DNA from: Lachnospiraceae bacterium
Lineage (GTDB): Bacteria > Bacillota > Clostridia > Lachnospirales > Lachnospiraceae
NCBI GenBank assembly: GCA_051888795.1
Contig: JBJFCD010000199.1
Span: 12,509 to 76,508 of the forward strand
Length of the DNA stretch: 64,000 nt
Direction of reading: 5' to 3'
Shown: positions 1-64,000 of the stretch, one piece after another
Layout: every line of letters begins with the position of its first letter
Numbering within the stretch: the stretch's first letter is position 1
Notes under the pieces: model-generated
Databases searched by the model: none
The model's input: the letters and a program-made list of their open reading frames with translations, nothing else
What the model was told of the DNA's origin: nothing
Made by a program: the position numbers and the translations under genes

Positions 1-70
1 CAAAAAATATTAAAAAAAATAGCGAAAAGAGTATTACGATTTTCTTAAATTTGTTTATAATTTATGCCAG

Positions 71-93
71 ATGGTTGAAATGATTTCATCCAT
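71..93 (+). promoter_or_regulatory. Probable ArsR/SmtB operator (11-1-11 imperfect inverted repeat) overlapping the promoter
   Basis: ATGGTTGAAAT-G-ATTTCATCCAT (one mismatch) overlaps TTGAAA (-35-like) directly upstream of the ArsR gene. Confidence 0.55.
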
Positions 94-148
94 TTGGCAT
101 AATTAATCTGATGCATATTTATGGAGGATGAAAGGAAGGAATGAATGT

Positions 149-508
149 ATGAAGAAAACAGAAGTAGAGTGCTGCGATGTTACATGCATTCACAGTGATA
201 TGATCCGAAAAGTGAAAGAACTGATGCCTGATGATGATCTGCTGAGTGATCTTGCGGATTTTTACAAGGTCTTTGGTGATGCGACAAGGGTGAAGATTCT
301 CTGTGTACTGCTGGAGTCCGAGATGTGTGTCTGTGATTTGGCTGAACTTCTGGGAATGACACAGTCAGCTATTTCACATCAGCTTCGTGTGCTTAAACAG
401 ATGAAACTGGTTAAAAACCGAAGAGAAGGGAAGACAGTGTATTATTCTCTGGCAGATGGACATATTCAGACAATTATCAGTCAGGGAATGGAGCATATTC
501 AGGAATAA
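149..508 (+). CDS. ArsR/SmtB family metal-sensing repressor (CadC/SmtB/ZiaR-like)
   Basis: FKVFGDATRVKIL, ELCVCDLA-like helix, SAISHQLRVL HTH; N-terminal CC..C.H and C-terminal D-x-H-x10-H-x2-E metal sites; start at ATG 149 after GGAAGGA (ORF track starts at 128). Confidence 0.92.
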   Translation: MKKTEVECCDVTCIHSDMIRKVKELMPDDDLLSDLADFYKVFGDATRVKILCVLLESEMCVCDLAELLGMTQSAISHQLRVLKQMKLVKNRREGKTVYYSLADGHIQTIISQGMEHIQE

Positions 509-539
509 TTTGAATATAGATACAAAAAAGGGAACGGTT

Positions 540-2402
540 ATGACAGAACAGTTGAAAAAAAGAAGTGTCATTTATGGTGCAGGCGTATTGATATATGTCT
601 TTGGTGTAATTTTAACATTACAGTTTACTGTGTCAGATTGGACAAAGTTTTTTGTATTTCTTATAGCCTATCTTGTAATCAGCTTCGATGCATTTCGGGG
701 GTTGAGCGAAAGACTGATGCAGAAGAAATTCTTAACAGAATATACTTTGATCATTCTGGCTACAGTGGGAGCTTTTGGCATTGGAAAATATGTTGAAGGC
801 GTTTTTGTTATGATTTTATTTGAATTAGGTATGATTTTTGAAGCATTTGCTACGGATAATGCGAAGAGGACAATCGCAGAGATGATAGATATCCGTCCGG
901 CGTATGCGACTCGTAAGATCAAGGGAAAAGAGGTGCAGGTAGATCCTTCTGAACTGAAGCTGCGCCATATTATCGTTATCAAGCCAGGGGAGATAATTCC
1001 GGTGGATGCCATAGTCACAGCCGGGGTGACAACAATTGATACAAAAGCGCTGACAGGAGAAGCGATGCCTCAGACGGCGAGACCAGGCGATACAATTTAC
1101 AGTGGATGTATCAACCTGAGTGGTGTGATTGAAGCGAGAGTTACAAAACTATATGAAGATTCAACGGTCTCAAGGATCATGAAGATGGTAGAAGATGCCC
1201 AGCAGTTGAAAGCGGAAAGTGAAACATTTGTTGCAAGGTTTTCAAAAATATATACGCCGGTTATGCTTATCCTCGCTATTGTGGTAATGCTCTATCCGCC
1301 ACTTAGTTTTTCATACGGAAACTGGGATACATGGATTTATCGCGGACTTATCTTTATGATTGTGGCCTGCCCCAGCGGTTTGTCACTGTCCATACCGATT
1401 GCATTTTTAGGTGGGATTGCTTCGGCTGCCCGGCAGGGTATATTAATTAAAGGTGGAAACTATCTGGAAGATCTTTCTAAAGCAAATGTTTTTGTCTTTG
1501 ATAAGACAGGAACATTAACAGAAGGTGTTTTTCTGGTAAAAGAGATACATGCCGTCAGCGGAACAGAGGAAGAGATGTTAAAGATTGCTGCACATGCGGA
1601 GAGTTATTCCAACCATCCGATCGCACAGTCGCTATTAGAAGCATATGATGGAACGATTGACAGAGAAAAAGTATATAGAGTAAAAGAAATTCCAGGTTAT
1701 GGTATCAGCGCTACATATGAAGGACAGAGAGTCCATGTCGGAAATCGCAGGCTCATGGAAAGACAGAAGATAGATGTGGAAGAGGTAAATACTACGGGAT
1801 CAGTAGTATATGTAGCGGTTGGTAAAACTTATCTCGGATATATCATCATTTCAGATCAGATCAGAGAAGAAGCTTATGATGTGATGGATTATCTTCGTGA
1901 GAAATGTAACGGTGTTTTGGTTATGCTGACCGGAGACACTGAAAAAGCCGGTGTAGAAGTTGCCGATGAGCTGGGACTTGATTATGCGTATACAAACCTT
2001 ATGCCGATGGATAAGCTGGAGCAGCTGGAAGAATTTTTCTATATTCAGGATGATTCAGAAAGACTGGTCTGTGTAGGAGACGGAATCAATGATGCACCTG
2101 TACTTTCCAGAGCAGACATTGGTATCGCAATGGGTGACCTTGGCTCGGCAGCAGCAATCGAGGCAGCGGATATTGTGCTCATGAATGACGATCTTTCCAA
2201 AATAAAAGATGCTATCCGCATTGCAAAGGAAACACTTCATGTCGTAAGTCAGAATATTGCATTTGCTATGGTTGTAAAATTTCTGGTGCTTTTTATGGCG
2301 GTTATCGGATATTTCGGCATGTGGGAAGCAATTTTAGTGGAAGTAGGAGTTGTATTCGTTGCAATTTTAAATGCATCTGGCGTTGTAAAATTTACTGTGT
2401 AA
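540..2402 (+). CDS. Heavy-metal translocating P1B-type ATPase (CadA/ZntA-like, atypical CPS motif)
   Basis: TGE, CPS, DKTGT, HP and GDGINDAP motifs; downstream of ArsR; start at ATG 540. Confidence 0.9.
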   Translation: MTEQLKKRSVIYGAGVLIYVFGVILTLQFTVSDWTKFFVFLIAYLVISFDAFRGLSERLMQKKFLTEYTLIILATVGAFGIGKYVEGVFVMILFELGMIFEAFATDNAKRTIAEMIDIRPAYATRKIKGKEVQVDPSELKLRHIIVIKPGEIIPVDAIVTAGVTTIDTKALTGEAMPQTARPGDTIYSGCINLSGVIEARVTKLYEDSTVSRIMKMVEDAQQLKAESETFVARFSKIYTPVMLILAIVVMLYPPLSFSYGNWDTWIYRGLIFMIVACPSGLSLSIPIAFLGGIASAARQGILIKGGNYLEDLSKANVFVFDKTGTLTEGVFLVKEIHAVSGTEEEMLKIAAHAESYSNHPIAQSLLEAYDGTIDREKVYRVKEIPGYGISATYEGQRVHVGNRRLMERQKIDVEEVNTTGSVVYVAVGKTYLGYIIISDQIREEAYDVMDYLREKCNGVLVMLTGDTEKAGVEVADELGLDYAYTNLMPMDKLEQLEEFFYIQDDSERLVCVGDGINDAPVLSRADIGIAMGDLGSAAAIEAADIVLMNDDLSKIKDAIRIAKETLHVVSQNIAFAMVVKFLVLFMAVIGYFGMWEAILVEVGVVFVAILNASGVVKFTV

Positions 2403-2467
2403 ATAATAAAGAATAAAAAAGAAGCAATGGTATACATAAACAAGTAAAAACAGAGGAGACTAAACGA

Positions 2468-2992
2468 ATGAAACGATTTCGGATGACAGCGCTGATTTTT
2501 ATATTGGCGCTGAGTCTGTCTGGATGTATAACAAATCCATACAAATCAGGGGTAAAAGCATTAGAAAATGAAGATTATGAAGAAGCAGCCAAAAGCTTTT
2601 CTGAAGCTGTAGAAAAAGATAAGAATACAGCGGATGCGTACAGAGGTCTGGGGATTGCTCTGTGGGAAACAAAAGATTACGAGGGGGCAAGGGATGCTTT
2701 GGAAAAAGCATTACAGGCAGGAACTGAAAAGACTGGTACTATTTATAATCTTCTGGGAAATTGTGAGTTAAAACTTGGAAATGCGAAAGAGGCCGCCGGA
2801 TATTTTGAAACAGGGTTGGAAGATAAAGATTTAAGTAACGAACTTAGGCAGGAAATGCGTTTTAATACCATTGTCTCGTATGAACAAATGGGCGATGCGG
2901 AGACCGCAAAGTCGTTGCTTGAAGAATATATATCTGAATATCCGGATGATGAGGAAGCAGCGAAAGAGGCAGAATTTTTAGAAACGAGATAG
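2468..2992 (+). CDS. TPR-repeat lipoprotein
   Basis: Lipobox LSGC; TPR-like helices (ADAYRGLGIALW, IYNLLGNCELKLG). Confidence 0.8.
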   Translation: MKRFRMTALIFILALSLSGCITNPYKSGVKALENEDYEEAAKSFSEAVEKDKNTADAYRGLGIALWETKDYEGARDALEKALQAGTEKTGTIYNLLGNCELKLGNAKEAAGYFETGLEDKDLSNELRQEMRFNTIVSYEQMGDAETAKSLLEEYISEYPDDEEAAKEAEFLETR

Positions 2993-2995
2993 TAT

Positions 2996-4261
2996 ATGAT
3001 AGAATTAAGAAAAGAAACCGAAAGAGTGATTCTGGTAGGGGTCAGTCTTATGGACGCAGAGCAGACAGATAGGTCTTTAGATGAACTTTCAGAGCTTGCA
3101 AAAACAGCAGGTGCTGAAGCTGTGGGGAGAGTGATCCAAAGCAGAGAGCAGATCCATCCGGGTACTTATGTCGGAAAAGGTAAACTCGGGGAGATCAAAG
3201 ACCTTGTATGGGAGACGGAAGCAACAGGAATTATCTGTGATGATGAATTGACTCCTGTACAGATGAAGAATCTTCAGGATGAACTCGATGTGAAGGTGAT
3301 GGATCGTACTTTAGTGATACTGGATATTTTTGCGGAAAGAGCATCAACCAGTGAAGGAAAGATACAGGTAGAGCTGGCACAGCTCAAGTATCGCCAGACA
3401 AGGCTAACAGGTTTTGGTACAGCGCTGTCAAGGCTCGGTGGAGGAATCGGAACACGTGGTCCAGGTGAAAAAAAGCTCGAGATGGATCGAAGATTAATAA
3501 AAAACCGGATTGCGCAGTTGAACCGTGAACTCAAGGATGTAAAACGTCATCGTGAGATTACCAGGGAACAGAGGAGTAAGAAGAAACTTCCTGTAGTGGC
3601 AATAGTAGGTTACACAAACGCAGGAAAATCTACACTTTTAAATACATTGACAGGATCAGAAATCCTGGCTGAAGATAAATTGTTTGCAACACTTGACCCA
3701 ACCACAAGAGGATTAAAACTCCCGGGAGGTCAGGAGATTTTGCTGACAGATACAGTAGGATTCATTCAGAAACTGCCCCACCATTTGATTGAAGCGTTCA
3801 AAAGCACATTGGAAGAGGCGAAATATGCGGATATGATTCTTCATGTTGTGGATGCGTCAAATCCTCTGATGGATGAGCAGATGTTTACCGTCTATGAGAC
3901 ACTTCAGAATCTGGAAGTAGGAGATAAGCCGGTTATTACAGCATTCAACAAGCAGGATAAGCTGGAAGAGGCTTTGATTGTACGTGATTTCAGGGCTGAT
4001 TATACTGTGAAAATCTCTGCCAGAACCGGCAGAGGTATTGATGAACTTTTGGAAACGATTGAAGCAGTCCTGAGGGATCAGAAGATTGCAATAGAGTTTT
4101 TATATGATTACAAAGATGCAGCGAAGATACAGCTCATCCGTAGATATGGTGAGCTTACAGCCGAGGAATACCGGGATGATGGAATCTATGTCACCGGTTA
4201 TATCCCAGCAGAGTTTTATAGTAAAGTATCTCTTGGAGATTCTGAGAAAAAGCGTTTGTAA
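2996..4261 (+). CDS. hflX: GTPase HflX
   Basis: GGGIGTRGPGEKKLEMDRR, GYTNAGKST, LFATLDPTTR, DTVGFI, NKQD. Confidence 0.97.
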   Translation: MIELRKETERVILVGVSLMDAEQTDRSLDELSELAKTAGAEAVGRVIQSREQIHPGTYVGKGKLGEIKDLVWETEATGIICDDELTPVQMKNLQDELDVKVMDRTLVILDIFAERASTSEGKIQVELAQLKYRQTRLTGFGTALSRLGGGIGTRGPGEKKLEMDRRLIKNRIAQLNRELKDVKRHREITREQRSKKKLPVVAIVGYTNAGKSTLLNTLTGSEILAEDKLFATLDPTTRGLKLPGGQEILLTDTVGFIQKLPHHLIEAFKSTLEEAKYADMILHVVDASNPLMDEQMFTVYETLQNLEVGDKPVITAFNKQDKLEEALIVRDFRADYTVKISARTGRGIDELLETIEAVLRDQKIAIEFLYDYKDAAKIQLIRRYGELTAEEYRDDGIYVTGYIPAEFYSKVSLGDSEKKRL

Positions 4262-5052
4262 GCTCTGGAAAAAGTAGAATAGTCTTTATAGCCACAGTCA
4301 AAACAGGCTTGTGTGCTGGGAATTCCGGACAATATAAGTTCTTTAGCAAGCAGGAGACGTTTACGGGATATATAATTACCAAGTGTATAACCGGTTTCCT
4401 GCTTAAATTGTCTCATCATATAATATTTGCTGACAAAAAATGTGTCGGCAATTTTATCGATTTTCAGATCGTCAGTCAGATGGTCATTTACGTATTGTAA
4501 AATTTCTGTTACTTTGGAAGGATTGCTTTCAGTGTCTATAAATTCCAGATGATTTTTAAGCGCTGCCCTGTTTAAATGGACCATAAATTCCAAAAATAAA
4601 ACCTGACGATACAGTTCCGCTGCATAGCCTTCATCTGCAAATGACTTTTCAAGTCTTACGATAGAACGGAACAGAGAGCTTTTTTCCAGAGAAGGGATTC
4701 GAAGTACGTTAGAGCGTTCTTCTTTTGCTTTCTGAAAGCAGAAGCTCAGATCATAGGAATCTGTTCTGTAAGCGTTCATAAAATTCGGAGAAATATAGAC
4801 AATGATTCTTTCATATATTTCCCTGTTGTCTACCAGAAGACGGTGCATGTCATTATGCTTAACCAGCACAATATCATAAGGCTTCAGTTCATAGGATTTC
4901 CCTTCGATCATATAAGAAACTTTTCCTTTGATGAAAATTGTGATCTTATCGAAATCATGGTAATGTGTTTTTATTTCATGGGATTCTTTGTCAGTCAGGT
5001 GAAACAATTTGAATTCACTGTTTAAATATCCTTTTTTTTCGTATGATTCCAT
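4216..5052 (-). CDS. AraC family transcriptional regulator with N-terminal cupin domain
   Basis: HYHDF cupin motif; C-terminal double HTH (CGYKDYSTFSRAYKR); 3' end overlaps hflX 3' end. Confidence 0.92.
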   Translation of the reverse strand: MESYEKKGYLNSEFKLFHLTDKESHEIKTHYHDFDKITIFIKGKVSYMIEGKSYELKPYDIVLVKHNDMHRLLVDNREIYERIIVYISPNFMNAYRTDSYDLSFCFQKAKEERSNVLRIPSLEKSSLFRSIVRLEKSFADEGYAAELYRQVLFLEFMVHLNRAALKNHLEFIDTESNPSKVTEILQYVNDHLTDDLKIDKIADTFFVSKYYMMRQFKQETGYTLGNYISRKRLLLAKELILSGIPSTQACFDCGYKDYSTFSRAYKRFFSESPRDTLL

Positions 5053-5244
5053 GATGCCCTCCTGAGATAACCGGTTTGTTTTAAAATGTTAAGCTTTAAA
5101 ATGTTAAAGCAGCTTACTTCAAGTATGATAAAATAATTATAAAAAAACAGAGCATTATTTGCAATATATATGGCATTAATTGTATTGAAAAGGGAAATAA
5201 TGCCTGTTATGATTGCCTTAGATAAAGAAAGCGGAGGGTATGTT

Positions 5245-6102
5245 ATGAAGGTTGTTTTGGAAAGATATCATGGTTTAGGAAATGATTATGTTGTATTTGA
5301 TCCGAATAAAAATGAGCTTATGCTTACGCCGGGGAATGTTAAGATGATCTGTGACCGGAATGCCGGTCTTGGTTCGGATGGAGTTTTAGAAGGACCGATT
5401 TTAAAAGAAAACGGTATGTATGTTAAAGTATGGAATCCGGATGGCAGTATTTCAGAAACCAGCGGAAACGGTGTCCGCATCTTTGCAAAATATCTGAAAG
5501 ATGCAGGATATATTCAGAAAAAGAACTTCAAACTATTTACAGAAAACGGAGAAGTAGAGGTAACATTCCTGAATGAAGACGGAAGCAGACTCAGAGTTTC
5601 TATGGGTAAACTTTCTTTCTGGAGTGATGAGATTCCTGTAACAGGAGAGAGAAGAGAAGTAATTAATGAGGATATGGTGTTTGGAAGAACATTATATCCG
5701 GTAACATGTGTGACGATTGGAAATCCACATTGTGTTATTCCGATGAGAGAGATTTCAAAGCCTCTTGTTTGTAAAATAGGTGATTATGCAGAGATCGCGA
5801 GATATTTTCCGAATCGCGTAAATACGCAGATTATGAAAGTGATTGATAAAGAGAATATTGCAATTGAGATTTTTGAGCGTGGCGCAGGATATACTCTAGC
5901 TTCCGGAACAGGTGCCTGTGCAGCAGCAGGTGTTGCATATAAGCTTGGCATGACGAATAATAAAGTAATTGTTCACATGGCTGGCGGAAATCTTCAGGTA
6001 GAAGTGGAAGATGACTGGACTGTCTATATGACCGGAGATGTATTCTATGTAGCAAAACTTACGCTGAGTAATGAATTTGCAGAAAAACTGCGAAACGCAT
6101 AA
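5245..6102 (+). CDS. dapF: Diaminopimelate epimerase-like protein (both catalytic Cys replaced by Ser)
   Basis: YHGLGNDY, NPDGS..E.SGNG, GNPHCV, FP.RVN, ERGAG.TLASGTGACA; start at ATG 5245 after GGAGGG. Confidence 0.8.
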   Translation: MKVVLERYHGLGNDYVVFDPNKNELMLTPGNVKMICDRNAGLGSDGVLEGPILKENGMYVKVWNPDGSISETSGNGVRIFAKYLKDAGYIQKKNFKLFTENGEVEVTFLNEDGSRLRVSMGKLSFWSDEIPVTGERREVINEDMVFGRTLYPVTCVTIGNPHCVIPMREISKPLVCKIGDYAEIARYFPNRVNTQIMKVIDKENIAIEIFERGAGYTLASGTGACAAAGVAYKLGMTNNKVIVHMAGGNLQVEVEDDWTVYMTGDVFYVAKLTLSNEFAEKLRNA

Positions 6103-6165
6103 ATGTATAAATGGTTACAAGTTTATAAAGGGATATGATATACTAAGGCATAGGAGGAAAAACCT

Positions 6166-9100
6166 ATGCCTTTAAAATTTGTATTTGGACCATCGGGTTC
6201 AGGAAAATCACATTTTCTTTACAATTACATTATAGAAGTATCAGAAAAAAATCCGGATCAGAATTATATTATTCTTGTGCCGGAGCAGTTTACAATGCAG
6301 ACACAAAAAGATCTTGTCACGATGCATCCAAAACATGGGATCATGAATATTGATGTTCTGAGCTTCGGGCGTCTTGCTTATCGTGTCTTTGAGGAGACAG
6401 GAGGCGGCAATATACCGGTGCTGGATGATGAGGGAAAGAATCTGATACTGAGAAAGATTGCAGGAGACTATGAAGGAGAATTAAAGGTTCTCAAGGGCAA
6501 TATGAAAAAGCTCGGGTATATCAGTGAAGTGAAATCTGTAATCTCAGAATTTACCCAGTATGATATCGGACAGGAAGAGATAGAACGAGTAATGGAGATG
6601 GTTGGCAAAGAGTCGGGGCTCTACTACAAATTGAATGATTTAAAAATCCTGTATCGTGGATTTTCGGATTATCTTGAAAAAAAATATATTACTAAGGAAG
6701 AGCTTCTGGATGTTCTTGGAAGAGAAATAAAAAAGTCAGAGCTTTTAAAAAACAGTACTGTGGTATTGGACGGATTCACGGGATTTACACCGGTGCAGAA
6801 CAGGCTTTTAAAAGAACTTTTTATACATTGCCGTCAGGTAGTGGTAACCGTACTCATGGATGAAAGAGAAAATCCTTTCGTCTATAAACATCCCTATCAG
6901 CTTTTTGCATTAAGTAAACAGATGGTCACATCATTAACTGAAATTGCGAAAGAGACGGGAACTGTTCTTGAAGATGCAGAATATCTTTACGAAAATATTC
7001 CCTATCGTTTCAAAGAGAATCCGGCGCTTTCGTTTCTTGAGCATAATATTTTCCGATATGAAAAAGAAAGCTACGAATCCGAGCAGGATTCTATTTGTAT
7101 TCATGTGGCAAAAAATCCAAAAGAAGAAGCATTTGCCGTAGTCGGAGAAATTCGTGCTCTTGTGAGAAAAAGCGGATACCGGTATCGTGATATAGGACTG
7201 ATCGCAAGCAGTATGGATGCATATGGAGATTATCTGGAAGAGGCTTTTGAAAGTTACGGGATTCCAGTGTTTATGGACCACAAAAGGAGTATTCTTTTGA
7301 ATCCCTATGTAGAATATATCCGTAGTCTTCTGAATATGGTGGAACAGAATTTTACGTATGACAGTGTTTTCAGATTTCTTCATACGAATCTGTCGGGAAT
7401 TGCGTACGATGACGTTTGCTCTATGGAAAATTATGTTCTTGCTCTGGGGATAAAAGGATATAAAAAATGGCAGGAACGGTGGATTCGTCGCCCGCAGGAT
7501 ATGACGGAGGACGAGCTTGAAAACTTAAATCACTGTAGAGTAACATTTGTGGAAAAAATTGATGATCTGGTCTTTATTTTAAAACAGAGGAGAAAAACAG
7601 TCAGAGACATCACAGTAGCACTTTATGATTTTATTGTTAAGGAAGAATTTCAGTTAAAGCTAAAGCAGCAGGAAGAAGAGTTTCAGACCACAGGTGAACT
7701 TGCTCTTGCAAAAGAGTATGCGCAGATCTATCGAATACTGATAGAGTTGTTTGATAAATTTGTTGAGCTTCTGGGAGATGAACAGGTAGGGCTAAGTGAA
7801 TATTGCAAGCTATTGGATGCAGGTCTTTCGGAGGCAAGAGTCGGTGTGATTCCGCCCAGTGTGGATCAGGTAGTAGCCGGTGATGTTCAGAGGACCAGGC
7901 TGAAGGATATCAAAGTGCTGTTTTTTATCGGAGCAAATGACGTATATTTGCCGGGAACACTTCTTCGAACGGGGCTTTTGTCAGAGAGAGACCGGGAGAA
8001 ATTCCGAAAGGAAAAGCTTGCGCTTGCCCCAGGGGGAAAAGAACAGGCATACATTCAGAAGTTTTACCTTTATATGAATCTTACTAAGCCATCGGAATAT
8101 CTTCATGTGTATTACAGCAAGGTATCCTCAGATGGGAAAAGCATGCGCCCGGCATATCTGCTCCAGGAACTTCGGAAACTGTATCCGGCAATTCAGGTAA
8201 CGGATGAAGAAGAAAAGACATTATATCAGAGGGAACTGACTGAAAAAATGGGTATCAGTGAACTCGTTAAAATGGTACGTGACGATGATTGGAAAGAATT
8301 ATATTCCTGGTATCTGAAGCAGCCGGATTGGAAAGAAAAGGTAGAGAATCTTATTAAGGCGGGATACTATCGTCGTCCCATGGATGGTATGACAGAGAAT
8401 GTAGCAAGACGTCTATATGGCGAGGATTTCATGAATAGTATTACGAGAATGGAAAGATTTTCAGCCTGTGCTTTTGCGCATTTTCTTACGTATGGTCTGG
8501 GACTCAAGGAGCAGCCGGAATATGAATTCAAACCGGTAGATCTTGGAAATGTATGTCACAGAGCACTGGAGAGATATTCTGAAAAAATAGAAAAAGAAGA
8601 GCTGTCATGGACTGAAGTGCCGGAAGAAATGCAGAATCGCTGCATTGATGAGAGTGTGGATGAGGCAATTACCGATTATGGCAATAGTGTTCTTTACAGT
8701 TCTGCGCGCAGTGAGTACATGATTGTGAGGATAAAGCAGATGCTGAGACGTACAGTGTGGGCTCTGACAAAACAGTTGGCGGCAGGAGATTTTATACCAT
8801 CAGCATATGAGCTTCGCTTTGCAAGTGGAAAGATTGATCGTATTGATACTTGTGTGGATGAGGACAAGGTCTATGTAAAAGTTACAGATTATAAGACGGG
8901 AAGCAAGGAATTTGACGTTGTATCTTTGTATTATGGTCTTCAGTTGCAGCTTATGGTATATATGGATGCTGCGGTTAAGATTCAGGAAAAAAAGAATCCG
9001 GATAAGGAAGTGATTCCGGCCGGTGTATTTTATTATCGCATACAGGATCCCTTTGTGGAAAAACCGGAAAAAGAGCAGGGGGAAAAGGCAATTTCTGACG

Positions 9101-9507
9101 AGATTCTGTGCGCATTAAAACCGGACGGAATGGTGAATCTGAAGGATGAAGTGCTTGAACATCTGGACCATACAGCTGCAAGCGATTCAATTGCAGCTCC
9201 GATCAAATTTAATAAAAACGGAAGTCTTTCAAAGACTTCTAAAGCTGTCTCAGAAGATACATTCCGTGCGATGATGCAGCATGCGATGAAAAAAGTAGAA
9301 GAAGCTCATAAAGCAATTTTATCAGGAGACACAGCACCTCTCCCATATCGTAGAGGAACAGAGAGTGGGTGTGATTACTGTAAATACCGTCACGTTTGCG
9401 GATTTGATCTGAAAGTGCCGGGATATCATTATCGTGATCTTGGAAAGATGAGCAAGGAAGAAGCACTGACTAAGATGAGACAGGAAAATGAAGGAGGGGG
9501 ATCATAA
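6166..9507 (+). CDS. addB: ATP-dependent helicase/nuclease subunit B
   Basis: GPSGSGKS, VPEQFT, GKIDRID..DYKTG nuclease motif, Fe-S Cys (C..., CDYC, VC), LQLQLMVY. Confidence 0.95.
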   Translation: MPLKFVFGPSGSGKSHFLYNYIIEVSEKNPDQNYIILVPEQFTMQTQKDLVTMHPKHGIMNIDVLSFGRLAYRVFEETGGGNIPVLDDEGKNLILRKIAGDYEGELKVLKGNMKKLGYISEVKSVISEFTQYDIGQEEIERVMEMVGKESGLYYKLNDLKILYRGFSDYLEKKYITKEELLDVLGREIKKSELLKNSTVVLDGFTGFTPVQNRLLKELFIHCRQVVVTVLMDERENPFVYKHPYQLFALSKQMVTSLTEIAKETGTVLEDAEYLYENIPYRFKENPALSFLEHNIFRYEKESYESEQDSICIHVAKNPKEEAFAVVGEIRALVRKSGYRYRDIGLIASSMDAYGDYLEEAFESYGIPVFMDHKRSILLNPYVEYIRSLLNMVEQNFTYDSVFRFLHTNLSGIAYDDVCSMENYVLALGIKGYKKWQERWIRRPQDMTEDELENLNHCRVTFVEKIDDLVFILKQRRKTVRDITVALYDFIVKEEFQLKLKQQEEEFQTTGELALAKEYAQIYRILIELFDKFVELLGDEQVGLSEYCKLLDAGLSEARVGVIPPSVDQVVAGDVQRTRLKDIKVLFFIGANDVYLPGTLLRTGLLSERDREKFRKEKLALAPGGKEQAYIQKFYLYMNLTKPSEYLHVYYSKVSSDGKSMRPAYLLQELRKLYPAIQVTDEEEKTLYQRELTEKMGISELVKMVRDDDWKELYSWYLKQPDWKEKVENLIKAGYYRRPMDGMTENVARRLYGEDFMNSITRMERFSACAFAHFLTYGLGLKEQPEYEFKPVDLGNVCHRALERYSEKIEKEELSWTEVPEEMQNRCIDESVDEAITDYGNSVLYSSARSEYMIVRIKQMLRRTVWALTKQLAAGDFIPSAYELRFASGKIDRIDTCVDEDKVYVKVTDYKTGSKEFDVVSLYYGLQLQLMVYMDAAVKIQEKKNPDKEVIPAGVFYYRIQDPFVEKPEKEQGEKAISDEILCALKPDGMVNLKDEVLEHLDHTAASDSIAAPIKFNKNGSLSKTSKAVSEDTFRAMMQHAMKKVEEAHKAILSGDTAPLPYRRGTESGCDYCKYRHVCGFDLKVPGYHYRDLGKMSKEEALTKMRQENEGGGS

Positions 9508-12500
9508 ATGGGTGTAACATGGACAAGTGAACAACAAAAAGTGATAGACCTCCGCGGATGTAATATTCTTGTATCAGCCGCAGCAGGTTCCGGAAAGACT
9601 GCTGTTTTAGTGGAGAGAATCATTACAATGCTGACAGATGAAATCCATCCTGTCAGCGTAGATGAGCTTCTTGTTGTGACATTTACAGAAGCAGCTGCTG
9701 CTGAGATGAAAGAACGTATTCGCCTTGCCATTGAAAAGAAGCTTCTTGAGCGCCCAGATGACGAACATCTCAGGCAGCAGGCAACGCTGATCCATAATGC
9801 ACAGATTACGACAATTCACAGCTTTTGTCTTTCTGTTGTGAAAGATCATTTTCATGCCATTGATCTGGATCCTGGCTTTCGGATCGGAGAGGAAGGCGAA
9901 CTTAAACTTTTAAAGCATGATGTGCTTGATGAAATATTAGAAGAAAATTATGCCGAAGGAGAGCAGGATTTTTTGGATTTTGTGTCGGCTTACGGAAGCG
10001 GACGGGATGATAAAAAAATAGAAGATCTTATCTTCAGGATTTATGATTATTCAAGAAGCTATCCGGATGCTGAAGGATGGCTTGACTCCTGTGTGGAGGC
10101 ATACAGTGCCAGGACTTCTGAGGAATTTGAAAAAACAAAATTTTCACGACTTGTAATGGAAAACGTAAAGGCATTGCTTTCTGATGCGGCAGAGATGATC
10201 GAGGACGGTCTCATTATATGCGGTATGGAAGACGGTCCTCATGTATACGAAAATGCATTACAGAATGACCGGGAAATGCTGGATAGCTTTCTTGCGGCAG
10301 AGACTTTTTCAGAGCTTTCAGATTATATGCAGAACGTAAAATGGACACGTCTTGCGGCAAATAGAGACAAAACTGTATCCGAAGAGAAAACAGAACAGGT
10401 CAAAGTTTTAAGAGAGCAGGCAAAAGAACTGGTTGGGAGTATCAGTTCTCAGTATTTCTATCAGAATATGGAAGAACTACTGCAGGATATGAGAGTTTGC
10501 AAACCGAAAGTAAAAGTACTTACTGGGCTTGTAAACCAGTTTGCAGAAAGATTTGAATTAAAAAAGCGGGAAAAAGAACTGATTGATTTTTCTGACATGG
10601 AGCAATATGCACTCCGAATTCTGACCCAGAAAACAGAAGAAGGATTTGTTCCGTCGGTGATAGCTGAGGAATACAGCAGGCAGTTTACAGAAATCATGAT
10701 TGATGAATATCAGGACAGTAACCTGATCCAGGAGACGATTCTCACAAGTATTTCCAGAATACCACAAGGAGAATATAACATATTTATGGTTGGAGATGTG
10801 AAGCAGAGCATCTATCGGTTCCGTCTGTCAAGACCTGAATTATTTATGGAAAAATATAATACGTACCGTCTCGATGAGGGAGAGAAACAGAGAATTGATC
10901 TTCATAAAAATTTCCGAAGCAGATGGGAAGTACTTGAAAGCATTAATTTTCTTTTTCGACAGATGATGACGGAATCACTTGGCGGTATTGCGTATGATGA
11001 GAAAGCGGCACTCTATCCGGGAGCAGATTATCCGGAGTGCGAAGAGGGATTTTCTGCGGCAACGGAAGTACTTATGATTGATACTCAGGAAAATGAGAAG
11101 GATTTAAAAAGTTCTGAAACATTTTCTAAGATTTCTGAAAAAGAGCTGGAGGCAAGTGCGATTGCCGGTCGCATCAGGGAACTTTTGCGCTGCCATAAAG
11201 TTACGGATAAAAAGACGGGAAAGCTCCGTCCGGTGAAGTATTCAGACATTGTGATTCTGATTCGCAGTACAAAAGGATTTTCGGATACATTTACAGAAGT
11301 ATTAAGCCGAGAAGGGATTCCGGTTTTTGCAGGAACATCGGAAGGATATTTTGCCACTCAGGAAATTGGAGTGCTACTTGATTATCTGAGAGTTCTCAAT
11401 AATCCAAAGCAGGATATTCCACTGGCGGCAGTACTGACATCTGCGTTTTGTTCTCTTACAGAGCAGGAACTTGCACTCATAAAAAACCAATTTAAAGAAC
11501 TTCCTTTTTCACAGGCAGTGTTTGCTTATGGAGAAGAAGGAGAAGAAGACCATATTCGAAAAAAGATTAAAGACTGTCTGGAACAGATGGAAAAATTCAG
11601 AAAGATTGTCGCTTACACACCAATGCATGAGCTTCTTCGAAAAATTATGGAAGACACAGGCTATGAGGATCTCGTATCGGCAATGCCGGGTGGTGAACAA
11701 AGGCGGGCGAATCTTTTGATGCTGCTCGAAAAAGCAAAGGCATTCGAATCTACCAGCTATAAAGGATTGTTTCACTTTGTCCGATATGTGGAACAACTGA
11801 AGAAATATGATGTAGACTATGGGGAAGCGGCAATAGAGGATGAGAAGGCGGATACAGTCCGTATTATGACAATTCACAAAAGTAAAGGATTAGAATTCCC
11901 AATTGTGTTTGTGGCCGGAATGGGGAAACGGTTTAATATGCAGGATGCAAGGAGCAGTGTAGTGCTCCATTCCTCCCTGGGGATCGGACTAGATGCAATT
12001 GATATGGAGAAAAGGACAAAAAGTCCGTGTATTATAAAGAAAGTCATTCAAAAAGAAGAGGCTTTGGAAACTTTGGGAGAGGAACTCAGAGTCCTGTATG
12101 TTGCTCTTACAAGAGCAAAAGAGAAGCTTATTATCACCGGCACATTTTCGAATCTGGAAAAGAAACTGGAAAACTGTCGGATGGTTACATGGCAGAATAT
12201 GGATGAATTAAGTTTCAGCCGTCTGAGCAGGGCGGTCACTTACTGGGATTTCCTGCTTCCGGCGCTGATGCGTCTTGATGGCGAGGTCCCTATTGAACAA
12301 AAGCTGCTTCATGTGGAAGATCTAGTCCGTGAAGCGGTAGAAGAAGAGGTAACGCAAAAGGTAAAGGCACAGTTATCAGAACAGTGGGATACGCAAAAAG
12401 TTTATTCTGAGAAGGTCAGACGGATGGTAGAAGAGCAGTTTAGCTATGAGTATCCTTATGGTAAAAGCCAGAGCAAGAAACTGAAATTCACCGTGTCAGA

Positions 12501-13161
12501 ATTGAAAAAAAGAGCGTATCTTGAGGAGAGTCTTGGAAAGAATATGAGCGGTGATGCGGCCTTCGATGAACTGGGAGAAGTAATGTATGAAGAGCCGGAG
12601 GTGATGCCATTGCTGCCAAAGTTTTTACAGCAGGAAGAAGAACTGTCAGGAGCTTCCAGAGGTACTGCATATCATAGGGTAATGGAACTTCTGGATTTTA
12701 CAGAAAAGTATACAGAAGATAAACTGGAGAAAGAGCTGAAGCAGTTTTGCGATACAGGGAGACTGTCAGAAGAAGAATTGTCATGTATCTGTTCAGAAGA
12801 TATTTTAAAGTTTCTTGGATGTACGTCCGGAAAAAGGATGCACAAATGTGCTCTGGAAGGAAAGTTAAAGAAAGAACAGCCATTTGTTCTTGGAATGGAT
12901 GCAAGGGAAATATATCCGGATGAGGAAGAGGGAGAAATGATACTGATTCAGGGAATTATCGACATATTCTTCGAAGAGGAAGATGGACTGGTGGTGCTGG
13001 ATTACAAGACAGACAAAGTAACAAAAGCCGAAGAACTGGTAGAAAAATATCATGCACAGCTTGATTACTATGCAAAAGCGTTGGAGCAGATGACAGGAAA
13101 GAAAGTGAAAGAAAAGATCATTTATTCCTTTACACTGGAAAAAGAGATTATACTGAGTTAA
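9508..13161 (+). CDS. addA: ATP-dependent helicase/nuclease subunit A
   Basis: SAAAGSGKT, DEYQD, VGDVKQSIYRFR, TIHKSKGLEF, LYVALTRAKE, QGIID..DYKTD. Confidence 0.97.
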   Translation: MGVTWTSEQQKVIDLRGCNILVSAAAGSGKTAVLVERIITMLTDEIHPVSVDELLVVTFTEAAAAEMKERIRLAIEKKLLERPDDEHLRQQATLIHNAQITTIHSFCLSVVKDHFHAIDLDPGFRIGEEGELKLLKHDVLDEILEENYAEGEQDFLDFVSAYGSGRDDKKIEDLIFRIYDYSRSYPDAEGWLDSCVEAYSARTSEEFEKTKFSRLVMENVKALLSDAAEMIEDGLIICGMEDGPHVYENALQNDREMLDSFLAAETFSELSDYMQNVKWTRLAANRDKTVSEEKTEQVKVLREQAKELVGSISSQYFYQNMEELLQDMRVCKPKVKVLTGLVNQFAERFELKKREKELIDFSDMEQYALRILTQKTEEGFVPSVIAEEYSRQFTEIMIDEYQDSNLIQETILTSISRIPQGEYNIFMVGDVKQSIYRFRLSRPELFMEKYNTYRLDEGEKQRIDLHKNFRSRWEVLESINFLFRQMMTESLGGIAYDEKAALYPGADYPECEEGFSAATEVLMIDTQENEKDLKSSETFSKISEKELEASAIAGRIRELLRCHKVTDKKTGKLRPVKYSDIVILIRSTKGFSDTFTEVLSREGIPVFAGTSEGYFATQEIGVLLDYLRVLNNPKQDIPLAAVLTSAFCSLTEQELALIKNQFKELPFSQAVFAYGEEGEEDHIRKKIKDCLEQMEKFRKIVAYTPMHELLRKIMEDTGYEDLVSAMPGGEQRRANLLMLLEKAKAFESTSYKGLFHFVRYVEQLKKYDVDYGEAAIEDEKADTVRIMTIHKSKGLEFPIVFVAGMGKRFNMQDARSSVVLHSSLGIGLDAIDMEKRTKSPCIIKKVIQKEEALETLGEELRVLYVALTRAKEKLIITGTFSNLEKKLENCRMVTWQNMDELSFSRLSRAVTYWDFLLPALMRLDGEVPIEQKLLHVEDLVREAVEEEVTQKVKAQLSEQWDTQKVYSEKVRRMVEEQFSYEYPYGKSQSKKLKFTVSELKKRAYLEESLGKNMSGDAAFDELGEVMYEEPEVMPLLPKFLQQEEELSGASRGTAYHRVMELLDFTEKYTEDKLEKELKQFCDTGRLSEEELSCICSEDILKFLGCTSGKRMHKCALEGKLKKEQPFVLGMDAREIYPDEEEGEMILIQGIIDIFFEEEDGLVVLDYKTDKVTKAEELVEKYHAQLDYYAKALEQMTGKKVKEKIIYSFTLEKEIILS

Positions 13162-13251
13162 AGGGAGTGATTGGAAGTTTGCACTGTAATGTGTTTTGAT
13201 ATGGATGATTTATAATTTTATATGAACATAAAAAAATATTGGAGAAAAGTG

Positions 13252-13260
13252 TGCTATAAT
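13252..13260 (+). promoter_or_regulatory. Extended -10 promoter box
   Basis: TGCTATAAT about 30 bp upstream of the RBS/ATG at 13291. Confidence 0.55.
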
Positions 13261-13290
13261 GATTAAAAATTATTAATAATACGGAGGGTT

Positions 13291-14034
13291 ATGAAAATGA
13301 AGAGAAGAGGAATAAAAGGAATCTTTCTGGCACTGTTTGTTATTGTGGGAATGTCTTGTCTGCTTCCGGGAAATCAGGCTGAAGCAAAATCCAAGACGAA
13401 AGTGTCCTACAAAAAAGTAACTGAGACGAGAACATGGGAGGCAGATGATGGGACAATCTTAGTTAAGGCAACCTATAAAGGAATTAAGATTAAGGGAAGT
13501 TCATCAGCTGTCAAAAAAATGAACAAAGTTCTGGAAAAAGAAAAGAACCAGTTTTTTAAGACTGCAGCTGAGGCAAAAGAGAATGCACAAAGCGTATATG
13601 AGGATCAGACATATTATAATCCATTTTATGTATCAGAGTTTTATATTAGTTCGAAAGTTACTTTTAATAAAAAAGGTATCGTCAGCATTAAAGAAGTTTA
13701 TGACGGTTATCATAGCGGTGCTGCACATGGGTATTATTATACATATGGTCATACATTTAAAATCAGTTCCGGTAAAGAACTAAAGTTTAATCAGGTTGTG
13801 TCCGGATCAGATAAAACAGATAAGAAAAAGTTGGTTACAGCTTTCAAAAAAATGTATAATAAAGAACCAGACAAATATTTTGAAGATGCTATAGATACAG
13901 TAAGAAGTAGTAACGTGAAAAAACAGCAGTTTTATCTTTCGGGGAAATACGCGATTGCATGCTATGCACCATACAATTTGTCAAGTTTTGCTGAAGGAGA
14001 GACATTAGTGAAAGTGAAACACAGATATAATTAA
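13291..14034 (+). CDS. Secreted DUF4163/DUF3298 (RsiV/PdaC-N-like) protein
   Basis: Signal peptide ending AEA; GYHSGAAHG motif, TF..SGKEL, FY..PY..SSFAEG. Confidence 0.7.
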   Translation: MKMKRRGIKGIFLALFVIVGMSCLLPGNQAEAKSKTKVSYKKVTETRTWEADDGTILVKATYKGIKIKGSSSAVKKMNKVLEKEKNQFFKTAAEAKENAQSVYEDQTYYNPFYVSEFYISSKVTFNKKGIVSIKEVYDGYHSGAAHGYYYTYGHTFKISSGKELKFNQVVSGSDKTDKKKLVTAFKKMYNKEPDKYFEDAIDTVRSSNVKKQQFYLSGKYAIACYAPYNLSSFAEGETLVKVKHRYN

Positions 14035-14098
14035 AATAGTTATTACAGAGGATAACATTAGGAAAACCAATAAAAGAAAAATGTAACGGAGAAAATGA

Positions 14099-14815
14099 AT
14101 GTTGAATATTGTGATTTTTGATGATAATGAGAATGATATAAACATTACATACGATATTATTAATAAATATTTAAAAGATAAAAATAAAGCGGCGGAGATC
14201 CATACGTTTACCGGAAAAGAAGAGGTAATGAATTATATCAAAGAAGTAAGGACAGATGTTATTTTTTTGGATATTCTTGTGGATGATGAGGCTGTGGGAA
14301 TTGAGATGGCAAAGGAGATCAATAGCTTATCAGAGCATACATATATTGTGTTTTTGACAGGATTTCTTCATTATGCAACGGATATTTATGATACAAGACA
14401 TATCTATTATGTATTAAAGCCTGAGCTTACGCAGAGGCTTCCGGGAGTGTTTTCAAAAATTGAAAAAATCATGGATTCAGAAAATACCGGCATTTTTCAT
14501 GTAAAAAAAGGTGTCAATGATCTGATACTGGAAAAGAAAAAAATCAGTTATATAGAAAGGGATCGCAGAATCAGCATTATTCATTATGATGGTCAGACGT
14601 ATTCCGTGAATTATAAGATATCTGATCTTGTGGAAATGCTTGCGCATTCTGATTTTGTAAGATGTCATAATAGCTATATAGTAAATTTGCAGTACGTATC
14701 AAGGCTGGAGAGAAGATTTGTTTTATTAAAGGACGGAACACAGGTGCCAATCAGCAGATCGCGAAATGAGGAAGTAAAAAATCAATTTTTAGAATGGCTG
14801 CAAAAATATATGTAA
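14099..14815 (+). CDS. LytTR family response regulator (AgrA/VirR-like)
   Basis: Receiver DD, FLDI, FLTG, LKP intact; LytTR domain FVRCHNSYIVN..VPISRSR. Confidence 0.95.
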   Translation: MLNIVIFDDNENDINITYDIINKYLKDKNKAAEIHTFTGKEEVMNYIKEVRTDVIFLDILVDDEAVGIEMAKEINSLSEHTYIVFLTGFLHYATDIYDTRHIYYVLKPELTQRLPGVFSKIEKIMDSENTGIFHVKKGVNDLILEKKKISYIERDRRISIIHYDGQTYSVNYKISDLVEMLAHSDFVRCHNSYIVNLQYVSRLERRFVLLKDGTQVPISRSRNEEVKNQFLEWLQKYM

Positions 14816-14827
14816 TGGAGTAAGAAC

Positions 14828-15559
14828 ATGGGTGTTACGATTTGTCTGACTTTGGCAGGAATAGCATTGTTTATGATTGTTTATATAAAGATGCTTCAAA
14901 GAGAAAACAGGAATCTTATTTTACAGGAAAATCTCATAAGGGAGCATTATAGTACACTGGAATATCAAATTGAGCAAACGAGAAGAGTCAGACATGATAT
15001 TGCAAATCATATTTATACAATTGAGCAGCTTATGAAACAAAGCGAAGAAAAAGATACTTTGGCAAACAATTATAAAAATGATCTGGAAAAAACTTATCTG
15101 GTACTTCAGCAAAAAACGTTCTGTGAGGAAATACTCATTGATTCTGCGATCAAGAATAAACTCAGAGAATGCCAGCAAAAGCAGATTAAGACAGACTGTC
15201 AGGTGGAAAAATTGTCTATTGGTGATATTGAAAGAATTGATATGCTTGGGCTCATATATAATGTCTTTGATAATGCAATAGAAGCCTGTGAAAAAGTTGA
15301 GACAAATCGCAGATGGATTAGAGTAACGATAAAAAATGATGGAGCAAAGTTGTTTTTTTTATGCCATAACTCGAAAAATCCAAATTTTTCTCTGAAAGAT
15401 GGACAAAAAACTACAAAAAAGGATCAGGAAAATCATGGAATCGGAAAAGATATCATGAGAAGCATTGTAAAGAAATATCATGGAAGCATTCACGCAGAAG
15501 ATGGAAAAGAGGAATATAAACTGGAAATTGTGTGTAGGTGTAAGGATGAAAAAGTGTAG
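14828..15559 (+). CDS. GHKL histidine kinase (AgrC-type catalytic core) with only one TM helix
   Basis: H-box RHDIANH, N-box NVFDNAIEA, G-box TTK..NHGIG; only about 20 N-terminal hydrophobic residues. Confidence 0.9.
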   Translation: MGVTICLTLAGIALFMIVYIKMLQRENRNLILQENLIREHYSTLEYQIEQTRRVRHDIANHIYTIEQLMKQSEEKDTLANNYKNDLEKTYLVLQQKTFCEEILIDSAIKNKLRECQQKQIKTDCQVEKLSIGDIERIDMLGLIYNVFDNAIEACEKVETNRRWIRVTIKNDGAKLFFLCHNSKNPNFSLKDGQKTTKKDQENHGIGKDIMRSIVKKYHGSIHAEDGKEEYKLEIVCRCKDEKV

Positions 15560-15585
15560 AGAAAAATATATGGAGAATTTTAGAA

Positions 15586-16890
15586 ATGTTTGAAAGTGAT
15601 ATTACATGGATAGAGGCACTGTCACAGCTGTCTCTTACAGTCCCTGTTTATTTTCTTATGAAAAAAACAGTGGGATGTAAAAAAATATGGAAACAAATCC
15701 CATCCTGGTTTCTGCCTGCAATTCTTTATACACTCTGGAATATATATAACGTAATTGTTATTCGTTACCCTCAAATTCTTACAGATATTATATCGGAACA
15801 ATTGGCATATGAACTGCGGGCAGTCTGTGGGATTATATTAATGTTTGTAATTTTGCCAATGATTTATGAAGGAAGGACTCTTGAACGATATTTTTTCTGT
15901 TCATTATTAGAAATCATCTCTCTCTTTAGTGGATTGTTCAGATATGTGTGTATGATGTTATTTAAAATCAGCGGTTTATACTATGTAATGGAAAAAATGG
16001 TTTTTCTTCTTTTGCTTTTCCGTTTGTTCATTGAATGTGCCCCTTATTTTTTTTGCTATTACGTTTTCGAAAAGAATTTTGGAGATTATCGTGTCCTTGT
16101 AAATAAGCACAAAATAGCGTGTAGCGTACTGACAGTAATCATTATTTGTATGGAATCAGGCACTGCTTTTTTTTGCGTGGAAAGAAATTTTCTGGATATC
16201 TGGCGAGGAATTGGGGGAATGGCGTATCTGTTTTTCGTAATTGGAACAGTAATATTTATGTTAAAAAAAGATAATAGACAAATTTATCGGCAGAAGCAGT
16301 TGCTGGAAAATCATTATCAATCCATAAGGAACCAGGAAGAACAGGTAGTGAGCATGCAGTCGGAGATTGGCGAGCTTCTTAAGGCTGCAGAGAAACTTGA
16401 AAAAGAGAAAAAATACAGTGAAGAAGAGTTAAAACACTATGGAGAAGAGTTAAAGAAGTTACACAGTAAACTAAGGCGTGTAGATTACTGTGATAACCTT
16501 ATGCTGGATGCGGTGTTACATAATAAAGAAAAGGAATGTGAAGAGAAAAATATAAAGCTGGATATAAGAATGCAGGATATAAGCTTTGGGGGAGTTTCAG
16601 ATGTAGATATCTTTGAAGTTGTATATGGAATGCTTGAAGTTGCCATAGATCTAGTTGAGATGCAGGAAGATAAAGCTTTGAAGACTATTGTGATCAGCGG
16701 AAAGAATCTGGCAGGGCAAGTGGTGATAGAGGTGTCAATTCCATCTATTGCCTCTAAAAATGGAAAAGTCTTGAGGAAAAGCAGGAATCAATATAAAAGG
16801 CTGAAACGAAAAGCAAAAGTGCTGAGAGGACAGAGTGTTATATGCACTGATAAAGATTATCAGAAGATTGTTTTGGGAATTCCGTGTTGA
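15586..16890 (+). CDS. Multi-TM AgrC-like pseudo-histidine kinase, paralog 1
   Basis: Hydrophobic N-terminal half; LLENHYQSI coiled coil, YCDNLMLDAVLHNKEKEC; no RHD H-box, no N-box Asn, no HGxG. Confidence 0.75.
   Translation: MFESDITWIEALSQLSLTVPVYFLMKKTVGCKKIWKQIPSWFLPAILYTLWNIYNVIVIRYPQILTDIISEQLAYELRAVCGIILMFVILPMIYEGRTLERYFFCSLLEIISLFSGLFRYVCMMLFKISGLYYVMEKMVFLLLLFRLFIECAPYFFCYYVFEKNFGDYRVLVNKHKIACSVLTVIIICMESGTAFFCVERNFLDIWRGIGGMAYLFFVIGTVIFMLKKDNRQIYRQKQLLENHYQSIRNQEEQVVSMQSEIGELLKAAEKLEKEKKYSEEELKHYGEELKKLHSKLRRVDYCDNLMLDAVLHNKEKECEEKNIKLDIRMQDISFGGVSDVDIFEVVYGMLEVAIDLVEMQEDKALKTIVISGKNLAGQVVIEVSIPSIASKNGKVLRKSRNQYKRLKRKAKVLRGQSVICTDKDYQKIVLGIPC
16333..16747 (+). repeat. Direct repeat copy 1 (415 bp, identical by eye to 17712-18126 and 19056-19470)
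   Basis: Line-by-line visual comparison; offset 1379 to copy 2. Confidence 0.9.
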
Positions 16891-16961
16891 TAATTTGAAT
16901 ATTTATGTGATTCAATGTTAACTGAAGAGGAGATGTAAAAGGTGCAGGAGGGTTGTTTGGA

Positions 16962-18284
16962 ATGTTAAGTCAGCCTGATACGAAACTATTAGAAGCACTG
17001 GCACAGGTATTTCTTGTAGTCCCGCTTGTGTTTACAACAGAAAAGACAGTTGGATATAGAAAAATATGGAATCATATACCAACTTGGTTTCTGGCAGGAT
17101 TTATATATTCTATTTGGAATATATATAATGCATTGGTATTATATTATCCCAGGTATATTACAAAAATGATTACGGAAGAGGCTATGCATTTAAGTTGGGC
17201 ACTTGGTGGATTGGTAATGATGTTTGTGATATTGCCCTCCCTTTATAAAGGAACGATAATTGAACGGTATTTTGTCTTTTTTGTATTTGCTTTGACAGAT
17301 TTTTTTGCCAGACTTTTCAGGATGCTTGGTATGGTGATTTTGGAAAAATTCGGATTGTGGTATGTCATACAGAAAGATTGGTTTTTCTTGCTTTTTATTC
17401 GTTTGGTTTTGCAGTCTGGACCATATTTTTTGTTTTATTTCATTTTTAGAAAACAATTTGCAAAATATCATGATTGGGTCATAAAGCATAAAAAATTATG
17501 CAGTGCAGCAACGATATTAGTTGTTGGACTGGAAATCTCGACAGCACTTATGTCAATAGATGCAGAACATTTAGAAAAGCTAAGGTTATTCATAAATCCG
17601 GCAGTTTTGTTTGGAACATTTATGGGGGCAATTTATTTTTTGAAAAGAGAAAATCGTCAAGTTTATCTACAGAAACAACTGCTGGAAAATCATTATCAAT
17701 CCATAAAGAGTCAGGAAGAACAGGTAGTGAGCATGCAGTCGGAGATTGGCGAGCTTCTTAAGGCTGCAGAGAAACTTGAAAAAGAGAAAAAATACAGTGA
17801 AGAAGAGTTAAAACACTATGGAGAAGAGTTAAAGAAGTTACACAGTAAACTAAGGCGTGTAGATTACTGTGATAACCTTATGCTGGATGCGGTGTTACAT
17901 AATAAAGAAAAGGAATGTGAAGAGAAAAATATAAAGCTGGATATAAGAATGCAGGATATAAGCTTTGGGGGAGTTTCAGATGTAGATATCTTTGAAGTTG
18001 TATATGGAATGCTTGAAGTTGCCATAGATCTAGTTGAGATGCAGGAAGATAAAGCTTTGAAGACTATTGTGATCAGCGGAAAGAATCTGGCAGGGCAAGT
18101 GGTGATAGAGGTGTCAATTCCATCTAATACTCATATAAGTGGGAAAGACATAAAGGAAAGCAGGAATCAATATAAGAGGCTGAAACGAAAAGTAAAAGTG
18201 CTGAGAGGACAATGTATACGGAAGATAGAAGGAGAAACGGAAAAGATTGTTGTGGGCATAATGTGCGGCAGTGCAGGCAGATAG
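16962..18284 (+). CDS. Multi-TM AgrC-like pseudo-histidine kinase, paralog 2
   Basis: Same architecture as paralog 1; ATG 16962 after GGAGGG (ORF track starts at TTG 16953). Confidence 0.75.
   Translation: MLSQPDTKLLEALAQVFLVVPLVFTTEKTVGYRKIWNHIPTWFLAGFIYSIWNIYNALVLYYPRYITKMITEEAMHLSWALGGLVMMFVILPSLYKGTIIERYFVFFVFALTDFFARLFRMLGMVILEKFGLWYVIQKDWFFLLFIRLVLQSGPYFLFYFIFRKQFAKYHDWVIKHKKLCSAATILVVGLEISTALMSIDAEHLEKLRLFINPAVLFGTFMGAIYFLKRENRQVYLQKQLLENHYQSIKSQEEQVVSMQSEIGELLKAAEKLEKEKKYSEEELKHYGEELKKLHSKLRRVDYCDNLMLDAVLHNKEKECEEKNIKLDIRMQDISFGGVSDVDIFEVVYGMLEVAIDLVEMQEDKALKTIVISGKNLAGQVVIEVSIPSNTHISGKDIKESRNQYKRLKRKVKVLRGQCIRKIEGETEKIVVGIMCGSAGR
17662..18253 (+). repeat. Direct repeat copy 2 (592 bp, identical by eye to 19006-19597)
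   Basis: Visual comparison; constant offset 1344; translations identical. Confidence 0.9.
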
Positions 18285-18308
18285 TATATGCGAGGGAGAA
18301 TAAGGAAG

Positions 18309-19688
18309 ATGTTCGAGAGTGATGTTACGTGGATAGAAACAATAATAAGATTATCCGCTGTAGTTCCTTTTTGTTTTTTTACCGAAAAATCAGTAGGTTA
18401 CCGAAAAATATGGAAACGGATGCCATCATGGCTTCCGACATCAATTCTTTACTTTATATGGAGTATATATAATGAGTTAATCTTGTCTTATCCGCAGTTT
18501 GTTTGTAATTTTGTCTCAGAGACAGTAGCATATAAAATCTGGGCGGTCGGTGGACTAATGTTAATGTTAGTGATTTTTCCATGGTTTTATAAAGGTTCAA
18601 TCATAGAGAAATATTTTGTTTGTTTTGTGATAGAAGTGATTTCAATTTTTTGTTATCTTTGCAGAGGCGTCGGCATGCTTTTTGTTAAAAGCATTAGATT
18701 GTATAATATTTTTGAAAAAACTGTTTTTTCATTATTTTTTTTACGATTGGTTTTAGAATATATGCCGTGTTTTCTATGCTATTTTATTTTTAAAAAACAG
18801 TTTAAAAATTACCATACTTATGTTTGGAAACATAAAAAGGTATGTTGTGTGGCAGCAATATTTACTGTCGGAGCAGAGACAGTTACTGCGCTTGTTACGA
18901 TAAGTAAAGATTTCTTAGAAAACTGGAGAGCGATCGCAAACCCTATTATCCTTTTTGGAGCAATTGGAATTACAATTTATCTGTTAAAAAGAGAGAATGA
19001 AAGGATTTATCTACAGAAACAACTGCTGGAAAATCATTATCAATCCATAAAGAGTCAGGAAGAACAGGTAGTGAGCATGCAGTCGGAGATTGGCGAGCTT
19101 CTTAAGGCTGCAGAGAAACTTGAAAAAGAGAAAAAATACAGTGAAGAAGAGTTAAAACACTATGGAGAAGAGTTAAAGAAGTTACACAGTAAACTAAGGC
19201 GTGTAGATTACTGTGATAACCTTATGCTGGATGCGGTGTTACATAATAAAGAAAAGGAATGTGAAGAGAAAAATATAAAGCTGGATATAAGAATGCAGGA
19301 TATAAGCTTTGGGGGAGTTTCAGATGTAGATATCTTTGAAGTTGTATATGGAATGCTTGAAGTTGCCATAGATCTAGTTGAGATGCAGGAAGATAAAGCT
19401 TTGAAGACTATTGTGATCAGCGGAAAGAATCTGGCAGGGCAAGTGGTGATAGAGGTGTCAATTCCATCTAATACTCATATAAGTGGGAAAGACATAAAGG
19501 AAAGCAGGAATCAATATAAGAGGCTGAAACGAAAAGTAAAAGTGCTGAGAGGACAATGTATACGGAAGATAGAAGGAGAAACGGAAAAGATTGTTGTTGG
19601 ACTTACATGTTTTTGTGGAAATTATGAGCAAAATGAGGATGATTATGATAAAATGGTCAGTAAAGGAACAGCTTGTGATAAACGCTAG
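18309..19688 (+). CDS. Multi-TM AgrC-like pseudo-histidine kinase, paralog 3
   Basis: Same architecture; MFESD start at 18309 matches paralog 1 (ORF track starts at 18288). Confidence 0.75.
   Translation: MFESDVTWIETIIRLSAVVPFCFFTEKSVGYRKIWKRMPSWLPTSILYFIWSIYNELILSYPQFVCNFVSETVAYKIWAVGGLMLMLVIFPWFYKGSIIEKYFVCFVIEVISIFCYLCRGVGMLFVKSIRLYNIFEKTVFSLFFLRLVLEYMPCFLCYFIFKKQFKNYHTYVWKHKKVCCVAAIFTVGAETVTALVTISKDFLENWRAIANPIILFGAIGITIYLLKRENERIYLQKQLLENHYQSIKSQEEQVVSMQSEIGELLKAAEKLEKEKKYSEEELKHYGEELKKLHSKLRRVDYCDNLMLDAVLHNKEKECEEKNIKLDIRMQDISFGGVSDVDIFEVVYGMLEVAIDLVEMQEDKALKTIVISGKNLAGQVVIEVSIPSNTHISGKDIKESRNQYKRLKRKVKVLRGQCIRKIEGETEKIVVGLTCFCGNYEQNEDDYDKMVSKGTACDKR
19006..19597 (+). repeat. Direct repeat copy 3
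   Basis: Matches 17662-18253. Confidence 0.9.
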
Positions 19689-19717
19689 ATAATGATTTAA
19701 ACACCGGAGGAAATGAT

Positions 19718-21127
19718 ATGCAGTATATTTCAAAAGGATATTTTATGTGGGTGACATTATTCATACCACTGTATTTTGAAAATGCATATTTTAATATGCT
19801 TCAGGCAAAAGGGCATATTTATATTGTTGGCGCGGCGCTTTATTTGTTAAGCATTGCTTTTTTGTGTGTGATAAAAAAGAGTGTGAAGGATTGTCTCCCT
19901 GGTAAGAGCGTGTTAGACTGGAGCGTTTTTCTCCTGGGGATTACAGCGCTTCTTTCCTGCCTGTTGTCGGAAGATATGAAGGCTTCTTTTTGGGGCAGTA
20001 ATGGATGGTGGGTTGGAGCATTTGTGTTTTTGACTTTTGCCCTTTTTTATCAGGTTCTATCTAAAAATCTGCAATTAAATCAGAATATATGGCTTCCGGT
20101 GTTGATCGTAAATATGTTTATTTTTGTCATGGGAATATTGCATTCTGCACGAATTGATGTTTTATCTTTGCATGAAAATATATATCCAAAGCAGTATTAC
20201 TGGTATATATCTACAATTGGAAATACGAATTGGTATGTAGGGTATCTTTGTCTTATAATTCCTTTGGTACTTGTATTTTACCTTGAATGTGAGGATGTGT
20301 TTTCACGGAGAATCTATTTTGTGTTTCTGGCGTTAGCATGTATCAATATTGTGTTATGTGGGAGCGACGGAATTTATTTGGGATTTGGGATCTGCGCTTT
20401 TTTTTCTATTCCGTATATTGTTGCTGAGGAAAAAAGAGTGTGCAGAATGTTCGAAGTACTTATCTGTTATGGAGGCGGATTACTGCTTGTAAGGTTCTGC
20501 CCGGTCTTTGCGGGGAAGTTGGCTGATATAGAAGGATTGTCAAAAATATTTCTCAGACCTGCATTTTCAATTACGCTTGTTCTTGTATCGTTATGCGGAA
20601 GGATTCTTGCAAAAAAAAGATGGGGAAAACTGGATAAAAAATGTAAGAATGCAGTAACTGCTATCTTGGAAATGATGCTAGGTGTCTGTGCAGCGGTTTT
20701 CCTTTTTCGGGCAATTTGTAATTTTGGAGAAAGTTGGGGAACAAACCGAGGAAGAACATGGAAATATTGTGCAGAGTTATTTCAGACGTTTTCTGTAAAG
20801 CAAAAGTTGTTTGGAGTTGGTCCGGAGATGCTGAAAACATATTTTGAAGAGCTTTCGACACATTTTTCCAGACAGATCCTTGTAGCCCACAGTGAACTGA
20901 TGCAGCTTCTAATGACAATAGGGGTGCTGGGATTGTTATGCTGGCTCTTAATGTGGGGAAGCGTTGTAGGCAGTTATTTTAAAAATAAAATCTGGAAAAA
21001 AGGAAACATTGCATTTTTACTGCCACTAATTGCTTATCTGGGACAGTCACTGGTGAACAGTCCGCAGACTACAAATGTGGCGCTGCTATGTGTTCTTATG
21101 GCGTGTTACAGAAAAAGTGAAATATAG
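19718..21127 (+). CDS. O-antigen ligase / O-oligosaccharyltransferase-like membrane protein (Wzy_C type)
   Basis: About 12 TM helices; STIGNTNW, GTNRGRTW, FGVGP, AHSELMQLLMTIG motifs typical of the family. Confidence 0.7.
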   Translation: MQYISKGYFMWVTLFIPLYFENAYFNMLQAKGHIYIVGAALYLLSIAFLCVIKKSVKDCLPGKSVLDWSVFLLGITALLSCLLSEDMKASFWGSNGWWVGAFVFLTFALFYQVLSKNLQLNQNIWLPVLIVNMFIFVMGILHSARIDVLSLHENIYPKQYYWYISTIGNTNWYVGYLCLIIPLVLVFYLECEDVFSRRIYFVFLALACINIVLCGSDGIYLGFGICAFFSIPYIVAEEKRVCRMFEVLICYGGGLLLVRFCPVFAGKLADIEGLSKIFLRPAFSITLVLVSLCGRILAKKRWGKLDKKCKNAVTAILEMMLGVCAAVFLFRAICNFGESWGTNRGRTWKYCAELFQTFSVKQKLFGVGPEMLKTYFEELSTHFSRQILVAHSELMQLLMTIGVLGLLCWLLMWGSVVGSYFKNKIWKKGNIAFLLPLIAYLGQSLVNSPQTTNVALLCVLMACYRKSEI

Positions 21128-21186
21128 AGCCAGATTAGTGGGGAACACGTTTGGAATTTTATATAAATAAAAATCAGATAATTATG

Positions 21187-21217
21187 TCGGGGTGGATTTT
21201 GTCCACCTCGATTTTTT
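21187..21217 (+). terminator. Type-A hairpin, probable intrinsic terminator
   Basis: TCGGGGTGGA-TTTTG-TCCACCTCGA followed by a T-run. Confidence 0.7.
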
Positions 21218-21224
21218 GTCTTTC

Positions 21225-21294
21225 GTGCAAATTGTGACAAAAATGAGGTTGATTTTGCAGGAGTGATCAGTAATGAAATATTTTGTGATAAACT
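21225..21294 (+). promoter_or_regulatory. Promoter P1: putative LytTR direct repeat plus extended -10
   Basis: CAAATTGTG-12-TTGATTTTG, 31 bp gap, then TGA-TAAACT. Confidence 0.65.
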
Positions 21295-21335
21295 CAGAAT
21301 AAAGAAAACGGTAAATCTCAAAGGAGGAAAAAGGA

Positions 21336-23975
21336 ATGAAGTTTGATTTTGAAAAATCAAGATTTTCTATTAAGAAAGCAATAGTCGGATTATTAGCTTT
21401 CGTTCTGATTGCAGGGCAATCAGGGATTACATCAATGGCAGATTGGGTTGATGTTGATGGAGATGAAAGTTATAGTGAAGGAGATATTTCCGGAAATGCA
21501 TATGTTGACTGGGAGAAACGTGAAAAAAAAGCTATGCCAGGCGATAGTTGTACATTCGAAGTATCTCAAGAGGATATTGTGCTGGAAAAATATGTAAAAG
21601 ATGAAGAAGGATGGGCAGACTGGGAAAAATTTTCCGATGAAGACTGGGAAAATGTAGAACTGCAGTATCAATGGTATAAGATTAATTGGGATGAGGAGAC
21701 TGAAGAGGAGATTTATGAAAAAATATCTGGCGCGACAGAAGCATCTTACACCATTTATGATATTAAAGCAGAAGATTTTCAAGGTGAGTTTGAATGTGAA
21801 ATTTCGGTTAAATATGGTACAGATGAATCTCAAACAGCAATTGTTGATCGTTCACACTTTTGGCTGGTGCCAGATATCGGTTTTGAAGGTGTAGATGAAG
21901 ATAATGAATGCTATAAGAAAATATATACCCAGAATAAATCCGGGGTGCTTAATGTTGATGCAAAATGCACTAATGAAAAAGCAACACTTGAATATAAGTG
22001 GTATGTAGACGGTGAGGAGATTTCAGGAGCTACTTCTAATAGCTGTGAATTTAAAATAGAAGATGGTTCGTATTCGAAATCTTATGAATGTGTCGTTAAG
22101 GCAACCGTGGATGGTGTATCGAGAAGGTGTTATTATTGGTTTGACATTTACCGATATGATAATATGGGGAAATTTGCTGAAAATTCAATTATGAATGTTT
22201 CACTTCCGGGAGGGGCGCGTTATGGATATACTTTTACCCCTAGTCAGACTGATGAGTATTTTTTCTATTCGATTTCTGAAAAATCAGATACAGGAGTATA
22301 TCCTGATCCATATGCAAATTTAATTGATTCTGATGGAAATCCTGTAAAAATTCTTAAAGGTGATACGGATGATGCGAACGCTCTGGATTTCAAATTTAAA
22401 GTGGCATTAGAGGCAAATAAGACATATACATTACTTCTGAAGGCATTTAATAGTGTCGATGTAACATTTGCCGTTAAGAATGATACAGGTGAGTCTGATT
22501 TCTCTGTGACGAGTAGTTATAAAACAATTTATACGCAAGATAAAACAGGAACACTTTCTGCTAATATAAAATGTACTAACGAGAACGCAAATTTTGAGTA
22601 TCAATGGTATGAATATGTATACCATGAAGATACAGGGATTGAAGGGTTAGAAAAAATAGAAGGCGCAACATCAAAAGCTTATGAGTATAGTTTTAGTGAT
22701 GGAGAATACAATAAATATGTAAAATGTGATGTGAAAGTTACTGTAAATGGTATCTCAGAATCAACTACGGGAGAATTTAATGTATACAGATATGAAAATA
22801 AGGGCACATTTTCTGAAGATTCCAGTATGGAAATAACAGCTCCGCAGGGAACAAGTGATGGTCGCCCGGTATGCTATGGATATACCTTTACGCCTAGTCA
22901 GACAGCGGAATATACATTCTCCTCAACATCTAATAATATATCCTTAGAAGCAGCAGTACTGAATTCCAAAGGAAATAATGTTATTGGAAATGATTTCGAT
23001 TATGAATCATGGAATGATACTTGGGATGATGAAGACTGGGATGATGAAGACTGGGATGACGAAGACTGGGATGATGAAGACTGGGAAGAAGGAGATTGGG
23101 ATGATGATTTTCAGTTAAAATCAGTGCTGGTAGCAAATAAGACATATACTTTTGTTGTTTGTATTTGGAATGGTAATACTGAGAATACATTTACGGTTAC
23201 AAATACAATGGGAGACACAGTAGAGTGCCCGCATGCTGATACTTCTTTAATCGATGCAAAAGAAGCCACCTATTTTGAAGAAGGTTACACAGGAGATATC
23301 TATTGTAATGATTGTGAAACTATCATTGAAAAAGGTCAGGTAATTGCGAAAAAAGAATGTGCACATACAAACACATCTGTAGTTGATAAAAAGACGGCTA
23401 CTTGTCTGAAAGAAGGTTATACAGGAGATACTTATTGTAATGATTGTGAGACTGTGATTAAGAAAGGCGAAAAAATTGCCAAGATTCCTGCAACGATTTC
23501 TCTGAACGTAAAGGGAACAATTCCGTTGAAGGTAAAACAGTCTACAACAGCAGTGAGGGTTTCCTATGGACCTGGAGATGGTATTGCGTCATGGAAGTCC
23601 AGCAATACGAAGATTGCAACCGTTTCCTCAAAAGGAAAAATCACCGGTAAGAAAGCCGGAACAGCGAAGATTACGGTTGTGCTGAAGAGCGGAAAGAGTA
23701 AATCCTTTAATGTTAAGGTACAGAAAAAAGAAGTTGCTACGACAAAGGTTACGGTTAATTCAAAGAATGTAGTATTGAAAAAGGGTGGAAAATTCACAGT
23801 AAAAACTACGCTGGCACCGATTACTTCTGTTCAGAAAGTGAAGTATACATCCAGCAATAAGAAAGTGGCAACAGTATCTTCCAAGGGTGTAATTACTGCT
23901 AAGAAAAAAGGAACAGCAAAGATCACTGTAACATCCGGTAAGAAGAAAGTGACAATCAAAGTGACAGTGAAATAA
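21336..23975 (+). CDS. Secreted/surface protein A: two 202-aa repeats, acidic WDDED tract, two Cys/His repeats, C-terminal Big_2 Ig-like domains
   Basis: Signal peptide; repeats K.IYTQ.K.G...KCTNE offset 606 bp; C.H...EGYTGD.YCNDC x2; WKSSNTKIATVSSKGKITGKKAGTAKITV. Confidence 0.8.
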   Translation: MKFDFEKSRFSIKKAIVGLLAFVLIAGQSGITSMADWVDVDGDESYSEGDISGNAYVDWEKREKKAMPGDSCTFEVSQEDIVLEKYVKDEEGWADWEKFSDEDWENVELQYQWYKINWDEETEEEIYEKISGATEASYTIYDIKAEDFQGEFECEISVKYGTDESQTAIVDRSHFWLVPDIGFEGVDEDNECYKKIYTQNKSGVLNVDAKCTNEKATLEYKWYVDGEEISGATSNSCEFKIEDGSYSKSYECVVKATVDGVSRRCYYWFDIYRYDNMGKFAENSIMNVSLPGGARYGYTFTPSQTDEYFFYSISEKSDTGVYPDPYANLIDSDGNPVKILKGDTDDANALDFKFKVALEANKTYTLLLKAFNSVDVTFAVKNDTGESDFSVTSSYKTIYTQDKTGTLSANIKCTNENANFEYQWYEYVYHEDTGIEGLEKIEGATSKAYEYSFSDGEYNKYVKCDVKVTVNGISESTTGEFNVYRYENKGTFSEDSSMEITAPQGTSDGRPVCYGYTFTPSQTAEYTFSSTSNNISLEAAVLNSKGNNVIGNDFDYESWNDTWDDEDWDDEDWDDEDWDDEDWEEGDWDDDFQLKSVLVANKTYTFVVCIWNGNTENTFTVTNTMGDTVECPHADTSLIDAKEATYFEEGYTGDIYCNDCETIIEKGQVIAKKECAHTNTSVVDKKTATCLKEGYTGDTYCNDCETVIKKGEKIAKIPATISLNVKGTIPLKVKQSTTAVRVSYGPGDGIASWKSSNTKIATVSSKGKITGKKAGTAKITVVLKSGKSKSFNVKVQKKEVATTKVTVNSKNVVLKKGGKFTVKTTLAPITSVQKVKYTSSNKKVATVSSKGVITAKKKGTAKITVTSGKKKVTIKVTVK
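23022..23108 (+). repeat. In-frame 15-bp tandem repeat TGGGATGAYGAAGAC (WDDED) x4 plus degenerate copies
   Basis: Seen directly. Confidence 0.95.
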
Positions 23976-23994
23976 GAATAATCTGAAGGGTGTG

Positions 23995-24019
23995 TCGAGG
24001 TGGATTTTGTCCACCTCGA
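23995..24019 (+). terminator. Type-A hairpin (perfect 10-bp stem) without downstream promoter module
   Basis: TCGAGGTGGA-TTTTG-TCCACCTCGA. Confidence 0.65.
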
Positions 24020-24054
24020 TCTTGATTTTATTATTTTGTGAAGAGGTGACAATA

Positions 24055-27000
24055 ATGCGGAAACAAAACAAATTGTGTGCATTGCTATTAATAGTAGCGT
24101 TGATGGTTTCGTCGTTAACAACCTATGCATCTGAAACTACAGAAAGTTACATCAACGAAAATGAGGGAGAAAAAGTTGATGAAATTGAAGAACCTGTTTT
24201 TACTGAGTCAGATGACGAAAATGTAATTTTGTCAGATGTAGAAGAGGTTCATTTGTCGGATAAGAAAATAGTAGAGTTTGGTTCTTATCCAAAATCAAAG
24301 GTGAATGATGCAGAAGTAATTAACGTTTTAAATTCTAAGACAGTAGATAGTGATGGGAATATCGAATATAATGGTGATATATATTTAAAGATAGAAGATG
24401 GGGTATATTATGTATGGGAACCAATACAATGGTATGTAATAGACACACGTGGAGAAGAATCTACTTTATTATCAAAGAATCTAATTGATGGACGGTCAAT
24501 GGGAACAGGATTTTATGCTTCTTCATGGGAAGAATGTCCTATGCGTACTTGGCTCAATGAGGATTTTTATAGTATTGCCTTTTCAGATGAAGAAAAGAAA
24601 GGGATTCGAGCTGTTGACTTAGAAAATGACAGAGGAAATTCAACTACAGATAAAATATGGTTTTTGCAATATACAGATTATTCGAATAATATGTACGGAT
24701 TTTATGGAAACAGTGATAGAGTATGTGAATCTACGGATTACGCTAAATATAAAGGCAATTTTTATTATTTTACTCGCAGTACTTTTACTTTTGTAGTGAG
24801 TTTTTGGAGAGGTTATATAAGTGGAACAGGAGCATTGGTATCTCAATTGACAGGACAAGAATCATATGGGGTTAGACCAGCGGTATGTGTAGATAACTCT
24901 GTATTGGATGGAAGTACAAAAGAAAAGGAACCAGAAAATGGAAATATCCTTTGTTTTACATCTCTTGTAAATAAGATAACTCGCAATGCAGATGGTGATA
25001 TAACGGTTCCTGTTGAAGTGTCTTTAACGGACGGTACAGAAGCTCCGGATAATTTGCAAATCATTGCGTATGTTAATCACGACAAAAAAAGTGAAAAACG
25101 TCTTAAAGTAAAAAATGGAGTGATACAGATTCCACTATATGCAGGAGAATGGAGTGAAGGGGATAATGAGCTCTCCTTCCAATGTACGGTTGAAGGGTAT
25201 TCTGTAGAAGATAAAGATTCAACTGTGAATATACATACAAAAGAGTTATCGTATAAAGAAACTTTGGATATGGATTTATCATTTAAATTTGATGGAAAAC
25301 TTGCCAGTATCCTGGGGCTTGGTATAGGAGCCACAACTGGAACAGTCATGGAAATTGATAATGATGATGGCGATATTACATTATCTATGCAAAATACAGC
25401 GGAAGTAAATGGTAAGGCAACAACAGGCATTACTGTACAATCAGATGAATTAAAAGCTTTTAAGAGTGGAGTATCATCTACAAAGAATTTGTCTGGAACA
25501 AATACGACAACAATGACTATTGAAAATTTTGATCCGGATTTGAGCAAAGATGAGCAGATGGGGGCTATCGGATGTTTTATGTTAAAAGGAATATCTGACA
25601 AAATTGGTGATGTAACGTCTTCTGAATTAGACAAGCTTTACTATGATATGTATGGAACAAGAATTACAAGTTTGGAAACAGAAAAGGAAAGCCTCAAATT
25701 TACACTGGACGTAAACGAAAACTCAACTGCAAGCGGAAAGTTAGGGGATAGTTCATATAGTCTTACAACAGCGGGAGCGAAAATTACATTTTCTAACAGT
25801 ATTAATAAAGATTTGTCATCAGGGAATGTTACATATGGTACATCAGCTGGACAGAAAGATGGAGGAATTTTAATAAAAGGAGATTGGCTTTTTGGAGTAG
25901 GGTCGGTTATTTACGAAAGCAGTAAAAATGCATCTTCCCATGAAATACAGGTTCAGACAAATGGTGGTGAAGTACAGGGAGTTTCAGTAAAAGGGGAAAC
26001 AAATACATCTGATAAAATATCCGCAACTTCAGTCAAAACAACGAATAGTTCAAAAGTATCTTTTAAAGATGATGCAGCAAAATCAATCGTTAATGATAGC
26101 GATGATCTTAAAAACCTTATTAATTTGAAAAAAAGACTTTTTTCGCAAACAGACATAAAGAATGCGTATAATTCTTTATGGGAATCTGATTATATTGGAG
26201 AATACAAAAAAAACAAATCATATGAATCTGGTATTGAGTTATATGTAGATGGAGATGTCCCTAATACGAAAGGACAAGGTATTGAGTTATCATATTCAGG
26301 AACAAAAAAATACGATTTTGAAGTAGGACAAGGAGTACTTTACAAAGGTAATTATTATGATGTAATTGACAATAGTGATAATTTTCCTGATGGAAAGACA
26401 TGGAATCTCGGATATTCTGCACCGGCGATGTTAGCATTAGGAGTAGATGGATTGAGTGATTTTTTAAATGATGTTATTTTATATGAAATAGGAAAAGTAT
26501 CAGATGGTGTTAAAAGTAATGCTGCTTCAGTTTGGGGAAATATAAAAAATGGATGGAATGCAACAATTGCATCGGTACAGTCACCACTATTGTCAACTAA
26601 ATCATCAAAATCAATGAATGTACTTTCTGTAGATGAAGATTCTTTGGAAGAAAAAAATTCGGGAATGAATACAGTAACAATAGGAGATGCATATAGTGTA
26701 AGGATATATACCGATGAATCTCAAACTATTGAATTGACGACTGAAGAACTTTTGTCAAATGAGCCCATTTATTTATCATTGGAATATACAGAAGAAGATA
26801 TTCAGAATCTTGGACTGACAGAGGAAGAAATGGATAAAATAGCCATTTTTTATTGGGATGTTGAAAAGAAATTGTATAGGCGTTTAAACGATTCTGAAAT
26901 TGACATAGATACTAAAAAGGTTACTGCCCGCGTAATTGGAAATGGAGAATATATATTGGCAGTTGATACAGATGAACCTATTGTTACATCTTTTGAAGTT

Positions 27001-28092
27001 TCTGATGAAACAGAAAATCCGATTATGTTGGCAAATGTTAGTGATTTCTCAGGAATTAGTGGATGTACATTATTTATTGATGATATTGAAATGATTAATA
27101 ATGAAAATTATAAGGAATATTATGACGAATCTCTTGGATTGATTGAATATAAAGTAAATGAACCTTTAGAAGAAGGGAAACATACGGCTTCTATTTCGTT
27201 TATAGATTCAACTGGAAATGGCATGAGCAAGCCTGTAACAATTGAATGGACTGTAGATGTGGAGAAACCGGAAATTTCAGAAATAGAGATTCCCAATAGT
27301 ATAGGTGATGAAGAAAAATTTACAATTTCTGTTAATGTTAATGATGATAATTTAAAACATGTGTATGTAAGAATTATGGATGATGCTGATTCTGCTATTT
27401 ATGAAATGGAAAAAGGTGATGACGGATGGTATGTAATAATTAATAGTGGCAATCTAAATAAAAAAGTAGAAGTTGTAATTATTGCTGTAGATGAAGCTGG
27501 AAATAAAACGGAAAGTAAACCAAAAGAAATAATAATTAATAAGAAAGATGATAAAACTTCTAATAGTGTAAAATTAACGAAAATTAAGCTTTCTGGTCTT
27601 TCGAAACAAATTGCAGCAGGCAAAAAAATTAAACTGACGGCAAGTGTTCTTCCGTCTAACGCAACAAATAAAGCTATAACATGGAAATCCAGTAATACGA
27701 AGGTTGCTACAGTTACTCAGTCAGGTGTTGTTACGATGAAGAAAGGATCCGGCGGCAAATCGGTTACGATCACAGCAACGGCAAAAGATGGAAGTGGTGT
27801 AAAAGCAACTTACAAGATTAAATCCATGAAAGGAGTTGTAAAAAAGGTTTCCATTTCCGGAAGCAAGTCTGTAAAAGCAGGAAAATCATTGAAATTAAAG
27901 GCGAAAGTGACAGCTACAAAGAGTGCGAATAAGAAACTGAAGTGGACAAGTAGCAATACAAAGTATGCTAAGGTAAGCAATTCCGGAAAAGTGACAACAT
28001 ATAAGGCGGGAAAAGGAAAGAAAGTTAAGATTACTGCAATGGCGACGGATGGAAGCGGAAAGAAAAAGACTGTGACGATTAAGATTAAATAA
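24055..28092 (+). CDS. Secreted/surface protein B: DUF6273-like domain, unknown central region, Ig-like domains, two C-terminal Big_2
   Basis: Signal peptide; EFGSYP..EPIQWYVI..WEECPMRTWLN..GVRPA; Big_2 tail; ATG 24055 after GAGGTG. Confidence 0.75.
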   Translation: MRKQNKLCALLLIVALMVSSLTTYASETTESYINENEGEKVDEIEEPVFTESDDENVILSDVEEVHLSDKKIVEFGSYPKSKVNDAEVINVLNSKTVDSDGNIEYNGDIYLKIEDGVYYVWEPIQWYVIDTRGEESTLLSKNLIDGRSMGTGFYASSWEECPMRTWLNEDFYSIAFSDEEKKGIRAVDLENDRGNSTTDKIWFLQYTDYSNNMYGFYGNSDRVCESTDYAKYKGNFYYFTRSTFTFVVSFWRGYISGTGALVSQLTGQESYGVRPAVCVDNSVLDGSTKEKEPENGNILCFTSLVNKITRNADGDITVPVEVSLTDGTEAPDNLQIIAYVNHDKKSEKRLKVKNGVIQIPLYAGEWSEGDNELSFQCTVEGYSVEDKDSTVNIHTKELSYKETLDMDLSFKFDGKLASILGLGIGATTGTVMEIDNDDGDITLSMQNTAEVNGKATTGITVQSDELKAFKSGVSSTKNLSGTNTTTMTIENFDPDLSKDEQMGAIGCFMLKGISDKIGDVTSSELDKLYYDMYGTRITSLETEKESLKFTLDVNENSTASGKLGDSSYSLTTAGAKITFSNSINKDLSSGNVTYGTSAGQKDGGILIKGDWLFGVGSVIYESSKNASSHEIQVQTNGGEVQGVSVKGETNTSDKISATSVKTTNSSKVSFKDDAAKSIVNDSDDLKNLINLKKRLFSQTDIKNAYNSLWESDYIGEYKKNKSYESGIELYVDGDVPNTKGQGIELSYSGTKKYDFEVGQGVLYKGNYYDVIDNSDNFPDGKTWNLGYSAPAMLALGVDGLSDFLNDVILYEIGKVSDGVKSNAASVWGNIKNGWNATIASVQSPLLSTKSSKSMNVLSVDEDSLEEKNSGMNTVTIGDAYSVRIYTDESQTIELTTEELLSNEPIYLSLEYTEEDIQNLGLTEEEMDKIAIFYWDVEKKLYRRLNDSEIDIDTKKVTARVIGNGEYILAVDTDEPIVTSFEVSDETENPIMLANVSDFSGISGCTLFIDDIEMINNENYKEYYDESLGLIEYKVNEPLEEGKHTASISFIDSTGNGMSKPVTIEWTVDVEKPEISEIEIPNSIGDEEKFTISVNVNDDNLKHVYVRIMDDADSAIYEMEKGDDGWYVIINSGNLNKKVEVVIIAVDEAGNKTESKPKEIIINKKDDKTSNSVKLTKIKLSGLSKQIAAGKKIKLTASVLPSNATNKAITWKSSNTKVATVTQSGVVTMKKGSGGKSVTITATAKDGSGVKATYKIKSMKGVVKKVSISGSKSVKAGKSLKLKAKVTATKSANKKLKWTSSNTKYAKVSNSGKVTTYKAGKGKKVKITAMATDGSGKKKTVTIKIK
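27677..28087 (+). repeat. 411-bp direct repeat identical by eye to 37344-37754 (Big_2 anchor); similarity continues through the terminator and promoter to about 28220
   Basis: Visual comparison; offset 9667. Confidence 0.9.
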
Positions 28093-28111
28093 TTTCAAAA
28101 AAAAGAGGTGA

Positions 28112-28143
28112 AAAGGGTGTGCGTCGAAAGATGCATACCCTTT
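28112..28143 (+). terminator. Type-B hairpin, probable terminator
   Basis: AAAGGGTGTGCGTC-GAAA-GATGCATACCCTTT. Confidence 0.7.
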
Positions 28144-28153
28144 CTAATCTCCT

Positions 28154-28223
28154 GTGCAAATTGTGGCAAAAATGAGGATAATTATGCTGTAAAAAAAATC
28201 AAAAGTAAATCATGTGGTACAAT
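28154..28223 (+). promoter_or_regulatory. Promoter P2: putative LytTR direct repeat plus extended -10
   Basis: CAAATTGTG-12-ATAATTATG, 31 bp gap, TGG-TACAAT. Confidence 0.65.
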
Positions 28224-28254
28224 GATTACAAAACTATTAAATGGGGTGGCAATT

Positions 28255-28771
28255 ATGTGTGGGAGAATTTATTCTAAAAGAAGAATGTTTTTAACTTTAA
28301 TCATTATGGCATGATTAAATCCTATGATATTTACATAAATAAGAAAGTGTTTCTATCTATAATACCCAGCACGAGAGAGGACGATACATTTTCACCGAGA
28401 GCCGCAATTTATAGATATAAGGGAAAAAAGCGTGTTCTTTGGGAGGCATTACCTTTAATTTGATTTACAAATATAGTAAAGGTAAATCAGTACAAAATGC
28501 GACAAAGATATTCTATAGTAGCTGGTCAGGACAATATGGTTTGCCTGCTAATCGTTCGATGACAGTTTATAATTCACCAAATTCTGGTAAAAAGGTTAAA
28601 ACAGTGGTAAAAGGGCAGATGATTACAATTGATAAATTATATATTAATTCAAAGTGTACAGTCATTTATTTGCATGTGAAATTGCAAAGTGGGAAGACAG
28701 GCTGGGAAAAAGGATTGAAAGATACTTTTACTGAAAATAAAATGTTTCAAGAAGTTGAGTATGCCAGATAA
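28255..28771 (+). pseudogene. Fragmented gene for a secreted protein with an SH3-like C-terminus
   Basis: RBS GGGGTGG and ATG 28255 give a truncated signal peptide (stop 28314); second fragment 28311-28463 and third 28439-28771 are in different frames. Confidence 0.55.
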
Positions 28772-28804
28772 ATACTAATATGAAAAAAACAAGGAGGATA
28801 CAAA

Positions 28805-29488
28805 ATGAAGTTAAAAAGGATGTTGCCATTTTTTATTCTGATTGGGAGTCTGCTTCTGATAAGCTGTTCAAGTGATTCTGCTTTAAAAGAAAACTCATCA
28901 GAAGAGCAACAAAACATTGAACAAACTGAAGAATCTAATGAGAATGAAGTTGAGACTGATACGGAAGAAGAGGCTGAGAATACAGAAGATAATAACAATG
29001 TTGAGAATCAGGGAAATGATACCGAAAAGAATCAGGAATCTTCTATGTCTGAATTTGACAAAAAGATAGAAGAAATACGTCAGAATTATGATGAAATAAA
29101 AAATAATCTTTCAAAAATGCAAAAATTTGATGCGGGAGAAGTTGTGCAATATTTGCAAAACGATAAGATTAGAAAGATAGTTGCACCTCCGGGGACATAT
29201 GATCAGATGGATGGTTATGGTGATCTTGAAGATTATACAGCAGAGTATTATTATACGAAAGATGAAAGACCTGTGTTTGTATTTGTATATAATAAAAAAG
29301 AACAATATCGATTTTATATACAGGTAAGCGAAGAAACTATGTCAAAATGTATTCGGTATATTGATGAAAACGGTGTTGTTCATGATTATCCGGAAGGTAA
29401 GGCTGTAGATGAGATTGAGGAAATTTCAAAAGTAGGCGGATTCTTTATGCTGGCGTATCAGGAATTACACTGGGCAGGACGATTATAG
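28805..29488 (+). CDS. Lipoprotein with acidic linker and uncharacterised C-terminal domain
   Basis: Lipobox LISC; E/N-rich spacer; domain shared with 37921-38694. Confidence 0.8.
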   Translation: MKLKRMLPFFILIGSLLLISCSSDSALKENSSEEQQNIEQTEESNENEVETDTEEEAENTEDNNNVENQGNDTEKNQESSMSEFDKKIEEIRQNYDEIKNNLSKMQKFDAGEVVQYLQNDKIRKIVAPPGTYDQMDGYGDLEDYTAEYYYTKDERPVFVFVYNKKEQYRFYIQVSEETMSKCIRYIDENGVVHDYPEGKAVDEIEEISKVGGFFMLAYQELHWAGRL

Positions 29489-29549
29489 TAGAGGTTCTTG
29501 ATCAAAAAGAAGAGGGAGCACAAAAAGGCTAAAATAGGTTGATTTTTTC

Positions 29550-29577
29550 GAGGTGGATTTTGTCCACCTCATTTTTT
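29550..29577 (+). terminator. Type-A hairpin, probable terminator
   Basis: GAGGTGGA-TTTTG-TCCACCTC followed by ATTTTTT. Confidence 0.7.
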
Positions 29578-29584
29578 CTCTCCT

Positions 29585-29654
29585 GTGCAAATTGTGACAA
29601 AAATCATGTCGATTTTGAAACAGGCAGCAGTATGAGAGGGATATATGGTAAAAT
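29585..29654 (+). promoter_or_regulatory. Promoter P3: putative LytTR direct repeat plus extended -10
   Basis: CAAATTGTG-12-TCGATTTTG, 31 bp gap, TGG-TAAAAT. Confidence 0.65.
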
Positions 29655-29698
29655 TGAGATAAATTTATAGAACGGGAAAAGTCGATGGGAGGAGAAAA

Positions 29699-32600
29699 GT
29701 GATGAAAAAGAAAAGATATATTGCCATAGTATTGACAATGGTTATGCTCGTTCTTTCTACAAGTGAAAGTATGATTACTTTTGCAGAGACGAATGAAACA
29801 ACAGGAGAAATTGAAAGTGTAGATGAGTCAGATTCCGTCACTGCAAAAGAGTACGAAAAAATGCTTGAACAAAAAAAGGAAGAAGAGGAGAAAAAAGAAG
29901 AACAAAAAGTTGCAGATGTATTACAGGAAAGCTCTGCAGATGGTATCAAAACGATAGCAGAAATAAGCGACTATTTTATATACAGAGGGGAAGGCTTTGT
30001 TGAAGATAGTGAAATTACCGAGAAAAGCAAAAAATTCGGTAATATAGAAAAATATTATGATTCTGTTGAAAAGGTTATTGAATATCTGTCTAAAAAGTTT
30101 ATTAGTCAGAAAACTTCAATAGAATTTGGATATCAGTCAAAGGAAATTGATTATAAAAAAGAATTAGAATCAATCATTGGTGCTTCGTGTGAAGAAATTC
30201 AAGAAGACAGATATCCGCAGGAAATTAGTTGTTACTTACAAGGAGAGTACGATAAACAATCAGGAGCTTATAAATACCATGTGATTTTAGAAACGCAGTA
30301 TCAATTGGAGAGTGTAGCGGAGGAAAATGCTTTAGATCAGAAATCTCAGGATGATAGTGTGACTGAAGAATCAAATCAGATGAAATCACTAATGACCTTG
30401 TCAGAAGAAGAACCGATTAATGAATCATCGGAAAAAGATACATCGGATGAAACTGATACAACTGAAGAGCCAGAGGAAGTTACCTGGAAGTTTGATTCAG
30501 AAAGTAGTACATTGACAATTTCCGGTTCTGGAACAATGGAAAATTATGAGAATGCTTCAAGTGTACCATGGTATGATGATCGCGAGAACGTGAAGAATGT
30601 TGTAATTGCAGATACTGTAACGGGAATAGGTGATTATTCATTTAGTGGTTGCAGTAACTTAGTAAGCGCTGATATTCCTGATTCCGTGATTAGTTTGGGG
30701 AAAAATGCATTTTATGGCTGCACATCTTTAGCAAGTGTACAGCTTCCGGATAGTATAGAGTCAATAGGATTTCAGGCGTTTGCATCATGTACATCTTTAG
30801 GGGAGATTAATATCCCATTAAACTGGAAAGAGTGCCCTTCTACAGATGGAAGTACAAGTGATATAGAACATCGCGGACGAATCTTTATAGGATGTGAATC
30901 TTTGGTGGAAATTACAGTTCCGGAAGGAATGACAGTAATACCATCGTATGGATTTAACGGAAGTGACTATCTGGAAACAATAAATTTGCCGAATACACTG
31001 ACCGAGATAAAAAATCATGCATTTTTTGGTTGTAAAAAAATAAAAATAATGGAAATACCGGAAAGTGTGGCAGGGGTAATCGGGAAATCGGCATTTTGCC
31101 AATGTACATCAATAGAGCAGATGGAACTTTCGGAGGGGATTACTGAACTGCAGTCATTTGCATTTGACGGATGCGTAGCTTTAAAAAAGGTGGTCTTGCC
31201 TGATAGTATAGAAAAAATAGGATATAAAGCGTTTATTGGATGTAAGTCCTTAACAGATATCAATATTCCACTTAGCTGGAATGAATGTCCATCTTGGGAC
31301 GGAAGTACCATAGATACAGATCATTGTGGACTGATCTTCCAAGGATGCGAAGCACTTGTAGAAATTACTATTCCGGAAGGAATGACAGCAATACCGTCAT
31401 TTGGATTTAACGGAAGTGACTATTTGGAAACAGTAAATTTACCGGATACACTGACCGAGATAAAAAATCATACGTTTTTTAACTGCAAAAAATTAAAAAA
31501 CATAGAAATTCCAGAAAGTGTAGAAGGAGTTATTGGAAAATCAGCATTTTGTTATTGTAGTTCATTAGAGGGAATCGTGCTCCCATCAGGAATTGCGGAA
31601 CTACAGCTGTATGCATTTAATGAATGTACAGCATTGGAAAAAGTAATCTTACCGGACAGTATAAAGAAAATAGGATATCGGACTTTTTATGGGTGTAAAG
31701 TTTTATCAGATATCAATATTCCACTTAACTGGAATGAATGTCCATCTTGGGAGGAAAGTACCATAGATACAGATCATTGTGGACAGATTTTTAAAGGGTG
31801 TACTGCTTTGACAGAGATTACCATTCCGGAAGGAATGACAGCAATACCGTCATTTGGATTTAACGGGAGTGACTATTTGGAAACAGTAAATTTACCGGAT
31901 ACACTGACCGAAATAAAAAATCATACATTTTTTGGTTGTAAAAAACTAAAAAATGTGGAGATACCCAAAAATGTAACAGGAGTAATCGGAAAATCGGCTT
32001 TTAACCAATGTGCGTCAATAGAACAGATAGAATTGCCGGAAGGGATTACAGGGCTTCAAGGGTATGCGTTTTACTATTGTACGTCACTGAATAATATTAT
32101 ATTGTCTGAAGAACTGAAATCAGTCGGTGATTATGCATTTTATTATTGTACAGGACTCAAGACAATTGACTTGAAAAATATAGAGCAATTAGGGGAATAC
32201 ACTTTTTCAAAATCAGGATTAACCTCCATAACAATTGAGAATATTACAAATTTGGGGTTTCGTTCATTTGAAAATTGTAAGTCATTAGATGAAATATTTT
32301 TCAATGCTACGTCTTATCAGCTTACATATAATACTGGTGGTTATAGTACATTTACCGGTTGTGGTTCCGGCGTTGGGAAAATGAAGGTGACGATAGGTCC
32401 TGAAGCTACTTATATAAGTGCTTTGTTTACAGGTTGTAGCAATCTTACGGATATTGTAATGCCGGATAATGTGACTAAAATAGGAGTATATGCTTTTTAT
32501 AATTGTAAAAATCTGAAAGATGTAACTATGCCTAAACAGCTTACAGCGATTGGTACAAAGGCATTTTATAATTGTAGTGCGCTGGATAAGATTGAGATAA

Positions 32601-35600
32601 ATTCGGATATAACAGTTTCCTCAGACGCGTTCACTGGAGCACAGATGAATGAGCTGGCATTGGGAGAAAATGTTATGTCTCTGGAAAGTGCATTTTACCA
32701 GAAAATTCCAATTGGAAATTTTGAAGTGAATGAAGGGAATACTTCTTATACCAGTGACAAAGGGGTGCTGTATGATAAAGGTAAGCAGATTCTATTATGT
32801 TTCCCAAATAAATCCGATATAACAAAATGCAGTATTCCGGAAAGTGTCACACAAATTACAGATTATGCTTTTTATAATAATTCAGTATTAGAAGAAGTAG
32901 AATTTTTGGAAGACGCTGAAACGGATGTAGTAACGATGGAAGTTTCAGAGGGACTAAATATTGGTAAATATGCTTTTTCAGGGTGTAATTCAATCGCACA
33001 AGTGACAATGCCTGCATCACTGAATAGTATGGGAGATTATGCACTGGCAGATTGTTCTTCACTGGAAGCAGTTCACTTTAAAGGAAATGCACCTCAAATG
33101 TCAAGCAATGTTTTCCAAAATGATTATACAGCATTAGGATACCGCGACGGAACAGATGGATGGACAGAGGAAACATTCAAGAGTGATATGGCAAAGAAGG
33201 GTATAGTTATTATCAATGAGGACGAAAAATATGACAGAGTCTGTGTTCTTTTGCTTGATCATTCATGGAGTATGGATGGGGATCCGTTGAAAAACATGAA
33301 AGAAGCTGCTACAGCATTTTGCAATAATATTTTAAATAAAATGAAATATAAAACAGCTCTTTGTATAGTACCGTTTTGCGGAACCAGTAAAGCATTTGGG
33401 TTTTCTTCAGATAAGAATGATATAAAGAGTTATATCAATAATATTGAGTGTGACAACAGCACAAATATATATGATGCTGCATTATCTGCAAACAGATTCC
33501 TTAAGATGGTAAATGCAGATGAAAAAAATATCATGCTTATGACCGATGGTATCCCTATTACCGGTTCAGTGTCCAATGATGGTCCATATACAAGTAGCGA
33601 TATAGCTACATATTATAAATATGCGAATGCAGTTTATAATTTGGTGAAAAGTTTTAGTGCAGGCTATAGGATTTTTACAGTAGGATTTTTCTCAGAATTA
33701 AGTGAGAGCGAACAAAAATTTGCAAAAAAATTTTTGGAAGATTTGAGCACGCATGGATATTATGATGCAACAGAAATAGAAGATATTACAACAAAATTCG
33801 AGGAAATTGCTGCCGGAATTAATGGCGATACGTATCTGAATATGAAAGAAGATGAGTGCGCCTTCTATTTTTATGATGCAGAGACCGGCGAAAGCTTATC
33901 TAACGTAAGCTTTATGTATGGGCTCGAAAGATATGAGTCGGATAAAGAAGGATTTGCTAAGATATCAGTGTCTCTTTTTGAGAGAACAGCAAAGACATTA
34001 AGTTTTACAAAAACAGGATATAATACAGAGAAAGAATCAATTGTTTTAAAACAGGGAGAAGTCTATCCGATCGGGTTGACAAAAGAAGCTGAGGTTCCTA
34101 CTGTTTATCGGTGTGACCTGCAATATGAAGGAGACACTTCCTATATTGATATTGTGAAAAATGAAGTATCTTTGTACTATGATGATAAGGATGTTTTTTC
34201 GCTTACTGTGACTGCAGGGTATAAAGGTGGAGAAATAAAAAGTTATGCGATTAAGCAAGCTGGAAAAATATTGAAAAGCAATAATACGGGATGCTTTGAA
34301 AAATTGACGGCGTCTGATTTTAAATCTGGGGATAATAATATTGTAATAGAGGTAGAAGGTGAAAAAGGAGATAAATATTCCTATAGTACAAAATTGTCTG
34401 TATACGGTGAAAGTGAAGAAGTACAGGAAAAAATAGATTTAGGAAAAGGACTATCCTGTACAGTCCCGATAAATTTCCCAATTGTAGGGGGCGTAAAAAT
34501 TGATTTGGATTATTTAGTAGATCTGCCTATACAGTTTAGTGTAGAAGGAAAGAAAGTAAAAATAGTTGTTAATGTCGGAACTGTTTCAACAAATGAAAAA
34601 AACAATTCTAAAGGTATATTCGACAAGGATTCGTGGAATATGCTTAAAACATTAGCCGAGAATAAAAAGGATATCTCCAGATTCAGCTCTTGGTTAAATA
34701 CAAACAGTTATGGATGGAATGCCAGATACATGAAACAGATGCAGGCAAAAGTAGGACCAGGATCGCTGAAAATGGATGTATACGGATATCTGGAAGGAGA
34801 ACTGTCTGACTCGGGACAACTAAAGGATATTGAAAACATAAAAGGTGCGATTGTTATCAAATGTACGGCAAAAGCTGAGACGGAGAATCAGATCTTACTT
34901 TCACCTCCAATTATTATAAAAGTAGGAATTAAAGGTGGTGTAGAGGGAGACTGGGGAGTTAGTATGTCAAAAATATCTACTCTTGGTGATCTTAAATTAA
35001 CAGGAAAAGTTACTCTTTCTGTTTCGGTATCTGCAGGTGTGGGAATTGGATATGCCAAAATAATGAGTTTGACAGGGAATGGAGAGGGAACCCTTAGCTA
35101 TTCACGACAGTTTGATCAAGGCTATAATAAAGCTGAGCTAAAAGGGAAATTGTATCTTACAGCAAATATTCTGGGATTTACAACGGATGTGTCGCCTCAA
35201 TTCCTCCAAGGGGGACCATGGACGATATATGAGGAATATGATAATGAAGTAAAGCAAAGTAAAAATGTTGAGACAAAGGGAAACAACGTAAATCCACTTA
35301 ATATTATAATGGATGAAAATGAATATGAAGTTGCAGAACGGACGTATTTGGAGACGCAATCAGAATGGAATAAAGGAGTAGCAGTTAATAAGGAAATGGC
35401 ATCATTATCTGTAGATGATAAAGAAAGTGGTATGACCATACTTCAGTCATCTGTTTATGATGATCCTCAGATGAGACTGGTGCAGACAGATGATGTTACG
35501 ATGATGGTATTTTTGTCAGATGATGCAGATCGGGATGCTGTGGACCGTACAAAACTGGTATATTCCATATATGATGAAGAATCTGACACATGGTCCACTC

Positions 35601-37759
35601 CTGAAGCAGTGTGGGATGATGGTACTGGAGATTATATGCCGGAAATTGAAACAGATGGGTCAAATATTTGGATTGCCTGGATGAATGCAAATCGAAAGTT
35701 TGGGGATGATGCGGAATTTACAAACCTTCTTCCTGCAATGGAAATTGCCATTGCAAGATTTGATGGAAATGGCTTTACAGAATGTAAAAATATTACAAAC
35801 AACACTTCCTATGACTGCATGCCATCGCTTGTTATAAAAAATGGAGCAGGTTATATCAGTTGGATACAGAACACATCAAATAATGCGTTATGTAATGATA
35901 GTACTAATAACGTGTTCGCATATTCGCTCGAAGACGAAAATACAACAGAATTGGCAAGTGGAATTTCTAATATCAAAGACTTTGAGGCGGGAATTCTTTC
36001 AGAGAGCAATGTTGTGACTTATATAACCGATGGTGATGGAAATTACACGACAACTGATGATACGAGTATGTATGTAATGAATTTTTCCGGCAAGAAACTG
36101 TTTTCTTACGAAGGGAAGAATAATCTGTCACAACCTTATTACTATAATGGAAATTTGATTTGGAGCGAAGCAAACGGACTAAAATGCCTGAAAAATGTGT
36201 CCGCAACGGAAGAAAATTTCCTTGGATTTTCCGGATATGTAAACAGTGAATATCAAATATTGGAAAATGAAAATTATATTTATATTTTGTTATTAAATAA
36301 TGCTGATCAGGAAAATTCAAATGATACGGTAAATGTAGAGTCATTTGTTTACACATACGATAAAACCGCAGAAGTATGGAATAAAGCAACTCAGCTGACA
36401 GATTTGAATACAGGAGTACAGAGCACAAACGGATTCTTTACATCGGATGGAAAAATTGGTCAGATAATTACCGCAAATGAATATGTTTCCGATAATACGG
36501 CAAATGTCATGAGTATTTATTCCACGGTATCCGAATTATATTCTGATTATGAATTGGCAGATTTGTATTATGACGATGCAATAATTACAGATGAAGGCTA
36601 TGAATTAGATGTAGATGCAACAATTCAAAATATTGGTCAATTGAAAGGCGGAAGCTATAAGGTTGAATTAGTTCAGGGCGAAAACGTACTTGCAAGCCAG
36701 ACCTTTGATGATGGCATTATGGCAGGAGAAAGTGTGGAACAGACAATAAGATTCAGTTTCTCTGATGCTATATCACATAATAGTGAATATAAGGTGGTAG
36801 TTTCAGTAGAAGATGATCCAGATCAAAGTAATAATACACAGCTTATTTCATTAGGAAAGATGGATGTGGCAGTTAACTATTCATTACTTGAATATGGCGA
36901 AAAACAGGATAAATACAGATTAGCTGTATCGGTTACTAACCAGGGTATTATTACTACGGATGCGATTCTGAAATTATATTGTATGAGTACAGAAAATGAG
37001 GCATTTCAGACAATAGATATTCCGTCTCTTCGGGCAGGGCAGACAAGGATGTATATTGTTGATCTGGATATAGACGAGGCCGACTATGTAAATAATAAAT
37101 ATAGAGTTTACATGGTTGCAGAGACATCGTTGGATGATTCCAATATATTAAATAATACAGATTATGTGCTTATGATGAAGAATGTCGAGAAAGAACCGGA
37201 AGAGAATATAGAAGTTCCGGAAAAAGATACTCCGGTAAAAGTATCTAAGATCACGCTTTCCGGTATATCAAAGCAAATCGCAGCAGGAAGGAAAATAAAA
37301 CTGACGGCGAGTGTTCTTCCGTCTAACGCAACGAATAAAGCCGTAACATGGAAATCCAGTAATACGAAGGTTGCTACAGTTACTCAGTCAGGTGTTGTTA
37401 CGATGAAGAAAGGATCCGGCGGCAAATCGGTTACGATCACAGCAACGGCAAAAGATGGAAGTGGTGTAAAAGCAACTTACAAGATTAAATCCATGAAAGG
37501 AGTTGTAAAAAAGGTTTCCATTTCCGGAAGCAAGTCTGTAAAAGCAGGAAAATCATTGAAATTAAAGGCGAAAGTGACAGCTACAAAGAGTGCGAATAAG
37601 AAACTGAAGTGGACAAGTAGCAATACAAAGTATGCTAAGGTAAGCAATTCCGGAAAAGTGACAACATATAAGGCGGGAAAAGGAAAGAAAGTTAAGATTA
37701 CTGCAATGGCGACGGATGGAAGCGGAAAGAAAAAGACTGTGACGATTAAGATTACATAA
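29699..37759 (+). CDS. Giant surface protein C (2686 aa): BspA-type LRR_5 repeats, VWA domain, propeller/CARDB-like regions, two C-terminal Big_2
   Basis: Signal peptide; IP..V..IG..AF..C..L repeats; MIDAS DHSWS..T..MTDG; TIQNIG..AGESVE CARDB-like; Big_2 tail identical to protein B. Confidence 0.85.
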   Translation: MMKKKRYIAIVLTMVMLVLSTSESMITFAETNETTGEIESVDESDSVTAKEYEKMLEQKKEEEEKKEEQKVADVLQESSADGIKTIAEISDYFIYRGEGFVEDSEITEKSKKFGNIEKYYDSVEKVIEYLSKKFISQKTSIEFGYQSKEIDYKKELESIIGASCEEIQEDRYPQEISCYLQGEYDKQSGAYKYHVILETQYQLESVAEENALDQKSQDDSVTEESNQMKSLMTLSEEEPINESSEKDTSDETDTTEEPEEVTWKFDSESSTLTISGSGTMENYENASSVPWYDDRENVKNVVIADTVTGIGDYSFSGCSNLVSADIPDSVISLGKNAFYGCTSLASVQLPDSIESIGFQAFASCTSLGEINIPLNWKECPSTDGSTSDIEHRGRIFIGCESLVEITVPEGMTVIPSYGFNGSDYLETINLPNTLTEIKNHAFFGCKKIKIMEIPESVAGVIGKSAFCQCTSIEQMELSEGITELQSFAFDGCVALKKVVLPDSIEKIGYKAFIGCKSLTDINIPLSWNECPSWDGSTIDTDHCGLIFQGCEALVEITIPEGMTAIPSFGFNGSDYLETVNLPDTLTEIKNHTFFNCKKLKNIEIPESVEGVIGKSAFCYCSSLEGIVLPSGIAELQLYAFNECTALEKVILPDSIKKIGYRTFYGCKVLSDINIPLNWNECPSWEESTIDTDHCGQIFKGCTALTEITIPEGMTAIPSFGFNGSDYLETVNLPDTLTEIKNHTFFGCKKLKNVEIPKNVTGVIGKSAFNQCASIEQIELPEGITGLQGYAFYYCTSLNNIILSEELKSVGDYAFYYCTGLKTIDLKNIEQLGEYTFSKSGLTSITIENITNLGFRSFENCKSLDEIFFNATSYQLTYNTGGYSTFTGCGSGVGKMKVTIGPEATYISALFTGCSNLTDIVMPDNVTKIGVYAFYNCKNLKDVTMPKQLTAIGTKAFYNCSALDKIEINSDITVSSDAFTGAQMNELALGENVMSLESAFYQKIPIGNFEVNEGNTSYTSDKGVLYDKGKQILLCFPNKSDITKCSIPESVTQITDYAFYNNSVLEEVEFLEDAETDVVTMEVSEGLNIGKYAFSGCNSIAQVTMPASLNSMGDYALADCSSLEAVHFKGNAPQMSSNVFQNDYTALGYRDGTDGWTEETFKSDMAKKGIVIINEDEKYDRVCVLLLDHSWSMDGDPLKNMKEAATAFCNNILNKMKYKTALCIVPFCGTSKAFGFSSDKNDIKSYINNIECDNSTNIYDAALSANRFLKMVNADEKNIMLMTDGIPITGSVSNDGPYTSSDIATYYKYANAVYNLVKSFSAGYRIFTVGFFSELSESEQKFAKKFLEDLSTHGYYDATEIEDITTKFEEIAAGINGDTYLNMKEDECAFYFYDAETGESLSNVSFMYGLERYESDKEGFAKISVSLFERTAKTLSFTKTGYNTEKESIVLKQGEVYPIGLTKEAEVPTVYRCDLQYEGDTSYIDIVKNEVSLYYDDKDVFSLTVTAGYKGGEIKSYAIKQAGKILKSNNTGCFEKLTASDFKSGDNNIVIEVEGEKGDKYSYSTKLSVYGESEEVQEKIDLGKGLSCTVPINFPIVGGVKIDLDYLVDLPIQFSVEGKKVKIVVNVGTVSTNEKNNSKGIFDKDSWNMLKTLAENKKDISRFSSWLNTNSYGWNARYMKQMQAKVGPGSLKMDVYGYLEGELSDSGQLKDIENIKGAIVIKCTAKAETENQILLSPPIIIKVGIKGGVEGDWGVSMSKISTLGDLKLTGKVTLSVSVSAGVGIGYAKIMSLTGNGEGTLSYSRQFDQGYNKAELKGKLYLTANILGFTTDVSPQFLQGGPWTIYEEYDNEVKQSKNVETKGNNVNPLNIIMDENEYEVAERTYLETQSEWNKGVAVNKEMASLSVDDKESGMTILQSSVYDDPQMRLVQTDDVTMMVFLSDDADRDAVDRTKLVYSIYDEESDTWSTPEAVWDDGTGDYMPEIETDGSNIWIAWMNANRKFGDDAEFTNLLPAMEIAIARFDGNGFTECKNITNNTSYDCMPSLVIKNGAGYISWIQNTSNNALCNDSTNNVFAYSLEDENTTELASGISNIKDFEAGILSESNVVTYITDGDGNYTTTDDTSMYVMNFSGKKLFSYEGKNNLSQPYYYNGNLIWSEANGLKCLKNVSATEENFLGFSGYVNSEYQILENENYIYILLLNNADQENSNDTVNVESFVYTYDKTAEVWNKATQLTDLNTGVQSTNGFFTSDGKIGQIITANEYVSDNTANVMSIYSTVSELYSDYELADLYYDDAIITDEGYELDVDATIQNIGQLKGGSYKVELVQGENVLASQTFDDGIMAGESVEQTIRFSFSDAISHNSEYKVVVSVEDDPDQSNNTQLISLGKMDVAVNYSLLEYGEKQDKYRLAVSVTNQGIITTDAILKLYCMSTENEAFQTIDIPSLRAGQTRMYIVDLDIDEADYVNNKYRVYMVAETSLDDSNILNNTDYVLMMKNVEKEPEENIEVPEKDTPVKVSKITLSGISKQIAAGRKIKLTASVLPSNATNKAVTWKSSNTKVATVTQSGVVTMKKGSGGKSVTITATAKDGSGVKATYKIKSMKGVVKKVSISGSKSVKAGKSLKLKAKVTATKSANKKLKWTSSNTKYAKVSNSGKVTTYKAGKGKKVKITAMATDGSGKKKTVTIKIT
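30809..32130 (+). repeat. Three in-frame 453-bp (151-aa) LRR super-repeats
   Basis: NIPLxWxECP anchor at 30809, 31262 and 31715. Confidence 0.85.
37344..37754 (+). repeat. Second copy of the 411-bp Big_2 anchor repeat
   Basis: Matches 27677-28087. Confidence 0.9.
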
Positions 37760-37782
37760 TTTCAAAAAGAAAAGAGTTGTAT

Positions 37783-37814
37783 AGGGTGTGTGTCGAATGA
37801 TGCATACCCTTTTC
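37783..37814 (+). terminator. Type-B hairpin, probable terminator
   Basis: AGGGTGTGTGTC-GAAT-GATGCATACCCT followed by TTT; G-U compatible variants relative to the 28112 copy. Confidence 0.7.
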
Positions 37815-37823
37815 TGGTCTCCT

Positions 37824-37892
37824 GTGCAAATTGTGACAAAAATGAGGTTAATTACGCAGTTAAAAAATCAAAAAGGAATTATATGATATAAT
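37824..37892 (+). promoter_or_regulatory. Promoter P4: putative LytTR direct repeat plus extended -10
   Basis: CAAATTGTG-12-TTAATTACG, 30 bp gap, TGA-TATAAT. Confidence 0.65.
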
Positions 37893-37920
37893 TAAAATCA
37901 GATTAAGGGAAAGGAGTATT

Positions 37921-38694
37921 ATGCTTATGCTAAAGAAACATTGGAAAAGAATCTTTTTTGCGATGGCAGTATTTTGTATGGCAGCGATTGTACAGACAAC
38001 AACACCGCAGATTCATGGACTTAATACGGTGCAAGCTGCAACAAAAGTAAAACTAAATAAAAGTAAAGCATCATTGGTTAAAGGACAGACCACACAATTA
38101 AAGGTGCAGGGAACAAAGAAAAAAGTTAAATGGACGTCATCGAAGAAGAGCGTAGCTACGGTTTCTTCTAAGGGAAAAGTAACTGCAAAAAGAAAAGGAA
38201 AAGTTACAATAACAGCAAAAATTGGAAAAAGGAAATATACATGTAAAATAACTGTATATGCAACTAAGGCAGATAAGGTTATTGCTAACTCCAGAGCATA
38301 TTATTACGGTACAAATAAAAAAATAAAGGATGGTACATATAAGAACTGTGGAATAGACGGTGTTTATAAAGAATACTTAGGCAGTAACCAGAAAATCAGA
38401 CTTACAATTATGTATCCGGGAAATGGTGATATGGATATCAATCATTACACTGTGGAGTACTATTACGATAAGAATGAGAAACTTGTTTTTGCGTATGCGT
38501 ATAAAAAAGTGAATGGTAAGCTTAAAGATTACCGGGCATATTATGGTACAGATGGAAAATGTTATCGCTATATAGAAAGCGATGGAACGGTAAAAACATA
38601 TAAGAATGGAAAAAATTTGGATGAATGTAATGAAATGGTTCAATTACTGTATAATAAGGGTTCTTGGAACATTATTGTGGCTAATGGAGGCTAA
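37921..38694 (+). CDS. Secreted protein: N-terminal Big_2 plus uncharacterised domain
   Basis: Signal peptide; KLNKSKASLVKGQTTQLKV..WTSSKKSVATVSSKGKVTAK. Confidence 0.8.
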   Translation: MLMLKKHWKRIFFAMAVFCMAAIVQTTTPQIHGLNTVQAATKVKLNKSKASLVKGQTTQLKVQGTKKKVKWTSSKKSVATVSSKGKVTAKRKGKVTITAKIGKRKYTCKITVYATKADKVIANSRAYYYGTNKKIKDGTYKNCGIDGVYKEYLGSNQKIRLTIMYPGNGDMDINHYTVEYYYDKNEKLVFAYAYKKVNGKLKDYRAYYGTDGKCYRYIESDGTVKTYKNGKNLDECNEMVQLLYNKGSWNIIVANGG

Positions 38695-38737
38695 CAGGTA
38701 ATTGACAAAAAGAAAAGTGAGAAAGGAGAATAGAGTT

Positions 38738-40036
38738 ATGAGAAGAATGAAAACGAAAATATTAGAGCTTATGACAGTTTTGTTTCTCGTACTGTTAATC
38801 TGTCCGGCAATGACGGCAAAAGCAGACGATAATGAATATTGGATTTCAAAGAGAAATTTTAAAGAAACAGTATATATGCCTATAGGAAATCAGAAAAAAG
38901 ACGGCATATGTATGCACTTGAATTTGCCTGCCAACTCAAAAAATTATAAGGTGTCAGTAAATAATAAAAAGCTTTTAAAAGCAAAAATGCAGTATGGAGT
39001 ATTGGTTTTATATCCTAAAAAGACAGGAACTGTAAAAGTGACAGTCACTGCAGTTTCTAATGGGAAAAAAGTTAAAAGTAAAGGTACAATTAAACTGGTA
39101 AAATATGAAAATCCATTCAAGACCTTGAAAATTGGAGGAAAGAGTTATCGTAAAAAAATAACTATGAGATGTATCCACGATGGATTTAATATTGCAAATA
39201 AAACTTCCATGAAGATCAATTACAAATTAAAATCTGGATGGAAATTTGTCTCGAAAGACGTAGCTATAGAAGACGAAGAAGGAAATGTTAAGAGCTGGAA
39301 TATTAAAAATGGGAAAACGTATACATGGCCTAAAGGAAACGATATGCAGGTGTATATGATTTTGAAAAATAAAAAGCATGGTGGTTTAGTTTATGTCAAT
39401 TTAGAATTTTACCATACGGAAGATTTTGAGACGGCTACAGTAAAAACACAGTATCGTTATTGTGATAAAATTACAACAACCAGCACTTCATCCAGTTTAA
39501 GTGGATGGACATTATATGATACAACTACTGAGTGGGGAAGCTGGGGCAATTGGAGTGCATGGAGTGCAACTGCTCAGACGGCAAGTGATTCAAAGCAAGT
39601 GGAGACAAGAAAAGAGTATCGTTATTATTGCTTCTACTGTCCGGTATGTGGTGGTCGGGAACCGCTTCAGGGAGCCAGTGATTGTAAGAAATACACATTG
39701 TCAGCAAGTAACTGGCAGGAAAAATGGTTCCCTATAGCATATTCAAGTTCAAATTCCTCTACATATTCTTATGCGACATATAAGAGATACACGACATCTC
39801 TGGGAGACGGATTAAGATGGAATTTTAGTAGTGGAAATTTAAATTCTACAGCAGTTGGTACAATAGATTCGGATTCTTCTGCAGTCGTTATCAGAAATGC
39901 GTACCGTTATCGCACCAGAACGAAAAATACGATTTATCATTTCTATAAATGGGGCAATTGGAGTGCGTGGAGTGATACAAAATATACACCAACTGCGAAC
40001 CGGAAAGTAGAGACAAGGACAGTAACAGTGAAGTAA
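38738..40036 (+). CDS. Secreted protein, apparently chimeric, with two WGNWSAWS motifs and a CxxC
   Basis: Signal peptide; Lys-rich N-half ending at about EFYH; Thr/Ser/Trp-rich C-half; ATG 38738 after AAGGAG. Confidence 0.65.
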   Translation: MRRMKTKILELMTVLFLVLLICPAMTAKADDNEYWISKRNFKETVYMPIGNQKKDGICMHLNLPANSKNYKVSVNNKKLLKAKMQYGVLVLYPKKTGTVKVTVTAVSNGKKVKSKGTIKLVKYENPFKTLKIGGKSYRKKITMRCIHDGFNIANKTSMKINYKLKSGWKFVSKDVAIEDEEGNVKSWNIKNGKTYTWPKGNDMQVYMILKNKKHGGLVYVNLEFYHTEDFETATVKTQYRYCDKITTTSTSSSLSGWTLYDTTTEWGSWGNWSAWSATAQTASDSKQVETRKEYRYYCFYCPVCGGREPLQGASDCKKYTLSASNWQEKWFPIAYSSSNSSTYSYATYKRYTTSLGDGLRWNFSSGNLNSTAVGTIDSDSSAVVIRNAYRYRTRTKNTIYHFYKWGNWSAWSDTKYTPTANRKVETRTVTVK

Positions 40037-40062
40037 ACGAAACATGAGCTCAAAAAACTGTC

Positions 40063-40091
40063 TTGACTTTCAAAATTATTTGTGTTACTGT
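40063..40091 (+). promoter_or_regulatory. Probable sigma-A promoter of the trp leader
   Basis: TTGACT-17-(TGT)TACTGT. Confidence 0.5.
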
Positions 40092-40109
40092 AATTATAGT
40101 TTAATATGG

Positions 40110-40418
40110 TAAACCGATGAAGCGGAGATAACGTCAGTGATGCCTTTACAGAGAGCCTGAGGTGCTGAGATTCAGGTGAGAAACAAGTTGGCAAATGGGT
40201 CGCTGAGGGTGCAGTCAAATGTGAACAATATATAGAGAGTATATGATAATGGAAGTTTCACAGAGTATTCTGCAACGTGTGGGCATACGTCAGTTGCCAG
40301 GGATATGCAGGTATCCTGTTAAGTGCATGGGGTCGTACCCGTGAATTCAAGGTGGCACCGCGGATAGAGATTTTTATTCGTCCTTGACAGAAAAGTATTT
40401 CTGTCAAGGACGTTTTTG
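40110..40418 (+). ncRNA. T-box riboswitch (Trp specifier)
   Basis: AGAGAG box, GGTGCTGAGA apical motif, specifier UGG at 40196-40198, T-box AATTCAAGGTGGCACCGCGG at 40344-40363, terminator CGTCCTTGACAGAAA/TTTCTGTCAAGGACG plus T-run at 40379-40417. Confidence 0.92.
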
Positions 40419-40451
40419 TATGCTTTTTTATCATTACAGGAGGTGGAGACA

Positions 40452-41918
40452 ATGAAAATTTTACCGGATTTCAGTGAAGTTAAGAAGATTGCAGATACAG
40501 GTCAGTACAAGGTGCTGCCGGTCAGCTGTGAGATCTTATCGGACTTCACGACACCTATTGAGACTATGAGGATACTGAAAAATGTATCAACACACTGTTA
40601 TATGCTGGAATCAGCCTGGGCGAATGATAAATGGGGACGCTATACGTTTCTCGGATTTGATCCGAAACTTGAAGTCACATGTATAGATGGAGAGATGAAG
40701 GCCGGAAATATCAAATTTAAAACCGATGATCCGTCCGGATATCTTCGACAGATTCTCGCGGATTATAAAAGTCCCCGTTTTGATTACCTTCCATCTTTCA
40801 CAGGTGGTCTGGTTGGATATTTTTCTTATGACTATCTCGGTTACAGCGAGCCGAAGGTCAAATGTGATGTGGAAGATACAGAAGCATTCAGGGATGTTGA
40901 CTTGATGCTTTTTGATAAAGTAATTGCATTTGACAATTTCAGGCAAAAGATTATTCTTATTGTAAACATGCCGCTTGATGAGCCGGAGACAGGATACAAC
41001 AAAGCGGTTATGGAATTAAAACAGCTAGTGGAACTTCTGCAAACTGGAGAAAAGAAAAAAGAGCCGGGCGGACATCTCCTGGGGGAAGTTACACCTTTGT
41101 TTGATAAAGATACTTATTGCGGCATGGTCGAAAAAGCAAAGAATTACATTCGCGAGGGAGACATTTTTCAGATTGTACTTTCAAACCGCTTGAGCGCTTC
41201 CTTTGACGGAAGTCTTTTAAATACCTACCGCGTTCTGAGAACCATCAATCCATCACCATATATGTTTTATTTTTCTGGAATGGATGTTGAGGTTGCCGGA
41301 GCATCACCGGAGACGCTTGTAAAGCTAGAAAACGGAGTCCTTCATACGTTCCCACTTGCGGGAACCAGACCGAGAGGTAAAACGGATGAGGAAGATAAAG
41401 TGTTGGAAGCAGAGCTTCTTGCCGATGAAAAGGAGCTTGCCGAACATAACATGCTTGTAGATCTGGGAAGAAACGATCTCGGAAAGATCAGTAAGTTTGG
41501 GACAGTTCAGGTTGAAAAATTACATTCCATTGAACGGTATTCTCACGTCATGCATATAGGTTCCACTGTTCGGGGTGAAATCAGTAAAGAGCATGATGCA
41601 TTAGATGCAATAGAAGCAGTTCTCCCGGCGGGAACGCTTTCCGGGGCTCCGAAAATCAGAGCATGTCAGCTTATAGGAGAACTTGAGAATAATAAACGTG
41701 GTATTTACGGCGGTGCCATCGGATATATCGATTTTACAGGAAATATGGATAGTTGTATTGCTATTCGGATTGCCTATAAGAAAAACGGCAAAGTGTTTGT
41801 CAGAAGCGGAGCTGGCATTGTGGCAGATTCCGTCCCGGAAAAAGAATATGAGGAGTGTATCAACAAGGCAAAAGCAGTTGTCAATGCCTTAAAGCTTGCA
41901 GAGGAGGCGGATGTATGA
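40452..41918 (+). CDS. trpE: Anthranilate synthase component I
   Basis: [42 protein letters not shown]. Confidence 0.96.
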
Positions 41919-42484
41919 TCTTACTTATTGATAATTATGACAGTTTTTCTTATAACCTGTATCAGCTTATAGGAGAGATTGACCCGAATATAAAGGTTAT
42001 CCGCAATGATGAAATGACAGTGGAAGAAACCAGAACATTAAAGCCTGACCGTATTATTCTTTCACCCGGACCTGGGCGGCCTGAGGATGCAGGTGTAATT
42101 ATAGAAGTTGCAAAGAAACTTGGCAAAGAGATTCCGATTCTCGGTGTTTGCCTTGGTCATCAGGCTATTTGCGCAGCTTTTGGAGCTACGGTTACTTATG
42201 CGAAAGAATTGATGCATGGAAAACAGTCGGAAGTTATTTTTAATGAGAACTGTCTGTTATTTCGAGGATGTCCGGAGAAAGCACTTGTTGCCCGTTATCA
42301 TTCTCTTGCAGCAGATGCAGAGACAATTCCGGAATGTCTGAAAACGACTGCTGTTACGACAGACGGCGAAGTGATGGCAGTGCAGCATAAAGAATACCCT
42401 GTTTACGGCGTACAATTCCATCCTGAATCTATCATGACACCGGATGGTAAAACAATGTTAAGAAATTTTATAAAGGAGATGTAA
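41915..42484 (+). CDS. trpG: Anthranilate synthase component II (glutamine amidotransferase)
   Basis: [25 protein letters not shown]. Confidence 0.95.
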
Positions 42485-42488
42485 AGCT

Positions 42489-43514
42489 ATGATCAAAGAA
42501 GCAATTGTAAAAATCGTAAATAAACAGGATCTCACTTATGATGAGGCCTATACTGTGATGAATGAGATTATGAGTGGTGAGACGACACCGACGCAGAATG
42601 CGGCATTTCTCGCAGCGCTTTCTACAAAAAGCGCAAGAGCTGAGACTACAGATGAGATTGCCGGATGTGCTGCTGCTATGAGAGCTCATGCAGTTAAAGT
42701 GGAGACGGATATGGAACTTTTTGAAATTGTTGGTACCGGTGGGGATAATGCTCACAGCTTTAATATTTCCACCACTTCTGCACTTGTTGCGACAGCAGGA
42801 GGTATCAAGGTTGCAAAGCATGGAAATCGTGCTGCTTCCTCACAGTGCGGAACAGCGGACTGTCTGGAAGCACTGGGCGTTAACATTCAGCAGAGTCCGG
42901 AAAAATGTATTGAGCTTTTGAATGAAGTTGGCATGTGCTTTTTCTTCGCACAGAAGTACCATACATCTATGAAATATGTAGGTGCGATCCGAAAAGAACT
43001 GGGATTTCGTACAGTATTTAATATTCTTGGACCGCTTACAAACCCAGGGAGCCCATCCATGCAGCTTTTGGGAGTATATGACGCTTATCTGATTGAGCCT
43101 CTGGCACGGGTACTGATAAGTCTTGGAGTGAAACGTGGTATGGTAGTTTACGGACAGGATAAGCTGGATGAGATTTCTATGAGTTCTCCGACTTCTGTTT
43201 GTGAGATCAAAGACGGATGGTATAAAACTTATGTGATTACTCCGGAAGATTTTGGACTTGAACGCTGTACGAAAGAGGAGCTTGTAGGTGGAACTCCTGA
43301 AGAAAATGCGAAGATAACACGAGAAATTTTAAGTGGTGAGAAAGGACCTAAGAGAAATGCAGTTCTTATGAATGCAGGTGCTTCTCTCTATATTGGTGGA
43401 AAAGCTGACAGTCTGAAAGACGGTATCGCTCTTGCCGGTGAATTGATCGATTCTGGGAAAGCATTGGAGACATTGAACAAACTGATTGAAATCAGCAACC
43501 GTCCGGAGGTATAA
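42489..43514 (+). CDS. trpD: Anthranilate phosphoribosyltransferase
   Basis: [28 protein letters not shown]. Confidence 0.97.
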
Positions 43515-43516
43515 AT

Positions 43517-44299
43517 ATGACGATTCTTGAACAGCTTGCCGGGTACGCAAAAGAGCGTACTGAGTATGCGAAAAAGAAAGTATCTCTTCAGGATATGAGA
43601 CAGCAGGCGCTGTCGCTTCCTAAAGGAACCTTCGCTTTTGAAAATGCATTGAAAGGATCGGACATTTCCTTTATCTGCGAGTGCAAGAAAGCTTCTCCTT
43701 CTAAAGGGCTGATTGCTCCTGATTTTCCTTATCTGCAGATTGCAAAAGAATATGAGGCGGCGGGAGGTGACTGTATTTCGGTATTAACGGAACCAAAATG
43801 GTTCCTCGGAAGAGATGAGTATCTGAAAGAGATTGCAGACACAGTTTCCATTCCCTGCCTTCGCAAAGATTTTACAGTAGATGAATATATGATCTATGAG
43901 GCAAAAATGCTTGGCGCGTCGGCAGTTCTTCTGATCTGTTCAATCCTCAGTAAAGAGCAGATCAGAGAGTATATTGGAATTTGCGATACACTCGGACTTT
44001 CGGCACTGGTGGAAGCGCACGATGAAAAGGAAGTGGAAATGGCACTGGGCGCAGGCGCACGCATGATAGGTGTAAATAACCGAAATCTCAAGGATTTCAC
44101 AGTGGACACGGATAATAGCCGAAGGCTCCGTGAGAGGATTCCTGAGGATATATTATTTGTCTCGGAAAGTGGTGTGAAAACTAATGCGGATGTAGAGCGA
44201 CTTCGTGAAATCGGAGCCGATGCAGTGTTGATTGGTGAAACTCTTATGAGAGCATCCGATAAAAAAGCAAAACTCGATGAACTGCGAGGTGTATTATGA
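43517..44299 (+). CDS. trpC: Indole-3-glycerol phosphate synthase
   Basis: ECKKASPSKG, SVLTE, LRKDF, GVNNRNL, SESG. Confidence 0.97.
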   Translation: MTILEQLAGYAKERTEYAKKKVSLQDMRQQALSLPKGTFAFENALKGSDISFICECKKASPSKGLIAPDFPYLQIAKEYEAAGGDCISVLTEPKWFLGRDEYLKEIADTVSIPCLRKDFTVDEYMIYEAKMLGASAVLLICSILSKEQIREYIGICDTLGLSALVEAHDEKEVEMALGAGARMIGVNNRNLKDFTVDTDNSRRLRERIPEDILFVSESGVKTNADVERLREIGADAVLIGETLMRASDKKAKLDELRGVL

Positions 44300-44901
44300 C
44301 AAAGATCAAGCTTTGCGGCCTTTCCAGAATTTATGATATAGAAGCTGTCAATGAACTGAAACCGGAGTATGTCGGATTCGTTTTGGCACAAAAAAGTAAA
44401 CGGTATGTTACATCCAAAAAAGCAAAAGAACTAAAACAGCTTCTTGATCCTGGGATAAAGGCTGTGGGAGTGTTTGTAAAAGAGGAACCTCAAGTCGTTG
44501 CCGGTCTCTTAAACGAAGGAATTATAGATATCGCACAGCTTCACGGAGGGGAAGACGAAAGTTACATTCAGCATCTCAGGAGACTTACAGATAAGCCAAT
44601 TATAAAGGCATTTCGTATTGAAACGAAAGAAGATGCTGATGATGCACAGCTAAGCAGTGCTGATTATATACTGCTTGATTCAGGAAGCGGCGGTACGGGG
44701 AAAGCATTTAACTGGGAATTGATACAACATTTGAAGCGACCGTATTTCCTTGCCGGAGGCCTTGGATCGGGTAATGTAAAAGAGGCAATAGAAATGTTAA
44801 GACCTTATGCAGTAGATGTCAGTTCCAGTATGGAAACGAATGGAGTGAAAGATAAAGATAAAATGGCAGCATTTGTAGCTGCTGTCAGAAAGGAAGGATA
44901 A
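44296..44901 (+). CDS. trpF: Phosphoribosylanthranilate isomerase
   Basis: KIKLCGL, QLHG, LAGGL, VDVSS. Confidence 0.95.
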
Positions 44902-44903
44902 CT

Positions 44904-46094
44904 ATGACAAATCCAAACGGACGTTTTGGCATTCATGGAGGGCAGTATATTCCGGAGACCTTAATGAATGCGGTTATTGAACTAGAAGAAGCGTATAATT
45001 TTTATAAAAATGATCCTGAATTCAACAGAGAGCTTACGGAACTGTTTAATGAATATGCGGGGAGACCTTCAAGGCTTTATTATGCAGAGAAGATGACCAG
45101 AGATTTAGGCGGCGCAAAAATCTATCTCAAGCGAGAGGATTTAAATCACACAGGTGCCCACAAAATTAATAATGTGCTGGGACAGGCGCTTCTTGCAAAG
45201 AAAATGGGTAAGACGAGACTTATTGCAGAAACAGGAGCGGGTCAGCATGGAGTTGCTTCAGCAACTGCCGCAGCTCTTTTGGGAATGGAATGTGTGGTTT
45301 TCATGGGCGAAGAGGATACGATCCGTCAGGCGCTTAATGTTTACCGCATGCGGCTTCTGGGCGCAGAAGTCATTCCTGTAAAAACAGGAACTGCAACATT
45401 AAAGGATGCCGTGTCTGAAGCGATGAGAGAGTGGACCTCCCGTATCGATGATACCCATTATTGTCTCGGCTCAGTGATGGGACCGCATCCATTTCCGACA
45501 ATTGTGCGCGATTTTCAGGCAGTTATATCTAAAGAAATCAAAGAGCAGATCCTTGAGAAAGAAGGAAGACTGCCGGATGCAGTCATTGCCTGTGTAGGAG
45601 GAGGTTCCAACGCAATTGGAAGTTTCTATCATTTTATTGATGATAAGGATGTGAAACTGATTGGATGTGAAGCAGCAGGACGAGGAATTGATACTTTTGA
45701 GACTGCGGCGACTGTCAATACAGGAAGAGTCGGTATCTTCCATGGGATGAAGTCCTATTTCTGCCAGGATGAGTACGGACAGATTGCCCCTGTCTATTCC
45801 ATATCTGCAGGTCTTGATTATCCGGGAGTTGGACCGGAGCATGCTTATCTGCATGATTGTGGCCGCGCAGAATATGTTCCGGTTACCGATGAAGAAGCAG
45901 TGTGTGCTTTTGAATATTTGGCAAAAACAGAAGGCATCATTCCGGCTATCGAATCAGCACATGCGGTTGCGCATGCAATGAAGATTGCACCTGAAATGGA
46001 GAAAGACCAGATCATTGTTATTACTATTTCCGGCAGAGGCGACAAAGACTGTGCTGCCATTGCCCGCTACAGAGGGGAGGATATCCATGAGTAA
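44904..46094 (+). CDS. trpB: Tryptophan synthase beta chain
   Basis: [35 protein letters not shown]. Confidence 0.98.
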
Positions 46095-46857
46095 CATAAG
46101 AAAAGCATTTGAAAACGGAAAGGCATTCATTCCATTTATTACCTGTGGTGATCCGGACTTGGAGACAACGGCTGCCAGTGTACGCGCGGCTGTGGAAAAT
46201 GGCGCAGACCTGATTGAGCTTGGAATACCGTTTTCTGATCCTACAGCAGAGGGACCGGTCATCCAGGGAGCTAATATCCGTGCATTGAGTGGTGGCGTGA
46301 CGACAGATAAGATTTTTGATTTTGTTAGAGATCTGCGACGTGACATAAAAGTACCGATGGTATTTATGACTTATGCGAATGTAGTGTTTTCCTACGGGGC
46401 AGAGCGTTTTATCTCTACATGCCGTGATATTGGGATTGACGGGCTTATTCTTCCGGATCTGCCATTTGAGGAGAAAGAAGAATTTCTGCCGATTTGTCAT
46501 AAGTATGAGGTGGATTTAATATCTCTTATTGCACCGACATCCGAAAATCGTATTTCGATGATTGCAAAAGAAGCAGAAGGCTTTTTGTACATCGTTTCAA
46601 GTCTGGGTGTGACAGGAACCAGAAGTGAGATAAAGACAGATCTTGCTTCTATTGTTGAAGTAGTCCGGCAGAATACAGATATCCCGTGCGCCATAGGATT
46701 TGGTATTTCTACCCCGGAACAGGCAAAGAAAATGTCGGATATTTCGGACGGAGCGATTGTCGGTTCTGCGATTATCAAGATTCTCTCCCAATATGGAAAA
46801 GAAGCACCAAGATATGTTGGTGAATATGTGAAGTCAATGAAAGATGCGATGAGATAG
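46087..46857 (+). CDS. trpA: Tryptophan synthase alpha chain
   Basis: [29 protein letters not shown]; ATG 46087 overlaps the trpB end. Confidence 0.97.
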
Positions 46858-46881
46858 AATAAGATTAAGAAGAGAAGAGTG

Positions 46882-46918
46882 GCACATTTGTTCATAGTAA
46901 CGAATGTGCTGCTTTTTT
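46882..46918 (+). terminator. trp operon intrinsic terminator
   Basis: GCACATTTGTT..AACGAATGTGC followed by TGCTTTTTT. Confidence 0.65.
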
Positions 46919-46963
46919 ACTCTATGTTCTGATTTTCTTTCGAAAATCTTCAGAAATATTATA

Positions 46964-46992
46964 TTGACACACAATATTATATGACATATAAT
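46964..46992 (+). promoter_or_regulatory. Consensus sigma-A promoter of the PadR operon
   Basis: TTGACA-17-TATAAT exact. Confidence 0.85.
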
Positions 46993-47052
46993 ATGACTAA
47001 ACAAATAATATTATAAAAACAAGAACCTGCGAAGTAAAAGAGGAGTGGGCAT

Positions 47053-47376
47053 ATGGTATTTAACACAGGAGCAGCACTGCTGGATGCAATTGTACTGGCG
47101 GTTGTATCCAGAGACAAGGAAGGCACTTATGGCTACAAGATCACACAGGATGTGAGGAAAGCTATAGATGTATCAGAATCTACATTATATCCGGTGCTAA
47201 GAAGACTTCAGAAGGATGATTGCCTGGAAGTATATGACCAGCAGTTTGACGGACGAAACCGGAGATACTATAAGGTGACGGAAAAAGGAATGGCACAGCT
47301 TAATCTGTATCGGGTAGAGTGGAAGAATTATTCCAGTAAGATTAATGGTTTGTTTGAAGGAGGAGAGACTGCATGA
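47053..47376 (+). CDS. PadR family transcriptional regulator
   Basis: YGYKI..SESTLYPVLRRL..GRNRRYY.VT..G. Confidence 0.93.
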   Translation: MVFNTGAALLDAIVLAVVSRDKEGTYGYKITQDVRKAIDVSESTLYPVLRRLQKDDCLEVYDQQFDGRNRRYYKVTEKGMAQLNLYRVEWKNYSSKINGLFEGGETA

Positions 47377-48035
47377 ATCGAATAGAATTTATGACTGAAC
47401 TGGCTGCGCTTTTGCAGAATTTACCGGAGGAAGAACGAAATGATGCGATGCAGTATTACAATGACTATTTCGATGATGCCGGAGAGGACAAAGAGCAGGA
47501 AGTAATTGCTGAATTGGAAAGCCCGAAAAAGGTTGCAGATAAAATCAAGGGAGATATTTTGGAAAATCAGGAAGAAGATTCCTCTTCAAAACAGTGTCCC
47601 GGACAATATAAAGCAGCTGAGTATGAATATACTGATGGAAAAGAGAAAAAACCATGGAGCAGCAATGCTTTGAAGATTATATTGATAATAGCGATTATTC
47701 TGGTGGGCGGACCGGTAATCATTCCGTGTACAATTGGAGTTCTGGCAGTAATCGTTGGCGGTGTGGCAGCATTATTTGCCATATTTATCGGTTTGGTAAT
47801 TTTATTTATTGCCCTGGCTATCGTAGGCGTCGCACTTGTAATTGCCGGAATAGCGGCGTTGATTCCGGAAATAGCAGTAGGTCTTGCTCTTTTAGGAGCT
47901 GGTCTGATCATTGGAGTAATAGGCGCGATTGGAACAGTGGCAAGTGTGAGACTATGTATCATTGTATTCCCGGGGATTATAAGAGGAATTGTATGGGTAT
48001 GCAGAAAACCTTTTCATAGGGAGGCGGTGTCATAA
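47373..48035 (+). CDS. DUF1700 (HAAS) membrane protein
   Basis: EFMTEL..L..EER..YY.DYFDDAG..LESPK plus hydrophobic C-half. Confidence 0.85.
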   Translation: MNRIEFMTELAALLQNLPEEERNDAMQYYNDYFDDAGEDKEQEVIAELESPKKVADKIKGDILENQEEDSSSKQCPGQYKAAEYEYTDGKEKKPWSSNALKIILIIAIILVGGPVIIPCTIGVLAVIVGGVAALFAIFIGLVILFIALAIVGVALVIAGIAALIPEIAVGLALLGAGLIIGVIGAIGTVASVRLCIIVFPGIIRGIVWVCRKPFHREAVS

Positions 48036-48037
48036 AA

Positions 48038-48976
48038 ATGAAAAAAGGATGGAAAATATTTTGGATTGTATGTGCATCTCTGGCTGCAGTTGGTTTGATA
48101 TGCTGTGCGGCATCTTTTGCACTGGGGGTAACTGTGGAAGCAATTGAAAGTCGTTATCCGCATGGAATTGCTATTTTTTCAGGGGATGATTATGAAGAAG
48201 ATTATTACGATGAAGATTATTACGATGAAGATTATTACGATGATTCAGAGAATAATGATTCGGACGGAGAAAATCACCATGAAGACAGTCATGAAAGTTC
48301 TGATATATCAGGAAATCAGGTAAAGGGTGATGGAGAGATATTTGAAGGAGTTGTTTCTGTTGACGGTGACATTTCTGCCGGAGAGGTTGAGATACGTACT
48401 GCAGAAGACCTCATGGATGGGATTAAGATTGTGACAGAAAATATAGATGAACGACTGAAACTCAAATATTATAAAGAAGGAAATGAGTTTAAGATCACAA
48501 CAAACAAAAAGATAACAGGGATAACCGGAACGAAAATCGGAAAAATCTGTATATATGTGCCAGCCGGATATACATTTGAAGAGTTTTCACTGGATATGAA
48601 AGCTGGAACTCTTTATATAGAAGACATACAGGCGAGAGAGTTGTCTGTTGAAATGGGAGCCGGGAAGGCGGATATCAGTAATTTTCATGCTGATGAAGCA
48701 GAGTTTGATTGTGGAACAGGCGAGATGAATGTTGCAGGAATTGCAGAGAAGGAAGCAGATCTTGATTGTGGTGTTGGTAAAATTTCTTATACAACATTGG
48801 GAAAAGAAGCAGATTACAATTATAAGATCAATTGCGGAGTCGGTAAGATTTCGTGTGGCAGCAATTCTTATTCCGGGCTTGGAGCAGACAAGAAGATTAA
48901 TAATAGCGCAGACAAAGAGATGAATATCGACTGCGGAGTTGGTGAAGTAACCGTAAAATTTGCAGAAAAATTATAA
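48038..48976 (+). CDS. DUF4097 beta-strand repeat protein
   Basis: N-terminal TM; repeated DCGVGKI-type motifs. Confidence 0.8.
   Translation: MKKGWKIFWIVCASLAAVGLICCAASFALGVTVEAIESRYPHGIAIFSGDDYEEDYYDEDYYDEDYYDDSENNDSDGENHHEDSHESSDISGNQVKGDGEIFEGVVSVDGDISAGEVEIRTAEDLMDGIKIVTENIDERLKLKYYKEGNEFKITTNKKITGITGTKIGKICIYVPAGYTFEEFSLDMKAGTLYIEDIQARELSVEMGAGKADISNFHADEAEFDCGTGEMNVAGIAEKEADLDCGVGKISYTTLGKEADYNYKINCGVGKISCGSNSYSGLGADKKINNSADKEMNIDCGVGEVTVKFAEKL
48197..48241 (+). repeat. In-frame 15-bp tandem repeat GAAGATTATTACGAT (EDYYD) x3
   Basis: Seen directly. Confidence 0.95.
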
Positions 48977-49007
48977 GATTTTATTTTTAATTAAGGAGGA
49001 AATGTTT

Positions 49008-49202
49008 ATGGAACCGAAAAAATTATACAGATCAAGAAATAATCGCATGATTTGTGGTGTGTGTGCAGGAATTGCAGAGTATTTTAACATAGACCCGACG
49101 CTGATTCGTCTGGGACTTGTACTCCTGGCCTGTACCGGAAGTGGAATCCTGGCATATTTTATTGCCGCAATCATAATTCCGGATGAGCCAAAAATAAATT
49201 AA
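49008..49202 (+). CDS. PspC domain protein
   Basis: KKLYRSRNNRMICGVCAGIAEYFNIDPTLIR; RBS AGGAGGA. Confidence 0.92.
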   Translation: MEPKKLYRSRNNRMICGVCAGIAEYFNIDPTLIRLGLVLLACTGSGILAYFIAAIIIPDEPKIN

Positions 49203-49226
49203 ATGAGGCGAGGTGTTCTCTTTTCG

Positions 49227-49255
49227 GTATATTTCCATAATTGTTGTCAATACTT
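49227..49255 (+). promoter_or_regulatory. Possible sigma-G/F forespore promoter
   Basis: GTATA-17-AATACTT upstream of the SASP gene. Confidence 0.45.
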
Positions 49256-49323
49256 ATCTTTAAGCATTGAGATTGCTGAAGTACTGTTATTGTACAGATT
49301 GGTGGCAGAAAGGAGAATACCTG

Positions 49324-49512
49324 ATGGCAAAAAAGGAACAAAAACCAATAAAACTTGATGAATTGACAAAGGAAGAAAAATTAAAATATGAAATTGCTGA
49401 AGAGCTGGGACTTTTAGATCAGGTAATGGAAAAAGGGTGGCGTTCACTTTCCTCGAAAGAGACAGGAAAAATAGGCGGAATGATTGCAAAAAGAAAAAAG
49501 ATGATTGAATAA
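49324..49512 (+). CDS. Small acid-soluble spore protein, alpha/beta type
   Basis: LKYEIAEELGL..GW..LSSKETGKIGG; RBS AAGGAG. Confidence 0.85.
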   Translation: MAKKEQKPIKLDELTKEEKLKYEIAEELGLLDQVMEKGWRSLSSKETGKIGGMIAKRKKMIE

Positions 49513-49645
49513 AAGTAACGAAAATATTACGAATATTAATTTGTATGAAAATTTCCTGACATATGTTGAAAATGATAAATCCCTTTGCTATAATGCGAAA
49601 AAGCCGGTATAGTGCTGATATTTGGCTTTAAGATGCAGGTGATAG

Positions 49646-50338
49646 GTGGAGAATATGGATAACAGGATCAACGTTCTGGATATTAGTATTGACAATTATA
49701 CAGCGAAAGAAGCAATGAAATGTTTTGTAGAATTCATCCGGACGGAGCCGATCGATGTCATTGAGATGGTGACGGTGGAAAGTCTCATGCAGATGGCTGA
49801 AACTCCGGGACTTAAAGAGAATACCGGTGACTTTGAGCTGATTCTGGCAGGAGAGACTACGATTTTGGAATCTGCCGGGATTACGGATAAGAATTTTTTG
49901 ACTCAGACAGAAAAGCAGACATTTTTAAAAATGCTGTTTAGATATCTTCATAAGAATCATAAGAGGGTTTATCTCTTGGTTGATACACAGGAAGAAGGGC
50001 AGATTTTGTATGACTTTCTGGAACGTCATTATCATGGGATACAGATAGGTGGTATGGCGAAGGTTGCGGATGAGGATCGTGCGGATGATATGATTGTGAA
50101 TGCTGTAAACGGGGCAGATATTGATTGCGTTATCTCTATAATGTCATCTCCGCTGCAGGAAGATTTTATTTTGAAAAACAGAAGTCTTTTGAATGCCCGC
50201 GTATGGCTTGGACTTGGGAAAGAAAATCTTGATTTGAAAAAGACGGGTATTATGCAGGGGCGCTTTACACAGTTCTTATTGAAAAAAGTTTTTCAGAAAG
50301 AAGTCGAGAGAAGAAAAAGAGAGATTTCAATTCAGTGA
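49646..50338 (+). CDS. Degenerate WecB/TagA/CpsF family protein
   Basis: INVLDISID, IN..D.D...SPLQE.FI..N...LNARVWLGLG. Confidence 0.65.
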   Translation: MENMDNRINVLDISIDNYTAKEAMKCFVEFIRTEPIDVIEMVTVESLMQMAETPGLKENTGDFELILAGETTILESAGITDKNFLTQTEKQTFLKMLFRYLHKNHKRVYLLVDTQEEGQILYDFLERHYHGIQIGGMAKVADEDRADDMIVNAVNGADIDCVISIMSSPLQEDFILKNRSLLNARVWLGLGKENLDLKKTGIMQGRFTQFLLKKVFQKEVERRKREISIQ

Positions 50339-50577
50339 TACAGTAAAAATAAGAAAATCCTAAGAATTTTATTGGAAATGTTCTTTGGTTACTATGTACA
50401 TTCTACACAAAAGGATAAATCATAAAAAAAGCGGGGAAATAGACAAAAATTTGCTATTTCCTCTTTATTTTTTTGGCAATATATATTAATATAATCTCTA
50501 TAAGTGTGCAGTTTTTCATATAAGAATCAGTTTTTGTTGTGAAAAATGTATATTGAAATGAGTGGAGGAGATGGAAT

Positions 50578-51666
50578 ATGATATCTAATCAAATACTTCA
50601 AAACACAATTGAAGGATTGAAAAGCATTGCAAGAATCGACTTCTGCGTTATGGACACTGATGGAAAATCTCTGGCAAGTACTTTTTCGGAACAGAGCAAT
50701 CATGAGGATGAAGTGTTATCTTTTGTCAACTCATCGGCAGATAGTCAAGTTGTGCAGGGATATCAGTTCTTTAAGATCTTCGATGAACATCAGTTGGAGT
50801 ATATTCTTCTTGCCAATGGCGGCGGTGATGACGTTTATATGGTTGGTAAGATGGCAGCTTTTCAGATCCAGAATCTGCTGGTAGCCTATAAAGAGCGTTT
50901 TGATAAGGATAATTTTATTAAAAATCTTTTGCTGGATAATCTCCTTTTGGTTGATATTTATAACCGTGCCAAAAAATTACATATTGACACAGAAGTGAGA
51001 CGTGTTATCTTTATTATTGAGACGAAGCATGAAAAGGACAGCAGTGCGCTTGATAATGTTCGCAGTCTTCTTGGAAGCAAGGCGCGGGATTTTGTGACTG
51101 CTGTGGATGAGAAGAATATTATTGTCGTTAAAGAACTTGATGCAAATGACGGTCATGTGGAATTGGAAAAGATTGCTCATAATTTCTATGATATTTTGAA
51201 AAATGATGGGGAAGAAGACGTTCTGATTGCATATGGTACAATTGTGAATGATATCAAAGAAGTGTCAAAATCATATAAAGAGGCAAAGCTTGCGTTGGAT
51301 GTGGGAAAAATTTTCTTCTCTGAAAGAAATGTAATCGCATACAGTACGCTTGGAATCGGAAGATTGATCTATCAGCTGCCAATTCCGCTTTGCAAGATGT
51401 TTATAAGAGAGATTTTTGAGGGGAAATCACCGGATGATTTTGACGAAGAGACATTGACAACGATTAACAAATTCTTTGAAAACAATCTGAATGTCTCAGA
51501 AACATCCAGACAATTGTATATTCATCGTAATACGCTGGTATACCGTCTGGATAAACTCCAGAAAAGCACAGGGCTGGATCTGCGAGTGTTTGAGGATGCC
51601 ATTACTTTTAAGATTGCCTTGATGGTTGTTAAATATATGAAGTATATGGAGTCGTTGGAGTATTAA
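50578..51666 (+). CDS. CdaR/PucR family transcriptional regulator
   Basis: C-terminal LNVSETSRQLYIHRNTLVYRLDKLQK.TGLDL. Confidence 0.9.
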   Translation: MISNQILQNTIEGLKSIARIDFCVMDTDGKSLASTFSEQSNHEDEVLSFVNSSADSQVVQGYQFFKIFDEHQLEYILLANGGGDDVYMVGKMAAFQIQNLLVAYKERFDKDNFIKNLLLDNLLLVDIYNRAKKLHIDTEVRRVIFIIETKHEKDSSALDNVRSLLGSKARDFVTAVDEKNIIVVKELDANDGHVELEKIAHNFYDILKNDGEEDVLIAYGTIVNDIKEVSKSYKEAKLALDVGKIFFSERNVIAYSTLGIGRLIYQLPIPLCKMFIREIFEGKSPDDFDEETLTTINKFFENNLNVSETSRQLYIHRNTLVYRLDKLQKSTGLDLRVFEDAITFKIALMVVKYMKYMESLEY

Positions 51667-51682
51667 TAATTAGGAGGAGCTT

Positions 51683-52369
51683 ATGATTGAATTAAGAGAC
51701 GTAAGGAAAGAATACTCAAAAGGGGTTGCGGCCCTCAACGGTATCAATTTAAAAATTGAGCAGGGCGAATTTGTATTTATTGTAGGAGACAGTGGATCTG
51801 GTAAATCAACATTGATTAAGCTGATCATGAAAGAGCTTGATCCTACATCCGGAACTATTATCGTAAACGGACAGAATCTTAATAAAATGAAGCATCGGAG
51901 AATACCGATGTACAGAAGAAGAATCGGAGTTGTATTTCAGGACTTCCGTCTTTTGAAAGACAGAAATATTTATGAGAATATTGCATTCGCACAGCGTGTA
52001 ACAGAAACTCCAAGCAGAATTATCAAGAAAAAAGTTCCTGCTGCATTGTCTCTGGTTGGTCTGGCACAGAAATATAAAGCATTTCCGAAGGAGTTATCCG
52101 GAGGAGAACAGCAGAGAGTTGCGATTGCAAGAGCTATTGTGAATGAGCCGGCAATTTTGCTGGCTGATGAGCCTACCGGAAACCTTGATCCGACCAATTC
52201 ATGGGAAATCATGAAGCTTTTGGAAGAAGCAAATGACAGAGGAACAACTGTATTGGTTGTTACTCACAACCAGGAAATTGTAAACGAGATGAAAAAGCGC
52301 GTTATTACGATGAAAAAGGGAGTGATCGTAAGCGACGAGAAAAAAGGTGGGTATAATAATGAGAATTAG
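51683..52369 (+). CDS. ftsE: Cell division ATP-binding protein FtsE
   Basis: GDSGSGKST, VVFQDFRLL, LSGGEQQRV, DEPTGNLDP. Confidence 0.95.
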   Translation: MIELRDVRKEYSKGVAALNGINLKIEQGEFVFIVGDSGSGKSTLIKLIMKELDPTSGTIIVNGQNLNKMKHRRIPMYRRRIGVVFQDFRLLKDRNIYENIAFAQRVTETPSRIIKKKVPAALSLVGLAQKYKAFPKELSGGEQQRVAIARAIVNEPAILLADEPTGNLDPTNSWEIMKLLEEANDRGTTVLVVTHNQEIVNEMKKRVITMKKGVIVSDEKKGGYNNEN

Positions 52370-53267
52370 TACATTTGGATATTCGATGAAACAAGGGGTA
52401 AAGAACATAGGAAGAAATAAGATGTTTTCCATTGCTTCTATCGCGACAATGGCTGCATGTATCTTCCTGTTTGGTTTATTTTATTCTATTGTAATTAACT
52501 TTAATCATATTGTAGAGAAAGCGGAAGAAGGAGTTGCAATCACAGTATTTTTTGATGAGGACGCAACACAGGAGCAGAAAGATAACATTGGTGCCGAACT
52601 GGAAAAGAAGGAAGGCGTTTTGGAAGTTAATTATATCAGTGCAGATGAAGCATGGGAGAGTTTTCAGGATGATTATTTCGGAGATTCTAAGGATGCAGCG
52701 GAAGGATTTAAAAACGATAACCCTCTTGCCAATTCAGATAACTATGAAGTGTATATGTCTGATGTAGAGAAACAGAAGGACGTTGTTAAATTTGCAGAAG
52801 GTCTGGATGGTGTGCGTAAGGTTAATAAATCAGATGTTGTTGCAAAGACACTGACTAGTGTTAATAAGCTGGTATATTATGTGTCTGCAGCGATTATCCT
52901 TATTCTTCTGGCAGTGTCTATTTTCCTGATCAGCAATACAGTAACGATGGGTATTACTGTTCGACGTGAAGAGATTGCGATTATGAAATACATAGGTGCG
53001 AAGGATGGATTTGTGCGTGCGCCGTTTGTAATAGAAGGTCTGCTTATCGGAGTAGTCGGAGCAATTATTCCGCTGGTACTCTTGTATTTCATGTATGATA
53101 AGGCAATATCTTATATTATGACAAGATTCAGCCTGCTGAATAATATTATGACATTTCTTCCGGTATCGGAAGTATATAAGACCTTGCTTCCGGTTGGTAT
53201 CGCACTTGGAGTAGGAATTGGTTTTGTAGGTAGTTTCTTTACAATCCATAAACATTTACGTGTATAA
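52359..53267 (+). CDS. ftsX: Cell division permease FtsX
   Basis: 4-TM FtsX layout, RREEIAIMKYIGA..FV..PF.IEG. Confidence 0.93.
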   Translation: MRISTFGYSMKQGVKNIGRNKMFSIASIATMAACIFLFGLFYSIVINFNHIVEKAEEGVAITVFFDEDATQEQKDNIGAELEKKEGVLEVNYISADEAWESFQDDYFGDSKDAAEGFKNDNPLANSDNYEVYMSDVEKQKDVVKFAEGLDGVRKVNKSDVVAKTLTSVNKLVYYVSAAIILILLAVSIFLISNTVTMGITVRREEIAIMKYIGAKDGFVRAPFVIEGLLIGVVGAIIPLVLLYFMYDKAISYIMTRFSLLNNIMTFLPVSEVYKTLLPVGIALGVGIGFVGSFFTIHKHLRV

Positions 53268-53288
53268 TAAATTTAGGGGGATACATAA

Positions 53289-54407
53289 ATGCGAGGTAAG
53301 AGGATGATAAGTCTTCTGCTTGTAGGTGTGCTGTGCTTTGGGATGATCAGTGAGACAAAAGCCTCAAGTATCAGCGAAACGAAGAAGAAGGCCGAAGAGC
53401 TGGAAGAAAAAAAGAAAAGCGCGGAGGCAGAAAAAGAGTCCATTGCCAATCAATTGAATACCATCCTTTCCGATATGGAATCGATGCAGGAAACGATTGA
53501 TAAAAAAGAAGAAGAGATTACAGCCAAAGAAGAAGAACTGATCCAGGCCAAAGTAGATGAGAATGATCAGTACGAAAGTATGAAAAAAAGGATCAAGTAC
53601 ATGTATGAGAATGGCAACAGTCAGTTTGTAGAAATTCTTTGTGAGTCCAAAGATCTCAGTGATTTTTTGAATAAGACTGAGTATATTTCCACAATATCTG
53701 AATATGATAGGAATATGCTGGTAAAGTTCCAGAAGGTTGTTAAATCTGTTGAAAAGCAGGAAAAGGAACTGAAAGAAGAACAGGAAGAGATGAAGGTTCT
53801 TCAGGATGAACTTATCGAGAAACAGTCTAACATGGAAAGCTTGCTTGAAAGTAAAAATGAAGAGATTGATTCTCTGAAAAAAGAAATCAGTTCAAATGAG
53901 AAAAAGATGAAAGCTCTGGAAGAAGCTGCGAAGGCTGCAGAAGAGGCTGCGAGAAAACAGGCAGAGGCAGCAGCAGCCGGTGGCGGTGGAACAGCAGGAG
54001 CATCGGTAGTCAGCGGCAATGGTATGTTTACTCATCCGTGCCCTGGTTACAGTCGTATTTCCAGTACATTTGGTTACAGGACGGCACCACTCGCCGGAGC
54101 AAGCACCAATCATAAAGGTGTGGATTTTGCTGCACCTACAGGAACACCAATCTATGCAGCGGCAGGTGGAACTGTTACCTCTGCGGGTTACAGTGGTAAT
54201 GCGGGAAATATGATTGTTATTAATCATGGAAACGGATTTCAGACATATTATATGCATTGCAGTAAGATTTATGTAAGTGCAGGTACAAAGGTAGAAAAGG
54301 GACAGAATATCGGAGCAGTTGGTTCGACCGGAAATTCTACGGGACCACATCTTCATTTCCAGGTAATGTCTGGTGGTGTTCCGGTTAATCCATTGAATTA
54401 TTTATAA
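53289..54407 (+). CDS. Coiled-coil M23 murein hydrolase/activator (EnvC/PcsB-like)
   Basis: Signal peptide, long coiled coil, HKGVD..HC..TGPHLHF. Confidence 0.9.
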   Translation: MRGKRMISLLLVGVLCFGMISETKASSISETKKKAEELEEKKKSAEAEKESIANQLNTILSDMESMQETIDKKEEEITAKEEELIQAKVDENDQYESMKKRIKYMYENGNSQFVEILCESKDLSDFLNKTEYISTISEYDRNMLVKFQKVVKSVEKQEKELKEEQEEMKVLQDELIEKQSNMESLLESKNEEIDSLKKEISSNEKKMKALEEAAKAAEEAARKQAEAAAAGGGGTAGASVVSGNGMFTHPCPGYSRISSTFGYRTAPLAGASTNHKGVDFAAPTGTPIYAAAGGTVTSAGYSGNAGNMIVINHGNGFQTYYMHCSKIYVSAGTKVEKGQNIGAVGSTGNSTGPHLHFQVMSGGVPVNPLNYL

Positions 54408-54422
54408 GACAGGAATTGAAAA

Positions 54423-55607
54423 ATGAATAATAAAAAAAGTTTTTGGCAAGGGACGCTATGCGGCGCCCTTGCTATATTATTAGTGATAGGACTTGTGTCC
54501 TGTGGATTGAAAACAGGTGAAGGGAGTGCTTCCTCCCAAAAGACTATGTCGGAAGATGTTAAGAAAAAGCTTTCAACGTTACAAAGTCTGATTGATGAGA
54601 ATTATCTTCATGAAGTAGATGTAGAAGCACTGGAGCAGGGGATATATGAAGGTTATATCAGTGGACTTGATGACCCCTACTCAGTATATTATGACGAAGA
54701 AGATACAAAGTCTCTTATGGAGACGACAGAGGGAGAATATGAGGGAATTGGTGCGGTCATGCAGCAGGACAAAGACAGCGGAATCATTACTCTCACACAT
54801 GTGTACAAAGATTCTCCTGCAATGAAGGCCGGTCTCAAGGATGATGATATCCTCTATAAGGTTGAGAATATGGAAGTAACCGGAGAGGATTTGAATGAAG
54901 TAGTATCCCATATAAGGGGTGAAAAAGGCACGGAAGTAGAGATGACTGTTCTTCGCGGGGAAAAGAGTGAAGAAGTTACAGTAACTGTGACCAGAGGTAA
55001 GATTGAAGTTGAAACGGTTGAAGCTAAAATGCTCGAAGATGGAATAGGGTATCTTGCGGTGAGTGAGTTCGATTCCGTTACTTATGATCAGTATGAAGAA
55101 GGGCTGAATGAGCTTGAAGATGAGGGAATGAAAGCACTGGTTGTGGATCTCAGGGGAAATCCGGGAGGAAATCTGCAGACCGTCTGTGACATCCTTGATT
55201 TGATGCTTCCGGAAGGACTGATCGTATACACAGAGGATAAAAATGGTGAACGTCAGGATATGACTTCTGATGAAGAGCACCAGTTTACGCTTCCTATGAC
55301 AGTTTTAGTAGACGCTAACAGTGCCAGTGCATCAGAAATATATGCCGGAGCAATACAGGATTACGGACTTGGAAAGATTGTCGGCACAAAGACATACGGA
55401 AAAGGAGTCGTTCAGAAAATTTTTGATCTGAAAGATGGAACCTGTGTGAAACTTACGGTTGCGGAATATTATACTCCAAAAGGACGCAATATTGATGGGA
55501 AAGGAATTTCACCGGATGTAGAAGTCAAATACGAATATGACAAAGATAATCCGGAAGCAGATAATCAGCTTGAAAAAGCTATACAGGAATTAAAAAAAGA
55601 AATGTAA
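54423..55607 (+). CDS. S41 carboxyl-terminal processing protease (PDZ)
   Basis: GLDDPYS, DLRGNPGG, SASASEI, TYGKGVVQ. Confidence 0.93.
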   Translation: MNNKKSFWQGTLCGALAILLVIGLVSCGLKTGEGSASSQKTMSEDVKKKLSTLQSLIDENYLHEVDVEALEQGIYEGYISGLDDPYSVYYDEEDTKSLMETTEGEYEGIGAVMQQDKDSGIITLTHVYKDSPAMKAGLKDDDILYKVENMEVTGEDLNEVVSHIRGEKGTEVEMTVLRGEKSEEVTVTVTRGKIEVETVEAKMLEDGIGYLAVSEFDSVTYDQYEEGLNELEDEGMKALVVDLRGNPGGNLQTVCDILDLMLPEGLIVYTEDKNGERQDMTSDEEHQFTLPMTVLVDANSASASEIYAGAIQDYGLGKIVGTKTYGKGVVQKIFDLKDGTCVKLTVAEYYTPKGRNIDGKGISPDVEVKYEYDKDNPEADNQLEKAIQELKKEM

Positions 55608-55614
55608 TTTTGTG

Positions 55615-55645
55615 AAGGGAATGTCGAATCGGCATTCCCTTTTAT
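55615..55645 (+). terminator. Intrinsic terminator
   Basis: AAGGGAATGTCG-AAT-CGGCATTCCCTTTT. Confidence 0.7.
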
Positions 55646-55746
55646 ATTTTCGTATGATAAAATGTTTTTGGAATCATTTTATATGATTATAACATGCAGT
55701 AATAGTGCAGAGAGTTTTTGATAATAAAACGAAAGGATATAAGAGC

Positions 55747-57024
55747 ATGAAAATACTGATTAAAAATGGCCATGTGGTAGACCCCTTGACAAAAACGGAT
55801 GAGTGTTCTGATGTGTTGGTGGATGGCGACCGCATTGTAAAAGTTGAAAAACAGATAGAGGAAAAGGCGGATCAGATAATCGAAGCAGATGGATGCTATG
55901 TAATGCCGGGATTTATCGATCTTCACGTACATTTTAGAGATCCCGGACTGGAATATAAAGAGACACTGGAGACCGGAGGAAAGGCAGCGGTGAGAGGCGG
56001 AGTAACAACAGTCTGCGCAATGCCGAACACAAAACCGGTCATTGATAATGGTGAAAAAGTAGCTGAAGTACACAGAAGAGCGAAAGAAGAATCTCTGACA
56101 CATGTGATCCAGATCGGAGCTGTGACAGTTGGACAAAAAGGCGAGGAACTGGCAGACATTGAGGGAATGGCAAAGGCAGGATGTCATGCGATCAGCGAAG
56201 ACGGAAAGTCTGTGATGAATGCATCTTTGTACAGAAAAGGCATGAAGATTGCAAAAGAACAGGGGATTTCCGTGTTCGCACACTGTGAGGACATTAACAT
56301 GGTAGAAGGCGGTGTCATGAATGCGGATAAGAATACAGAGCGTCTTGGTCTTCGCGGAATCACCAATTCTGTGGAAGATGTAATTGTTGCAAGAGATATT
56401 CTTCTTTCAAAAGAAACAGGAGTAAGGCTCCATCTTTGTCATTGTTCTACTGAGGACAGCGTGAAGATGATCAGAGAAGCAAAAGAAGAAGGACTTCCGG
56501 TTACAGGAGAGGTGTGTCCGCATCATTTTATTCTGACATCCGATGATATTAAAGAAGATGACGGAAATTATAAGATGAATCCGCCCCTTAGAAGCAGAGT
56601 AGATGTGGAAGCATTGAAACAGGGACTGAAAGATGGAACAATGGATGTAATTTCCACAGACCATGCGCCACATTCTGCTGAAGAAAAAAACAAGTCTATG
56701 GCAAAGGCAGCGTTTGGAATCGTCGGGCTTGAGACAAGTGCTGCTCTCACATATACGTATCTTGTAAAAGAAGGAATTTTAAGTGTGATGGGCATGGCAG
56801 AAAAGATGAGCTATAATCCCGCAAAGATTTTGGGACTGACAGAAAAAGGTTCTGTATCAGAAGGTAAAATTGCGGATATTGTAATCTTTGATCCGGATAA
56901 AACTTATAAAATTGATAAGAACACATTTGTTTCTAAAGGGAAAAATACACCGTTTGACGGGTTTGAAGTATCCGGAGAAGTGAAATATACTCTTGTGGAT
57001 GGAAAAGTTGTTTACCAGGCATAA
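55747..57024 (+). CDS. pyrC: Dihydroorotase
   Basis: DLHVHFRDPG, MPNT, KMNPPLR, TDHAPH; ATG 55747. Confidence 0.95.
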   Translation: MKILIKNGHVVDPLTKTDECSDVLVDGDRIVKVEKQIEEKADQIIEADGCYVMPGFIDLHVHFRDPGLEYKETLETGGKAAVRGGVTTVCAMPNTKPVIDNGEKVAEVHRRAKEESLTHVIQIGAVTVGQKGEELADIEGMAKAGCHAISEDGKSVMNASLYRKGMKIAKEQGISVFAHCEDINMVEGGVMNADKNTERLGLRGITNSVEDVIVARDILLSKETGVRLHLCHCSTEDSVKMIREAKEEGLPVTGEVCPHHFILTSDDIKEDDGNYKMNPPLRSRVDVEALKQGLKDGTMDVISTDHAPHSAEEKNKSMAKAAFGIVGLETSAALTYTYLVKEGILSVMGMAEKMSYNPAKILGLTEKGSVSEGKIADIVIFDPDKTYKIDKNTFVSKGKNTPFDGFEVSGEVKYTLVDGKVVYQA

Positions 57025-57045
57025 TGAGTTTATAAATAGGAGGAA

Positions 57046-57969
57046 ATGAGAATGATCAACAAGTTAGTTTCAAACATTAAAAAGACAGGAGCGCCGATTG
57101 TAGTAGGACTTGATCCGATGTTAAATTATGTGCCGGAGCATGTTCAGAAAAAAGCATTTGCTGAATACGGAGAAACACTGGAAGGAGCAGCAGAAGCAAT
57201 CTGGCAGTTTAATAAAGAAATCGTAGACAAGACATATGATCTGATTCCGGCAGTAAAGCCACAGATTGCTATGTATGAACAGTTCGGTATCCCAGGACTT
57301 TTAGCATTTAAAAAGACCGTGGATTATTGTAAGAGCAAAGACCTTGTGGTGATCGGAGACATTAAGCGAGGGGATATCGGCTCCACATCTGCAGCATATG
57401 CAGTCGGACACATCGGAAAAGTACAGGTAGGAAGCAAAACTTATGCTCCATTTGATGAAGATTTTGTCACAGTAAATCCATATCTTGGCTCAGACGGTGT
57501 AAATCCATTTGTAAACGTATGTAAAGAAGAAAAGAAAGGACTTTTCATCCTTGTAAAAACATCAAATCCATCCAGCGGCGAATTCCAGGATCAGCTCATC
57601 GACGGACGCCCACTCTATGAACTCGTAGGCGAAAAAGTAGCCGAGTGGGGCGCAGACTGCATGGGAGATGAATACAGCTACATCGGAGCAGTAGTAGGAG
57701 CAACCTATCCTGAGATGGGAAAAGCACTTAGAAAAATCATGCCAAAAAGCTACATCCTCGTACCAGGCTACGGCGCACAAGGCGGAAAAGGAAAAGACCT
57801 CGTACACTTCTTCAACGAAGACGGCCTGGGCGCAATCGTAAATTCCTCAAGAGGAATCATCGCCGCATATAAACAGGAAAAATATGCAAAATATGGAGCG
57901 GAAAACTTCGGCGATGCATCCAGAGCAGCAGTGGAAGACATGGTAGGAGACATCAAAAGCGCATTATAA
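57046..57969 (+). CDS. pyrF: Orotidine-5'-phosphate decarboxylase
   Basis: VGLDP, KPQIAMYE, DIKRGDIGST, VVGAT, PGYGAQG, NSSRGI. Confidence 0.96.
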   Translation: MRMINKLVSNIKKTGAPIVVGLDPMLNYVPEHVQKKAFAEYGETLEGAAEAIWQFNKEIVDKTYDLIPAVKPQIAMYEQFGIPGLLAFKKTVDYCKSKDLVVIGDIKRGDIGSTSAAYAVGHIGKVQVGSKTYAPFDEDFVTVNPYLGSDGVNPFVNVCKEEKKGLFILVKTSNPSSGEFQDQLIDGRPLYELVGEKVAEWGADCMGDEYSYIGAVVGATYPEMGKALRKIMPKSYILVPGYGAQGGKGKDLVHFFNEDGLGAIVNSSRGIIAAYKQEKYAKYGAENFGDASRAAVEDMVGDIKSAL

Positions 57970-57975
57970 AACACA

Positions 57976-58018
57976 AATTTGGGACGTAGACTTTTTTAAA
58001 AATACTACGTCCCAAATT
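57976..58018. repeat. Perfect 14-bp-stem palindrome between pyrF and pyrK
   Basis: AATTTGGGACGTAG-15-CTACGTCCCAAATT. Confidence 0.95.
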
Positions 58019-58049
58019 GGAAAATGGGGTGTACCTGAAAGGAGTTTTT

Positions 58050-58832
58050 ATGGATAGAAGGAAAGAATGTGTGACGGTTTTTTCGCAGGATATGCTGGCG
58101 GATGGGATCTTCAGTATGTGGATTCGTACGGATGTGGCGGCTGAGGCCAGGCCGGGGCAGTTTATTGCTATGTATACGAATGATCCAAGTAAGCTTTTGC
58201 CGAGACCGATCAGTATTTGTGAGATTGACAGAGAAAAGAGTCTTTTGAGGGTTGTGTATCGTGTGACTGGTGAAAATACGGGAACAGAGCAGTTTGCCAG
58301 AATGAAAGCGGGAGATACGCTTGATGTGATTGGGCCTTTGGGAAATGGATTTCCTTTTGAGAAGGCTGTTGGAAAAAAAGTATTTCTGATGGGAGGCGGT
58401 ATTGGCGTGCCTCCGATTCTGGAACTTGCAAAACAGATTGACTGTGCGGAAAAACAGATTGTTGTAGGATATCGTGACGCGCAGACATTTTTAAGGGAAC
58501 AATTTGAGGAAAACGGCAGATTATATATTTCGACGGAAGATGGAAGTGTAGGGACGAAAGGTAATGTTATGGATGCGATCAGAGAAAATGCTCTGGATGC
58601 TGATATCATTTTTGCCTGCGGGCCGATGCCTATGCTCCGCGCAATTAAACAGTATGCCGAAGAAAAAGATATAGAATGCTATATTTCTTTAGAAGAGAGA
58701 ATGGCCTGTGGTATCGGTGCGTGTCTTGGATGTGTGTGTAAGACGAAAGAAAAAGATCATCACAGCAATGTAAATAACAAGAGAATCTGTAAGGATGGCC
58801 CAGTATTCTTGTCTACGGAGGTGGAAATTTAA
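58050..58832 (+). CDS. pyrK: Dihydroorotate dehydrogenase electron transfer subunit
   Basis: LPRPIS, GPLGNGF, GGGIG, CGP, MACGIGACLGC..C.DGPVF. Confidence 0.95.
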   Translation: MDRRKECVTVFSQDMLADGIFSMWIRTDVAAEARPGQFIAMYTNDPSKLLPRPISICEIDREKSLLRVVYRVTGENTGTEQFARMKAGDTLDVIGPLGNGFPFEKAVGKKVFLMGGGIGVPPILELAKQIDCAEKQIVVGYRDAQTFLREQFEENGRLYISTEDGSVGTKGNVMDAIRENALDADIIFACGPMPMLRAIKQYAEEKDIECYISLEERMACGIGACLGCVCKTKEKDHHSNVNNKRICKDGPVFLSTEVEI

Positions 58833-59740
58833 TGGCAGTAGATATGCGTGTAAATATAGCAGGTGTTGAGTGGAAAAATCCGGTGACAGTAGCTTCCGGC
58901 ACTTTTGGCTCCGGTGCGGAATTTGCAGAGTTTGTAGATTTAAATAAACTTGGTGCTGTGACCACAAAAGGTGTGGCTAATATCCCGTGGGCCGGTAACC
59001 CGACGCCGAGAGTTGCAGAGACATACGGAGGCATGATGAATGCCGTGGGACTTCAGAATCCGGGAATCGATCTTTTTTGTGAGAGAGACATTCCGTTTTT
59101 GAAGCAGTATGACACAAGGATCATTGTAAATGTGTGCGGAAAATCCACAGAAGATTACTGTGAGGTTGTCGAGCGCCTTGCGGACGAAGATGTGGACATG
59201 TTAGAAATCAATATTTCCTGTCCAAATGTCAAAGAGGGCGGGATTGCTTTTGGTCAGAATCCAAAAGCGGCAGAAGATATTACAAAATCGGTAAAAAAAT
59301 ACGCAAAGCAGCCGGTTATTATGAAGCTGAGTCCTAATGTAACAAGCATTGCAGAGATGGCAAAGGCAGTAGAAGCCGGTGGAGCTGACGCAATATCTCT
59401 GATTAATACATTGACCGGTATGAAAATAGATGTAAACCGCCGCAAATTTGTAATTGCGAATAAGACTGGCGGTGTGTCAGGCCCGGCCATTCACCCGATT
59501 GCAGTGCGCATGGTGTACGAAGCAGCGCATGCAGTCAAGGTGCCAATTATCGGTATGGGAGGCATCGCAAAAGCGGAGGATGCGATCGAGATGCTCCTTG
59601 CAGGTGCAGATGCAGTATCTGTTGGAACCGCAAACTTCCACAATCCGGCAGTGACGATGGAAATTGTAGCCGGTATTGAGAGATACATGGAACAGTATGG
59701 CTTTTCCCATGTGTCCGATATGGTTGGAATAGTAGAATAG
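58832..59740 (+). CDS. pyrD: Dihydroorotate dehydrogenase (class 1B) catalytic subunit
   Basis: ASGTFG, NAVGLQNPG, NISCPNV, KLSPN, GGVSG, GMGGI. Confidence 0.97.
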   Translation: MAVDMRVNIAGVEWKNPVTVASGTFGSGAEFAEFVDLNKLGAVTTKGVANIPWAGNPTPRVAETYGGMMNAVGLQNPGIDLFCERDIPFLKQYDTRIIVNVCGKSTEDYCEVVERLADEDVDMLEINISCPNVKEGGIAFGQNPKAAEDITKSVKKYAKQPVIMKLSPNVTSIAEMAKAVEAGGADAISLINTLTGMKIDVNRRKFVIANKTGGVSGPAIHPIAVRMVYEAAHAVKVPIIGMGGIAKAEDAIEMLLAGADAVSVGTANFHNPAVTMEIVAGIERYMEQYGFSHVSDMVGIVE

Positions 59741-59774
59741 CAGAATAGCAGAATAGCAGAATAGTAGAATAGCA
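59727..59774 (+). repeat. 8-bp tandem repeat GAATAGYA x6 spanning the pyrD stop codon
   Basis: Seen directly. Confidence 0.95.
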
Positions 59775-59792
59775 ATGGAAAAATCCGTAAAC

Positions 59793-59822
59793 AAAAAAGG
59801 GCATTGTAAAAATGCCCTTTTA
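59793..59822. terminator. Bidirectional terminator between pyrD and paaK
   Basis: AAAAAAGGGCATT-GTAAA-AATGCCCTTTT. Confidence 0.7.
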
Positions 59823-59845
59823 AAATGCCACTTAGTTTGGAAGAT

Positions 59846-61081
59846 TTATTCATATCTTTCATCAATCACTCGTTTTGTCTTTTTCTCGCTTCTCGGAAGC
59901 AGTCCGAGCTCAACAACTTTTACAAGAGGAGTGAATCCAATGCGGCTCTTGACTTTATCTGCAATTCGTCTTGCGAGATCTAAGAAATCAACACTTCCAT
60001 TTGTCTCAACATAGATACGCATTGTATCGCGGCCATCCAGATGAGAGATTCGGATCTGGTATTCACTGGAAACCTCAGGGAATTCCTTCAAAATTTCTTC
60101 GATTTGGCTTGGGAATACATTTACACCTTTAATCTTCATCATGTCATCTGTTCTTCCCATAATAGTGTCAAGTCTTGGGAATTTACTGCCACAAGGACAG
60201 GTTCCCGGAATGATTCGCGATAAATCATGTGTGCGGTAACGGATCAGTGGAGCCCCCTCTTTTACGAGTGTAGTGATAACAATCTCGCCAAGTTCTCCAT
60301 CCGGCAGAGGTTTTAATGTTACCGGGTCAATGATTTCAATGTAAATATAATCATCCCAGTAATGCATTCCGGTGTCATATTTACAATTGATACCGATACC
60401 CGGTCCGTAAATTTCTGTAAGTCCGTAAATATCATAAAGCTCAATTCCAAGCTCTGTTCTTATGCGGTTACGCATTTTTTCGCCCCATCGCTCAGAGCCG
60501 ATGACACCTTTTTTCAAACATATTTTATCTTTGATGCCGCGCTTTTCTATCTCTTCAGCAAGAAGAAGCGCATAGGAAGAAGTTGCACACAGAACGGTGC
60601 TTTTCATGTCCATCATCATCTGGAGCTGTTTATCAGTGTTGCCGGGGCCCATCGGGATAACCATTGCGCCAAGTTTTTCAGCACCATTTTGAAAACCGAT
60701 ACCGGCAGTCCATAATCCGTAGCCAGGTGTGATCTGAATGCGGTCCGTATTTGTAATGCCGGCTGTCTCATAACAGCGGGCAAACATAATCGCCCAGTCA
60801 TCTACGTCTTTTGCAGTATACGGTATAATAACAGGAAGTCCTGTAGTACCTGAAGAAGAGTGTATTCTTACAATCTCCTCTTCCGGGGCAGTCATAAGTC
60901 CGAGAGGATAAGCTTCTCTGAGATCGTTTTTCTCGGAAAACGGAAGCTTTTCAAAATCTTCCGGTGTAGAGATACCAAAGATCCCTGCTTCTTCAAGCTT
61001 TTTTCCGTAAAAGCTACCGGCATTTCTGAGTGCCTGGATCTGATTATTAACCTGACTGATCTGTAATTCTGAAATCTGCAT
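59846..61081 (-). CDS. paaK: Phenylacetate-CoA ligase family protein
   Basis: SSGTTG, YGLWTAG, YGLTE, RYRTHD, GRTDDMM..KGVNVFP. Confidence 0.9.
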   Translation of the reverse strand: MQISELQISQVNNQIQALRNAGSFYGKKLEEAGIFGISTPEDFEKLPFSEKNDLREAYPLGLMTAPEEEIVRIHSSSGTTGLPVIIPYTAKDVDDWAIMFARCYETAGITNTDRIQITPGYGLWTAGIGFQNGAEKLGAMVIPMGPGNTDKQLQMMMDMKSTVLCATSSYALLLAEEIEKRGIKDKICLKKGVIGSERWGEKMRNRIRTELGIELYDIYGLTEIYGPGIGINCKYDTGMHYWDDYIYIEIIDPVTLKPLPDGELGEIVITTLVKEGAPLIRYRTHDLSRIIPGTCPCGSKFPRLDTIMGRTDDMMKIKGVNVFPSQIEEILKEFPEVSSEYQIRISHLDGRDTMRIYVETNGSVDFLDLARRIADKVKSRIGFTPLVKVVELGLLPRSEKKTKRVIDERYE

Positions 61082-61103
61082 AATAAAAATATCCTTTCTT
61101 GTA

Positions 61104-61688
61104 TTAACAGTTGTGAGTTCTTACATATTCAAGTGCCCGGAAATTCAGCTGATGGAATTTTTCCGGCAATCGTTCTTTTATTGCGAGTCTTATATCTTCT
61201 TCGGTCAGGCCAAGTGCACCACTGTGAATGGCAGCACCAAGAAGAAGAATATTTAAAACTTTTGAGGAACCAATTTCCTTACATGCTTCGTCAGTATCTA
61301 CAACGAGGAGATGTTCCACATGTCTTTTTAAGTAATCAATCATCGCTTCCTCGCTATAAGAAGAACCGGAAAGAGTAGCAGTAATTGGCATGATCGCCCG
61401 TTTACTTACAACTACCTGACCATTCTTTTTAAGGAATGGAAGCATACGTACAGTTTCGCCAGGTTCAAATCCAAGAATGATGTCTGCCTCATTTTCAGCA
61501 ATCATCGGAGAATAAAGATTATCTCCAAGACGTACATGGCTGAAAACGCTTCCGCCTCTTTGTGCCATACCTATTGTTTCGGCGCTCATTACAGGAATAT
61601 TTTTTTTCATAGCAGCGGCAGCTATCAGTTTAGATGCGAGTACAGTTCCCTGACCTCCGACACCACATAACACAATATTTTTATTCAT
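61104..61688 (-). CDS. iorB: Indolepyruvate ferredoxin oxidoreductase beta subunit
   Basis: GVGGQGTVL, ETIGMAQRGGSV. Confidence 0.93.
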   Translation of the reverse strand: MNKNIVLCGVGGQGTVLASKLIAAAAMKKNIPVMSAETIGMAQRGGSVFSHVRLGDNLYSPMIAENEADIILGFEPGETVRMLPFLKKNGQVVVSKRAIMPITATLSGSSYSEEAMIDYLKRHVEHLLVVDTDEACKEIGSSKVLNILLLGAAIHSGALGLTEEDIRLAIKERLPEKFHQLNFRALEYVRTHNC

Positions 61689-63528
61689 GACTTTCACCTC
61701 CGGCAATAGCATTTACAGGGCAAAGCTGACTGCACAGTGTACAACCGGTACAGAGGGAAGAATCAATGCAGACCTTTCCTTCTTTAATAATAAGAGCAGG
61801 ACAGCCGAGTTCCCTGACACATTTTTTGCAGCCAATACATTTTTCAGAATCTACATGCATACAGCCGGATGGCTTTGTAATTGCAATGCAGGGTGATTTA
61901 AAAATGATGGCTTTTACACCTGGGGAGGCAGAAACACGTTTTACACAATCTATGGCATTGTCAAGAACCAGAGGATCACAGGTCTCAACAACAGTAAGAC
62001 CGATGCCTCGAAGGACAGCTTCAATATTTACTTTATCTACCACTTCTCCCATCATTGTATGGCCGGTGCCTGGGTGAGGCTGATGACCGGTCATGGCAGT
62101 TGTGGAATTATCCAGTATGACAAGAGTCATTTCAGCCTGATTGTAGACAGCATTGATAACACTGGGGATTGCAGAAGCAAAAAAGGTAGAGTCACCTACA
62201 AATGCAAAGCAAGACGTGTCAGGTTCAATTCTGCCTACACCTTGTGAAATACCAAGACCGGCACCCATGCAAAGACAGGTGTCAACCATATCAAGCGGCA
62301 TTGCATTGCCAAGTGTATAGCATCCGATATCTCCGCAGAAAATAGTCTTTTTCCCTTTCATAGCAGTCTTTACCGCATAGAAAGAAGCGCGGTGCGGGCA
62401 GCCTGCGCACAGAACCGGAGGACGTACCGGAAGAGCCGGCATATCAGATCCGGATGCAGTTTCAGCATCTGCGCAGTCCGTTTTTAGAAAAGCTGTTATG
62501 TCTTTATTTACACTGTCTCTGGTGTTTTCACCTGCATTTTTCACATGATGGGTAAGCTTTCCGTAAATCTTTACAGGGAGATTGTATTTTCCACTTATAT
62601 AAGTAAGTTCCCGCTCAATGACCGGATCGAGTTCTTCCAGACAAAGTACTTCGTCAAGATCTTTAAGAAAATCATAAGCTAACCTCTCCGGAAAAGGATG
62701 AGGTGTTGAAACTTTGAAAAGAACTGGTTTTTCGCAGTCATCAACAGAGTTAAGTGTTTCCATCGCGTATGTAAAACTGATCCCGCCTGCTGCAATCCCT
62801 TTTCTGGAGTTTGCAGTTGAGGAAGTATGATCGGAACTGAAATAAATCCGGTTTCTCTTATAGGAAGAAAAATCTTCGGCAAGATTCACATTTCTCTCCT
62901 CAATTTTTATGTGATTCTGGTAGGAAAGGCGTGGAAATATTACCCAGCGTCCGGAATCCTTGATAAAGCCTTCCGGTTTGTGTAAAAGATACTCACTTGT
63001 GTCCTTGACTGTAACAGAAGCATATCCGTGACAGACTCTTGTGGTTGGTCTGAGAAAGACCGGAGTACCATATTTTTCAGAGTATTCAAATGCTTCCTGG
63101 ACCATTTCGTAAGCTTCCTGTGCGGATGAAGGATCAAAACAGGGCAGTTTTGAAAATGCTGCGAAATGTCTTGTGTCTTGTTCTGTCTGTGATGATACCG
63201 GTCCCGGATCATCAGCAACAAGGATGACCATACCTCCTTTGATGCCTATATATTCCAGACTCATAAGAGGGTCTGAAGCGACATTTAATCCGACCTGTTT
63301 CATGGTGACCATACTGCGGGCACCGGCATATGCAGCACCGGCAGCAACTTCCATGGCAGTTTTTTCATTGACTGACCATTCTACATAAGTGGTATCAGGT
63401 CTGCGCTTAGCAACGGTCTCGAGAACTTCGGTAGAAGGTGTTCCGGGATAACCTGATACGAGGTTTACACCGGCAGCAATTGCACCCATAGCAATTGCCT
63501 CATTTCCCATTAAAAATTCCTTATGCAT
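61681..63528 (-). CDS. iorA: Indolepyruvate ferredoxin oxidoreductase alpha subunit
   Basis: GYPGTPSTE, NEKTA, LCAGCPHR, GDIGCYTL, GDSTF..DN.TTAMTG, 2x CxxCxxC. Confidence 0.95.
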   Translation of the reverse strand: MHKEFLMGNEAIAMGAIAAGVNLVSGYPGTPSTEVLETVAKRRPDTTYVEWSVNEKTAMEVAAGAAYAGARSMVTMKQVGLNVASDPLMSLEYIGIKGGMVILVADDPGPVSSQTEQDTRHFAAFSKLPCFDPSSAQEAYEMVQEAFEYSEKYGTPVFLRPTTRVCHGYASVTVKDTSEYLLHKPEGFIKDSGRWVIFPRLSYQNHIKIEERNVNLAEDFSSYKRNRIYFSSDHTSSTANSRKGIAAGGISFTYAMETLNSVDDCEKPVLFKVSTPHPFPERLAYDFLKDLDEVLCLEELDPVIERELTYISGKYNLPVKIYGKLTHHVKNAGENTRDSVNKDITAFLKTDCADAETASGSDMPALPVRPPVLCAGCPHRASFYAVKTAMKGKKTIFCGDIGCYTLGNAMPLDMVDTCLCMGAGLGISQGVGRIEPDTSCFAFVGDSTFFASAIPSVINAVYNQAEMTLVILDNSTTAMTGHQPHPGTGHTMMGEVVDKVNIEAVLRGIGLTVVETCDPLVLDNAIDCVKRVSASPGVKAIIFKSPCIAITKPSGCMHVDSEKCIGCKKCVRELGCPALIIKEGKVCIDSSLCTGCTLCSQLCPVNAIAGGESHE

Positions 63529-63747
63529 AATTTCACCTCAAGATAAAATGTTGATTATCATATTATTTTACTATTTTACCATACTAAAGGAAAAATAAAC
63601 AGCATTAAAAGAATGTGAAATTATGGTGTTGTAAACAAAAAAATGTCAAATCTTAATCTGATTTTAATCTTTGTTCTATATAATATACGCCGTGATTTTA
63701 TGTGAATAACTATGTTCTCTGGTTTTCCAGATACAGATGGAGGAAGT

Positions 63748-64000
63748 ATGTCGTATACATCATTTATTTATTTGGTTTTTTTAGCGATTTCATGCCTGAT
63801 TTATTATATGATTCCGTTAAAGAATCGTTGGATTGTAATTCTTGCGGCTAATATGGTATTTTATGCTGCTGCAGGATGGGATAATCTTGTTTACCTTTTG
63901 TGTGCAATTTCAATTTCCTATTTTGTAGCATTAAAAATGGGGAAATTGCATGATGAATTTAAGGTTATAAAAAAGCAGGGAAATTATGACAGAAAGCAGC
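63748..64000 (+). CDS. MBOAT family O-acyltransferase (AlgI/DltB-like), 5' partial, runs off the window
   Basis: Hand translation MSYTSFIYLVFLAISCLIYYMIP..RW..LAANMVFY..GW; RBS GGAGG. Confidence 0.7.
   Translation, partial: MSYTSFIYLVFLAISCLIYYMIPLKNRWIVILAANMVFYAAAGWDNLVYLLCAISISYFVALKMGKLHDEFKVIKKQGNYDRKQ

Follow-up and report, generated by a model that had tools for sequence, protein, structure and literature searches.

Why do two neighbouring genes of one operon, read from the same strand, use opposite sets of synonymous codons on the two sides of a short palindrome? The question is raised by the pyrF-pyrK junction of the Lachnospiraceae genome studied here (G000), which lies within the window, i.e., the whole stretch of 64,000 nucleotides that was analysed, to which the positions below refer. 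The open reading frames pyrC, pyrF, pyrK and pyrD are all encoded on the + strand; an earlier sequence-only reading of this DNA had placed pyrF and pyrK on the same strand of one operon. The pyrF gene (orotidine-5'-phosphate decarboxylase; 57052..57969, + strand) was assigned from the open reading frame list and from orthologs, present in 40 of 41 searched genomes with G000 itself counted, which include a protein with 99% amino acid identity in the sister species G001. Its start is likely the ATG at 57052, because the upstream ATG at 57046 is too near the AGGAGG box. The pyrK gene (dihydroorotate dehydrogenase electron-transfer subunit; 58050..58832, + strand) was assigned from the same list and from the orthologous downstream frame in relatives.

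An in-frame recount reproduced exactly the third-position counts of the earlier reading. A or C occupies 113 of 140 third positions at 57541-57960 (A60, C53, G13, T14) and 31 of 60 at 57061-57240, while G or T occupies 86 of 110 at 58050-58379 (G43, T43, A18, C6). The coding-strand baseline of third-position A/C (AC3) is 0.438 for the genome, with a standard deviation of about 0.06 for 110-140 codons, and the binomial P is 3.6e-19 for the pyrF and 1.2e-6 for the pyrK interval. When about 78,000 sliding windows from 2,870 long open reading frames of the 3.9-Mb assembly are ranked by third-position A/C, the 3' half of pyrF comes first (0.80-0.82) and the 5' end of pyrK is one of the four most G/T-rich (AC3 0.21). 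The A/C-rich synonymous tract on the strand approaching the palindrome covers 57376..57966 (+ strand; pyrF codons 110-307) as delimited by sliding counts and a maximal-segment scan; its AC3 climbs from about 0.45 to 0.8-0.97 and its segment score of 46.3 is the second highest genome-wide. The G/T-rich tract on the strand leaving it covers 58050..58500 (+ strand, sliding counts), has an AC3 of 0.10-0.30 and is back to about 0.45 by approximately 58500. Chance or a local oddity is ruled out by the genome-wide rank and by 23 further copies of the element to which the palindrome belongs.

This element is REP-like, comprises about 68 nt (57970..58037, no strand assigned) and was delimited by the alignment of G000 with G001, the listing of spacers and the family of copies; in the pairwise alignment G001 has no element between pyrF and pyrK and its spacer is 12 nt. 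The sequence, its DNA fold and the family alignment define a palindromic hairpin AATTTGGGACGTAG-(15 nt)-CTACGTCCCAAATT at 57976..58018 (no strand assigned), in which a stem of 14 bp pairs 57976-57989 with 58005-58018 (DNA dG -17 kcal/mol, z=-5.3) and which contains the conserved arms GGGACGTAG (57981-57989) and CTACGTCCC (58005-58013). A single tail repeat GGTGTACCT, recognised in the family listing (58027..58035, + strand), merges into the ribosome-binding site of pyrK. The family unit has about 90 nt, consisting of the hairpin GGGACGTAG…CTACGTCCC and one to three TGTACC direct repeats, and 24 copies are present genome-wide, every one of them intergenic; the dispersed copies carry no open reading frame and in about half of the family the hairpin begins 0-12 nt past a stop codon. 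GTAG and its complement CTAC, positioned within the stem, are invariant across all copies, and the stem shows covariation, as three inner-stem variants still pair (GACTTTTT/AAAAAGTC, GTATTTTT/AAAAATAC and GTAAAAT/ATTTTAC); the inner stem of the pyrF/pyrK copy is a hybrid of two of them (GACTTTTT / AAAAATAC). A consensus scan found no intrinsic terminator in 57400-58500, the stem being followed by AAATTGG and not by a U-tract, and a known RNA family was rejected as Rfam matches were at chance level only.

The earlier reading had pointed to a HUH nuclease, and a gene for a predicted enzyme of this kind is present, flanked by two element copies. It is a Y1-HUH gene of 255 amino acids at contig C41:16523-17290 and the sole match to PF01797 in the genome (C41:16559-16888, 43.3 bits with a cut-off of 23; protein residues 13-122, E=2.9e-10). 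Most element copies are singlets with a one-sided tail, and the sole inverted pair, at C41:16403 and C41:17360, brackets this frame with both tails pointing toward it. The best NCBIfam match is the REP-associated tyrosine transposase (RAYT) model NF047646 (75 bits, residues 4-139), slightly short of the equivalog cut-off of 80 bits, and the IS200 model yields 16.4 bits versus its cut-off of 55. The translation contains the putative HUH motif 'HAHFII' (in 'STHAHFII') and the putative Tyr motif 'YIHMNPV' (LRYIHMNPVKAG), whose catalytic roles are assigned by resemblance rather than by alignment to a solved structure. An IS200/IS605 insertion sequence was rejected on the basis of a single Y1 gene, of dispersed copies devoid of reading frames and of the low IS200 score; the single-copy count is to be read with an assembly completeness of 90.5%. 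RAYT orthologs, usually one or two per genome, were found in 42 of 50 other element-carrying genomes. It is thus well supported that the palindrome between pyrF and pyrK belongs to a REP/RAYT system as a copy of its mobile REP-type element.

The proposal that the skew is anchored on the palindrome was borne out at the other copies. After correction for coding strand, 23 of 24 left flanks have an excess of A/C on the + strand (z=+14.8) and 18 of the 20 right flanks with enough sites show the reverse (z=-11.2). The same polarity was found at 120 loci of other species from other genera, in which control gene ends are flat. The mirror skew therefore flanks almost every copy here and is found in many other gut Lachnospiraceae, and it obeys one rule on either strand, i.e., A and C are in excess on a strand read 5' to 3' toward the element, and G and T on one read away from it. 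The shift forms a plateau from 0 to 400-500 nt and declines toward baseline by 600 nt on both sides, with complete return on the leaving side; codon positions 1 and 2 show no shift, so that synonymous sites only are affected. The RAYT gene, though lying between two copies, shows weak skew. The 248 other perfect hairpins of the genome reach just +0.03/-0.02, and the metagene rise toward gene ends is +0.02-0.05 in the last ~100 nt, by which, together with the flat control ends, a generic effect of gene 3' ends or terminators was rejected.

Does the skew follow the element? For the last ~143-167 codons, AC3 was compared between genes next to an intact copy and orthologs without one, and the hairpin-less orthologs were found to lack the bias, as the earlier reading had required. 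The AC3 of pyrF is 0.81 with the intact copy versus 0.31-0.59 without (0.31-0.48 in ten genus members, 0.51 in the relative G008 and 0.59 in G001), and the values are 0.65/0.64 versus 0.32-0.46 for gpmI, 0.71/0.63 versus 0.53 for thiC and 0.61 versus 0.45-0.55 for a gene on contig C240. An argJ-like gene is graded, with 0.63 next to an intact copy, 0.50 next to a degenerate copy or remnant and 0.34-0.44 where there is none. Polarised substitutions show the same dependence. In G000, beside intact copies, 72 of 317 ancestral G/T sites changed to A/C versus 51 of 492 control sites (p=3e-6) and 14 of 484 sites changed to G/T versus 29 of 479 (p=0.02). In the tract where G001 has no intact copy its rates are near its control rates, and where a copy is absent or degenerate the directional change stops or reverses (22:43 versus 72:14 with intact copies). 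In the pyrK tract, 15 of 43 ancestral A/C sites changed to G/T in the G000 lineage versus 0.069 per site elsewhere in pyrK. The base changes are the expected transition pairs, T>C and G>A on the approaching strand, meaning that the outgoing strand gains G/T. The favoured direction is raised about 2.2-fold and the disfavoured one lowered about 2.1-fold, the total rate being nearly unchanged. Near the elements, G000 and G001 have diverged no more at synonymous third positions than elsewhere (0.212 versus 0.237), by which hypermutation was rejected; the roughly two-fold drop in the disfavoured direction is also not predicted by simple added hypermutation. That the skew depends on RAYT is only suggested by loci that keep the REP, with 5 changes to A/C and 13 to G/T in the RAYT-less G001 versus 9 and 5 in G000 (p=0.07); among other species, genomes with and without RAYT differ non-significantly (0.504 versus 0.481), in a comparison confounded by the incompleteness of metagenome-assembled genomes.

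From base composition we infer, with nearly an even chance of being right, a strand-asymmetric resynthesis or repair that is anchored at RAYT nicks. The earlier reading, which the results support in part, had invoked putative nicking, strand displacement and deamination. RAYT would cut single-stranded REP DNA, leaving by HUH chemistry a free 3'-OH on the segment running into the element and capping the 5' end of the outgoing segment through a phosphotyrosine link, and cutting would be symmetric on both strands because the hairpin is palindromic. Up to ~500 nt might then be removed from the free 3' end and synthesised anew, or this end might be extended in a rolling-circle-like fashion, displacing the capped strand. 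Either way, the outgoing strand would repeatedly be single-stranded or serve as template, so that its C>T and A>G changes would become fixed, the incoming strand then showing G>A and T>C, while changes of the incoming strand would be overwritten. Such resynthesis would explain why the skew is polar, mirror-symmetric and limited in length, why the changes have a transition spectrum, why one direction rises as the other falls and why the total rate is nearly constant. HUH chemistry yields a 5'-phosphotyrosine and a free 3'-OH (PMC3333891). A gain of G/T on the strand whose 5' end is at the element fits this chemistry and is opposite to what 5' to 3' resection of a break would leave; breakage at the hairpin followed by canonical resection was rejected by this argument from established resection polarity.

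The main rival, which we consider rather unlikely, is natural selection on flank composition. After the stable hairpin had settled behind a stop codon, weak selection on each silent site would favour a two-letter A/C alphabet in the RNA or single-stranded DNA entering the hairpin and G/U(T) beyond it. Possible benefits are a flank free of competing structure, the loading of a factor seeking C-rich and G-poor sequence such as Rho, or escape from G/U-dependent endonucleases. A favoured direction going up and a disfavoured one going down at near-constant total is the pattern of fixation bias, and a shift of synonymous sites alone also agrees with selection. Genes transcribed toward the element show roughly double the effect of those transcribed away from it (+0.15 versus -0.08), which favours selection and is not predicted by a purely symmetric DNA process; non-coding flanks, which show no clear skew in few clean sites that are confounded by tail, ribosome-binding site or promoter sequence, may likewise agree with selection. 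However, 84 unrelated hairpins and terminators with equally strong stems of at least 14 bp show only about +0.03, ordinary gene ends are flat, and the distance from stop codon to hairpin is without influence (0.513 at up to 15 nt, 0.518 at 16-30 nt, 0.509 at 31-60 nt), by which ribosome stalling at a hairpin at most 15 nt from the stop was rejected as well. The tracts also run counter to translational preference, since, in a codon table compared with EF-Tu, GAPDH, RpoB/C and others, the rare codons ATA, CAA, GCC, GGC and AGC are raised and the optimal codons GGT, CGT, GCT, GTT and TCT are depleted; the shift acts at the nucleotide level and is not codon optimisation. Further, an 839-nt RNA of the locus folds no better than its shuffles (z=+0.8), so that no long stem links the flanks and a giant RNA stem joining the A/C and G/U sides was rejected; the hairpin lacks a U-tract, and a reach of 500 nt with mirror polarity on a strand that is not normally transcribed fits no known benefit. 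Nor is the effect seen at the REPs of E. coli K-12, where a 400-kb sample contained no such tract and neighbouring genes lean slightly toward G/T for more than 1 kb.

Two other explanations are improbable. Outward transcripts in both directions from TTGACA-like boxes of the tail would cause C>T and A>G on the non-template, outgoing strand and hence the observed polarity, and TTGACA does occur within tail repeats while the element often lies directly upstream of the next gene's ribosome-binding site. At the pyrF/pyrK copy, however, the consensus scan found no sigma-70-like promoter pointing either way, and the tracts exceed the most highly expressed genes (AC3 of 0.37-0.54 for EF-Tu, GAPDH and RpoB/C). 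As the stronger side is the upstream gene, antisense transcription would have to surpass any sense transcription, and the fall of the disfavoured direction would stay unexplained. Equally doubtful is that the element lands or survives only at a pre-existing keto/amino switch, the skew then being the cause of its position. The ancestor of the G000 and G001 pyrF genes, inferred to have been A/C-rich already at about 0.7, and several A/C-rich gene ends that have no element today agree with such a preference, but at the three loci for which element-free orthologs are numerous (pyrF, gpmI and the argJ-like gene) the ends of these orthologs have baseline composition, and both the directional change that persists after the split with intact copies and stops or reverses otherwise and the gradation of the argJ-like gene speak against it. 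A recombinant patch from a donor with A/C-ending codons, which the earlier reading had named as an alternative, or translational codon optimisation is very improbable, as, despite a partial overlap with preferred two-fold codons (e.g., highly expressed genes use more TTC, AAC and ATC), PyrF is nearly identical to that of G001 along its full length, third-position divergence of the tract is not raised (34% versus 29-44% in the surroundings), the polarity is shared by 24 loci here and 120 elsewhere and optimal codons are those lost.

If resynthesis anchored at RAYT nicks is taken one step further, the REP/RAYT systems of Lachnospiraceae could be dispersed, hairpin-anchored initiators of short-patch resynthesis, in which RAYT would nick both strands and about 500 nt per side would be recopied from one strand, giving a mitochondrion-like skew; this is a possible generalisation with clearly less than an even chance. 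Since the description of RAYTs around 2010 it has remained open what REPs and these domesticated nucleases do in the cell, and here the genome appears to record an activity as a polar, length-limited mirror footprint at each intact copy, so strong that the codon usage deviating most in the whole genome is found in housekeeping genes (pyrF, thiC, gpmI and the argJ-like gene). A mutational or repair-based footprint would show with which polarity and how far RAYT acts in vivo, and would reveal a new local driver of evolution at silent sites; a selective one would mean that an unknown constraint acts on about 170 codons beside a mobile hairpin. Should the elements indeed initiate resynthesis, this would be the first direct genomic read-out of RAYT in vivo and a new site-anchored determinant of synonymous-site evolution. 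Either way, culturable carriers, among them Faecalicatena, Dorea, Mediterraneibacter and Hespellia, make the question open to test. Caution is warranted, as a neighbouring 90-nt element can create codon-usage outliers, 'atypical' gene segments and skewed dS-based inferences.

REP/REPIN sequences with the Y1-HUH nuclease RAYT (TnpA_REP) are known from E. coli and Pseudomonas (PMC3333891, PMC3116915, PMC2817692, PMC3733652). The present system resembles them in a short extragenic palindrome repeated around the chromosome, in a conserved GTAG/CTAC that may correspond to the GTAG (or CGTC) tag next to the REP stem (cf. PMC3333891, PMC3733652), in a single-copy Y1-HUH gene that matches the RAYT model best and is bracketed by two inverted copies, in the co-occurrence of nuclease and element across genomes and in the few copies of the nuclease-less sister species. 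In contrast, there are 24 copies instead of hundreds, and these are mostly singlets with a one-sided TGTACC tail, not REP doublets or BIMEs. GTAG is part of a perfect stem here, instead of preceding an imperfect stem on its 5' side, a C-terminal extension of ~130 amino acids is present in the nuclease and the host belongs to the Lachnospiraceae (Firmicutes). A full-text literature search did not find the flank skew in the REP/RAYT papers it returned, and going by this literature the footprint has not previously been described for REP-type elements.

The switch from A/C on the left to G/T on the right of one strand is also reminiscent of the asymmetry around replication origins and of the mitochondrial heavy strand, with which it shares the transition pair (C>T, A>G) and a gradient with distance. 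It differs in scale, with ~500 nt per side where those asymmetries extend over megabases or an entire organelle genome, in being anchored at 24 dispersed mobile hairpins and in a local amplitude above that of any other window in the genome. The likeness to a miniature replication origin drawn by the sequence-only reading was not upheld, as the switch is limited to ~500 nt per side and recurs at 24 sites, and nothing indicates origin activity.

Strand-coordinated mutation clusters of the 'kataegis' type are known at DNA breaks in yeast and tumours, where 5' to 3' resection exposes and mutates the strand that ends 3' at the break. Common to both is a mirror-image, strand-switching footprint that is centred on a DNA end and limited by single-stranded length; here the polarity is reversed, with the changes on the strand whose 5' end is at the element, and the footprint is evolutionary, fixed at silent sites and not left by a single event. 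In the rolling-circle initiation of plasmids and single-stranded DNA phages, a HUH Rep protein cuts a hairpin origin and stays on the 5' end, while synthesis starts from the free 3'-OH and drives off the outgoing strand. Displacement of this kind would give exactly the polarity observed here; in contrast to those systems there is no replicon, and the proposed event would be abortive, at no more than 500 nt, and two-sided because the site is palindromic.

Third codon positions switch composition at the palindrome between pyrF and pyrK, as the sequence-only reading had claimed in proposing a mirror-image synonymous-site skew, and its counts were reproduced exactly: 113/140 A or C in the pyrF tract (57541-57960), 31/60 A or C at the pyrF 5' end (57061-57240) and 86/110 G or T in pyrK (58050-58379). 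The ORF list places pyrC (55705-57024), pyrF (57046/57052-57969), pyrK (58050-58832) and pyrD (58832-59740) on the + strand. Plain composition shows the same switch, with GC skew dropping to ~0.03 and AT skew climbing to ~0.35 left of the palindrome and values of ~0.43 and ~0, respectively, right of it. The source assembly (G000), in which the window spans C199:12509-76508, is a draft of 3.9 Mb in 295 contigs with 90.5% completeness and 4.9% contamination; mechanical ORF calling over the whole assembly yielded a baseline of 2,870 long ORFs with a mean coding-strand A+C share at third codon positions (AC3) of 0.438 and a standard deviation of ~0.06 for windows of 110-140 codons. Among ~78,000 windows genome-wide, the 3' window of pyrF (AC3 0.80-0.82; binomial P 3.6e-19) ranks at the top and the 5' window of pyrK (0.21; P 1.2e-6) is one of the four lowest. 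Stop codons adjoin nearly all top-scoring A/C segments of the genome, several of which are then followed by the same hairpin; the observation at pyrF/pyrK is confirmed and generalised.

A genome search for GGGACGTAG…CTACGTCCC revealed 23 full copies and one half copy at a contig end, a lower bound since several contigs break at copies (e.g., the end of C82 and a run of N at C208:32258). Oriented copies share the structure AAATT-GGGACGTAGACTTTTT-n-AAAAAGTCTACGTCCC-AATTT, followed by a one-sided tail of one to three TGTACC-containing direct repeats. The inner stem exists in three variants, each keeping its pairing, two of which are combined in the pyrF copy. About half of the hairpins begin 0-12 nt past a stop codon. 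The hairpin has no U-tract, the pyrF-pyrK spacer no promoter or terminator consensus, no Rfam family matches the element and the predicted folding of the 839-nt RNA is no stronger than that of shuffled sequences. Just past the tail of the element copy at thiC (L044; C91, ~29080-29160, minus strand) lies a near-consensus promoter, TTGACA-17 nt-TAAAAT, then a structured-looking leader (…GCAGCCGGGGTGTTAGCGGTACC…) and no ORF of at least 150 aa for ~390 nt. Within the genus, only G000 and its sister species (G001) carry the hairpin, the latter with five copies, each orthologous to a G000 copy; outside the genus the pattern occurs at at least 120 loci (Mediterraneibacter, Dorea, Faecalicatena, Faecalimonas, Hespellia, Merdimonas and others). 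As draft genomes and MAGs tend to break at the element, copy numbers are underestimated and presence/absence calls at contig ends are unsafe; the sister-species contig C108 terminates at the stop codon of the ortholog of a C240 gene.

An A/C-left, G/T-right pattern is its own reverse complement and can therefore be tested without orienting the copies. With third positions corrected for gene strand, the 450-nt left flanks contain 1,913 A/C versus 1,500 expected (z=+14.8; sign-test P 3e-6) with an excess in 23/24 copies, and the right flanks 1,083 versus 1,370 (z=-11.2; P 4e-4) with a deficit in 18/20. The polarity proposed as site-anchored thus recurs at the other copies, and copies lacking flank skew, which were to count against the proposal, are the exception. 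Genes transcribed toward the element have an AC3 of 0.59-0.60 at 0-400 nt, 0.535 at 400-500 nt and ~0.47 beyond, and genes transcribed away from it 0.34-0.38 at 0-500 nt and baseline values beyond. Random genome positions show no skew, and 248 other perfect hairpins (stem of at least 11 bp) merely +0.03/-0.02 where the stem is at least 14 bp. At the 120 loci in other species, genes ending at the element show 0.50-0.52 over 0-600 nt versus 0.449 (z 6.6-10.5 per 100-nt bin), with single genes up to 0.75, genes leaving it show 0.415-0.43 at 200-500 nt, and other gene ends are flat (0.44-0.456).

Orthologs with and without the element differ accordingly. The sister-species pyrF, 99% identical in protein, lacks the 68-nt element and has a spacer of 12 nt; over the last 143 codons, G000 has an AC3 of 0.81, G001 of 0.59, another member of the genus (G008) of 0.51 and ten others of 0.31-0.48, so that the equal bias in hairpin-free orthologs, named beforehand as counter-evidence, is absent (0.31-0.59 versus 0.81). 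The corresponding pyrK values are 0.22, 0.35 and 0.38-0.53 (G000, G001 and others). Third-position divergence between the two species is at the same level in the pyrF tract (34%) as around it (29-44%), yet directional: in the pyrF 3' part, G000 has A/C where G001 has G/T at 34 sites, and the opposite holds at 3; in the pyrK 5' part the numbers are 8 versus 23, and in the regions flanking the tracts they are balanced. For gpmI, AC3 is 0.65 and 0.64 in the two element-bearing species versus 0.32-0.46 in nine element-free ones, with 46 to-A/C versus 7 to-G/T changes on the shared stem branch. For the argJ-like gene, AC3 goes from 0.63 (intact copy) through 0.50 (degenerate copy in G001, tail remnant in G008) to 0.34-0.44 in ten species that have none; a C240 gene has 0.61 versus 0.45-0.55 and thiC 0.71 and 0.63 versus 0.53. 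In a pooled polarisation of five genes by outgroup majority, which depends on parsimony and a single sister species, the G000 lineage changed to A/C at 72/317 ancestral G/T sites in tracts (0.227) versus 51/492 (0.104) elsewhere in these genes (p=3e-6), and to G/T at 14/484 A/C sites (0.029) versus 29/479 (0.061; p=0.02), with a total keto/amino change of 0.107 versus 0.082. At loci where G001 has no intact copy, its tract rates (0.105 and 0.159) are near control rates (0.107 and 0.148), which from an A/C-rich start means decay of the tract. Parsimony with G/T-rich outgroups somewhat inflates to-A/C counts in both lineages, and the tract-versus-control and lineage-versus-lineage contrasts are the robust part.

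Remnants and further tracts were also observed. The degenerate hairpin 3' of the argJ-like gene in G001 (L186; GGGATGCGGGC…) and the hairpin-free, tail-like GGTACAGG / GTGTACAC remnants in G008 (L197), with their intermediate AC3, suggest a greater age of the element family within the genus than a census by exact matches would imply. At an IclR-like gene (L171, G000 C82:15156-15914; L172, G001 C129), whose protein is 100% identical in both species and absent in the 11 other genus members, only the left hairpin arm TAGGGACGTAGTAAAATGCAATTATA is present, joined to a different palindrome (CCCCGGGG…CCCCGGGG), and the skew is still strong (last 167 codons 0.71 / 0.69 versus 0.40 / 0.42 in the remainder). 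Six G000 gene 3' ends have an AC3 of 0.65-0.8 over 75-190 codons with no element 3' of them (purF-like C167:44868-46310; C285:33101-34507; C240:16443-17933; C142:50873-52294; C153:491-2758; C124:44612-47146), most being followed by ordinary long terminator hairpins and one by no hairpin; they could be ghost tracts that remained after the element excised precisely, as for pyrF in G001, or could have a different origin. The genome's top-scoring A/C synonymous tract (codons 75-333 of 342, AC3 ~0.76) lies in a gene of unassigned function near a contig start (L170:1-1026; C243:707-1732, minus strand) with no hairpin copy; the DNA that follows is rich in G, A and T and contains repeated hairpins of the GGAGCTTTAGTGGCTCC type. 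Among the most G/T-rich windows (0.23-0.25) are WecG/TagA-like glycosyltransferase and PucR/CdaR-like regulator genes (49646-50338 and 50578-51666, +) just 5' of ftsE/ftsX, with no inverted repeat of at least 12 nt nearby. The genome has three reverse-transcriptase (PF00078) matches, on C277, C146 and C159 (loci C277:5720-8199 and C277:9599-11542; C146:3087-3662; C159:2328-2498); the 648-aa enzyme on C277 adjoins two genes that are A/C-rich over their full length (~0.6-0.7), in what is probably a mobile region of its own composition.

The shift is confined to synonymous sites, codon positions 1 and 2 showing none, and stop-to-hairpin distance has no effect. In approaching tracts, the share of C at two-fold pyrimidine sites increases from 0.26 to 0.41 and that of A at two-fold purine sites from 0.59 to 0.72; four-fold sites gain A (0.36 to 0.48) and C (0.13 to 0.17) and lose G (0.21 to 0.14) and T (0.30 to 0.21). 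The reverse is seen in tracts leaving the element. In effect the outgoing strand (5'->3' from the element) gains G and T by C>T and A>G changes, the classical single-strand or template-strand signature.

The assembly contains a single Y1_Tnp match (PF01797; C41:16559-16888), within a 255-aa ORF lying exactly between inverted element copies at C41:16403 and C41:17360; the HUH nuclease whose presence was to be checked is thus found as an ORF resembling a REP-associated tyrosine transposase (RAYT). Its top NCBIfam model is 'REP-associated tyrosine transposase' with 75 bits (cut-off 80), IS200 reaching just 16 bits, and it carries the motifs HAHFII and YIHMNPV. Full-length orthologs, usually one per genome, occur in 42/50 element-bearing genomes beyond the genus (identity 32-74%, mostly 45-74%). 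The element, the single bracketed HUH gene and their co-occurrence across genomes mark this as a REP/RAYT system of Lachnospiraceae. G001 has no RAYT, and where it keeps the hairpin 5 to-A/C and 13 to-G/T changes were counted versus 9 and 5 in G000 (p=0.07), so that a dependence of the skew on RAYT is no more than suggested.

The skew accompanies the element with its own polarity, reach and spectrum, needs an intact copy and co-occurs with RAYT; how it arises we infer. According to PMC3333891, HUH cleavage yields an incoming segment with a free 3'-OH and an outgoing segment whose 5' end is capped by protein. A RAYT cut at the element would do likewise, and the incoming segment might then be trimmed and refilled, or extended with displacement of the capped strand, so that the outgoing strand would be repeatedly exposed or copied and the incoming strand overwritten. 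Such exposure or copying would raise one direction of change and lower the other with little change in total rate, and trimming/refilling or extension would entail a length limit and two-sided symmetry at the palindrome. We tentatively favour this class of explanations, which may quite possibly account for the skew, even though the effect is about two-fold stronger in genes transcribed toward the element, the few and confounded sites of non-coding flanks show no clear skew, the RAYT gene itself is weakly affected and the case for RAYT dependence is only suggestive. The sequence-only reading is partly supported, as to site-anchoring and an HUH nuclease but not as to hypermutation, divergence within 500 nt of the element being no higher than at 600-1400 nt (0.212 versus 0.237; six loci), and its nick, strand-displacement and deamination chemistry is unproven. 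The main rival, weak selection for a pairing-incompetent two-letter composition beside the hairpin, would account for the fixation-bias-like rates and for the transcriptional asymmetry; it leaves unexplained why other equally strong hairpins have no effect, and we regard it as rather doubtful. Outward transcription is less likely still, as is insertion preference, against which in its mere form the comparative results argue. A recombinant pyrF patch, also foreseen as counter-evidence, is similarly less likely given the tract divergence and 99% protein identity, and so is codon optimisation: GGT, CGT, CTT, GCT and TCT are the codons preferred under high expression, while in tracts GGT, CGT, GCT, GTT and TCT go down, CTT is unchanged and ATA, CAA, GCC, GGC, ACC and AGC go up, and this shedding of preferred codons rules it out. 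Hairpin breakage fails on polarity, as canonical 5'->3' resection would expose the strand ending 3' at the site, opposite to what is seen.

Compared with known systems, the likeness to REP/RAYT comprises fold, motifs, a single-copy gene, bracketing inverted repeats and extragenic dispersion; the invariant GTAG/CTAC may correspond to the REP tag. The Lachnospiraceae system differs in its low copy number, in copies that stand singly with a TGTACC-repeat tail rather than as doublets, in a GTAG inside a perfect stem, in a longer protein scoring just below the curated cut-off and in its Firmicutes host. A full-text literature search of limited scope found no report of compositional skew flanking REPs. 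In 400 kb of E. coli K-12 MG1655 (eight 50-kb samples, L215-L222; 30 REP units at 19 loci), no 500-nt tract was found at REP loci; gene ends at REP/BIME loci show a slight G/T shift in the opposite direction (AC3 0.408 versus 0.452, z=-5.6) over at least 1 kb, which looks like a gene-level property and not a local tract. The footprint is therefore not a general property of REPs, at least in that sample. By analogy, replication-origin and mitochondrial strand asymmetry may be likened to the switch at the element flanks, on a very different scale, and break-associated strand-coordinated clusters would be alike in form but opposite in polarity. The element is a new member of the known REP/RAYT kind, for which the mirror-image footprint at synonymous sites appears to be a new property.
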